Positions 1 to 30,497 of a stretch of 30,497 nucleotides of DNA are shown here, piece by piece. The DNA is taken from positions 1 through 30,497 of the IMG/VR virus record IMGVR_UViG_3300001866_000283. One strand, written 5' to 3'. Numbering within the stretch: the first letter of the stretch is position 1; the number at the start of each line of letters is the position of its first letter. The position numbers and the translations under genes are program-made. The notes beneath the pieces are model-generated. The model did no database searches. It had not been told where the DNA came from and worked only from the letters and a program-made list of their open reading frames with translations. This DNA comes from a virus. Lineage: Duplodnaviria; Caudoviricetes.

Positions 1-1185
1 CTAATAATAATACCGATCGTTCACAAGCGCTTCGCCGTACATCAGCGTGGTACATTTCGCGGCGTCGCCCCCTACCCGGACCATGTACGACTCGTCCAAA
101 TCTGCTGAGGGGATCTCTGACGGCGCCACATATCGTTTTACCATGCCCTTCAGGTACGACATGCTAATCGAGCCCACGGGAGATGCTTTTATGCCAATTG
201 CCACGAAGCCCTCCCCCGCCAAGTCTGGGACGTAGATAGTGTTCCACCCGACCTTCCAGCCATCTTGGTCGATTGGCGTCATGTCGGAGAGGTCGGTCTC
301 CGTGGCATAGTAAACCAATCCGCGGGATCCGGAGTATGCAGTCACATAGGCTATGATGCTTACCGCGCCGGGCTCCCCACTAACTGGCAACGGGCCATAG
401 AAAGGCATCATGATGTAATCGCTATTATCGAGCGTCAGGATTCCGCTGGTGAGATCTCCGCCAGAGACGTTCCCGTGCACGTCGTAACCAAGCACGGCAA
501 GCGAATCCGTCAGGTGTGCAGTGTAAGAATGCTGAGCTCCGCCCGGCACGGCCCAGCCGAACTCGAAGAGATCTCTTCGCATCATCTTGTCGCAGAGCCC
601 TATGCTTCTGTCGAATGTGGACGCCGTGCTTGGTGTGATGCGAACTGACAGGTCTTCGACATAGCCAGCAGTCACGGCATAGCCACTAGCTCGCAGATAT
701 CGGATCGGTGCTCTCGCGTGCCCTGTGTTCGTCAGTGCGGCGGAATACCATGGCAAGGTAGGCCATGTTGCGTAAGCGAGGCCCTTGTCCGGACCGAGGA
801 GCCAAGGCTCTCTGCATGTGATCTCTGCTTCAGCCTCCCAGAAGTTATATCCAGCCCCCCAGGGTTGCGGAGCTTTCAAGACTCCGTAAGAGGCAGCGAT
901 CAGGCCGAAACGGGAAGCGTCGTATGGGTAGAATTTCGAGTTTACCGGAGCTATGTTAACGATCTTCAGGAAGTTCTCGATTGCATCCCGATCGGTGCTC
1001 CGGGCATGGACTTTGTACTTTTTCACAACTCGTCCCTTGGTCCGGATATCTGCATAATCCCGACCCGGCACCGAAATCTCTTCTACGCCCAGCTCGCCGC
1101 CTGATGGCTCGACGCCCTGGGAGTAGACGATTGACGAAAAATCTATACCATTGATCGAACAATAAGGAACTGTGTAAAGTGTCAC
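1..1185 (-). CDS. Distal tail (Dit)-like protein with C-terminal extension
   Basis: 394-aa ORF with a GTG start and GGAGG just upstream (+ strand cctcc at 1191-1195); TAG at 1-3. The N-terminal EEISVPGRD...AEITCREPWLLG pattern resembles siphophage Dit proteins, and the gene lies in the tail module. Confidence 0.55.
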   Translation of the reverse strand: MTLYTVPYCSINGIDFSSIVYSQGVEPSGGELGVEEISVPGRDYADIRTKGRVVKKYKVHARSTDRDAIENFLKIVNIAPVNSKFYPYDASRFGLIAASYGVLKAPQPWGAGYNFWEAEAEITCREPWLLGPDKGLAYATWPTLPWYSAALTNTGHARAPIRYLRASGYAVTAGYVEDLSVRITPSTASTFDRSIGLCDKMMRRDLFEFGWAVPGGAQHSYTAHLTDSLAVLGYDVHGNVSGGDLTSGILTLDNSDYIMMPFYGPLPVSGEPGAVSIIAYVTAYSGSRGLVYYATETDLSDMTPIDQDGWKVGWNTIYVPDLAGEGFVAIGIKASPVGSISMSYLKGMVKRYVAPSEIPSADLDESYMVRVGGDAAKCTTLMYGEALVNDRYYY

Positions 1186-1194
1186 GAAAACCTC

Positions 1195-3444
1195 CTAGGC
1201 AGGCGTTGGATATTTTAGATACGCATTTTTCCAGCCGATCCAGATTTGCTTGTTACCGTAGGCAACGAATGCAAAATAATGTATGTTCGCCACATCACAT
1301 TCGCCGCCGACCGACGCAGCACTCGAAAGCGGTATCGTGAAAGTTTTTACTGTTGTACTGAGTTGCGGCAAGATCGCTTCTAGATCGATTCGCCACTCGC
1401 TCGCGCCCGGTGGGTATTCGGAATATCCGTAGCTGGATATTGAAATGAATCCGCTAATAAGGTCGCTCGCGACACCACTGATCAGGAATAGATCGATAGT
1501 CAGTATGCCGTTGGCCTTTGTCATTCCAGTGCAATCCAGTTTTTCGGGTCGCCCTAGCTGCCCATCCATATTGTAGTACGCAGGAGCCAGATACGGGGAG
1601 CGATCAGGGCAGCGAGCCCCTGCCCCAAGATCGTAGATCAGCTTCGTAGTGTATCCTGGTGTTTCCGGAGGAGTCCATGCACTTATATCATCAGTATATA
1701 TATATTTTACAGTGTAATGAAGCACAATTGGATTTGGAACGCTGAACTGCGGGCGCGTGTAGATCGCGTAGAACTTGAAAGTCTTGGTGCTGCCGGGTGG
1801 ACAGATGTCAGTTATGTCGATGCCACCGGACGAATCTAGGGTCTTGTAGAATCGAAGGATTGTGTTATCACTGGCGACATCATTACAAGTTACTTTCAAC
1901 AGTGTCACCCAATTCCAATACATCTCCTCTTCAGTTGAGATCTCCAGAATCACGCGAGTTGCTCCTGAAATATATGAATCGGAGCATCCGATCGACACTG
2001 ATCCCGGTGTCCCCCATGAACTGATCCCTCCATCGGTGTCCAAAAAGCTGCCTGGAGTGACACTTACATCGCCCGACGTGGACCAGATGGGATCTCCGTC
2101 TCGGAGCTGATCTTTTGCATAGCATTGCGCCTCTCCTCGCGAATTGAACATATCGAGAATGTCTACATCTCGATTACCGAGGGAGAGCGTCATCACTCCA
2201 TCAGAGCCATAATCTATTTGTTCGATCGGCAAGAGGATGGGCCTCTCATAGTCGAGATGAAGGTTGATGTAATCATATGGATCTGCGGCTATCGGTCTGA
2301 TGAGTTCAATTTCGAAAATATTTTCTTGCGTCAGAAGCCGCGCCCATTCGGCCTCCACCAACATCGGGAAAGGATTATCGGCATCCACGATCCCAGCTTC
2401 GTACTCATATTCCTCATGAAGCCAGTACCCCGGCGCACAGTAATCTACTTTTGTGATCTTCTGCCTTGCGTCCTGGCCGCCGTATCCGAGTCCAAAGAGG
2501 ACCTGAGGCTTGATTTCCGCGGACTTGCTCTGCACATCAGCCACATCTCCCTCGTACAGCTCCATCGAGCCGTCTGACCATCGGCCAGGATCTTCCACCA
2601 TGTCTAGATAGGTATAGCCATCCTTTTCGTATCTGATAGCGATATCCAGCCCATGCCAGTCTGCGACGGCCTTGATGAGGTCTCCGTAGGTCTCGCCGTC
2701 TACTTGGAAATTGGCCATCTGGGTGTTGCCATCGTTCAGGATGTCTGAATATTCTCCTAGCCGGATCGTAGTATCGGAGGCGTTCTCGATGCACAGAATT
2801 CCCTTCGTGGCGTCCGGGAAGTCCGTGGCGTTTGGGTGGAAATACAGGTTCGTAGCGTATCGATAGTATGTATCCGGCGTGGAGTAGCAATCTGCATATG
2901 TGGAAGCCGCTGATAGCGTTCTCCCGTTGAACGTGACTGGCGTGTTGGCCGAGAAATCTGTCCCGAAGCCAGCTACCTTGAACGTCCAATGGGCATCATC
3001 GTAGTGCTCTATCAGCCCCTCAGGAACAGCGCTATTGGCTAGGTAGAGCAGCCCTAGCCGCGGCCCGAAGCCATCCATTGAGGGATTCTCGGATTCCAGG
3101 AGCTTGTAGATGGCTTTCCATGTACCTGACCAGGTCGATCCATAGTTGGCAAAGGAACGAGTTAGGCCATAGCGAGGGCATCGGCGGCGAAAAAGCAGAT
3201 CCTCGACGCCGTAGCACTTCACGGTCTTCTGAGTCTTGTTTTTGATCTGCTGGCTGAAAACATAGCCCCTGAACCAGATCTTCCCGCCTTCCTCGGCCTC
3301 GATAGCGCACCGATCGTCTATCGGCACCGAGCGCGGGAAGACTATGTTCATCTCAGAAGGCCGAGTGAAATCCTTGCGCCGACTCAGCTTCCAGCTATCG
3401 GCCTCGGCTTCGAATTCGACAGTGCCGAAAATGGTAATCTTCAT
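1195..3444 (-). CDS. Tail hub/Tal-like protein with a probable C-terminal carbohydrate/receptor-binding domain
   Basis: 749-aa ORF downstream of the tape measure. The N-terminus (FRGYVFSQQIK...KTVKCYGVEDLL) resembles tail-hub proteins; the C-terminal beta-rich segment (KTFTIPLSS...DVANIHYFAF) resembles CBM-like domains. Confidence 0.55.
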   Translation of the reverse strand: MKITIFGTVEFEAEADSWKLSRRKDFTRPSEMNIVFPRSVPIDDRCAIEAEEGGKIWFRGYVFSQQIKNKTQKTVKCYGVEDLLFRRRCPRYGLTRSFANYGSTWSGTWKAIYKLLESENPSMDGFGPRLGLLYLANSAVPEGLIEHYDDAHWTFKVAGFGTDFSANTPVTFNGRTLSAASTYADCYSTPDTYYRYATNLYFHPNATDFPDATKGILCIENASDTTIRLGEYSDILNDGNTQMANFQVDGETYGDLIKAVADWHGLDIAIRYEKDGYTYLDMVEDPGRWSDGSMELYEGDVADVQSKSAEIKPQVLFGLGYGGQDARQKITKVDYCAPGYWLHEEYEYEAGIVDADNPFPMLVEAEWARLLTQENIFEIELIRPIAADPYDYINLHLDYERPILLPIEQIDYGSDGVMTLSLGNRDVDILDMFNSRGEAQCYAKDQLRDGDPIWSTSGDVSVTPGSFLDTDGGISSWGTPGSVSIGCSDSYISGATRVILEISTEEEMYWNWVTLLKVTCNDVASDNTILRFYKTLDSSGGIDITDICPPGSTKTFKFYAIYTRPQFSVPNPIVLHYTVKYIYTDDISAWTPPETPGYTTKLIYDLGAGARCPDRSPYLAPAYYNMDGQLGRPEKLDCTGMTKANGILTIDLFLISGVASDLISGFISISSYGYSEYPPGASEWRIDLEAILPQLSTTVKTFTIPLSSAASVGGECDVANIHYFAFVAYGNKQIWIGWKNAYLKYPTPA

Positions 3445-3491
3445 GCTACTCTCCGAAAGATTAATCTGTTGTCACTGCATCAGTTACATTC

Positions 3492-3821
3492 ATGAAACTA
3501 GCTGCAATCGCGCTTCTAGCCGTACTACTGGCTGGCTCGGCCTCCGCTGAAAAATGGGGATACCTGGTGAATGAGAGCAATACTTCCCAGATCTATGGGG
3601 TAGTGCCGGATGCTCAGAAGGTGATTGACGTGGCCACGCCCCTGGGAAATGATGCGTGGGTAGTCAACGACACAACCTACTGGAAAAGCTGGAACAATAT
3701 GCAATGGCATATGAAGCCTTATCCAGCACTGCCTTTCCAAAGTCCTGAAGTGGAAATATCACATATCACAATATCGACGGCGGGCAATCATTATTTGATT
3801 GGCGTTGCCCGATGGTGGTAA
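3492..3821 (+). CDS. Secreted/exported hypothetical protein (opposite-strand insertion)
   Basis: 109-aa ORF that exactly fills the gap between two minus-strand tail genes; clear signal peptide MKLAAIALLAVLLAGSASA/EK. Confidence 0.75.
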   Translation: MKLAAIALLAVLLAGSASAEKWGYLVNESNTSQIYGVVPDAQKVIDVATPLGNDAWVVNDTTYWKSWNNMQWHMKPYPALPFQSPEVEISHITISTAGNHYLIGVARWW

Positions 3822-3826
3822 CACCT

Positions 3827-6800
3827 TTAGAAGGCCTTTCCAGTCTTGATTTGATCCGCTACTTCGCGGATCACTGATTTATTATTTTTCTCCAGGACGC
3901 TCGTCAACTCGTCCTTTGATAGGCCTGATCCATTGATATTTTGGGTGATGTTTATTACCACATTCTGTCCCTGTGCCTTCGCTGCTGCCGCTTCGAACCG
4001 AGCCGCGCCCACCACGTACTCGCCACCTGGCCTGTCTCCCACTACCGCAAGCGTGGGAGATGCCACGTAGCCCTCATTAGCGAAGGAGAGCAGAGGCGAG
4101 AAGTAGTACTGGCTAAGTAGCTGTTGTGCGGTTTTTTTAGAAGATGATGATGAAGATGAAGTGCCGGATGTCTCGTAGCCAGGATCGTCATATTCAATGA
4201 ATATAGTTTTCGTAATAGATCTTGCCGCTGCCAAATCGATTGCAGCAATCGACTTCAGCGCGAGAGTATCGTTGATCTTGACGAGCTTGGATTTTTCGGC
4301 GGTAGCATCTTCATCCAGTTTATCAATGTTGGCTTTTGCTTCTGTTGTCTCTACGCTTATCTCTTTTGTAGTGTCCTCATCTTCATCCTTACCAGCGAAA
4401 CTGATGTTTACGTATTTCGTATCCGATGCAGTGATTTCGTCTATGACAGCAGCCGCCATGCTCGTATCAGCCGTTACTTGCACGGTTTTTATGTCACCAG
4501 TCCAACTATCGACTTTCTCGATTGCGCTATCGACACTACCAATATCAGTCGCAAAGCTGATCTTTTTAGCTTCGCCCGTCCATCCCTCGATTTTTTCAAA
4601 TTCTAAATAGACGTTACTTGTATCGACCCCGAACGATACAGTTTTTTTGCCTGCGATTCTATCTTCTAGTTCCTGAAGAGCTTTGTTGGCTTCGTCGCAA
4701 TCGGCATCTACTAACAGTTTTCTAACCACTTCATCAGATTTCCCAGAATAGCCCGCCGCCAGCCAGTGGTACCAGTCCTCAGTCGATCCTATGAAGTTTT
4801 TATAGAACATCTTGTCTTCATAAGAACCTTTGGATGCATTCTCCGCAAAATTCGTTAATGTTTCAACGGCAGAGGCGGTTTTATTGGCTTCGTCACTGAT
4901 TCCCTTTAGAGCCGTGCCTGTGTCTATTAATCCTTTCTTATATTTTTCAAGAATTTTTAATTGTTTATTGGAGAATAGACCGCGCGTCTCTACATCTTCT
5001 GATGCTTTTACCATCGCATCAACATAATCCGAGGCCATCTCCCTGGCTTCGCCGTATCCACTGTCCCACTGCCCCAGGTAGAAATCTATTTGATCGGCTA
5101 TCTGAGGCTGGAAGGTGTTGTCGATGAAGTCCTGAAGGGCATCTTCACCGGATCCTACAATGGTATCTATTGTGGATGGATTGGCAATTATATCAGCCAA
5201 ATCGATTGACCCTGCTATATCGGTCATCGAAGTGCCGAAAATACTGGTGTCGGCAGTGACCTTTAACACGGCAGGCGAGTTCTCTGAATAATCCTCGACT
5301 ATTTGTTTGGCTTTCTCAACCAGTTCCCTGAGATTGTCATTGTCCGGATCGAAAAGGAGCTTTGCTTTGAGATCTTCATAATTCTCGATTGCCTCCTTCA
5401 ACGAAGTCAGATAGATTATGGCATTGTCTGTGCCTTGTGCCTTTGCCGCTTCGGGATCATATATCTGAAGATTCTTCAGGTTGTCTATGCTTTCCTGGAT
5501 ACGGTCGGTATCGAGAAGCAAGCCCTCAGTGAAGGCATCCCCGATTTCTTCTCCTATGCCAGATAGCTCTGTTTTGATATTTTCGGCATAGTCGATGTAT
5601 TGATCGACAGCGCCCGACAAGCTAAGTTTTTCTTCTATAATCGCTTTTGCACTGTCATAGTTGCCAGCTTCCAATGCCGCGATCAGCTCTAAAGCAGCAT
5701 CGCCACCAATAGCTGCGAACTGCTCCGGGAAATACTCTTGCAGAAATTCTATTTGTGGCTTAAGGCCTAACAGCTCATCTGTTTCAGTGCTGTTGATTAT
5801 GCCATCAGAAAGCGCCGCAGTTGCTGTATCTCCAATGCTTTCTAACTGATCCTTTACAAATTGGTCTGCATCGACTACCTGAGAGGCAATCTCTTCTTTG
5901 TATAGCCTGATATCATCTGCCGCGTCGCCGGTCAATAGGTTGCCCAGCTCGACGTTATCAGTGACTGCCTCAATGAACGATCCGATGTTTTCTATCGTCG
6001 GCTCTCTGGCGGCGTCCAGCATCGATTGGAAAGCATCTACAGCTTCTTCAGATGCATTTTCACCTATCAACCGTCCAGATCCTTCTAGCTCGTATTGAAG
6101 GGTCTCACTGATTCCAGTATAGTCATATTCTATCTTTGCGGATTGGCTGAGCCTCCAGACAGCAGCCTCTCCGACCTTCCCGGTCACATCTAGGACATTG
6201 CCCTCGTTGTAACCAAACCCGGAACCTTCCAGCAGTTTTCGGGTAGATTCTTCTAGATTGGCTCCATAGACAGCATCCCCTATCTGCTGACCATCTATGA
6301 AGAGCCTGGACATTATGCTCTTGTTGTTCCCCTGATACGCGACTTCGACTTCCAGGCCACTATCGAGTTTCGTAGTCGTGGTTCCCGCAACATTGCCCTT
6401 GCTAGCGGTCGTACCCCGTGCAAGGAGCTTGGAAATGTCTCTTTCGGTCTGCTGCTGCTTGAATTCTTTTTCGAATTCATCCCAGTATCCTTTCGCTGAT
6501 TCTTCCCCGGCAGCGCCACCTACATTGATTCCAGCCTTCTTAGCGGCCTCGATGTTCTCAGGGCTATCGAAGTCTGCCGCCTTTGACAATGCCTCATTCA
6601 GTTCATCGCTGTTTTCTATACCCTCAGCCACACTGGCAGCAGATGCCTCTCCAGTAGCCATGATTTCAGAGGCACGCGAGGACACCGAATCAACAAATCC
6701 AAAGATACCTCCCAGTGGTGAATCCTTGATCGCGTCCTCAAAGTACCCACTGGCAGCGTTCCCTGCCTGTCCCATCAGTGAACCTATTGCGGAGGAGAAC

Positions 6801-8746
6801 CCGCTGGCAGCTTGTGGGATCGCAGTAGTCAGGCCGGATACAATCGCCGATCCAAGGTCAGATACCCAATCAACCACCCCTGAAATAGATGAGGACACCG
6901 AATCGAACAGGCCAACCAACGATTGGACCGCATCTGAGCCCGAAACCATATTCGATAAGGCTTCTTTGAAGGCCTGCACGTAAGCAGATCCAGTTTTTAT
7001 TGCAGAACTGGCCGTTGTTATGGCAGATGCTAGACCAGAACCAATAGCAGAATATACGGGTTGTGCGGCAGATACGAGGTTAGCCATCCCGCCCGTCAAA
7101 GTGGATATCCCGGTAAAAACGAGAGTTATAGGACCTGTGGCAGCATCAAAAGCAGCTTGCAGCCCGGCCATTACACCAGAGCCGCCGCCTATCGCATCCC
7201 AGACAGGGGTGACAACGGCTGACAGATTGCCAAATACCGCAGTTGCTATAGACCCAATAGACGAAAATGTACTACCAATGGCCGAAGCTGCCTGGGAATT
7301 TGAGACTATGCTGCCAATTGCCTGCCCGGCATCGACGGCCCCGACCACCAAACTTGTAAGGCCACTCACTGCAGAGGTAGCCGCAGGCAAGAAGACATTT
7401 CCGAGGGCGACAGACGCATAGGTGAATGCGTTGTTGAGCATCGTACCCGCGGCTTCGTAGGTACTGGCGTTCTGTTCGAACGTCTTGGCCATTCCGCCAG
7501 CTTCGCCCGATTGGCCCTTGTCCCATTGAGAAATTGTCTGAGCTAAAGCAGAATTGTAGGTGTCCTGTGCTCCCGCGAGCTTCAATAGGGCCGGTGCGCC
7601 CTCTGATCCAGCCAGGTTGACAGCCGTCTGGAATCGCTCGACAGGATCCTCGATAGCCGCAATCTTGTTGGCCGTCTCGATGAGGGTGTTGGGAAGATCA
7701 CCAGCTACCTTGTCTTTCAGCTCATCGACCGAAACACCCATGAGCGCGGCCCAATTGTCCATTCCTCCGGTTTTCGAGGAAGTGGACGTTAGCTGGTTCA
7801 TGGCCGACTTTATGCCGCCTGCTGCGGTCTCAGCTGTCAAGCCTGCAGAGATCAGAACGCCGCCGAGGGTTGCTACCTGGGTGACGCTCAGGCCCATAGT
7901 GGTGTTGAGGAAACTGGCCCGATTGGTGAAATCGAGAACATCCGCCTCGGTGGCGGCCATGCTATCGCCGATCTCGTTGATGACGTTGCCGAGACTCTGC
8001 ATGTTCTCGGTGTTGATCGGCTGCTGGAAGGCGTTGAGAATCTTGGCGGCTGCTGTCGCTGCCTGTTCCGCAGGCAGTTCGAAGGCTACCGACATTTGCG
8101 CTGCGCTTTCTGCGAAGCCTGCAATTTCAGTGGATGCCACGCCGAGTGATCCACCAACAGCAGCCAACGCGGCTAAGTCAGTTGCAGCTACAGGAGCCTG
8201 GGTGGACAGCTCTTGCAGATCGGAGCCCAACTCGGAGAAATATGCGCCTGCATCGGCACCTTCATCGAGCGATATTACTTTTTTGGCCCCGCTCATAGCG
8301 GTTTCAAACTGGCCGGCAGCAGCAACCGCACTTGCTACGCCGCTCACTATCGCGCCTGCTATTACCGCTCCGCCTGCGATAGCGCCAAGTGCGATTATTC
8401 CAGACGGCCCGAGAGTTGTAGCTACCTCACCAGCGACGCCGCCGATTGGCCCAAGTGAGCTAGAAAGGCCGCTTACAACTTGATTTCCTATACCAGCGCC
8501 TGCAGACGAGAAATCACCAGATGTCAGTGATTTGGTTAGGCCCTCTCGGATTCCGCCGAAGCCGCCTTGCATCGATTTACTGATGTCGCTCGCCAGGCTG
8601 GACATGCCGCCGCCAAGCTTGCTCTTGAAATCGCTCTCGATCCCAGATACGGCTGCGGTAGCTTGGCTTCTGGCCTGGTTGAGAGCATTTGCCAGCCCCG
8701 TGACATCCCCATCGATCGCTGCAGTGATTCGGCCCGCTTCGCTCAT
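3827..8746 (-). CDS. Tail tape measure protein
   Basis: 1639-aa Ala/Gly/Ser-rich ORF with a TP901-type TMP core (FETAMSGAKKV...ELSTQAPVAATDLAALAAVGGSLG) and a typical C-terminal FANEGYV...VVGDRPGGEYVV motif; follows the tail chaperone. Confidence 0.93.
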   Translation of the reverse strand: MSEAGRITAAIDGDVTGLANALNQARSQATAAVSGIESDFKSKLGGGMSSLASDISKSMQGGFGGIREGLTKSLTSGDFSSAGAGIGNQVVSGLSSSLGPIGGVAGEVATTLGPSGIIALGAIAGGAVIAGAIVSGVASAVAAAGQFETAMSGAKKVISLDEGADAGAYFSELGSDLQELSTQAPVAATDLAALAAVGGSLGVASTEIAGFAESAAQMSVAFELPAEQAATAAAKILNAFQQPINTENMQSLGNVINEIGDSMAATEADVLDFTNRASFLNTTMGLSVTQVATLGGVLISAGLTAETAAGGIKSAMNQLTSTSSKTGGMDNWAALMGVSVDELKDKVAGDLPNTLIETANKIAAIEDPVERFQTAVNLAGSEGAPALLKLAGAQDTYNSALAQTISQWDKGQSGEAGGMAKTFEQNASTYEAAGTMLNNAFTYASVALGNVFLPAATSAVSGLTSLVVGAVDAGQAIGSIVSNSQAASAIGSTFSSIGSIATAVFGNLSAVVTPVWDAIGGGSGVMAGLQAAFDAATGPITLVFTGISTLTGGMANLVSAAQPVYSAIGSGLASAITTASSAIKTGSAYVQAFKEALSNMVSGSDAVQSLVGLFDSVSSSISGVVDWVSDLGSAIVSGLTTAIPQAASGFSSAIGSLMGQAGNAASGYFEDAIKDSPLGGIFGFVDSVSSRASEIMATGEASAASVAEGIENSDELNEALSKAADFDSPENIEAAKKAGINVGGAAGEESAKGYWDEFEKEFKQQQTERDISKLLARGTTASKGNVAGTTTTKLDSGLEVEVAYQGNNKSIMSRLFIDGQQIGDAVYGANLEESTRKLLEGSGFGYNEGNVLDVTGKVGEAAVWRLSQSAKIEYDYTGISETLQYELEGSGRLIGENASEEAVDAFQSMLDAAREPTIENIGSFIEAVTDNVELGNLLTGDAADDIRLYKEEIASQVVDADQFVKDQLESIGDTATAALSDGIINSTETDELLGLKPQIEFLQEYFPEQFAAIGGDAALELIAALEAGNYDSAKAIIEEKLSLSGAVDQYIDYAENIKTELSGIGEEIGDAFTEGLLLDTDRIQESIDNLKNLQIYDPEAAKAQGTDNAIIYLTSLKEAIENYEDLKAKLLFDPDNDNLRELVEKAKQIVEDYSENSPAVLKVTADTSIFGTSMTDIAGSIDLADIIANPSTIDTIVGSGEDALQDFIDNTFQPQIADQIDFYLGQWDSGYGEAREMASDYVDAMVKASEDVETRGLFSNKQLKILEKYKKGLIDTGTALKGISDEANKTASAVETLTNFAENASKGSYEDKMFYKNFIGSTEDWYHWLAAGYSGKSDEVVRKLLVDADCDEANKALQELEDRIAGKKTVSFGVDTSNVYLEFEKIEGWTGEAKKISFATDIGSVDSAIEKVDSWTGDIKTVQVTADTSMAAAVIDEITASDTKYVNISFAGKDEDEDTTKEISVETTEAKANIDKLDEDATAEKSKLVKINDTLALKSIAAIDLAAARSITKTIFIEYDDPGYETSGTSSSSSSSKKTAQQLLSQYYFSPLLSFANEGYVASPTLAVVGDRPGGEYVVGAARFEAAAAKAQGQNVVINITQNINGSGLSKDELTSVLEKNNKSVIREVADQIKTGKAF

Positions 8747-8802
8747 GTAGTGGCTCCGCTAATATCGAAAATCTATTGTTAAGATTGTTAGTTTATTATC
8801 AG

Positions 8803-8811
8803 TGCAAAAAA
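8803..8811 (-). terminator. Possible archaeal-type oligo-T terminator after the gpT-like frame
   Basis: TTTTTT on the minus strand immediately after the TAA at 8812-8814, followed by an AT-rich spacer before the TMP gene. Confidence 0.3.
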
Positions 8812-9099
8812 TTAAGTCCAGGCTCGATACCTGGCTATGTACTCTACTGAAGTTGTTTCTGGCTTTCTCTCATCAGGACGCTGATAGAACTCGCTCCACG
8901 GAGGCAGGCCCTCGCCCCACCATTTTGCGACTGCCACGGCAGCACAATAGCCAGAGAACGCTGCTATTTCACGTCGGAACTCCCTCTCTTTCAGGTGGTG
9001 GAAATAGAGGGCATTGAGTTCTGGAACTGTAAGGGAAAAAAATACTTCCGGAAGAAGGCCTAACTCTGTGTAGGCGATTCGGTAGGCATCTTCCCAGAA
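8812..9099 (-). CDS. gpT-like C-terminal extension of the tail assembly chaperone (-1 frame, no start codon of its own)
   Basis: Manual translation gives FWEDAYRIAYTELGLLPEVFFSLTVPELNALY...YRAWT*. The frame is -1 relative to 9060..9617, overlaps its end and fills the gap before the TMP. The left end is the stop codon; the right end is approximate. Confidence 0.75.
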   Translation of the reverse strand, partial: FWEDAYRIAYTELGLLPEVFFSLTVPELNALYFHHLKEREFRREIAAFSGYCAAVAVAKWWGEGLPPWSEFYQRPDERKPETTSVEYIARYRAWT

Positions 9100-9617
9100 G
9101 CTATCTGAGCTGCTGTTTCCGTCGCATTCGCCTTGAGGAGCTTTTCCTGGAGCTGGGCCTTCAGAATTCTCATGTCTGCATCCTTTTTCTCCTGATCGAT
9201 CTGTCGCCTCTCTTTCTCCCTGTCTATCTCGGCCTCCCAGATCGGCAGGGCAGAAGGGTCTTTCACCACGAAGAAAGCCTTCCAGATGGCATGATGCAGG
9301 CTCTCGATGTCGCCGCCTCGCCCCAGGTAGGCGTCTATGGCCTGTGCAGCTTCCGATGGGCTGCCATCTTTCTCATCCAGAGTGGAGAGGCCGGTCACAG
9401 CCCCCACAGCAGCTTCAAGGACTTCCGAGATGGGCAGAAATGCCAGCAGAGCCCTCATATCTGCCGGGCTGTCAGCGAAGAGCCTGCCGTTGGCGTCCTT
9501 GGTGCCGAGTCGCCGGAGAAGCTCTTTGGCCCGCTTCTCGAAGATCTTCATAGCCCCAAATGTCCACTTAATCTCTCGCTCTTTGTCCATGTCTAGGATT
9601 ATTGCTTCATTTGCCAT
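9060..9617 (-). CDS. Tail assembly chaperone (gpG-like)
   Basis: 185-aa ORF between the tail tube and tape measure genes; GGAGTGA SD upstream; N-terminal DKEREIKWTFGAM pattern typical of tail chaperones. Confidence 0.75.
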   Translation of the reverse strand: MANEAIILDMDKEREIKWTFGAMKIFEKRAKELLRRLGTKDANGRLFADSPADMRALLAFLPISEVLEAAVGAVTGLSTLDEKDGSPSEAAQAIDAYLGRGGDIESLHHAIWKAFFVVKDPSALPIWEAEIDREKERRQIDQEKKDADMRILKAQLQEKLLKANATETAAQIASGKMPTESPTQS

Positions 9618-9662
9618 TTGTATTCACTCCTATTATCACGCAATAAATAATTATCCAGAGAC

Positions 9663-10286
9663 TCACTCTGGATAGATTTCTCCCTGGCCTTTCACGGTTA
9701 GCGTCTGCTTCTGCGCGTCGCTGGCCGATGCCAAGATGTTCTCTATGCCCTGTAGAGTGCCTATGCCGATTGCGAAAGCTGTAATGCTATCTACGCTGTA
9801 GAACTTCCAGAGGCCGGATAATTTCAGATCGGCCAACGGTACGCCGCCGTCATAGTAGAAAGTGCCTGCTGAGAACTCCCAGCTTCCAGCACCCATGATG
9901 GATGAGCCCCATCCGGCATCATCGCAGCTTGTGGTGTCGATCTCTTTTCCACCGATCTTCAGCTTGCCGTCGAACAGGCCAATCACCTTCTGAAAGTTGG
10001 CCTCAGATCGTCTCGCTCCGGTGACTGTGACTGCGCTTCCAGATTTCGACGTCTCGAAGGTCACTGAACCACGGAGGTAGTTCACGGCGAATCCTGTAGT
10101 GACGGCAGTTCCATCTACCTTCACTGTTAGGGCCATATCCTCATCCCAATAGCGAGAACCGGGCGCAGCCTGGAATGTGAGGTGATCCCCAGAATCCGAG
10201 AGCGCCAGGTTCGTGAATGCGACGGAGACCGCGTCGGGATCATCCCTATAGAGAGCGGCAGATAGGCCGCTCACTGCTGATGTCAT
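9663..10286 (-). CDS. Tail tube protein paralog with an inserted Ig-like/beta-rich segment
   Basis: Shares KIxGKEIDT...DDAGWGSSIMGAGSWE with 10296..10721 and carries an extra N-proximal beta-rich segment (LTVKVDGTAVTTGFAVNYLRGSVTF). Confidence 0.7.
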   Translation of the reverse strand: MTSAVSGLSAALYRDDPDAVSVAFTNLALSDSGDHLTFQAAPGSRYWDEDMALTVKVDGTAVTTGFAVNYLRGSVTFETSKSGSAVTVTGARRSEANFQKVIGLFDGKLKIGGKEIDTTSCDDAGWGSSIMGAGSWEFSAGTFYYDGGVPLADLKLSGLWKFYSVDSITAFAIGIGTLQGIENILASASDAQKQTLTVKGQGEIYPE

Positions 10287-10295
10287 AGATCAGCC

Positions 10296-10721
10296 TCAGG
10301 TTAGCTCTGTCACAGCGCCGCTGCCCTTAAGGGTCAGATCGAGGCTCTGCTGAGCGCTTGCGCTAGCGAGCTGATAGTTGCCGCTTGTGACATGCACGGC
10401 TCCAGAGAAACCCTTTGGGCTAACGGTGGGAGTCCCTGATTGCAGGGCCTTGACATAAATAGCAGATCTTGCGAGTAAGGCAGCCTTGATAAGTCCGTAT
10501 GCAGAATCAGATAGGATCAGGTTGCTTTTCACGGTTACCTCCCAGCTACCAGCACCCATGATGGATGAGCCCCATCCGGCGTCATCGACGTTGGATGTAT
10601 CGATTTCTTTGCCATCGATCTTGATCTTGGCGTCGGAGACCTCGGCCAACTTTACGAATGTGCCGTTACTAGTGGCGCATACCCACAGTGTTCCGGACAT
10701 GCCGGAAGTTGCATTAGTCAT
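10296..10721 (-). CDS. Major tail tube protein (TP901-1-like)
   Basis: 141 aa with an IDTSNVDDAGW...GAGSWEVTV motif and C-terminal LTLKGSGAVT, typical of siphovirus tail tubes; positional context agrees. Confidence 0.8.
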   Translation of the reverse strand: MTNATSGMSGTLWVCATSNGTFVKLAEVSDAKIKIDGKEIDTSNVDDAGWGSSIMGAGSWEVTVKSNLILSDSAYGLIKAALLARSAIYVKALQSGTPTVSPKGFSGAVHVTSGNYQLASASAQQSLDLTLKGSGAVTELT

Positions 10722-10816
10722 TCTTGAACCATCTCCTATAGGATTTTAGCCGCTAAACGCGGTTTATAATAAACTATGAAAATTATTATTAGAAAAAAAT
10801 AGAGACCCGATAAAAA

Positions 10817-11029
10817 TTACTCATCTCGTATGGTTATGTGGCCAATGGGGATAGTGACGACCAACTCTTTCAGGGACGCTGGCCAGGAATGGATCTCATA
10901 TTTGGTAGTGATCATCGATATGTCAAAATTGTTAAGAAGTATCTTCTCCCTGCCAGATTTCAGCCGGATGATCTCGACGTCCATCGGCCCGCTCATGCGA
11001 TCATTTGGCCCATTGATGTATGTCAACAT
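10817..11029 (-). CDS. Small hypothetical protein
   Basis: Part of track ORF 10817..11137. The more plausible start is the ATG of MLTYINGP..., which avoids overlap with 11091..11462. Confidence 0.45.
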   Translation of the reverse strand: MLTYINGPNDRMSGPMDVEIIRLKSGREKILLNNFDISMITTKYEIHSWPASLKELVVTIPIGHITIRDE

Positions 11030-11090
11030 GGTTACGCCCCTTTCACTATCTCGAAATTCTGATAGAATATCGTTGGCGCTCTGACGCCCA

Positions 11091-11462
11091 TTACGAAAAT
11101 ATCTTGAATTCGACCACGAACTTATGCCGCCCATCATCCAACTGTCCCAGGTAGATCGGACTTGATCGGGCCGCCTTGATTACCTGGCCTATCAAGTTTT
11201 TCTGCAATCTGAAATATGCTCTGATGGCCTCGGCTTTTGTTTCCGCTGCTGCTAGGTCGCTATCCACCACGTAAACCTGAATTCCGGGCTTTGCAGTCTG
11301 CGAGTCCACAGTCTCGATTGGCGGCTCGCCTCCTGTAAGCAGCACCATAAGCTGAGCGGTCGGTGAGGCCTGAATCTGCCAGGCAAATACATCTATGCCC
11401 TTTGAGCTGGCAAACCCAGCAGATATGAGCGCATCGGCCATATCTGACACCAACGAACTCAT
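11091..11462 (-). CDS. Tail terminator / tail completion protein
   Basis: 123 aa with PGIQVYV and SSPIYLGQLDDGRHKFVVEF patterns typical of this family; lies upstream of the tail tube. Confidence 0.7.
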   Translation of the reverse strand: MSSLVSDMADALISAGFASSKGIDVFAWQIQASPTAQLMVLLTGGEPPIETVDSQTAKPGIQVYVVDSDLAAAETKAEAIRAYFRLQKNLIGQVIKAARSSPIYLGQLDDGRHKFVVEFKIFS

Positions 11463-11857
11463 TTCAGAACCGCCGCTACCCTGCTCTTGATTTTCTCGGA
11501 AAGTGTGCTCTGTGCACCATTGAAAGCATTCTCAAGCCATTTTGCTTCGCCGGATGGGTGGGTCAACGTCATGTCTTCATGCTGTCTCTCAACATAGGCT
11601 GAAGCCGCGCCACCATAACCGATTACGACTTCGCCTTGCTTGCCGCCAAAAGTGTCACCCTCGTTGTACGGTCCAGCCAGGACAGCGGCCCCGTCTCGGA
11701 CGATGGCATTGGAGCCTTTCATGACGCCCCTATCAGTGGGGCAATTCTGGTCAGCCACGGGAAGGACATCTACCCTGAGCCATTCTTCGGCCCCGTCCAG
11801 GACAGCTTTTCTGACTTCGGCCTCGATCAAGGCATCATTTTTCCAGGTGACTTTCAT
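11459..11857 (-). CDS. HK97 gp10-like neck/tail completion protein
   Basis: 132 aa with CPTDRGVMKGS...AYVERQHE...HPSGEAKWLENA motifs; coupled to its neighbours by overlapping start/stop codons. Confidence 0.7.
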   Translation of the reverse strand: MKVTWKNDALIEAEVRKAVLDGAEEWLRVDVLPVADQNCPTDRGVMKGSNAIVRDGAAVLAGPYNEGDTFGGKQGEVVIGYGGAASAYVERQHEDMTLTHPSGEAKWLENAFNGAQSTLSEKIKSRVAAVLK

Positions 11858-12117
11858 GCAAGGTATACCACCTGAAAGGAATTGTTCAACTGGACTATCT
11901 CACCATCAAAGCCTTCTGCATATACCCGGCCAGATTCGTTGAACGTCGTCCTGGCCAGGATCACGATCTTCTGCGAATGATGTGGTGGCACCGTAACTTG
12001 AGAAATGCCTTCATCAGTCGTCACCATGCGGTCCAGCATCGTAATACCGAATCCTAGCACCGCTGTAAGTGATGCCAGGATAGCCAGGCCCTCTTTCCAG
12101 TTCATGCCGCCTGCCAT
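11854..12117 (-). CDS. Small membrane protein
   Basis: N-terminal hydrophobic helix GLAILASLTAVLGFGITML; overlaps both neighbours. Confidence 0.6.
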   Translation of the reverse strand: MAGGMNWKEGLAILASLTAVLGFGITMLDRMVTTDEGISQVTVPPHHSQKIVILARTTFNESGRVYAEGFDGEIVQLNNSFQVVYLA

Positions 12118-12878
12118 GTGATGTTGAGCTGCGGGATTATTGTCCTGCTTTCGGGATCATATCTGTAGTTGTAGCGGCTATTGTTTTCCGGCAGGACATA
12201 TATGGCCCCGACCTCATCAGCCAGAATCATGTCGCGGTTCATCCGGTCGCAGAAGCCGAGCCAGTCTTCAGGCTTCGTGATCTCCTCGGAGATGTTCAGG
12301 TAGCTCCTGAGAACGAAATCGCCTACAGCATCAAGCTCCTCTTCAGTGATGGGCTTTCCCGATTGGCCGTTGTAGATTCGCCCTTGGAATGTCGCGTTTC
12401 CGTCCATCAGAATGAGGCTATCCAGGTTCTCGGCACCATCGTCATTCACCGTTAGGGATATCTCAGATGAGCCGCTGAAGTCGCCCATGATCTTTGTTGC
12501 CCGGTATTCATGCTTGTAGCCCGCGCCAGAAGACTTCACCACGTACTGATTTTGGTAGCCCCCCTGGGCACCAGATACAATGTAGCTGGAGCTGGATGTC
12601 TGCTCCTTGGAGCTGCTTTCCCAGTTACGAGTGCCTTGATAGACGACTGTCGCGTTGTCTGAGATCGCTAGGTCAGAAGCGCCTTCAGAATCATGTCGAG
12701 TGTATAGATCCCCGTGGCCCATGATGGACTGCTGAATCACATTTGCCTGCCCAGATTCGCCAATAGCGATAATTGCCAGGATGAGGCAGAAAACCGCGAG
12801 GAACAGAGACGCGTAGAAGTACTTCTTGAAATCGTCTGGGGTAAAAAGTTTCATTCCGCCTCCACAGGGGCAGGTCAC
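12102..12878 (-). CDS. Membrane-anchored/secreted protein
   Basis: 258 aa; hydrophobic segment YFYASLFLAVFCLILAIIAIG followed by a Ser/Gly-rich beta-type ectodomain. Confidence 0.7.
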   Translation of the reverse strand: MTCPCGGGMKLFTPDDFKKYFYASLFLAVFCLILAIIAIGESGQANVIQQSIMGHGDLYTRHDSEGASDLAISDNATVVYQGTRNWESSSKEQTSSSSYIVSGAQGGYQNQYVVKSSGAGYKHEYRATKIMGDFSGSSEISLTVNDDGAENLDSLILMDGNATFQGRIYNGQSGKPITEEELDAVGDFVLRSYLNISEEITKPEDWLGFCDRMNRDMILADEVGAIYVLPENNSRYNYRYDPESRTIIPQLNITWQAA

Positions 12879-13096
12879 TGGTCGCTCAGGGCTTTGGTGC
12901 AGGAGTCTAGCTTGCCATTGGTCTCAGCGAGCTTGGTTTGAAGTTCCTGGTTCTTGCGGTTTGTCTCGGCCAAAGCAGTGCGTGTAGCTCTTAGCTCTGC
13001 CTGGAGTGCAGCATTGGACTTCCCGCCCTGATATAGCTGATATGCCAGCCAGACGAACGCAGCAGCCATGACGAGGAGGGCAATGATGTACCACAT
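12875..13096 (-). CDS. Single-TM coiled-coil protein
   Basis: MWYIIALLVMAAAFVWLAY followed by a heptad-like region containing LAETN twice. Confidence 0.7.
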   Translation of the reverse strand: MWYIIALLVMAAAFVWLAYQLYQGGKSNAALQAELRATRTALAETNRKNQELQTKLAETNGKLDSCTKALSDQ

Positions 13097-13390
13097 CTAG
13101 CTCACCTTCTCTTCAGGCTTCGTTGCCTCGGCCAGGCTGGATTTCATACAGAGGATAGTCTTGAATGTTGGCGAAAAGTCCCCGATGTCCGTCCAAATTT
13201 CCTGTGCTTTTGCTCGCAGCTCCGGCACCTGGTAGGCGCGGGCCACGAAATCAGCAACGTCGCTGATCAGCTCTTTTGCGGCATTCCATCGAGCCGAGCC
13301 TTTCTGTATTCCGATCCCTGCAGCCACTATCGCAAGCAGACTGCCGCCTATTTCAGCTAATTGTGTGACATCTATATCCATACAAAACAC
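13097..13390 (-). CDS. Holin-like small membrane protein
   Basis: ~95 aa; one TM helix (IGGSLLAIVAAGIGI) followed by amphipathic helices. The function is inferred only. Confidence 0.45.
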   Translation of the reverse strand: MFCMDIDVTQLAEIGGSLLAIVAAGIGIQKGSARWNAAKELISDVADFVARAYQVPELRAKAQEIWTDIGDFSPTFKTILCMKSSLAEATKPEEKVS

Positions 13391-13430
13391 CTACAAAATT
13401 TAAGTTAAGCTCGATGATAGCACTAATTTT

Positions 13431-13754
13431 TTATGTAAAGATTACAATTCCGTAGCCATCGGGGTCAGGACTAATTCTTTGAATTTTAGGCGATATGCCG
13501 TTGAAAGTTATCTTGTCTTGTACAGTGACAACCACATCACCGTTTAGATAAATTTGGGCTGTTGTAATAGCCAATGTGCCATCCGTTTTCGTGATCTGAA
13601 ATACCTCATACTGGATATGGCAATCATACGTCGCGCCTTCTCCGTAAGACGATCCGTAGAATGAAGCGCTAGACCAGGGCTGTATGAGGATTTGATCAGT
13701 CATCTCCTCAGCGAAGTCATCTGCAAAGCATTCATCCAAAAAAGATCTAGGCAT
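13431..13754 (-). CDS. Head closure (stopper) protein, SPP1 gp16-like
   Basis: 107-aa beta-rich ORF after the adaptor; TAQIYL...VTVQDKITF pattern. Confidence 0.65.
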   Translation of the reverse strand: MPRSFLDECFADDFAEEMTDQILIQPWSSASFYGSSYGEGATYDCHIQYEVFQITKTDGTLAITTAQIYLNGDVVVTVQDKITFNGISPKIQRISPDPDGYGIVIFT

Positions 13755-13756
13755 CC

Positions 13757-14203
13757 CTACCTCGGCGAGTCCCGCTCCACTGTGTCCTCCCCGAACGGCT
13801 GAGGGGTTATGTCCGTAATGCGCTGCCGTGGCGGGAAGTTGGTCGATATTGAATCCTGGATTCGAGATATCGTTGGAGCTGCGATACTGCCCATGCAGGC
13901 CTCGGAGGCCTGAGACTTCAGATCTTTCTCCAGCTGCTTGAAGTGCTGGAAGATTTGATCCTTGGACTTCGATTTCTTCCCGATGCTGAAATCCGTGTAG
14001 ATGGCATACCTGGCAGCTATCTTTCCAGCGCAGCGAGAGGCTGCTAGGAAGATGTTACTCCCGGCCCTGGTAAGCTCTCGGTTCACCTCGTCGTCTGATA
14101 GAAATTCAGAATCCTCATCACCTGACACATCCCCGATCAGGTCTCTTACTTGATCAAGATTCGAATCGCTATCGATATAAGTCATTTGAACGATCTCCTG
14201 CAA
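13757..14203 (-). CDS. Head-tail adaptor protein
   Basis: LDQVRDLIGD...FLSDDEV...FLAASRCAGKIAARYA pattern typical of adaptor proteins; downstream of the capsid genes. Confidence 0.7.
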   Translation of the reverse strand: MQEIVQMTYIDSDSNLDQVRDLIGDVSGDEDSEFLSDDEVNRELTRAGSNIFLAASRCAGKIAARYAIYTDFSIGKKSKSKDQIFQHFKQLEKDLKSQASEACMGSIAAPTISRIQDSISTNFPPRQRITDITPQPFGEDTVERDSPR

Positions 14204-14258
14204 TGTCAGGCCGAATGCACAATCAAACCATGATTGGAGACGAAACGCAGGTTTTCAG

Positions 14259-14465
14259 TCATACCTTTTCAACCTTCGCACGCGCCTTTTTTACCTTAAT
14301 TTGAGGTCCTTCGTGCTCATAAGGCAGTATGTTGTACTTCTCAAGCACTCTTGCCAATGCGTCTCTGTGAATCGTAAGCGCCCTGGCAGACGACGGTAAA
14401 GCCTTCGCTATGCATTCGTCGAGATGCTCGATGCGCTTCTCAAGGTCTTCTTTGGACATGTTCAT
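14259..14465 (-). CDS. Small hypothetical protein
   Basis: 68-aa ORF with GGAGG upstream, collinear with the head genes. Confidence 0.55.
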   Translation of the reverse strand: MNMSKEDLEKRIEHLDECIAKALPSSARALTIHRDALARVLEKYNILPYEHEGPQIKVKKARAKVEKV

Positions 14466-14499
14466 ATCCTCCAGAAAATGTGAGGACCGCTGCCCCCAC

Positions 14500-15117
14500 C
14501 TAAGCCGTCTTCTTCCAGATCAGCATGAAATATATCTTGCCAGTGGAGCGGCTATCATCGGCAGCAACGTATGCATATACATCCCCACCAGAAGCCGAAA
14601 TACTGTTAGCTCCTGATACTGGTGCAGCCCCCACCACGGAGCCTACCAGTTGGGTAGAGTCTTTGTCCATGAGGATGCTGCTGGACATCTCGGTCGCCCC
14701 TGCTGCAGCTTTGCTGATCTTCACCGTACTGTCTGCAGTGCCGTTGAACAGTTCAGTCACTATGCCGATAACCGCCAACAGTTGTCCTTTGACATCCAGC
14801 GAGTCAGAGAGTTTAGTATCTACAGAAGAAGTCGATCCTGCATCAAACTCAGTACATGTGACAAACAGCGAACTGTTCAGATCGGCAACCATCTGAGCAA
14901 TAGCACCATAAAACGCGGCCATATTGGCCAGGGTGACGGTCTTTGGCGCATCTCCGTCGGCCACGTCTTGGATAACCACCTTATCTGTTGATGTTGGTGT
15001 GGTCTTGGGACTAAACTCTGTTGGATCAAATACCCCGCGGTCGCTTATGCCGGTGATTGAACCTCCCTGTGCACCCGACCTGGCCACTATGCTATGAGGA
15101 TTTACAGACATGAGCAA
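14500..15117 (-). CDS. Virion structural/decoration-like hypothetical protein
   Basis: 205 aa immediately after the MCP, with AGGAGG upstream and a beta-rich C-terminal domain. Confidence 0.55.
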   Translation of the reverse strand: MLMSVNPHSIVARSGAQGGSITGISDRGVFDPTEFSPKTTPTSTDKVVIQDVADGDAPKTVTLANMAAFYGAIAQMVADLNSSLFVTCTEFDAGSTSSVDTKLSDSLDVKGQLLAVIGIVTELFNGTADSTVKISKAAAGATEMSSSILMDKDSTQLVGSVVGAAPVSGANSISASGGDVYAYVAADDSRSTGKIYFMLIWKKTA

Positions 15118-15141
15118 TACCTCCTAAAAACGAAGAGAGAT

Positions 15142-16068
15142 CTACAGAGTGTAAATCTCTGCAACTCCCTCCATGGTGTGGAATTCATTCGGGTTAACCC
15201 ACTCGATCAGCTCCACGGGTATGACCTCGCCGGGCTGCTCTGAGTATGCCTTGGTCCTGAGATCGGTAGAGATGACGAACTCAGCAAACTCCACGTCCTT
15301 TGCGACCACATAGGCATAGCCAGCGGGCACATAGGCAGAGGTCCGGAGGAAGTCGTTTACGTTGTTGGCATTGAACAGATCCAACAGTTGATCGGCATAG
15401 ACGTTCCGCAGGTCATCCATCTTTCGGATAGGGGCAAGGGTGGTCTTCTGACCGATCATGTAAGCAGCATCGAAGTTATCTCCGACCCTGGTAACGGCTT
15501 CAAGAGTATCATCATAGATGTCTCTGTAGGTATCCGTCCCAGCCCAATTGCCAACGCTATCCTTGGAGGGGCTGGATGAGCTGGCACCGTAGGCAGCGAT
15601 CTTGCCTTTCGGATTGGCGCGAGCTGCGGTCACCAGGCCCGTGAGCGCTGGTCCGGTGCTGCCATTGATGAACAGATAGTCCTCCAGCCTCCGTATCTCC
15701 CTGGTGCAGATCTCCACCTTTCTGGTGTACTGAGCCGGGTCTAGATCGAGATCCCTGGTGTTGAAGTTGAACCCCACCGTTAGCTTGTACATCTGGTGGG
15801 AAATCTCGTTCTCCTTTGCGCCTACTGTATCTGCAGCGGCTCCCTTGGCCTTGATGGATGCCCGGATGATATCGTTGCCTCCTGTCTTCTCCCAGTAGGT
15901 CACGACATCGGTCTGGAAGGCCGGGCCGATGGTCCTGATGTTTGACAGGTTGCGGGCGATCTCCTTATCCCGCTCCTTGGATCGATAGTTGATGATGGTC
16001 CGGTCGAAGCGCTTGATAATGCTTGATGGAATAGACGCTGCATATTTTCCTGACATTGTTTTTTTCAC
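15142..16068 (-). CDS. Major capsid protein (HK97 fold, probable)
   Basis: 308 aa; EIRRLEDYLFINGS...LTGL motif typical of HK97/encapsulin-like MCPs; strong GAGGAGGTGA SD; lies after the protease/scaffold and decoration genes. Confidence 0.8.
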   Translation of the reverse strand: MKKTMSGKYAASIPSSIIKRFDRTIINYRSKERDKEIARNLSNIRTIGPAFQTDVVTYWEKTGGNDIIRASIKAKGAAADTVGAKENEISHQMYKLTVGFNFNTRDLDLDPAQYTRKVEICTREIRRLEDYLFINGSTGPALTGLVTAARANPKGKIAAYGASSSSPSKDSVGNWAGTDTYRDIYDDTLEAVTRVGDNFDAAYMIGQKTTLAPIRKMDDLRNVYADQLLDLFNANNVNDFLRTSAYVPAGYAYVVAKDVEFAEFVISTDLRTKAYSEQPGEVIPVELIEWVNPNEFHTMEGVAEIYTL

Positions 16069-16072
16069 CTCC

Positions 16073-16789
16073 TCACTTGATGATCTGGCACTCTGCCTGC
16101 CTTACAGCATGAACGTAATCGACGGCGGCGACGGTGATCGGTATCAATACCGTCATTGTTGCCGTGCTTCCATCATCCGACATGGCCATGATTCTGTTTA
16201 CCTGGCCTGCGGCGACTCCAGTGCCATCGGAATCTCTCAGAAGCACCCAATCGCCCACATGCAGACCCATTATGGCCATGTCACCGGGCGTCATTGAGAT
16301 GGTATTCTCTCCTGCTGTTGGCGTGCTGGCAGGGGCCTTGTAGGACTCATCCTTCATTGCCAGGTCTTCGAGGAGCTGGGCAACGGCAGTTGTGAGCTTG
16401 GTTTCACCGGCGTGAGTTCCTGCCTCTGCAAGGACACCGACCTCGCCGGTATTGGTTCCGCTAGTGATGGATGCTATTTCCAGGTAGTCGCCTGCCAACA
16501 GATCGTAGTCATCGATTGCTATTATGAGCGGGTTCACTGTGCCGTCTATCGCCACCGGCACCATTTCACCGGACTCGTAGAAGCCGGGATAGGTGTGCTC
16601 CACCTCATCTTCTAGGGCATAGCCCAGGATCTCGTCAGTGTCGGCCAGGATGGCAGCCTTGACGGTTCCAGCTCCTGCCCGCATGACTGCAGCACCGAAA
16701 GGTATACGCCCGCCAGCTACGTAGGACTTGACGATGCCAGTGTTGGTCGTCCTGACATCAGCAGGAGGCTTGATAGTAAAAGTAGACAT
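16073..16789 (-). CDS. Capsid decoration/cement protein
   Basis: AGGRIPFGAAV...ILGYAL...GEMVPVAIDG pattern of beta-tulip decoration proteins; lies between the scaffold and the MCP; GGTGA SD. Confidence 0.65.
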   Translation of the reverse strand: MSTFTIKPPADVRTTNTGIVKSYVAGGRIPFGAAVMRAGAGTVKAAILADTDEILGYALEDEVEHTYPGFYESGEMVPVAIDGTVNPLIIAIDDYDLLAGDYLEIASITSGTNTGEVGVLAEAGTHAGETKLTTAVAQLLEDLAMKDESYKAPASTPTAGENTISMTPGDMAIMGLHVGDWVLLRDSDGTGVAAGQVNRIMAMSDDGSTATMTVLIPITVAAVDYVHAVRQAECQIIK

Positions 16790-16803
16790 TCTGAATCACC
16801 GTC

Positions 16804-19008
16804 CTAATAACCGTAGAGCTTCTTGTTCTCGGCTGCTATGTCGAAGTCGTCTGACTCTGCTCCAGCGGCGGCCCGGCCCTTGAAATCGTTTTCCCTGCCA
16901 GGCTGCAACCGAATCTCAGGATGCTCGCCCAGATAGTGATCTCTGCCAAGCGGGTCTTTGCTCGCCTCGGCCCACACTCTCTCAAAGGTTTCCCCCTCGG
17001 GCTTGCCGTCTTTGGTGTGGGCTGCGTTGAGCTGCTTTGCGAAACTCTCCCGTTGCGTGGTCAGCTTGGCGGCTTCCTGCTGAGCCTTGAATCCCTGAAT
17101 GTCAGGAAGGCTTTCAGTCAGCTTGCTCACGTTCTCGATGAGCGTCTTGATGGTCGGATCCTCTGCGAGGGGCTTATCCCCCGAGGTCGCCTTTTCCAGA
17201 GCCTCGATCCTCTTGACCAGAGGACCAACAGACTCCTCGAAGCTCTCCTTGAAGAGCTTCTTCATTTCAGTGGCATCTATTGGCATAGAATTATCATCCT
17301 CTTGTTTACATTTCCCACAAGTTCTTCGCTTAACTGACCCGTCTTCAAGAACCAACTCAGTCTCACTCTCAGATTTTGAAAAATCGATAACATTTACTTT
17401 CTCTCTCTTGCCAGTGTCTGGTGGTGGCATAATTTCAGGTGGAGGTGCATTGAACCCGCATGTTGGGCAGGCCGGGGTATCGCTCTCGTCCAGGAGCGCG
17501 TAGTGATTTGCTCGGAATGGCCTCTTGACCTCTGTGTCGTATGGTGTTCCATCGTCCCACATCAGAGGAGCTGGAAGGTAGATTTTCCGAGAATTGTAAG
17601 CCAGAGAGCCAGCTACAGGCTCTCCAGATTCGAGCGCCTTGACCTCTTTGCCTGTCAAACGCTCCTCGACCAGCCAGGCTTCGGCATCTGCTCGCTTCTC
17701 TTCGGTGTCGCAAACAATGTTCCTGAGCTTGCCAAGAGATGGCGTCTCTGGTCCCATTCCCAGTATAGGATGACCTCTGGTGATCATACAGCCCTCGAAT
17801 GAATGGACGCCATCGATCTCTTCAGGGTCGTAGATCTCCTCCCACCGCTTGAGGATCCCGTTGGCCACGCCTTCATGCGTCAGATGGACAGGAGAAACGA
17901 TGTAGTTGATGCCATTCCGGGCTTTTCGGCGTGCTATACCGGGACCTACCTGGATAGCCTCGATAGTGATCTCATCAGATTCCTGTGACTCTGCCCTTCT
18001 GGCAGCCCGTCCTTTGCCGCCTGCAAACCCCCTGGCGGCTTTGTGGAATTCTTGCCACTTGTCCGGCAGAATCCAGGGCTTGACCAGCTCCAGGAACTTG
18101 CCCAGGTATTCGTTGGATCGCTCAGCATCTTTCATTTCAGTTTTCTTCATACTGATTCTCCTAATACCCTCAACGCACCGGCAGAGAAGGTGAAGCTTGG
18201 GCGTAACGTCACCAGAAGAGGGATAGCTGCCATCGGGCAATCGCCTTGCCTCACCGACAAGTTCAGCGCATGTCTTACAAAGTCGATCGTCGCCCGTGAC
18301 TATTCGATAGCCTTCGTAGATATTCGGGTCGAGAATACTACGTTTGCAGGCGTCCTTAGTTGTCTCATAGAAGGCCCTGGCTCCTGCGGTGATAGCTTCT
18401 TGGACGGCTATGTCCTGGGCTCGCTTGTTTAGCAGCGCTTTGCCCTTCTTCTCCATCAGCCGCCAGACTTCTTCTTCGGATTTGCCCTTGGCAAAAAGAT
18501 TCTCAGAATACTTCTGCAGAATACTGGCTCGTCTGGGATCAAGCCCTATGCAGTTCCTTATCTGCTTGGCTTGAGTCTGATATGTGACACCGTTGGCATA
18601 GCCATCTGTCACGATCTGCTTGATGGCATCCTTCTGGCTATCCGATACGTATTTTACTTCTTTTGCGCCATAATCCTTCAGCCACTTGAGAGCGTTTGGA
18701 TCGGTGAGCGTGAAACTTGCCTTGGTGCCAGTAGCCACAACATCTGCGATGTAATTGGCCATGATTCCCGATGCTGCTGGGAAGACATCTTCTTCCAGCT
18801 TCGTCCTTGGATCATAGCCTTGCCATGTTACCGCATAGGCCACTTCTTCGGCGTCTTGCTGTGCCTCCAGTCGGCTTTCAATATCGGACCAATCGGTTTC
18901 TGATAGGGTCTTGCGGACGGTTGCCTGAAACTCTTTGTTAAACTTCGTTATGGCGTTGTCCTCTATTGCATGGAGGGCTTCGGCCAGCTTCTCGCCTTTG
19001 TCTGCCAT
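16804..19008 (-). CDS. Fusion of Mu gpF/SPP1 gp7-like head morphogenesis protein, prohead protease-like domain and scaffold
   Basis: The N-terminal third ends in GDDRLCKTC...PKLHLLCRC (gpF motif). The middle has LTHEGVANG...FEGCMITRGHP...ANHYALL (DUF2213-like protease). The C-terminus is a charged helical scaffold-like region. Confidence 0.75.
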   Translation of the reverse strand: MADKGEKLAEALHAIEDNAITKFNKEFQATVRKTLSETDWSDIESRLEAQQDAEEVAYAVTWQGYDPRTKLEEDVFPAASGIMANYIADVVATGTKASFTLTDPNALKWLKDYGAKEVKYVSDSQKDAIKQIVTDGYANGVTYQTQAKQIRNCIGLDPRRASILQKYSENLFAKGKSEEEVWRLMEKKGKALLNKRAQDIAVQEAITAGARAFYETTKDACKRSILDPNIYEGYRIVTGDDRLCKTCAELVGEARRLPDGSYPSSGDVTPKLHLLCRCVEGIRRISMKKTEMKDAERSNEYLGKFLELVKPWILPDKWQEFHKAARGFAGGKGRAARRAESQESDEITIEAIQVGPGIARRKARNGINYIVSPVHLTHEGVANGILKRWEEIYDPEEIDGVHSFEGCMITRGHPILGMGPETPSLGKLRNIVCDTEEKRADAEAWLVEERLTGKEVKALESGEPVAGSLAYNSRKIYLPAPLMWDDGTPYDTEVKRPFRANHYALLDESDTPACPTCGFNAPPPEIMPPPDTGKREKVNVIDFSKSESETELVLEDGSVKRRTCGKCKQEDDNSMPIDATEMKKLFKESFEESVGPLVKRIEALEKATSGDKPLAEDPTIKTLIENVSKLTESLPDIQGFKAQQEAAKLTTQRESFAKQLNAAHTKDGKPEGETFERVWAEASKDPLGRDHYLGEHPEIRLQPGRENDFKGRAAAGAESDDFDIAAENKKLYGY

Positions 19009-19011
19009 GCC

Positions 19012-20397
19012 TTACTCCTGTGGTTCGCCCGAACCTGCCATAGAAGGCAATTGACCCCGTTTGAGCGCATTCTGCTCCTCAAAGAGCTGCTGCAGTTGCT
19101 CCTTAGAATAGGCTTTCTCGCCCATAGTGCCCCTGTAATCGTTCACCAGAGATGCGCCGTTGATGAATAGGGCTGTTGCCCGGTCCTGCTCATCCTTTCG
19201 GTCTTTCGGCGTCCAGGAGGAGAGATCAAAGTCGATAACGAGGTCATAGCCGTTCACATCCAGGAAATCCGCCTGCCAGAGTTCCTTGAATGCTGTCAGT
19301 GGTACTTCCTGATGCCCGGAGATGACGGCATCCAGGAGAGCCTTGCCTGGGGCGGCTGAAACGCTAACCGCCTGGGCCAGCTGCTCGGTGATGTTCTTGG
19401 CGAAGAAGTGAGAGAGAATTAGCTGTTCGATGAACTTTTCAACTTCCATCGGGTTAAGCGGGACCGGGATGTTGGGATATTTGAAATGCGTGCCAGGAAG
19501 CGCTACTTCGGCCTGATGGCTGGATTGCTTTATGACCATTTCATTGCAGTAGTCCACCAGGGTTTGATAACCGCCTGCAACTGTAAGCCCCTGGGCAGCC
19601 ATTTTGGCCAGGACATCGCCGTCTATCTCAGCTACTTCTTTTGGAGTGCCTACCCGCTTCACGGCCAGCCTGAAGTCGTTGCGGGCCTGCTTGGCAAATT
19701 CAATAGTGGATGCTATTGAATGAAGCATTGAGGTATTCTGAGGAACCCCGAAGTCTTCTATGTGGACTACCTGATCTATCGGGATCTCGATAGGCTCTTT
19801 GTTGGCGTCCACATTCTGGCAGAGGTATAGCTCCGAAGTCCTCACGTCATAGACGACGCCCTTCAGGATCTCATCCTGCATGTATCGGGTGGTGTCGGAG
19901 AATGAAGAGGGAGCCTTATCGAAGCTCTGGCCCTGCAAGTGCTGGAGGCGTGGACCGTACAGGTTGCCTTCGAGCTTGATCTGGATCTTTTCGAAGAATG
20001 CTTGCCTGAAGCTCCATATTCCCAGGCCGGCGGACCGCAGGCATTCCAGGGTCGTGCAGCTCTTGTGCCAGCCGATCTGGGCAAGGTTTCTATCCAGTTG
20101 CTTGAATTGCTTGGCGGCCTGGGCTATCTGATCGCTTTTAGTATCGTCTTCAGGGCCATCGATGCTCACAAAGGTGGGCGTCAGGGTGGAAAAGCAGAGC
20201 CTGCTAAGGAATTGCAGGGATGAAAATATGATAGGCATCTTCCATGCATCAGTGATGAGCTCGGCGGTGATTTCCCTGTCCGCATAGCGATATGGGGCTG
20301 CGGAAATAAAGATCGGCGCGCCGATCATCTTATCCGGACTAGCCTGCACCTTCGCTTCGGTATCCAGCTTCCCGCCCCTGGCTCGATGAATTAGCAT
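19012..20397 (-). CDS. Portal protein
   Basis: 461 aa directly after TerL and before gpF; IPIDQVVHI motif; size is typical. Confidence 0.75.
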   Translation of the reverse strand: MLIHRARGGKLDTEAKVQASPDKMIGAPIFISAAPYRYADREITAELITDAWKMPIIFSSLQFLSRLCFSTLTPTFVSIDGPEDDTKSDQIAQAAKQFKQLDRNLAQIGWHKSCTTLECLRSAGLGIWSFRQAFFEKIQIKLEGNLYGPRLQHLQGQSFDKAPSSFSDTTRYMQDEILKGVVYDVRTSELYLCQNVDANKEPIEIPIDQVVHIEDFGVPQNTSMLHSIASTIEFAKQARNDFRLAVKRVGTPKEVAEIDGDVLAKMAAQGLTVAGGYQTLVDYCNEMVIKQSSHQAEVALPGTHFKYPNIPVPLNPMEVEKFIEQLILSHFFAKNITEQLAQAVSVSAAPGKALLDAVISGHQEVPLTAFKELWQADFLDVNGYDLVIDFDLSSWTPKDRKDEQDRATALFINGASLVNDYRGTMGEKAYSKEQLQQLFEEQNALKRGQLPSMAGSGEPQE

Positions 20398-20421
20398 GAA
20401 ACCTCAGAATAATAATTATGA

Positions 20422-21930
20422 TTACAGAACGTATGGCCGGACCATTGGCTTAGTTGAGAATGTGAGCGTAATCGTCTCTTTGGGCCTGTTTAGTATGCCA
20501 GACACTATCATCTCTATGGAGTCTGGACCGTCATCGAAATCAGCATTGGGAAATGATTTGAACATGTATAGTAGCTTCTTGTATTTCCGTCCCCAGTCGG
20601 AGCGGAAACAGAGCTGCCCGTTATTGTAGTGTGGCAGGAGAGACCGGATCCTGTTCTCCTTGTTGGCCGTGTTCCAGAACATCTCATAGGGCACTACAAG
20701 GCTCTCTTCCTTCTGTCTCTGGCGAAGGAGAATCTCAAATGTGCTTCTGTCGCCTCTCTTCCAGGCATCTTTTGCGATTCCCATGGAATTGGCCTCTATG
20801 CGGAAGAGTTCGTACTTGAACAGCTCATGCTTTTCCAAGATCTTTTCCAGGGATTTCTCTTGGGTCTCGACTGTCAGGTCGCAGTCCCAGACGAGCCAGC
20901 GGTTGTCAGGCAGTATGGCGATCGTACTGATTGCCGCAAAATCATGCCCGCCTTCGCTGGGATCGAGGGCACCGTAAAACTTGCATTGGTCCAGATCGAC
21001 CGTCGCCGGGTCCACGAGCTTCAGGCCGTCGAGGCTAAACATGCTGTATTTGCTGTCTGGAGGCCTCTGCTGCCACATGGCTTCCCATTCGTATGGTCCG
21101 ACCATCGCCTCTTTCTTTCGAAGGGCGACAACATCATATTTCCAGGGCCAAAGCGCGTCACCGGGCTTTCTAGGGTCGTATGGTGGAATGGGGGCTTCTG
21201 CAATCGCTGGAAGGTTGAGTACAGTCCATTGCTCAGCTTCCAGGTCCTCTTCGCCTCTCTTGAGGAGCCTGCCAGCCAGGTCGTCACTGTGCCACCTGGT
21301 GAGGATGATAAGCATCCTGGCTTTCTTTTCTGATCGGGTATAGAAGGTCGAGACGAACCAGTCCCAGGCATTGTCTCTGTATGTCAGGGATTCGGCCTGA
21401 GCCCGATCTTTTACCGGATCATCGATTATGCCTATATCATAGCCCATGCCGGTTATTGCACCGTTGACTCCGGCGCAGACATAGACGCCTCGATGGCCCA
21501 CTATCTCGAAGATGTCATTATTCCTGAGATAATTGCCCTGGGCTGTCGTGCGGATGTTCTTCTCGCTCAGGTTCGTGTTGGGGAAGACGTCCTTGTAGGC
21601 TGGACTGATTATAATCCTCTGGACATCTCGGTTCATCCTGGATGCCAAGTCAGCACCGTAGCTGGTCCCGATAACCTGCAGGTTGGGATCCCGCCCAAAC
21701 GCATATGCAGGAAACATCCTGGAGCCGATCTCAGACTTTCCGGCCCTGGGATGGGTGAATATCATCAGGTTCGAGATCTTCCCGGAGAGAAGATTATCCA
21801 GGTGCTCACAGATGAGGCGGTGATGCCAGTTGATATTATAGTCAGGTCGAAGGTACTGATAGAAATCAATCAGGTGGCGTCTGGCTTTCTCTTGCCGTAT
21901 TTCCTTCAAGCTTGGCGGCCAGAGCCTCAA
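20422..21930 (-). CDS. terL: Terminase large subunit
   Basis: Walker A-like HPRAGKS, Walker B IGIIDDPVK, coupling motif ILTRWH.DDLAGRL, and RNase H-like nuclease acidic motifs ALDPS and DDGPDS. Confidence 0.95.
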   Translation of the reverse strand: MRLWPPSLKEIRQEKARRHLIDFYQYLRPDYNINWHHRLICEHLDNLLSGKISNLMIFTHPRAGKSEIGSRMFPAYAFGRDPNLQVIGTSYGADLASRMNRDVQRIIISPAYKDVFPNTNLSEKNIRTTAQGNYLRNNDIFEIVGHRGVYVCAGVNGAITGMGYDIGIIDDPVKDRAQAESLTYRDNAWDWFVSTFYTRSEKKARMLIILTRWHSDDLAGRLLKRGEEDLEAEQWTVLNLPAIAEAPIPPYDPRKPGDALWPWKYDVVALRKKEAMVGPYEWEAMWQQRPPDSKYSMFSLDGLKLVDPATVDLDQCKFYGALDPSEGGHDFAAISTIAILPDNRWLVWDCDLTVETQEKSLEKILEKHELFKYELFRIEANSMGIAKDAWKRGDRSTFEILLRQRQKEESLVVPYEMFWNTANKENRIRSLLPHYNNGQLCFRSDWGRKYKKLLYMFKSFPNADFDDGPDSIEMIVSGILNRPKETITLTFSTKPMVRPYVL

Positions 21931-22411
21931 GTTGCTTCACCTCTTCGTCGGATAATTTTGATAGGTCTTGCTTGATTTCTATTTTGGTTTCGGATGTCGG
22001 TTTTACAAAATCTATAATCGTTGATAACAACCGTTGAAGGGCTTGACTTGCTGCCAGTCTGTCCCTGGCAGTTTCAAGTGCTATGGGATGTTCACCTACC
22101 TCGCTGGCTTTAATGAGTCTCCTGAGGCTTTCTATTTCCTCGTCGGTATACTTCAGGTACTTGTTAGCCCATTTATCTGCATCATCAAGAATCTTTGAGC
22201 GAACTGCCTCGACCTTGGCGGCGTTATCTGTAGCGGCATCTGCCCGAGCTTTTGCAAGATACCTCTCTACCGAGCGCGCTGTAATTACTATCTTGAATTT
22301 CTTAGATATCTGGTCCTTCAGCGTCCCACCTGAAAGAGCCCGGTTCGTGAAAATGAACTTCTCAATCTCAGGAGTAACTTTCGTATTAGCCAAGAAAACC
22401 ACTATCAACAA
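21866..22411 (-). CDS. Terminase small subunit (probable)
   Basis: N-terminal HTH-like segment (ITARSVERYL), helical core and C-terminal DLSKLSDEEV motif; overlaps the TerL start. Confidence 0.65.
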   Translation of the reverse strand: MLIVVFLANTKVTPEIEKFIFTNRALSGGTLKDQISKKFKIVITARSVERYLAKARADAATDNAAKVEAVRSKILDDADKWANKYLKYTDEEIESLRRLIKASEVGEHPIALETARDRLAASQALQRLLSTIIDFVKPTSETKIEIKQDLSKLSDEEVKQLEALAAKLEGNTARESQTPPD

Positions 22412-22678
22412 ACTTATTACAGATACGACATTTGCGACACAAAACCGACATTTGAATTAGAACGGCAGGCCAGGTCGTATATCACGAAGGCGGGAGGGAG
22501 ATCCGCCAAGAAGAAGAACCCGGCCAGGCCGGTCACGAGGGTGACTATCAGGCTGCCCCTTTCGCAGGAAGCACGCTAACCGCTCACCTTGCGGGCAGCC
22601 ATTTTACATTTTAGCATTATAATTGGGGTTGCTCCGGGCTCCCTTTGAAGGGGCATTGAGCAGTATTCCCGGAGCGCA

Positions 22679-23122
22679 TTATTCATAGATCATGTTGCAT
22701 TTCTCGCAGTACAGGAAGCCGCGACTGTCCATTCGCAGATCTCCGCCACATGGGCATGCATCAAGGCGTAGGAGTTCGCCGTGTTCTGTATAGATTGATA
22801 TTTCGGGATTGTTATTTCGAGGATCGGTATATTCTCTGGCGAGTCGCCCCTGCATCCTGATGACTTTAGGTGGCCGCCAGGACCATTTCGAACGATTGAA
22901 TAGCTTGCCGTTATAGAGAAGCTTGCCGGATTTTTCAGCTACCTGGCACCGGATCGAGAGGTGGCAATGCATGATGCCCCCATTCCAGATAGGTGTGAAT
23001 GCATCATCTTTCTGGAGAGCTTTTAGCTCGGCCCCTGAGTAATTTTCCATCTCCTCATCTATGGGTGTCTGTGTTTTGAGAATATTCTCAAATTTTAGAC
23101 TGTCTGAGTCTGACACATACAC
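22679..23122 (-). CDS. Hypothetical protein with C-terminal Zn ribbon
   Basis: CPCGG...YCEKCN at the C-terminus; lies just upstream of the packaging genes (possible late regulator). Confidence 0.6.
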   Translation of the reverse strand: MYVSDSDSLKFENILKTQTPIDEEMENYSGAELKALQKDDAFTPIWNGGIMHCHLSIRCQVAEKSGKLLYNGKLFNRSKWSWRPPKVIRMQGRLAREYTDPRNNNPEISIYTEHGELLRLDACPCGGDLRMDSRGFLYCEKCNMIYE

Positions 23123-23318
23123 TTGCCCGGCCCCCCTGAAATGCCATGTCCGTCTCGACCTTCTTGGCGGATGCTAACCGCTGTACTGATCGCTGAATCT
23201 TGCCGATGCTCCAGCCCCACTTGCTCATGTCTTTCTTTGCAGCTTTGAGGAGCTGATAGAGATTGGCCCCGGGATGTTCCCGGACCAACGTGAGGACCTG
23301 GTAGTCAGTAAGGTTCAT
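23088..23318 (-). CDS. Winged-helix DNA-binding protein
   Basis: VLTLVREHPGANLYQL...WSIGKIQRSVQRLASAKKVET fits a wHTH pattern. Confidence 0.7.
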   Translation of the reverse strand: MNLTDYQVLTLVREHPGANLYQLLKAAKKDMSKWGWSIGKIQRSVQRLASAKKVETDMAFQGGRASVCVRLRQSKI

Positions 23319-23503
23319 GCTTTGGACTCCATCTTGGCTATACGCCCTTCCCAGAGCTTGATGTTCTTCCGGCAGATCTTGATGTTGTTCTCCATGCGCT
23401 TGAGAGCCAGTTCGTGAGCAGCAAGCATTTCCTTGAAGTAGACCAAGTGGCCCAGGGCCTCTTGTTTCTCAGCTTCACGCTTTTTATTCATGCAGGCCTC
23501 CAT
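23315..23503 (-). CDS. Small coiled-coil hypothetical protein
   Basis: 62 aa; overlapping stop/start coupling with its neighbours. Confidence 0.55.
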   Translation of the reverse strand: MEACMNKKREAEKQEALGHLVYFKEMLAAHELALKRMENNIKICRKNIKLWEGRIAKMESKA

Positions 23504-24035
23504 GGATCTCTATATTCACCGGCTCACCGATGTGGCTTCTGTAGTACTCCTCTTTCTCCGGAGGCCAAGCTGCCCGGATGGTAGTCCAGAGCTGGCCGGA
23601 GGTGAGGAGAAGCAGAACCAGGAACTCCTGGCCCGCTGGCAGAGGGAAGTTGCCGGGCTTACCGGCGAACTTGGTATCCCATTCCAGGAACTCAGGTGAG
23701 AGCTGAGCCCGCCTGACCTTCAGAACGCCGAGGAGCATTGTCTCAGAGATTCTGGCCGTGACTTCCAGTGGCATCTTGGCGTATTCGGCAGAAAACTTGA
23801 TAGTGCACCGGCCCGAGGGATCTTCCTGGAGCTGGGCGTCTTTGGCCATTGCCTGGGCGATCTTGCGCTCCAGAACTTCTCTGAGCCGCGGGTTCGCGTC
23901 GGCCCGGACCAGGCCGTCCGGGTATACCTTAGCCGCGCCTCTCGGGTGGAATATCTCCGCGGATCCGTCCGGGTTTACTGTGCAGTCGAAGCCTTCCTCG
24001 GCTGCATAGTCCTGAGCGACTTGGGCGGGATTCAT
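23484..24035 (-). CDS. Hypothetical protein
   Basis: 183-aa ORF, ATGA-coupled to 24032..24544. Confidence 0.7.
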   Translation of the reverse strand: MNPAQVAQDYAAEEGFDCTVNPDGSAEIFHPRGAAKVYPDGLVRADANPRLREVLERKIAQAMAKDAQLQEDPSGRCTIKFSAEYAKMPLEVTARISETMLLGVLKVRRAQLSPEFLEWDTKFAGKPGNFPLPAGQEFLVLLLLTSGQLWTTIRAAWPPEKEEYYRSHIGEPVNIEIHGGLHE

Positions 24036-24544
24036 GCCTCTGCCCTCATGGCTCTTGGTTTGGTTTTTCTAACCTTCTGACGAACTTCTCCGATTGCTTC
24101 AATGACTGGCTGGAACTCCATGTAGGCATTGTATGTTTCTTGCCAGCTATCGAGCTCATCCAGTGCTTTCTCAAGAACCTGCCTTCGCATCTCGGGGTTG
24201 TTCATTGCCTCAATAATGCCAACATAAGCAGCACCTTTTTGCTCCGGAGGGACTACATGAACAAAAGCCCGGATTGGCCTCTTTGCATCTGTGGTATCTG
24301 TCCGTACAATGACGACGGATCTCAGTATATGCCCAGCCTGCTCCAGTCGATATTGCTCGGCGGCTACAGAATCTTCCCACTCGAAAATATTGTGGTGAGG
24401 GGCATCGATTCTACGTCCATCCTCCAACACATCCCATGCCGTGGGGTGCTTGTCCTGAGAAGACAATTCGAGTATTCTGTTAGCCACGGCTTGCGGATCG
24501 GCTCTATTGGCCCAAGGAAAGCCCTTTTTCCAAGCATACTCCAT
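24032..24544 (-). CDS. Putative accessory protein of the RAMP/array module
   Basis: 170 aa; starts 1 nt after the stop of the RAMP-like gene; conserved-looking HNIFEWEDSVAAEQYRLEQA motif; helical C-terminus. Confidence 0.7.
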   Translation of the reverse strand: MEYAWKKGFPWANRADPQAVANRILELSSQDKHPTAWDVLEDGRRIDAPHHNIFEWEDSVAAEQYRLEQAGHILRSVVIVRTDTTDAKRPIRAFVHVVPPEQKGAAYVGIIEAMNNPEMRRQVLEKALDELDSWQETYNAYMEFQPVIEAIGEVRQKVRKTKPRAMRAEA

Positions 24545-25171
24545 CTATGCCACACCCCCTGTCTCGATTTGCTTTGAGGTATCTACTTCGAAGCATCCGT
24601 ATGTTCCCGACAGAACTTTAGGGGCTGATGGCCGCCATTCTCCAATGCCAACCATTCCGGCAGCATTAACGAGCGAAATTATGTCCTCGACCTTGAGGAT
24701 ATTAGCATTGAAAGTGATTGAGAGGGTTGCAGACCATTCAGGAAACTCGGCCCGATATCTGAGATCGGCCACGCCTGTTTCTAAGCGAACTGGATCTTCT
24801 CTCATGTGGTGTTCGCCCTCGATTCGCACCAAGTAGCCGTTGACTCTGATGATGGTTTTTGCTAGAGTCATTGGCAGGCCGTCAAACATTCGGCAGGCTC
24901 CGACAATCGCTGCCTTAAACCCCGGTGCGGGAAAACCCGGCTTGCCATCCGGCATTAGGTACAATGACGCCTTGTAGTCGGCTTCCGGATCTTTGGGCTC
25001 CTTTTTAGCCTTCGGGGCATTCTTCCCTGCCATTTGCTTTTCAAGCATCTGGCGTTTGGCTTTGGCGCTCCAGTTATGTACTATGAGAGGCGTTATGCCT
25101 TTGATCGGAACCTTTACAGTTTCCAGTTTTAAGGACTGGATTGTTACTACTTTATCTCCACCTTTTGGCAT
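24545..25171 (-). CDS. Stand-alone RAMP/Cas7-like RNA-binding protein
   Basis: 208 aa with RAMP-style motifs in order: first strand IKGITPLIVH, P-x-x-x-F-K helix (FPAPGFKAAI), R-x-EF strand (RYRAEFPEW), and a C-terminal Gly-rich loop plus strand (GMVGIGEWRP...GTYGCFEV). GGAGG SD at 25181-25185. No other cas genes in the window. Confidence 0.75.
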   Translation of the reverse strand: MPKGGDKVVTIQSLKLETVKVPIKGITPLIVHNWSAKAKRQMLEKQMAGKNAPKAKKEPKDPEADYKASLYLMPDGKPGFPAPGFKAAIVGACRMFDGLPMTLAKTIIRVNGYLVRIEGEHHMREDPVRLETGVADLRYRAEFPEWSATLSITFNANILKVEDIISLVNAAGMVGIGEWRPSAPKVLSGTYGCFEVDTSKQIETGGVA

Positions 25172-25199
25172 TGTTAATTTCCTCCGCGAATTTTATTAC

Positions 25200-25517
25200 G
25201 AGACTGGCGCAACAAGGCGCAGCGAGACCGGACTTAACTTGACATGACTGGCATGTCCTGACGGAACCAGGCTTGACCCGACGCAAGGGGACATGACTCG
25301 ACTGGCCTGCCGGGACTTAGCCTGACGAAACCCGACCTGACTCGACAGAGCCCGACTGGCTTGCCAGGACCGGACGCAGCAGGACCTAGCAAGGCAGAAC
25401 GCAACTCGACTTGACTCGACTGGCAGGACTTGGCCCAACTCGACATAGCTCGGGGCGACATGACAGGGCTTGACATGACTGGACTGGCCTGACAGAACTC
25501 GACTAGCAAGACAAAAC
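25200..25517 (-). ncRNA. Array of GYY-NN pentamers in units delimited by GCCA (putative guide RNA array)
   Basis: On the minus strand, GCCAGTC recurs (+ strand gactggc at 25202, 25246, 25300, 25354, 25418, 25482) with spacings 44, 54, 54, 64, 64. Between delimiters lie 8, 10, 10, 12, 12 in-register pentamers; 47 of 52 begin GYY and 29 begin GTC. The repeat structure is directly seen; its being an RNA is inferred. Confidence 0.8.
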
Positions 25518-25558
25518 GATGCACCTGACTCTTCCAGGATTTTCGTGATGGGTGCATC
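25518..25558 (-). other. Inverted repeat/hairpin at the 5' end of the array
   Basis: GATGCACC (25518-25525) and GGTGCATC (25551-25558) form a perfect 8-bp stem directly abutting the first pentamer. Confidence 0.5.
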
Positions 25559-25569
25559 CAAAGTATCGG

Positions 25570-25953
25570 TCAAGCAGCCTCCGCTTTCGCCTTTGGTGCT
25601 GCTTTGTTCAACCTGACCAATCGCAACAATGCGTCTTTTTCGTTCTTGGCCCAAACGAAGTACGTCGTGCCCTCGTGCGTGCCTTCCTGGATGCCTTCTG
25701 TGGCGGCAGGCGGCCAGGTGAGGCTGACTGTTGCCGGTAGTTGCGGCTCTCCTCCGATGATCTCGACCAGGATCTGGTAGGGCTGCAGGCCGGCTTCGAT
25801 CTGCTCTCGATATGGGTCTGTTTCCCGGCTGATGATCTCCGCACCAGGATCGAGCTGCCTGACGATGGCCAGGGTTTTCTTCAGCAGGAGGACATCCGTG
25901 TATGGTCCTGCCCAGTCGTCCCCCAGTTCCGTGGCAATTGCGTACATCTTCAT
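25570..25953 (-). CDS. Hypothetical protein whose C-terminal motif matches array unit 2
   Basis: Track ORF 25570..25986; the likely start is MKMYAIATE after a GGTGGAG SD. The C-terminus contains EKDALLRLVRLN. Confidence 0.75.
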   Translation of the reverse strand: MKMYAIATELGDDWAGPYTDVLLLKKTLAIVRQLDPGAEIISRETDPYREQIEAGLQPYQILVEIIGGEPQLPATVSLTWPPAATEGIQEGTHEGTTYFVWAKNEKDALLRLVRLNKAAPKAKAEAA

Positions 25954-25994
25954 CTTTGATACTCCACCAAACTTGATTTGAATCAACTGCGTTT

Positions 25995-26250
25995 CCTTGA
26001 CATCTTGTCAAGGTGCTCTTCTCTCTCTGGGACCCCCGGAACCCCCGGACTATCCCCCTGGACAAAGACACGATACACTAACCTTGACAAACTGTCAATA
26101 TGATACAGTAGACCTGATTTATCTTCTAAGGCAATTTATCTCTAGGATAATCCCTCCTGGGAAAATCGCCCCGTCTCGGCTCCACTTGGAGCTTCATGGG
26201 AGCACCTTGACAAACTGTCAAGGTCGTCGTTTTCTTGACAAGATGTCAAT
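25995..26250. promoter_or_regulatory. Four TTGACA-N3-TGTCAA palindromes around an AT-rich core (origin iterons or operators)
   Basis: Copies begin at 25997, 26084, 26207 and 26235 in a non-coding gap; AT-rich stretch at ~26096-26150. Confidence 0.75.
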
Positions 26251-26272
26251 ATGAAACAGCGGGCCTTGTGCA

Positions 26273-27046
26273 TCACTTTCTTGGCTCCTTGCTGTTGACC
26301 TTACAGAGCCATGCTTTTCTTCTGGCCCCGCGTTTCTCAAATTTGGCTTGATCGGGATGAGAATTCGCTACCCAGCGCATTGCTCTCAGGGCTTGCTTGG
26401 GATCGATGGTCTTGCCCTCGGCCTCGCCTATGATTCTGGATGCCTCAAGAGTCGAGATGGGTTTGGCATTCCTGCTTAGGGTGGCAAGCAGGACCTCGGC
26501 CCTGTAACGGTCCGATTTCGTGAAGGTCAGCAGAGGCCGGCCTATGATGAACTGGACAATATCTTTCTCAAGGTCTGCCATCTGGCGAAGTGCATTGAGG
26601 GGCGAGGCTTGGCCTAGGTCTTTAGCCCGGCTGATCGCCTTGGACTGCTTTTTGCATCTGACATAGAGGCTCCTCGCCTCCGGACTGTCCGGCAGCTTTT
26701 CCAGCATTTCCAGGCTATTTTCGAGGTTGTCTATCTCGACATGAAACAGCGTATCGAATCCGTCCTGCAGGCGCTCCTGGGCTTCTTCCAGGCGCTTGTT
26801 TTTCTCTTTGAGTTCGTCCATCTCGGAGTTGTCTGTCGCAGAATGAGGCGTTTGCCTCTGTTCCAGCGTTCTCTCAAGTTCCTGTATGTACTGGAGCTGT
26901 CTCTCGATTAGCTCGTCCTGGGAGCTGATCCGCCCCTCCAGCTTCTCGATTGTTTTCCTGAGTTGTGAGGGCTCGCTGCTGCAGAGGTCTGCAGCTGTCC
27001 GGAAGGCCAGAATATCCTGTGATGCAAGAGGGGTGGCATTGGCCAT
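26273..27046 (-). CDS. Coiled-coil protein with C-terminal winged-helix-like domain (possible initiator/regulator)
   Basis: N-terminal heptad-rich region; C-terminal VLLATLSRNAKPISTLEASRII...KQALRAMRWVA...AKFEKRG..RKAWL resembles a wHTH; adjacent to the palindromes. Confidence 0.6.
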   Translation of the reverse strand: MANATPLASQDILAFRTAADLCSSEPSQLRKTIEKLEGRISSQDELIERQLQYIQELERTLEQRQTPHSATDNSEMDELKEKNKRLEEAQERLQDGFDTLFHVEIDNLENSLEMLEKLPDSPEARSLYVRCKKQSKAISRAKDLGQASPLNALRQMADLEKDIVQFIIGRPLLTFTKSDRYRAEVLLATLSRNAKPISTLEASRIIGEAEGKTIDPKQALRAMRWVANSHPDQAKFEKRGARRKAWLCKVNSKEPRK

Positions 27047-27047
27047 C

Positions 27048-27266
27048 TCAGCTCCGGCCTAACCACTTCTTTGGTGTGCTGAAGTTGGGCGCTAACGGCG
27101 GCCAGTATCGCAGCGGGTCAGTTGGTTGCCAGTACCTGCAGCGGTCCGGGATTGGCTGTCCTTTTCCAAGAAGGACACAGCGAACACGATCTCCTATGAT
27201 GGTGTGCTGAATAGGCGAGATAGGGGTCCGATGTGCCGGACCCTTTGCCCCTTTCCGCTGGCTCAT
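27048..27266 (-). CDS. Small hypothetical protein
   Basis: 72 aa; ATGA-coupled to the upstream gene and ends 1 nt before the next start. Confidence 0.45.
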   Translation of the reverse strand: MSQRKGAKGPAHRTPISPIQHTIIGDRVRCVLLGKGQPIPDRCRYWQPTDPLRYWPPLAPNFSTPKKWLGRS

Positions 27267-27574
27267 GCCATCGCCCCTCTAGCCAGCTCCTCGGCTCCGG
27301 GGATCTGGCCATGTTTGGCTGTAGCGGTGAGCTGCCAGAGTTTCAGGCATGGGACTTTCTGTTCTGCTCCGAGAATCTCCTTGGTGGCTAGCGGATGCTC
27401 CACCACGCCAGCCTTCTGCAGGATCTTCATGATCCTGGCCGCGGGTTTGGGCCCAACGTGCTGAGTGAGTTGCACGAGATACTCTGTGACCGGATCGGCT
27501 TCCCCATCGAGCAGATCCAGAATGCCGTGGATTAGAACGGCATCCTGGATCACCTGATGCTCAGGCTTCCTCAT
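27263..27574 (-). CDS. Hypothetical protein (possible wHTH)
   Basis: Track ORF 27263..27604; the likely start is MRKPEHQ after GGAGG; ARIMKILQKAGVV helix. Confidence 0.55.
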   Translation of the reverse strand: MRKPEHQVIQDAVLIHGILDLLDGEADPVTEYLVQLTQHVGPKPAARIMKILQKAGVVEHPLATKEILGAEQKVPCLKLWQLTATAKHGQIPGAEELARGAMA

Positions 27575-27810
27575 GGCACAACCTCCGCAGAGCGGATTCT
27601 GCATAATGTCCAGCCATTCGGGCCTCGCCTGTAACGGCGGTACTGCGCATCTATCTTGAGCTTCGACGGGATCGGTAGGTTATGTGGCAGGCTGCTGGTT
27701 GTCTGGTGAAGCCAGCAATGCGATCTATGCATGCCGTTTTCGCACTGGATGTCGTCCAGCAAATAGTGGCCACGAATGCTGCGATCGGCCAAGACGGCGG
27801 TGAAGATCAT
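27571..27810 (-). CDS. Small hypothetical protein
   Basis: 79 aa; ATGA overlaps at both ends. Confidence 0.5.
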   Translation of the reverse strand: MIFTAVLADRSIRGHYLLDDIQCENGMHRSHCWLHQTTSSLPHNLPIPSKLKIDAQYRRYRRGPNGWTLCRIRSAEVVP

Positions 27811-28088
27811 GCTCCACCCTCCGCAGTGATGTTCCAGCCGGTGCCATTCTGGGAAAGCGAGACGTTAATGTGGTCTCCGGAAAAGCTGAGGTTCTGCAGT
27901 CCATCGCCGGAACTGGAGCCGGAGATATTCAGGGTGACTGCATCGGCCACAAGACAACAGGCCAGTGAAGCCAATAGGACCGCCAGGATCAGGGATATAC
28001 TGGCCAGCGTGGGAACATAATCCCCGCAGGCCTCCGGATCGCAGCGATTCTTCCTGGGGCAGAATCGAGCGTTAATGCAGGGCCTCAT
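27807..28088 (-). CDS. Small membrane/secreted protein with a Cys-rich N-terminus
   Basis: CINARFCPRKNRCDPEAC followed by hydrophobic LASISLILAVLLASLACCLVA and a short beta-rich tail. Confidence 0.55.
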   Translation of the reverse strand: MRPCINARFCPRKNRCDPEACGDYVPTLASISLILAVLLASLACCLVADAVTLNISGSSSGDGLQNLSFSGDHINVSLSQNGTGWNITAEGGA

Positions 28089-28387
28089 GCGCTGCACCTC
28101 CCTGCATGGTAGTTTCCATTGAAGAGGCCCACAACGACCTGCTGGCCCACAAGTGGCTCCAGAATGCTAGAGAGTGATTTTGGCAGTTCTATGCTGGTGC
28201 CTTCGATATCCGCGAGGATCATGTCACCGGACTCTGTGATGCTATCGAGCCTGCCCCAGATGCCTTCCAGCTCGTCGAGAATCGTTATCTTCGGAGCGCA
28301 TCCTGCAGAAAAATTATTTATAGAACCGCTTACAACTACACCACTCATAAGGATGACACCTCCTTCGCGGGGGTGGCACCCTCCCAT
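28085..28387 (-). CDS. Hypothetical protein
   Basis: ~88-100 aa; GGAGGTG SD before MSGVVV. Confidence 0.55.
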   Translation of the reverse strand: MGGCHPREGGVILMSGVVVSGSINNFSAGCAPKITILDELEGIWGRLDSITESGDMILADIEGTSIELPKSLSSILEPLVGQQVVVGLFNGNYHAGRCSA

Positions 28388-28629
28388 CCTGTTATCGCGA
28401 CGTTTCCCGTCTCGGTTGGAAATACCAGCACCTTTCTGCGAAATGATTCGCGGTCTAAGCGAACATATCCCAACGAATCGAGGCGGTCTAGCTTTCTTCT
28501 CAAATGGCGTGCCGTCTGGCAGTCAAGGGTCTTAACGATCCTGATGACACTTGACCCAGACAATTCAGATACACGTTTCAGCAGCTGCAGATCGACTTCA
28601 TCAAGCTCTATCTCTGACATGTGCCCCAT
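28345..28629 (-). CDS. Winged-helix (MarR/ArsR-like) transcription regulator
   Basis: LDEVDLQLLKRV...RHLRRKLDRLDSLGYVRL...VFPTETG fits a wHTH. Confidence 0.7.
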   Translation of the reverse strand: MGHMSEIELDEVDLQLLKRVSELSGSSVIRIVKTLDCQTARHLRRKLDRLDSLGYVRLDRESFRRKVLVFPTETGNVAITGWEGATPAKEVSSL

Positions 28630-28958
28630 CCCGAAGGGCTCAGGGCACAGGCACGAATGTCCCTCATGGGAGTCCCGCGAAGGACATGAGGGACATTAAT
28701 ATACCTTGGGAGGCATACCTTTGTGTGCCTGGGTTGATCCTCGGGCCGTGGAAAGCAACGAGGGGTTAGCCCTGGCTCTACTAATTCTAGCGTTAGCTCT
28801 CTTCTTCCGAGAGCTACATTCTTATCTTTTGCGGTGATGGAAGTATTTCTTGCTATTCTGAGCGCGGAGCGAAAGTAATCGCTCTTTACGATATCGCCTT
28901 CTTCAGGCGATATCGCCTGATTAAGGCAGTCTACGACATTCGCGGTTTTCACTGACAA
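28608..28958 (-). CDS. Hypothetical protein (C-terminal half doubtful)
   Basis: 116-aa track ORF; its 3' half runs through a hairpin-rich region. Confidence 0.4.
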   Translation of the reverse strand: MSVKTANVVDCLNQAISPEEGDIVKSDYFRSALRIARNTSITAKDKNVALGRRELTLELVEPGLTPRCFPRPEDQPRHTKVCLPRYINVPHVLRGTPMRDIRACALSPSGWGTCQR

Positions 28959-29101
28959 TTATCCATCTCCTTCTGCAGCTCCGCAATCCTGGCGCGGAGG
29001 TACCTTGTGTTCTCGGTGCTCTTTCGCTTCTTGGCTATGACGAGCTGCTTCTGTGCTTTTCGCAGCTCTTCCATGAGGTAATCTCGCGGTCTGGCCTGCA
29101 T
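28949..29101 (-). CDS. 50-aa coiled-coil protein (below track threshold)
   Basis: Manual translation MQARPRDYLMEELRKAQKQLVIAKKRKSTENTRYLRARIAELQKEMDNCQ*; GAGGAGG SD upstream. Confidence 0.65.
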   Translation of the reverse strand: MQARPRDYLMEELRKAQKQLVIAKKRKSTENTRYLRARIAELQKEMDNCQ

Positions 29102-29102
29102 C

Positions 29103-29261
29103 TCAGGCGACCTCCTCGGATTCCTTTTGGAAGCATATCGGGCCGAAGCCTCGCTTCATCGATTCTTCATTACTCAATCTTCTATGACACCTCCTGCAGT
29201 AGCGATGCAGCTCTGCGGGCTGGCTGAGCTGCTGCTGGACGATCGGTTCAGATTTACTCAT
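29103..29261 (-). CDS. 52-aa Zn-finger protein, DUF6011-like (below track threshold)
   Basis: Manual translation MSKSEP...YCRRCHRRLSNEESMKRGFGPICFQKESEEVA*; matches the CxxCxRxLxxxxSxxRGxGPxC pattern; starts 1 nt after the ATPase stop. Confidence 0.75.
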   Translation of the reverse strand: MSKSEPIVQQQLSQPAELHRYCRRCHRRLSNEESMKRGFGPICFQKESEEVA

Positions 29262-30158
29262 TTAGGCCGCCTCCAGCTTTTGCCGCCATTCTTTTTTGCA
29301 GATTTCGCAGAGGTATATACCTACAGGGATACCCCCAACGTCATCTTCCCCAACGAGCTTGCTTCGGCCCTTGCATGTCGGGCAGGGTCGCGCGCCTTTC
29401 TGATCTGGCTCGACCCTCGGGAGAGGCTCATCTATCCCCTTGTCCAACCACTCCAGGAGCAAATTGCCGGTGCCTGGCGTGGGCTGGAATTCAACGCCCT
29501 TGAATAGGCCGGTATTGTCTTTGTCGGCCCAGGCCCGTGCTCGATCGAGGTACAGGACCAGAAGGAACTCATACTCCAGGCCGTCCCTCTGGATAGGGGC
29601 CAGGCCGACTTTCTTAGGAGTCTGCTTGCCTTTATCGTTTGTTTCCCAGGTGTAGGCCTGCTTGGTCCTGGTTGTGGCTATGATATGCATCTGTGAAGCC
29701 ATGATGCGTTCGATGAGCCTGTTCTGCTTGCGGCCTATTGTGTCCCAGTTGAGGAAGCCGTGGCCCGGGTCCTGGGCATCCATGCGGCTCTTCTGGTCCA
29801 GGAGGCCTCCTGCGCCGGCCCAGGCATGGCTCAGAGAATCGATGATCAGAACCGAGAAGCCTGCCTTTTCCGCGGCATCTATGACATCGATGTACTTTTC
29901 TGTCTCGTAAGGCTCAGAGATAGCGGCCACCTGGTAGGGGCCTATCGTGAAGTCCTTGACTCCAGGAACCTCAGCGCCGATGTAGAGCTCTCCTCGCCCA
30001 TGCTCTGTATCGGCCAGGGCGATCTTTGCCCATTCAGGCTCCAGGCCAGCAGCAATTGCTAGAGCAGACATGGTCTTGCCGCTGCCAGATGGGCCTGTGA
30101 GCATCATCTTTAGTTTTTGTTTTCGGCGTTGGGCTGGGGCAAATTTGACTCCAGCCAT
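29262..30158 (-). CDS. Sak4-like AAA ATPase (recombination/single-strand annealing) with C-terminal Zn ribbon
   Basis: Walker A GPSGSGKT, Walker B LIIDSLSH, plus ADTE, HIIATTRTK and GLAPIQRDGLEYEF motifs; C-terminal CPTC...CEIC. Confidence 0.85.
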   Translation of the reverse strand: MAGVKFAPAQRRKQKLKMMLTGPSGSGKTMSALAIAAGLEPEWAKIALADTEHGRGELYIGAEVPGVKDFTIGPYQVAAISEPYETEKYIDVIDAAEKAGFSVLIIDSLSHAWAGAGGLLDQKSRMDAQDPGHGFLNWDTIGRKQNRLIERIMASQMHIIATTRTKQAYTWETNDKGKQTPKKVGLAPIQRDGLEYEFLLVLYLDRARAWADKDNTGLFKGVEFQPTPGTGNLLLEWLDKGIDEPLPRVEPDQKGARPCPTCKGRSKLVGEDDVGGIPVGIYLCEICKKEWRQKLEAA

Positions 30159-30497
30159 TCAGTACTCCTCCGTCATGCAAGCGAGAAGCACAATGCGGCG
30201 ACATTTCTCATGTTCTATCCGGATTAGCGCCGCGGAGAGCTCTCCCCGGACGTGTGGGGAGGACACGCCAAACCGGATAGGCTCATTTGGATGAAAGTGC
30301 GCCAGAGCCTGCATAATTTTGGCAGGAGTCGTCACCGCTTCTTGGAATTCTCGGTCTACCAATTCCTCGTATAGCTTCCCCTCATGTGGGCTGGGGAGGA
30401 TGCCAGCAGGGACCATGCCGTCCTCGATAATCGCGATGGTGCGATCATCTGTGACCCTGGCTATTCGGCCAGGCGTGGGGAGCTGACAGACATCCAT
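30159..30497 (-). CDS. Hypothetical protein (may extend beyond the window)
   Basis: 112-aa ORF whose stop abuts the ATPase start; its ATG is at the window edge. Confidence 0.55.
   Translation of the reverse strand: MDVCQLPTPGRIARVTDDRTIAIIEDGMVPAGILPSPHEGKLYEELVDREFQEAVTTPAKIMQALAHFHPNEPIRFGVSSPHVRGELSAALIRIEHEKCRRIVLLACMTEEY

Follow-up and report, generated by a model that had tools for sequence, protein, structure and literature searches.

VIPR are viral RNA-guided systems that were described in 2026 (10.64898/2026.04.26.720920). In the passages available of that report, staggered arrays, archaeal viruses and the repeats NNNGG, YNNNG and NNNNG are already published. The available part of a second report describes 21 non-canonical clusters, including GAC/NN, CAC/NN, WGT/NN and TGH/NN (10.64898/2026.10.21.760802), and an anti-satellite function of VIPR in E. 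coli appears in the available part of a third (10.64898/2026.10.15.759431). According to the structural passages available for SUSP1, a type II system (PDB entry 36pp), residues R138, D177, W178 and R179 of its Vipr protein contact G1, G2 and Y3 of the scaffold, and the position-2 G is gripped by Arg and Trp (10.64898/2026.04.26.720927).

We analyzed a window of 30,497 nt, i.e., the whole stretch of DNA presented here. Its IMG/VR record is a provirus, 38% complete, with tailed-virus genes. The window very probably contains a VIPR cassette, carried by a provirus whose host is likely a methanogen-type archaeon; the cassette would silence genes of competing viruses and satellite-like elements by RNA guides. 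The minimal locus consists of vipr and a vap-like partner, is proviral and has no CRISPR array. Its features, together with the neighboring gene orfU, are as follows:

24032 to 24544, minus strand: vap-like partner gene, 170 aa, phrog_15946
24545 to 25171, minus strand: vipr, 208 aa, RAMP/Cas7 fold, phrog_4652
25204 to 25488, minus strand: staggered array with six GCCAG junctions, at 25488, 25424, 25360, 25306, 25252 and 25208
25209 to 25248, minus strand: U5, 8 pentamers
25253 to 25302, minus strand: U4, 10 pentamers, matching the EIPAxKCPRI motif of terminase large subunits
25307 to 25356, minus strand: U3, 10 pentamers
25361 to 25420, minus strand: U2, 12 pentamers, matching the 3' end of orfU in sister viruses
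25425 to 25484, minus strand: U1, 12 pentamers
25489 to 25571, minus strand: leader, similar to that of the closest relative (locus L001), and degenerate first unit U0 (approximately 25489-25530)
25570 to 25953, minus strand: orfU, 127 aa, just outside the cassette, with its own U2 site at 25606-25641

The staggered VIPR (10.64898/2026.04.26.720920, Fig. S18) resembles this locus, as far as its available passages go, in having a Vipr RAMP with one accessory gene, a viral setting, 9-16 pentamers and a 1-nt overlap, as well as in skipping one base at the wobble position, targeting competing elements and sparing its own genome. However, its scaffold is GGY, whereas here it is GYY, mostly GTC, and the junction is GCCAG here compared to GGCAG in most relatives. 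Type II SUSP1 has a homologous protein, in which the thumb Arg and the G-loop [DE]WR are kept, and also targets satellite-like elements. Unlike SUSP1, to which sequence similarity is local only and whose units are separated by a structured tail of about 40 nt, the units here abut with a 1-nt overlap, the predicted targets are a terminase and orfU rather than a recombinase, and the host is likely archaeal. The GGY scaffold of type II systems (SUSP1, P. fulva) was not found here, with G2 present in 2 of 52 pentamers. The non-canonical clusters likewise have a period of five, a core other than GGY and a neighboring protein with a Vipr-like fold; the available passages of that report (10.64898/2026.10.21.760802) mention neither targets nor junctions nor hosts. 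As the reverse complement of GTC/NN, GAC/NN may represent the same kind of array. Compared to Class 1 CRISPR-Cas, whose Cas7/Csm3 RAMPs have the same fold, the locus has no repeat-spacer array and no cas operon among the ORFs scanned, and its code is gapped, not contiguous.

As a pattern, the array fits the published YNNNG alternative. GYY as a word has 0 occurrences in 10.64898/2026.10.15.759431 and is unnamed in the available passages of the other VIPR papers, but such a scaffold may already stand in published VIPR figures. A reading made earlier from the sequence alone (hereafter, the sequence-only reading) had considered the locus a divergent variant. This holds in that the position-2 G is mostly missing; however, novelty was overstated, as staggered junctions and non-GGY repeats were already published. 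The locus belongs to the VIPR family and has a variant scaffold, and the decoded targets are the main addition.

The five units and pentamers that had been laid out in the sequence-only reading were all recovered when the sequence was parsed again. The minus-strand array contains 52 pentamers (12, 12, 10, 10 and 8 in U1-U5, or 13, 13, 11, 11 and 9 including the junction), with no indel within U1-U5. Position 1 is G in 50 of them; position 2 is T in 37, C in 12, G in 2 and A in 1; and position 3 is a pyrimidine in all 52 (C in 38 and T in 14). The complete GYY trinucleotide is present in 47/52 pentamers. Positions 4-5 are variable, with 13 of 16 dinucleotides used. The longest GYY-NN run was 11, whereas shuffles gave 5 at most (2000 array shuffles and 50 whole-window shuffles).

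GCCA had been proposed as a delimiter. It does occur between units, but it is not new: it is the published 1-nt staggered junction, which is GGCA in most relatives. GCCA occurs seven times within 25488-25205, and one of these copies is internal to U1 (25434-25431); therefore, the true junction is GCCAG, a final pentamer whose G doubles as base 1 of the next unit. The same 1-nt overlap was observed in most relatives, mostly spelled GGCAG. The distance between array and gene, previously given as about 30 nt, is 37 nt from the end of U5 and 33 nt from the last GCCA to the vipr ATG. At the position of U0, L001 has an intact 9-pentamer unit after a similar leader, and U0 is probably a decayed unit. 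None of U1-U5 folded clearly better than shuffles, and an Rfam scan of 23500-26500 yielded one chance match and nothing else.

Two ORFs (25196-26071 and 25234-25557) cross the array, which would fit a repeat that is protein-coding, or acts at the DNA level, and is unrelated to the RAMP gene. The probability of this is negligible in our view, given that the pentamer phase shifts at each junction, that the equivalent region of a related locus (L014) contains 8, 9 and 6 stops in the three sense frames, that similarity of the ORFs to relatives is patchy, and that the NN pairs can be read as codons belonging to other genes.

The 208-aa protein, previously suggested to be RAMP/Cas7-like and to resemble VIPR, had a single sequence match in PDB, the SUSP1 Vipr. 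The matched region extends from the thumb to the G-loop (E 7e-4 for the single sequence and 2e-8 for a 120-sequence profile). Structure searches revealed a Cas7/Csm3 fold: top Foldseek matches of the AlphaFold model (pLDDT 89.7) were type VII Cas7 and Csm complexes, and VIA-align superposed it on a type III-A Csm subunit over 153 residues (Z 11.1, rmsd 3.8), both structure libraries being older than the Vipr PDB entry. Both suggestions were thus borne out. Residues R140, E178, W179 and R180 align with SUSP1 R138, D177, W178 and R179, and H32 may be the counterpart of SUSP1 H17. At least 1027 vipr homologs were found. Pfam and NCBIfam gave no match for vipr, partner or orfU, and the Atlas returned hypothetical viral clusters only.

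The adjacent gene, which had been noted as a partner, belongs to a family present in 89 of 99 vipr loci of at least 4 kb. Its structure model is confident, and its three structure matches are all uncharacterised viral proteins. No PDB match to the fold was detected at E<=0.001 (best Z 6.3, helical hairpin only); this does not establish a new fold. Conserved residues of the partner are H51, W56, R66, Q69, R75 and E143, and no nuclease family or fold was matched, suggesting a non-nuclease helper. The sequence-only reading also implied that homologs should have adjacent 5-nt-periodic arrays. Such a signal, called when above the shuffle maximum, was present in 89 of 97 vipr loci (at least 4 kb) vs. 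0 of 75 terminase control loci. No CRISPR array was detected in the 30,497-nt window, nor any cas family among the 18-20 window ORFs scanned.

Upstream of the cassette, orfU had no family match. The palindrome TTGACA-N3-TGTCAA occurs four times upstream of the orfU-VIPR operon (25997-26011, 26084-26098, 26207-26221 and 26235-26249), and four similar copies are present in the sister virus L125. These palindromes are likely repressor operators.

Targets were searched with the one-base-skip code of 10.64898/2026.04.26.720920, in which NN pairs are compared with codon positions 1-2. U2 first matched L001 at 20 of 24 letters, in the gene upstream of the L001 array. In five loci fetched by orfU homology, it matched 22, 22, 20, 20 and 19 of 24, in frame. 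Over all loci, the best matches were in L125 and L126 (22/24 in both), with 21/24 in L226, compared to 18/24 for the virus's own orfU copy. The target sites decode as EKDALLRLARLN, the skipped base being codon position 3. The score was 22/24 with a skip of 1 and 16/24 with a skip of 0 or 2, and the shuffle maximum was 19 (200 shuffles). A set of 74 loci fetched by terminase homology, without orfU selection, served as a blind repeat. Here, the best U2 match was 21/24, in the orfU homolog of L226 (shuffle maximum 19, 60 shuffles), and that of L001 guide 1 was 18/22, equal to its shuffle maximum; the two sites overlap in this one orfU homolog. When G-U pairs were allowed, U2 reached 23/24 with three sisters, and U4 paired fully with G009. 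Taking the fixed G for G2 would give another register, which was ruled out, as both variable bases match target codon positions 1-2.

U4 matched 19 of 20 letters in G009, G013 and G014, and 12 of 20 in the virus's own terL. A pattern made from the core common to U4 and L001 guide 7 retrieved 19 loci, including 7 terminase large subunits. The tenth dinucleotide, which was omitted from the pattern, was matched in 7/7 terminases vs. 2/12 others, the seven terminase matches sharing one conserved motif and thus not being independent. A shuffle p-value for U4 would be circular here, since the U4 pattern had served to pick the loci. L001 guide 3 was unused in the selection; it matched the G009 terminase at 18/18 (shuffle maximum 16) and G012 at 17/18. 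In addition, a guide common to L002 and L014 matched primase genes of G010 (16/18) and G013 (17/18). At the level of sequence matching, these two guides are independent support for the predicted targets.

For U1, the best related match was 19/24 (shuffle p ~0.045) in the G011 gene immediately before terL, likely the terminase small subunit. Two collection scans with U1 gave 10 and 11 matches, none extending convincingly, G011 alone being related and none being better. A pattern scan with U3 gave four matches, including one of 19/20 in a contig unrelated as far as tested, and U3 has no supported target. No target of U5, a 16-letter guide, was found within the fetched loci. No window guide had a perfect match (best 22/24 and 19/20). 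No guide, whether of the window or of a relative, matched its own genome at 80%. Two further matches exceeded the shuffles, U2 in L178 (20/24, outside any open frame) and L001 guide 4 in L134 (19/22, off-frame in a tape-measure gene), and look like chance. Among matches at E<0.1, 33 had a skip of 1, one a skip of 0 and none a skip of 2, in a set enriched by the skip-1 pattern; the fairer comparison of skips is the one given above for U2. Every supported target site lies in a coding gene, in its sense orientation. The proposed role of NN as a specificity code agrees with these in silico results for two of the five units (U2 and U4) and for the L001 guides, which match targets with a 1-nt skip. 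Judged by these matches, U2 and U4 carry NN pairs that fit orfU and terminase genes belonging to other elements and appear to spare the virus's own copies.

The targeted elements G009 and G010 (15 kb; also labeled L174 and L175) encode an integrase, a primase, a small terminase and a split large terminase, and G013 (17 kb; L178) encodes a primase, a small terminase and a split large terminase. No capsid or portal match was found in these three, and the window's own capsid is likewise without a PHROG match. G011, by contrast, is a full virus. By their size and the missing capsid and portal matches, G009, G010 and G013 are possible archaeal satellites targeted by several arrays, or their records may be fragments. 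A literature search for Methanothrix virus satellites with terminase gave 0 results.

By analogy with SUSP1, the array would be transcribed ahead of vipr, with the upstream operon, and the transcript would be cut at GCCAG junctions into guides of approximately 45-65 nt. One Vipr would bind each pentamer, with GYY flipped out, and the resulting filament would bind double-stranded DNA without a PAM and block transcription. Silencing of a rival's terminase would stop its packaging, and silencing of orfU would be expected to affect the downstream operon. The guides are in mRNA sense; therefore, DNA is the expected substrate. Instead of blocking transcription, the complex could target RNA, or the partner could cut DNA. 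All sites being sense, strand does not discriminate, and the partner has a set of six conserved residues (listed above) and no known fold. However, guides that share the mRNA sense cannot pair with mRNA, the SUSP1 VIPR triplex needs DNA according to the passages available (10.64898/2026.04.26.720927), and the partner had no nuclease match. We consider RNA targeting or DNA cutting improbable.

Variation of the scaffold was assessed among 114 proteins from loci, 74 of which had at least 20 parsed pentamers and were used to define scaffold classes. Position 2 was G-majority (>=0.6) in 56 loci, intermediate in 10 and pyrimidine-majority in 8, and the G2 fraction was a continuum from 0 to 1. Staggered junctions were the rule in the clade, mostly GGCA, with GCCA dominant only in the window and L001. 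The vipr tree included 61 of the 74 loci, 13 near-copies being left out. Its 7 GYY rows require three changes, forced by supported branches, with L077 on a long branch. All 8 GYY loci retain H32, R140, E178, W179 and R180, and the GYY and GGY loci are not distinguished by any single column of the alignment. The L001 Vipr is 86% identical to that of the window; the two arrays have the same scaffold and almost wholly different NN content. These observations suggest that GYY most likely arose by repeated drift, which a tolerant pocket in the Vipr proteins of this lineage would have allowed, and is not a new code. In SUSP1, perturbing GGY abolished silencing, with GGY>GAY among the listed constructs (10.64898/2026.04.26.720920), so that tolerance of a position-2 pyrimidine is a tentative proposal.

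Alternatively, the Vipr of this clade could have switched specificity, preferring GYY and GCCAG and ignoring GGY, which would yield a private code closed to orphan guides of rivals. The window and L001 share a G2 fraction of 4%, are alone in having mostly GCCA junctions and have Pro at thumb residue 127 instead of the Met, Thr, Val or Tyr of GGY loci; hijack by orphan guides is also documented, in the available part of 10.64898/2026.10.15.759431. However, R140 and W179, whose SUSP1 counterparts grip G2, are kept in 8/8 GYY loci, the other six GYY loci have Met127, the G2 fraction is continuous with no column dividing the two groups, and no orphan array was found among the sister and target records scanned. 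We regard such a switch as unlikely. A broader form of this proposal is an orthogonal VIPR: a methanogen-virus lineage would have rewritten both scaffold (GGY to GYY) and junction (GGCAG to GCCAG), and its private code, immune to canonical orphan guides, would be aimed at packaging genes of an undescribed family of archaeal satellites with terminases, and also at its own cassette-less sisters. This, too, seems doubtful to us.

The scaffold could also have drifted once function was lost. A decaying VIPR would be consistent with the degenerate first unit, the 5/52 off-consensus trinucleotides and the absence of a perfect target. Yet the vipr and partner frames are intact with all key residues present, the five units have no indel, L001 has kept the scaffold while nearly all of its NN pairs differ, and GYY-majority arrays require three changes on the tree. 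Decay is therefore very unlikely.

Several relatives showed additional features. L002, L014, L015 and L017 form a second clade, in which units are rich in GTC, junctions read GGCAG and TATA-like sequence lies upstream; the array of L017 is pure GTC. Two cultured actinophages, Mycobacterium phage Brocalys (L094) and Gordonia phage UmaThurman (L095), encode a Vipr of 46-48% identity and a partner of the same family, next to staggered GGY arrays, and would serve well as GGY controls; the annotated start of Brocalys gp45 overlaps the end of the array. On the minus strand of L221 (~12900-13200), an apparent second, SUSP1-like vipr 3' end is followed by a single 10-pentamer GGY guide. This candidate adjoins a gene for a tyrosine recombinase, its element also encodes a split terminase, and it was missed by tblastn with the window protein.

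The virus had been considered probably archaeal. In support of this, ANMV-1 was the only match of the window capsid among phage records (33%), and integrases of a sister virus (G003, 38%) and of target element G010 (49%) were closest to that of a Methanosarcina acetivorans plasmid. Because of these capsid and integrase matches, the host is likely a methanogen-type archaeon. An identical copy of the window is present within a 188-kb contig (L096), in which a gene for a 799-aa DNA methyltransferase-like protein lies past the window end (583-2982). Within the window, a 97-nt repeat of 85% identity (9876-9972 and 10539-10635) lies in two adjacent genes, one of them encoding a major tail protein; the two genes are probable paralogs.

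Sister viruses provided information on the distribution of the cassette. The alignment of L125 to the window breaks off at the orfU stop and resumes at 24046; other genes occupy the interval, i.e., ~25571-24047 of the window is replaced. vipr was absent from all five orfU-bearing sister records, one of which is complete, and two contigs of one sequencing run join across the cassette site (low depth, 85% threshold). None of the four contig sets compared, all probably DNA, covers the array, which has no bearing on its expression. These comparisons indicate that the VIPR cassette is a module, absent or replaced in sister viruses. Compared with 20422-21930 of the window, the orfU-sharing sisters L125, L126, L130 and L137 have differing terminase and head modules, with a 96% identical terminase in L125 and other lineages elsewhere, consistent with mosaic genomes.

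In this study, the VIPR code, with decoded natural targets, is extended to a scaffold without G2, even though the gripping residues are kept. This raises the question of whether the G2 pocket is tolerant or whether orthogonal Vipr/guide pairs exist that would be usable in parallel. The analysis nominates orfU and the 15-17 kb terminase-bearing elements for study, and points to virus-virus and virus-satellite conflict in methanogen-type archaea.

Follow-up and report, generated by a model that had tools for sequence, protein, structure and literature searches.

A staggered VIPR array in a virus of a likely methanogen host, with one guide predicted to target sibling-virus homologs of the gene beside it

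Here we report a staggered guide array in a viral genome fragment of 30,497 nt (IMG/VR record IMGVR_UViG_3300001866_000283, positions 1 to 30,497; the whole of this stretch is called the window below). Judged from sequence, the array and the two genes that follow it almost certainly constitute a VIPR system, and the second of its five units very probably targets homologs of the neighbouring gene in kin viruses. The feature is real, was correctly read in an earlier note on this DNA and is a variant of a system already described in preprints. What lies beyond published VIPR is the virus's own copy of the unit-2 site, which is locally recoded at codon position 1. The virus is likely one of methane-making archaea, and likely silences its rivals by the VIPR mechanism.

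Table 1. Features of the array locus, in window positions
Feature	Position	Strand	Remarks
Candidate vap accessory gene, 170 aa	24032..24544	minus	next after vipr; phrog_15946, unknown function
vipr gene, 208 aa, RAMP/Cas7-like	24545..25171	minus	directly after the array
Staggered vrRNA-type array	25204..25488	minus	five units of 12, 12, 10, 10 and 8 pentamers (triplet G-Y-Y plus NN)
Unit 5	25209..25248	minus	matches at chance level
Unit 4	25253..25302	minus	predicted target: ATPase half of a split terminase
Unit 3	25307..25356	minus	predicted guide to a D5-type primase gene, same kind of element as unit 1
Unit 2	25361..25420	minus	predicted guide to sibling-virus homologs of the neighbouring 127-aa gene
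Unit 1	25425..25484	minus	predicted target: small TerS-like gene in integrated elements
Degenerate 5′ portion of the array	25489..25540	minus	few broken pentamers, read from sequence
127-aa gene, family targeted by unit 2	25570..25953	minus	122 homologs
Own copy of the unit-2 site	25606..25641	minus	18/24 match; Leu/Arg codon position 1 recoded, plus Ala to Val

Successive units of the array (Table 1) overlap by 1 nt and are joined by a 4-nt GCCA step, with six GCCA/G joints. Triplets across the 52 pentamers are GTC (29), GTT (7), GCT (6), GCC (5), GGC (2) and others (3); 47/52 are G-Y-Y and 2/52 GGY, with G at position 1 in 50/52 and Y at position 3 in 52/52. No structured 3′ tail separates one unit from the next, as just the 4-nt joint lies between them. 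The stretch from 25350 to 25698 is found unchanged in a run of another study (X2) and is therefore not an assembly artefact.

The sole PDB match of the window Vipr is the Vipr of SUSP1 (36pp_D), found with an E-value of 6.9e-4 from the single sequence, and a profile of 110 homologs compared with SUSP1 Vipr gave 3.2e-8. R138, D177, W178 and R179 of the SUSP1 protein align with R140, E178, W179 and R180 of the window protein, which are invariant or nearly so across the 110 homologs. The predicted model (pLDDT 89) matches Cas7/Csm3 chains (Foldseek E down to 2e-7, TM about 0.45-0.55), a likeness in predicted fold to class 1 CRISPR proteins (type VII, III-A). The locus nevertheless does not fit class 1 CRISPR-Cas: the window holds no repeat family of a CRISPR repeat-spacer array, a Pfam scan of 11 window proteins returned no cas families, no other cas genes were seen at the locus, as opposed to the multiple cas genes of that class, and the guide is gapped rather than contiguous. 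What was found agrees with VIPR in its broad sense, namely a small RAMP homolog that has a thumb and a G-loop and is not part of a CRISPR locus; adjacent tandem pentamers of a fixed triplet plus NN, where the published wording allows GGY “or a related consensus” and relatives of the window array form a graded series to GGY; a 1-nt skip in the wobble register for units 1-4; and the 1-nt unit overlap of the staggered-array form. The strict GGY triplets of type II (SUSP1-like) VIPR, and its structured tails between units, are both absent, and because GGY makes up 2/52 triplets we do not class the array as type II. A homolog of the candidate accessory gene comes after vipr in 9/9 related loci (L006-L014), and the Atlas matches of its protein are unnamed viral clusters.

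The earlier note had read the unit-2 dinucleotides as codon positions 1 and 2 with every third base skipped, and had proposed that they spell the end of the gene beside the array. The dinucleotides are exactly as it listed them, and 11/12 residues are compatible with the neighbouring gene, which encodes EKDALLRLVRLN at 25641-25606 (minus strand). In the shuffling control that it had suggested, the best residue fit among 2000 order-shuffles over all six frames of the window was 9/12, with 0/2000 reaching 10. Reading two bases of three while passing over the wobble position is, however, the rule already published for VIPR, which makes this a correct rediscovery rather than a new code. At the DNA level the virus's own copy matches unit 2 at 18/24 bases and 6/12 dinucleotides; since 46/1000 shuffles attain 18/24 somewhere in the window, the DNA-level self match alone is marginal.

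Sibling viruses match better than the genome's own copy, as expected from the proposal that the true target is a homolog in related viruses. Unit 2 scores 22/24 (10/12 dinucleotides) in L001, L002, L016-L018, L021 and L035, and at most of these sites one of the two mismatches would form a U-G wobble pair; 22/24 passes, and 18/24 fails, the published 80% target cut-off. Among 12 records retrieved by protein homology, nine exceed the 18 of the own copy (22, 22, 22, 21, 20, 20, 20, 20 and 19) and the three with a different peptide fall below it at 16-17, while five further homolog records score 21-22, a range biased upward because they were picked by a relaxed pattern. The site-level tabulation of homologs excludes L005, L023, L032 and duplicates, which were scored in the 12-record comparison. 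The real dinucleotide order reaches 16, 17 and 17 at gaps of 0, 2 and 3 nt as against 22/24 in homologs at gap 1, where 0/300 shuffles over 22 sequences rose above 19; this gap comparison is not blind, because it was homology to the gene that brought in the compared loci. All 12 unit-2 residues fit in 37 of the 120 homologs listed (122 in total), and the unit spells the family consensus Ala (113/120 homologs) where the own copy has Val.

The perfect unit-2 matches that had been predicted were found neither in viral contigs (0) nor in metagenome contigs (0). The relaxed pattern gave seven metagenome stretches, two of them duplicating L001 and L002, and none in genome contigs, and 0/105 Methanotrichaceae-family genomes carried unit 2 at three or fewer mismatches. 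One contig (X3) apparently matches at 23/24, a value deduced from differences at a depth of 2.1 and not relied on. The 127-aa target protein belongs to no Pfam or PHROG family; its predicted model has a pLDDT of 84, with a best VIA Z of 4.2 among 48,161 chains and a best Atlas value of 0.77. DUF7336 was considered as an identity for it and rejected, as this top BFVD match had an E-value of 4e-4 but a TM of 0.37, and no function was assigned.

One Methanotrichaceae-family genome carries a target-gene homolog, and the 105 genomes of this family were therefore searched with the remaining guides. Unit 1 gave five matches in 4/105 genomes at 21-22/24, each of them in a small gene that precedes a split terminase, with none for the reversed control, one unrelated match for a gap-2 version, and none in viral contigs or in five sequence records. 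Unit 4 gave three matches at one orthologous terminase-ATPase site (18-19/20; control 0) and one further match, at 19/20, in a viral contig. Unit 3 gave two (control 0), of which one, at 19/20, lies in a D5-type primase and the other, at 18/20 and out of frame in a chaperonin-like gene, is likely due to chance; it had no match in 16 virus records. Unit 5, with four unrelated matches as against two for its control, is at chance level and was assigned no target. The accepted matches of units 1-4 are all in sense and in the wobble register, and units 1 and 4 both match a single contig (G042:C11). Both strands having been searched, all accepted guide targets show one orientation, with the guide in mRNA sense on the minus-strand reading. 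We also observed that window unit 4 and a guide at 1819-1883 of the related locus L006 address the same terminase site, the longer L006 version matching L069 at 22/26.

The integrated elements concerned (L064, L062, L065, L060 and L071) form a family of small elements in Methanotrichaceae-family genomes, with genes for an integrase, a large primase, a small TerS-like protein and a terminase whose ATPase and nuclease are encoded separately. In genome G007 the integrase, primase and split terminase lie within about 10 kb beside host genes (selected ORFs scanned), and L071 also has tail-fibre genes. The TerS-like gene has no relative in viral contigs, and one weak match aside there is no protein homology between the window virus and the elements. 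From gene order, the elements appear satellite-like and the small gene TerS-like. The host is likely a methanogen of the Methanotrichaceae, an assignment that rests on the guide matches, on the target-gene homolog in a Methanotrichaceae genome and on a Vipr with a similar array in genome G048. A ParE-type toxin gene was noted inside the G007 integrated element (L060 17042-17419).

The virus's own unit-2 site shows local recoding, at position 1 of Leu and Arg codons. For this site, which was chosen after the fact for these statistics, 5/6 Leu/Arg codons differ silently from the sibling at position 1, as against 4/116 such codons in the rest of the four genes shared with it (p 3.5e-6); Leu is TTG in 4/4 codons as against 0/10 elsewhere in the gene (p 0.001), the TTR share of Leu codons over 28 genes being 13%; and nowhere else in 38 ORFs do four TTR codons fall within a span of 12. 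Compared with other homologs, the Leu/Arg contrast is weaker or absent (p 0.06-1.0 for 5/7). The changes comprise Leu CTN to TTG, Arg AGR/CGN swaps and one Ala to Val, a residue that 5/120 homologs have at this position. All six mismatches with the guide are non-wobble and none can wobble-pair. Five of them fall in dinucleotides 7-11, at the 3′ side where, in the available text on SUSP1, R-loop pairing starts (10.64898/2026.04.26.720927; 10.64898/2026.10.15.759431), while the first four dinucleotides match and their codons offer no silent position-1 change. The own copy has the lowest unit-2 score among homologs with at least 66% identity and the motif. The suggestion that the guide is robust to synonymous escape thus stands as far as wobble skipping goes, and fails at Leu and Arg codons, 6/12 here, which is where the own copy differs.

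On balance we lean towards self-avoidance as the cause of the recoding; selection against binding has a reason, because a filament bound there would lie in front of the array and vipr. Within the same VIPR system, it is possible, if somewhat doubtful, that the recoding arose instead as an escape from the guides of other viruses, or as a patch recombined in with the cassette. Other homologs, some of them without VIPR in the slot (L003; X3, X4 and X7 contigs), likewise have TTG, CGA and AGG at the site, with alleles similar to the window's in X3/X7 and X4, and the pooled non-window homologs have an excess of TTR across the site (12/50 as against 11/110 upstream, p 0.028). The site is also more alike to L006 (0.81) than to L001 (0.69), and the TTG at position 6 matches the virus's own guide, which most homologs there do not, so that plain self-escape fails at that codon unless the guide has drifted. 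Against these points, the own copy is the most extreme (4/4 TTR plus the rare Val) and scores lowest among similar homologs, and immediately past the site L001 (0.82) and L006 (0.79) show similar identity, leaving no clear imported tract.

That unit 2 is a weak self-targeting guide, giving negative feedback on the operon of array and vipr, seems improbable. The site does closely precede the array and share its direction, with its first four dinucleotides matched, yet 18/24 is below the published target level and within the range of shuffles, the guide spells the Ala of the family rather than the virus's own Val, and the VIPR papers, in their available text, report no self matches at 80%.

The array is probably transcribed from the minus strand, a reading based on its relatives. 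The related locus L008 has a canonical GGY array with GGCAG joints on the vipr-sense strand, L009-L013 are mixed GGY/GTY intermediates on the same strand, and L007, L006 and the window are mostly G-Y-Y; in L007 and L076 the array is preceded on the vipr-sense strand by a TATA-like box. A minus-strand RNA would be of the same sense as the targeted mRNAs and would pair with template DNA. The earlier note had argued from this sense to DNA targeting: the DNA targeting agrees with the published VIPR rule, while the strand itself is a probable reading from these relatives. There is little to suggest that the RNA is instead the plus strand (GAC/NN), with guides antisense to mRNAs that could act on RNA. 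The four decoded units share one orientation relative to their genes, GAC/NN is listed among non-canonical VIPR motifs in the available text of 10.64898/2026.10.21.760802, and SUSP1 VIPR is reported to pair with RNA in vitro; but the GGY array of L008, in which the joints are the same, lies on the vipr-sense strand, the GGY/GTY mixtures of L009-L013 and the boxes in L007 and L076 point the same way, and G occupies position 1 in 50/52 triplets on the minus strand. A mere by-product, whether chance or a degenerate duplication of the end of the neighbouring gene, might be suspected from the proximity and the marginal DNA-level self match and can largely be dismissed, since the unit is a better fit to other viruses than to the gene beside it, 0/2000 shuffles equal it, three other units read by the same rule have coherent targets and no control matches, and the stretch recurs unchanged in X2.

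Taken as a whole, the data are probably best explained by a VIPR locus in which unit 2 would guide a Vipr filament to the DNA of kin viruses and repress the target gene. By analogy with SUSP1 work, the array would give a minus-strand transcript that is cleaved at the staggered joints; one Vipr per pentamer would hide the triplet and pair NN with two of three template-strand bases, and the bound filament would, again by analogy, block transcription of the target. Units 1, 3 and 4 would restrain the satellite-like integrated element, and unit 2 would handicap co-infecting or resident kin. The own copy, directly upstream of the array and vipr and in the same direction, would have escaped through silent Leu/Arg changes and the Ala to Val replacement.

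Phage free-standing homing endonucleases form a cassette that aims at the neighbouring gene in relatives lacking it, the own allele being resistant. The window system differs in being RNA-guided and in having no nuclease identified. A close sibling (L001/L026), in which four flanking genes are 85-98% identical in amino acids, has two other genes in place of the array, vipr and accessory gene. We put forward tentatively that the VIPR cassette may be a homing-like element in a variable slot, its guide directed at a conserved flanking gene in siblings lacking the cassette and its own allele protected by Leu/Arg recoding. If this homing-like reading is true, the Leu/Arg loophole would also fuel a family-wide arms race at the site. 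The closest VIPR relative (L006, 86%) has a first guide unrelated to those of the window, and its six best matches all lie in the window's target-gene family, just upstream of the unit-2 site. The best DNA match of this guide, 18/22, is itself at the top of the shuffle range, and its protein fit is 9/11 residues in 5/120 homologs as against a shuffle maximum of 7/11 in 500.

The available text of Yoon et al. (10.64898/2026.04.26.720920) describes VIPR as reading NN with a 1-nt skip on the wobble base, with DNA targets on either strand and repression as the outcome, and also describes related consensus motifs and staggered arrays whose units overlap by 1 nt. As far as that text goes, the window shares with these staggered-array systems a RAMP-like Vipr with one candidate accessory gene, the pentamer array, the wobble-register skip, the 1-nt-overlapping units, rival mobile elements as predicted targets and an own genome under 80% match; it differs in its G-Y-Y rather than GGY triplet, in its likely methanogen host and in that one target family is the gene beside the array itself. 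With the type II VIPR of SUSP1, as presented in the available portions of 10.64898/2026.04.26.720927 and 10.64898/2026.10.15.759431, it has in common the thumb and G-loop residues and, as predicted here, anti-satellite targeting, and a lower self-match is reported there for vrRNA-targeting guides. The window units, however, are without the pseudoknot tail, and they target primase and terminase genes whereas the SUSP1 target is a recombinase. The same SUSP1 text holds that escape needs amino-acid-determining changes, whereas in the window silent position-1 changes at Leu and Arg codons suffice to mismatch. Evo-PIN (10.64898/2026.10.21.760802) reports, in its available text, 21 clusters with non-canonical triplets beside Vipr-like folds, including GAC/NN, which is the reverse complement of the commonest triplet of the window array (GTC); that text was not found to describe targets, strand evidence or self-avoidance for such arrays. 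In the available text of the VIPR literature we found neither targets of an archaeal non-GGY array nor silent Leu/Arg position-1 escape, and its figures and data files may include such a clade.

The window thus supplies natural targets of a staggered array whose triplets are not GGY, from a virus with a likely methanogen host, and extends support for the skip rule past the enterobacterial and Pseudomonas systems tested. It also offers a matched natural pair of sites, 22/24 in kin and 18/24 in self, that encode nearly the same peptide and constitute a test of mismatch tolerance; the pair likewise probes the claim that silent escape is closed to targets. The main opponent indicated is a family of satellite-like elements in Methanotrichaceae.

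Guides were also parsed from relatives, seven in L006, five in L007 and three in L076, out-of-phase others being skipped, and most were without any match above shuffles. The guide at 1327 of L076 matches L034 at 17/18 and that at 5346 of L007 matches L030 at 15/16; both matched loci are proviruses of the window-virus group, reached here by guides from relatives at a greater distance. The distant arrays of L007 (5313) and L076 (about 1190) have in common a nearly identical short unit that is out of phase and possibly represents an old conserved guide.

The slot between 25570 and 24035 of the window holds variable cargo, namely VIPR here and two other genes in L001, and its length is about 870 bp in L002 and at most about 260 bp in L003 and L016-L018. 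Between a 257-aa gene and the target gene (25994-26249) lie four palindromic copies of a TTGACA-N3-TGTCAA-like repeat and a 9-nt tandem duplication; these are also present in L001 (about 5700-5960), and may possibly be a replication origin or an operator array.

Follow-up and report, generated by a model that had tools for sequence, protein, structure and literature searches.

A VIPR guide aimed at related viruses probably spares its carrier's own copy of the target gene, mostly through silent leucine and arginine codons

How can a virus that carries a guide against a gene of its relatives share that gene with them and yet spare itself? This question is raised by a 30.5-kb virus record (30,497 nucleotides; 'the window' denotes this whole stretch of DNA), in which an array of short guides lies directly behind a gene that one of the guides spells. 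An earlier note, made from the sequence, had proposed that the virus escaped its own guide by recoding the site with synonymous codons. The window holds a terminase large subunit (PF03237) and a long ORF labelled tape-measure-like by size and position, and its DNA is also contained in a metagenome contig of 188,624 bases (L007), which suggests a provirus. The host is likely a methanogen and thus archaeal, since a genome bin with the title 'uncultured Methanosarcinales archaeon' contains homologs of the target gene, as do 9 of the 105 genomes from the order of that bin. On the minus strand the order is 127-aa gene (25953-25570), array (25503-25200), 208-aa gene and 170-aa gene, with the following features:

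24032..24544, minus strand: putative accessory (vap-like) gene of 170 aa, directly after vipr
24545..25171, minus strand: vipr gene, coding for a 208-aa RAMP-fold protein (from a profile match and the predicted fold)
25200..25503, minus strand: staggered vrRNA-type array of 55 five-base units, comprising five guides and a 3-unit stub
25570..25953, minus strand: target gene, 127 aa, a conserved viral gene with 122 homologs
24032-25570: slot of the VIPR cassette, flanked by the 127-aa gene and by a conserved gene of 183 aa
25997..26249: four TTGACA-N3-TGTCAA palindromes upstream of the 127-aa gene, between two genes

The slot is variable, with gaps of 21-1472 bases in relatives (window compared with L015, L046, L062-L064 and L072). 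The palindromes are likely operators of a putative repressor of the transcript that would run through gene, array and vipr; one of them overlaps a match to a sigma-70-like pattern. A scan of 25150-26300 against Rfam gave one sub-threshold chance match and no hammerhead, a leader hairpin between the 127-aa gene and the array was rejected as unsupported (z 0.01), and no CRISPR array or cas operon was seen in the window. In the tail region, two adjacent and probably paralogous genes share a 97-nt repeat of 85% identity (9876-9972 and 10539-10635).

The locus is a VIPR system, consisting of a staggered GYY-NN array and a protein related to the Vipr of SUSP1. VIPR combines a Vipr RAMP protein with vrRNA, and its gapped code has been shown experimentally (bioRxiv 10.64898/2026.04.26.720920); according to the accessible parts of the reports, a Vipr filament silences transcription from either strand by pairing with two bases and skipping one (10.64898/2026.04.26.720920; 10.64898/2026.04.26.720927). 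Searching with a profile built from the 208-aa protein together with 116 homologs (hmmsearch), we obtained a single PDB match, 36pp_D 'SUSP1 Vipr protein' (E 2.2e-8), which covers profile positions 135-185; the protein model (pLDDT 89.7) has the fold of Cas7/Csm3-type chains (Foldseek E down to 4e-7, TM-score about 0.4-0.5). The protein thus has the RAMP fold and the relationship to a known Vipr that are expected of a VIPR effector. It has 1027 homologs in total, which are rare in the genomes of the host order (1 of 105, a partial match) and in a sample of the phylum (1 of 401); therefore, cellular genomes yielded no further pairs of guide and gene. The candidate accessory gene belongs to phrog_15946 and has a 76% identical homolog at the same place in a second viral locus, L070.

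The guides of the array have lengths of 12, 12, 10, 10 and 8 units, followed by the 3-unit stub, in keeping with the about 9-16 repeats of VIPR. They are joined by GCCA(G) with an overlap of 1 nt, the register moving by one base at every GCCA joint; such an overlap between successive guides is what defines staggered arrays (Fig. S18 legend of 10.64898/2026.04.26.720920), and the layout equals that of the L070 array. Of the 55 units, 53 have a G at position 1 and every one has a pyrimidine at position 3, the two features that the SUSP1 structure requires according to the available text of 10.64898/2026.04.26.720927. The resulting scaffold, G-Y-Y with GTC in 31 of the 55 units, is a related consensus of the five-base triplet-plus-NN repeat and not the canonical GGY triplet (type II, SUSP1-like), as only 2/55 units have a G at position 2; non-canonical triplets have been reported in VIPR (10.64898/2026.10.21.760802, as far as the accessible text goes). 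Related arrays share the strand of vipr, so that the minus strand is likely the guide, and C/T differences from a target would then be true mismatches, not wobbles. Read in this way, the guides and their matches are:

25425..25484, minus strand: guide 1, matching a 157-aa ORF of the related virus L046 in frame at 23/24
25361..25420, minus strand: guide 2, 12 GYY-NN units that spell EKDALLRLARLN in codon positions 1-2
25307..25356, minus strand: guide 3, one 19/20 match, to an unrelated contig of 63% GC (L095)
25253..25302, minus strand: guide 4, 19/20 in-frame match to the terminase large subunit of L094
25209..25248, minus strand: guide 5 (8 units), no target above chance among the loci compared

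Three of the five guides have in-frame matches in other viruses (23/24, 22/24 and 19/20), following a code with a 1-nt skip that falls on the codon wobble position and with targets in other mobile elements, as in VIPR; skips of 0, 2 and 3 were tried on the window only. The earlier note saw independent support for the gapped code in the virus's own site. The code does not rest on this site, as it has been shown experimentally elsewhere, and in this locus guides 1 and 4 support it better. Judging from its position, the 157-aa ORF matched by guide 1 is probably a small terminase; a near-exact guide-1 pattern matched none of the viral contigs searched. The core of guide 4 is common to guide h of L070. 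As a target of guide 3 the contig L095 was rejected, having no protein in common with the window or related loci, so that the match is likely due to chance. Both guide 1 and guide 4 are directed at an apparent packaging module (L046:9914-10384 and L094:2407-3183), that of a competing group of viruses with a terminase unlike the one in the window; the gene targeted by guide 1 also has a homolog in the L094 locus (E 1e-8).

On the window itself the best matches of guides 1-5 are 17/24, 18/24, 15/20, 13/20 and 12/16, so that none reaches 80% of the read bases, the level at or above which the accessible part of 10.64898/2026.04.26.720920 reports no self matches. No counterpart of the guide-1 target was found in the window by tblastn (best E 2.5), and the window's own terminase has no significant likeness to that of L094 (E 1.3). 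Of the three resolved guides, therefore, guide 2 alone is directed at a gene which the virus itself has:

25606..25641, minus strand: own counterpart of the guide-2 target, codons 105-116, 18/24 read bases matched

This site lies in the C-terminal helix (residues 105-118) of the modelled 127-aa protein (pLDDT 85.7), for which no Pfam or PHROG family was found and whose best fold match, Z 5.1 over 39 residues, was uninformative. It is 186 bases away from guide 2 and about 100 bases upstream of the array, likely on one transcript. The twelve codons listed by the earlier note are indeed those of the minus strand from 25641 to 25606, and comparing them base by base with guide 2 confirmed six mismatches, five of them synonymous and one an Ala/Val difference; units 5, 7, 8, 9, 10 and 11 are mismatched, units 1-4, 6 and 12 matched. 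Taken alone, a score of 18/24 is weak: it was reached by 75 of 2000 shuffled guides (P=0.0375), and guide 2 has a second 18/24 match at +29883-29917, antisense within an AAA_24 gene and at chance level. For these two reasons we rejected the nucleotide match alone as proof. The amino-acid fit of the site to the guide is 11/12 codons; the next best in-frame window has 6/12, and no shuffled guide out of 5000 had a fit of 10 or more. Shuffled guides gave 542 chance in-frame matches of at least 17/24, with two silent mismatches at most.

Much had been made of a contrast within the gene, all four Leu codons of the site being TTG and all ten outside CTN. The counts are right (with the ATG at 25953), but the signal is overstated, because homologs without an adjacent array are also rich in TTR at the site (12/56 Leu codons in the site vs 8/121 outside, p=0.009). 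Furthermore, TTG110 matches the TT of the guide, and thus only three of the four TTG codons are mismatches.

That guide 2 is aimed at this gene family, as assumed before, was borne out on both the protein and the DNA level. The peptide it spells is the family consensus and occurs exactly in 37 of the 120 homologous proteins listed; at residue 113, 114 of these 120 have Ala and 5 have Val, and an Ala codon is found at 113 in all seven spanning Logan contigs. On the DNA level, 63 distinct genes remained once duplicate loci had been merged. Besides the window's copy, 16 of them have LLRL at 109-112 and form the close set; genes outside it match guide 2 at 11-21/24, with differences mostly through amino-acid change. 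For 15 of the 16 close homologs, the locus retrieved contained no vipr, and the following 400-600 bases contained no array (a statement on the locus, not on the whole genome). These 15 match guide 2 at 22 (seven genes), 21 (two), 20 (three), 19 (two) and 18 (one) of 24, as opposed to a maximum of 16-18/24 for shuffled guides on the homologs. A perfect target of 24/24 was not found among the viral contigs and homologs searched; a degenerate pattern spanning the states of the guide and of the own site retrieved one viral contig, L001 (22/24), and searching the 105 genomes of the likely host order for guide 2 with up to 3 mismatches gave no match. One cellular-genome homolog of the 127-aa gene (L091/L092, G043:C17:5254-5617) is split into two adjacent pieces in different frames.

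Compared with these relatives, the own copy stands out. Together with L018 it is the worst match in the close set (18/24), and it is the only copy with five silent mismatches, the others having 0-4 and the 16 close homologs 1-4. In guide units 8-12 it has 4 mismatches, each of the 16 homologs 0-2; these are the units resolved first in the SUSP1 intermediates (10.64898/2026.04.26.720927, accessible part), a comparison limited by the fact that the SUSP1 system has a tail which the array of the window lacks. The rate of codon-class switches between the window and the homologs without array is 0.72 in the site and 0.11 outside. By a score of rarity that is blind to the guide, the own site is the most unusual of all windows in 17 sequences, followed by the corresponding site of L070. 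The local enrichment of Leu/Arg switches for which the earlier note proposed to look is seen against the closest locus, L002 (class switches at 5/6 in the site vs 1/13 outside, p=0.003, one of the five being toward the guide), but not against L004, L012, L070 and L001 (p 0.10-0.73). Identity to L002 is 69% in the site, compared with 81-97% in seven of the eight preceding windows of 12 codons. When the columns of the close homologs were resampled, at least five silent mismatches arose in 1.4-2.1% and 18 or fewer matches in about 5% of cases, figures that are post hoc, blind to relatedness and therefore suggestive. L004 has 4 silent mismatches and one other (19/24) and L018 has 18/24, both without an adjacent array.

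Haplotypes inferred from a table of differences in Logan, and assigned by depth sums, bring the comparison closer. The nearest one, found in three studies, differs from the window within the site only at 25609, 25611, 25614, 25616 and 25629: four read bases that match the guide there and mismatch here, and one third-position base, a change that is needed since Leu115 would otherwise become Phe. CGA111 and TTG112 are common to both. In run X4 this haplotype is followed by over 255 bases that do not resemble the array. The window's states at 109, 111, 114 and 115, i.e. four of the six mismatches, recur in a second haplotype (X2, X3). In addition, a contig identical to 25350-25698 in study P5 (depth 3.3) links guide and site outside a possible source sample. 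No RNA data set was found to contain the sequence, and the runs labelled RNA-Seq consist of contigs and are probably DNA.

What do these data say about how the own allele came about? We lean towards an explanation in which guide 2 spells the C-terminal helix of the relatives, and the own copy, with six mismatches and one residue changed, is kept by selection and escapes binding by the virus's own Vipr. By analogy with the published system, Vipr, coating the guide and pairing with two bases out of every three, would prevent the copy of the relatives from being transcribed. Guide 2 would thereby set a road-block near the gene end in relatives, with genes close behind; as a further gene begins 21 bases downstream in L046 and L015, this block probably has a polar effect on what follows. 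In the own genome the same block would lie just upstream of array and vipr, so that the own allele would have to stay below the threshold of binding, and because binding would silence gene, array and vipr on one transcript, we propose that the allele is kept by selection. It may have been assembled mostly from circulating silent first-position Leu/Arg variants and a rare Ala-to-Val change; the class switches and the one Val would lower pairing at little cost to the protein. That selection made all six changes is more than the data support: the four read differences from the nearest haplotype all go from match to mismatch, and we regard about four of the six, those at 109, 113, 114 and 115, as candidates for guide-driven change, and 111 and 112 as lineage background. 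In short, self-sparing is well supported, but 'recoding' is an overstatement.

A possible, though on the whole unlikely, alternative is sorting: the site would have differed already, through standing variation or recombination, and guide 2 would have been gained or kept only in a genome that mismatched it. The virus would then indeed spare itself, but none of the bases would owe its change to the guide. Every synonymous state of the own site is also present in relatives, and the two co-circulating haplotypes together supply all five. The earlier note would have given up its claim if array-less homologs had the same codons, and to a part they do: among the 15 homologs without array TTG109 is found in 7, CG111 in 9, TTG112 in 4 and AG114 in 3, but TT115 in none (in the wider set, 3 of the 42 genes with Leu there have it, L070 among them). 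Moreover, the family as a whole switches at higher rates in the site (0.26-0.54 for the 15 homologs without array) than outside (0.06-0.28), the slot of the cassette, directly behind the gene, is variable, and a tree of codons 1-104 does not place the window next to L070. However, Val113 is rare in a column that is otherwise nearly invariant, and the window's in-site switch rate is the highest of all at an ordinary rate outside. Sorting is also at odds with unit 6 of the guide, where TT is a minority state (1 of 15 without array) that is present in the lineage of the window, which suggests that guide 2 derives from close kin of the own allele. The gene 3' end may have come from the L070 lineage with the cassette, which would fit the 81% in-site identity, but L012 ties, and the nearest haplotype has the same codons.

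Improbable, in our judgement, is an escape from the guides of other viruses, by which the site would be a hot spot where the whole family drifts to TTG/AGG and the own guide is incidental. The TTR-rich site of homologs without array would agree with it, as would the second VIPR virus (L070), which targets adjacent codons of the same gene; but the two most extreme sequences are precisely the two with an array beside the gene, and guide 2 was seen, among the loci compared (the 345 guides of the screen described below aside), only in the window genome and identical copies. Even less credible is tuned autoregulation, in which 75% pairing would allow weak binding near the gene end and hence negative feedback on the array-vipr transcript. 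It would draw on the short distance between site and array and on the matched units 1-4, 6 and 12, and in one sub-case the RNA would be the plus strand, turning four C/T mismatches into G-T wobbles. The scaffold of the minus strand, which fits SUSP1, and the strand of the related arrays speak against it, as do the mismatches in four of the five 3'-most units and the far better match of the relatives. Chance, finally, for which the score of 3.75% of the shuffled guides and the equal second site in the window could be quoted, is refuted by the amino-acid fit and by homologs at 22/24.

Does the same happen elsewhere? Only one further homolog was found to have a VIPR cassette next to it: in L070 (L070:1426-1890), a cassette with an 86% identical Vipr directly follows a distantly related copy of the 127-aa gene. 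Guide b of L070 targets codons 96-106 of the same family, matching others at 18/22 and its own copy at 12/22, with only 2/61 lower; here, avoidance is mainly through amino-acid change and not silent. We also screened 80 further viral VIPR loci, 74 of which gave 345 guides of at least 8 units, against about 10 kb on each side. Ten of the 345 guides scored above every one of 40 shuffles. For nine of these the margin was one codon, which is roughly chance level, and one had a clear counterpart in its own locus; such a counterpart is therefore not a general pattern. The exception is the last guide of L171 (10724-10783), which fits a site at 11078-11043 in the neighbouring capsid gene (PF05065) at 10/12 residues and 18/24 bases; both Ser codons there belong to the opposite class. 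L171 is a GC-rich phage, and a second short guide (9356) fits the same capsid gene at 7/8. In L104, a 15-unit guide at 10612 has an antisense match to its own vipr (24/30, about 10324-10368, minus strand), exactly at the published threshold of 80%.

The case suggests how a system without PAM attacks close kin yet spares itself. The VIPR papers hold that skipping every third base blocks synonymous escape; the own site keeps 11 of 12 residues while losing a quarter of its read bases. More tentatively, the six-codon amino acids may be a general loophole: rewriting the first position of Leu, Arg and Ser codons in the units engaged first would give a PAM-less discrimination between self and non-self, and targeted relatives could escape likewise. 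We think this somewhat doubtful as a rule; if it is true, a local codon-class signature marks past VIPR attack in any viral gene. For programmed guides, the case suggests as a rule of design that targets rich in Leu, Arg and Ser be avoided. The homologs also form a natural graded series of 22, 21, 20, 19 and 18 of 24, which can be used for studying mismatch tolerance and a possible seed, data on neither of which were found in the accessible parts of the VIPR papers. Finally, targets can now be named for a VIPR that is likely archaeal and whose scaffold is non-canonical.

How, then, does the locus compare with what is known? It is a real case of a VIPR guide that spares its carrier, within a known system. 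VIPR and self-sparing guides have already been published; guides that target vrRNA score lower on their own genome, which was read as avoidance of autoimmunity, and escape is held to need changes at amino-acid-determining positions (bioRxiv 10.64898/2026.10.15.759431, in its accessible part). The words 'six-fold', 'leucine' and 'arginine' are absent from the main text of that paper, and no paper on silent first-position self-avoidance in VIPR was found in the literature searched; relative to that literature, in the parts accessible, the route of silent Leu/Arg/Ser switches is new, and it is moderately supported. As regards the fold, the 208-aa Vipr resembles the Cas7/Csm3 backbone proteins of Class 1 CRISPR systems, which pair contiguously, whereas VIPR pairing is gapped. 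Like published VIPR, the locus has a RAMP-fold effector, pentamer guides in codon register, a staggered array and targets in competing viruses, and beside vipr a candidate accessory gene; unlike it, the scaffold is G-Y-Y and not GGY, there is no type II tail between guides, the host is likely archaeal, and one guide has a counterpart in the own genome at 75% with a nearly identical protein. Like the self-sparing vrRNA-targeting guides, guide 2 is aimed at relatives and scores lower on its own genome, but the target spared by those guides is a non-coding vrRNA locus, whereas here it is a conserved coding helix, which differs from the guide mostly by silent Leu/Arg switches.
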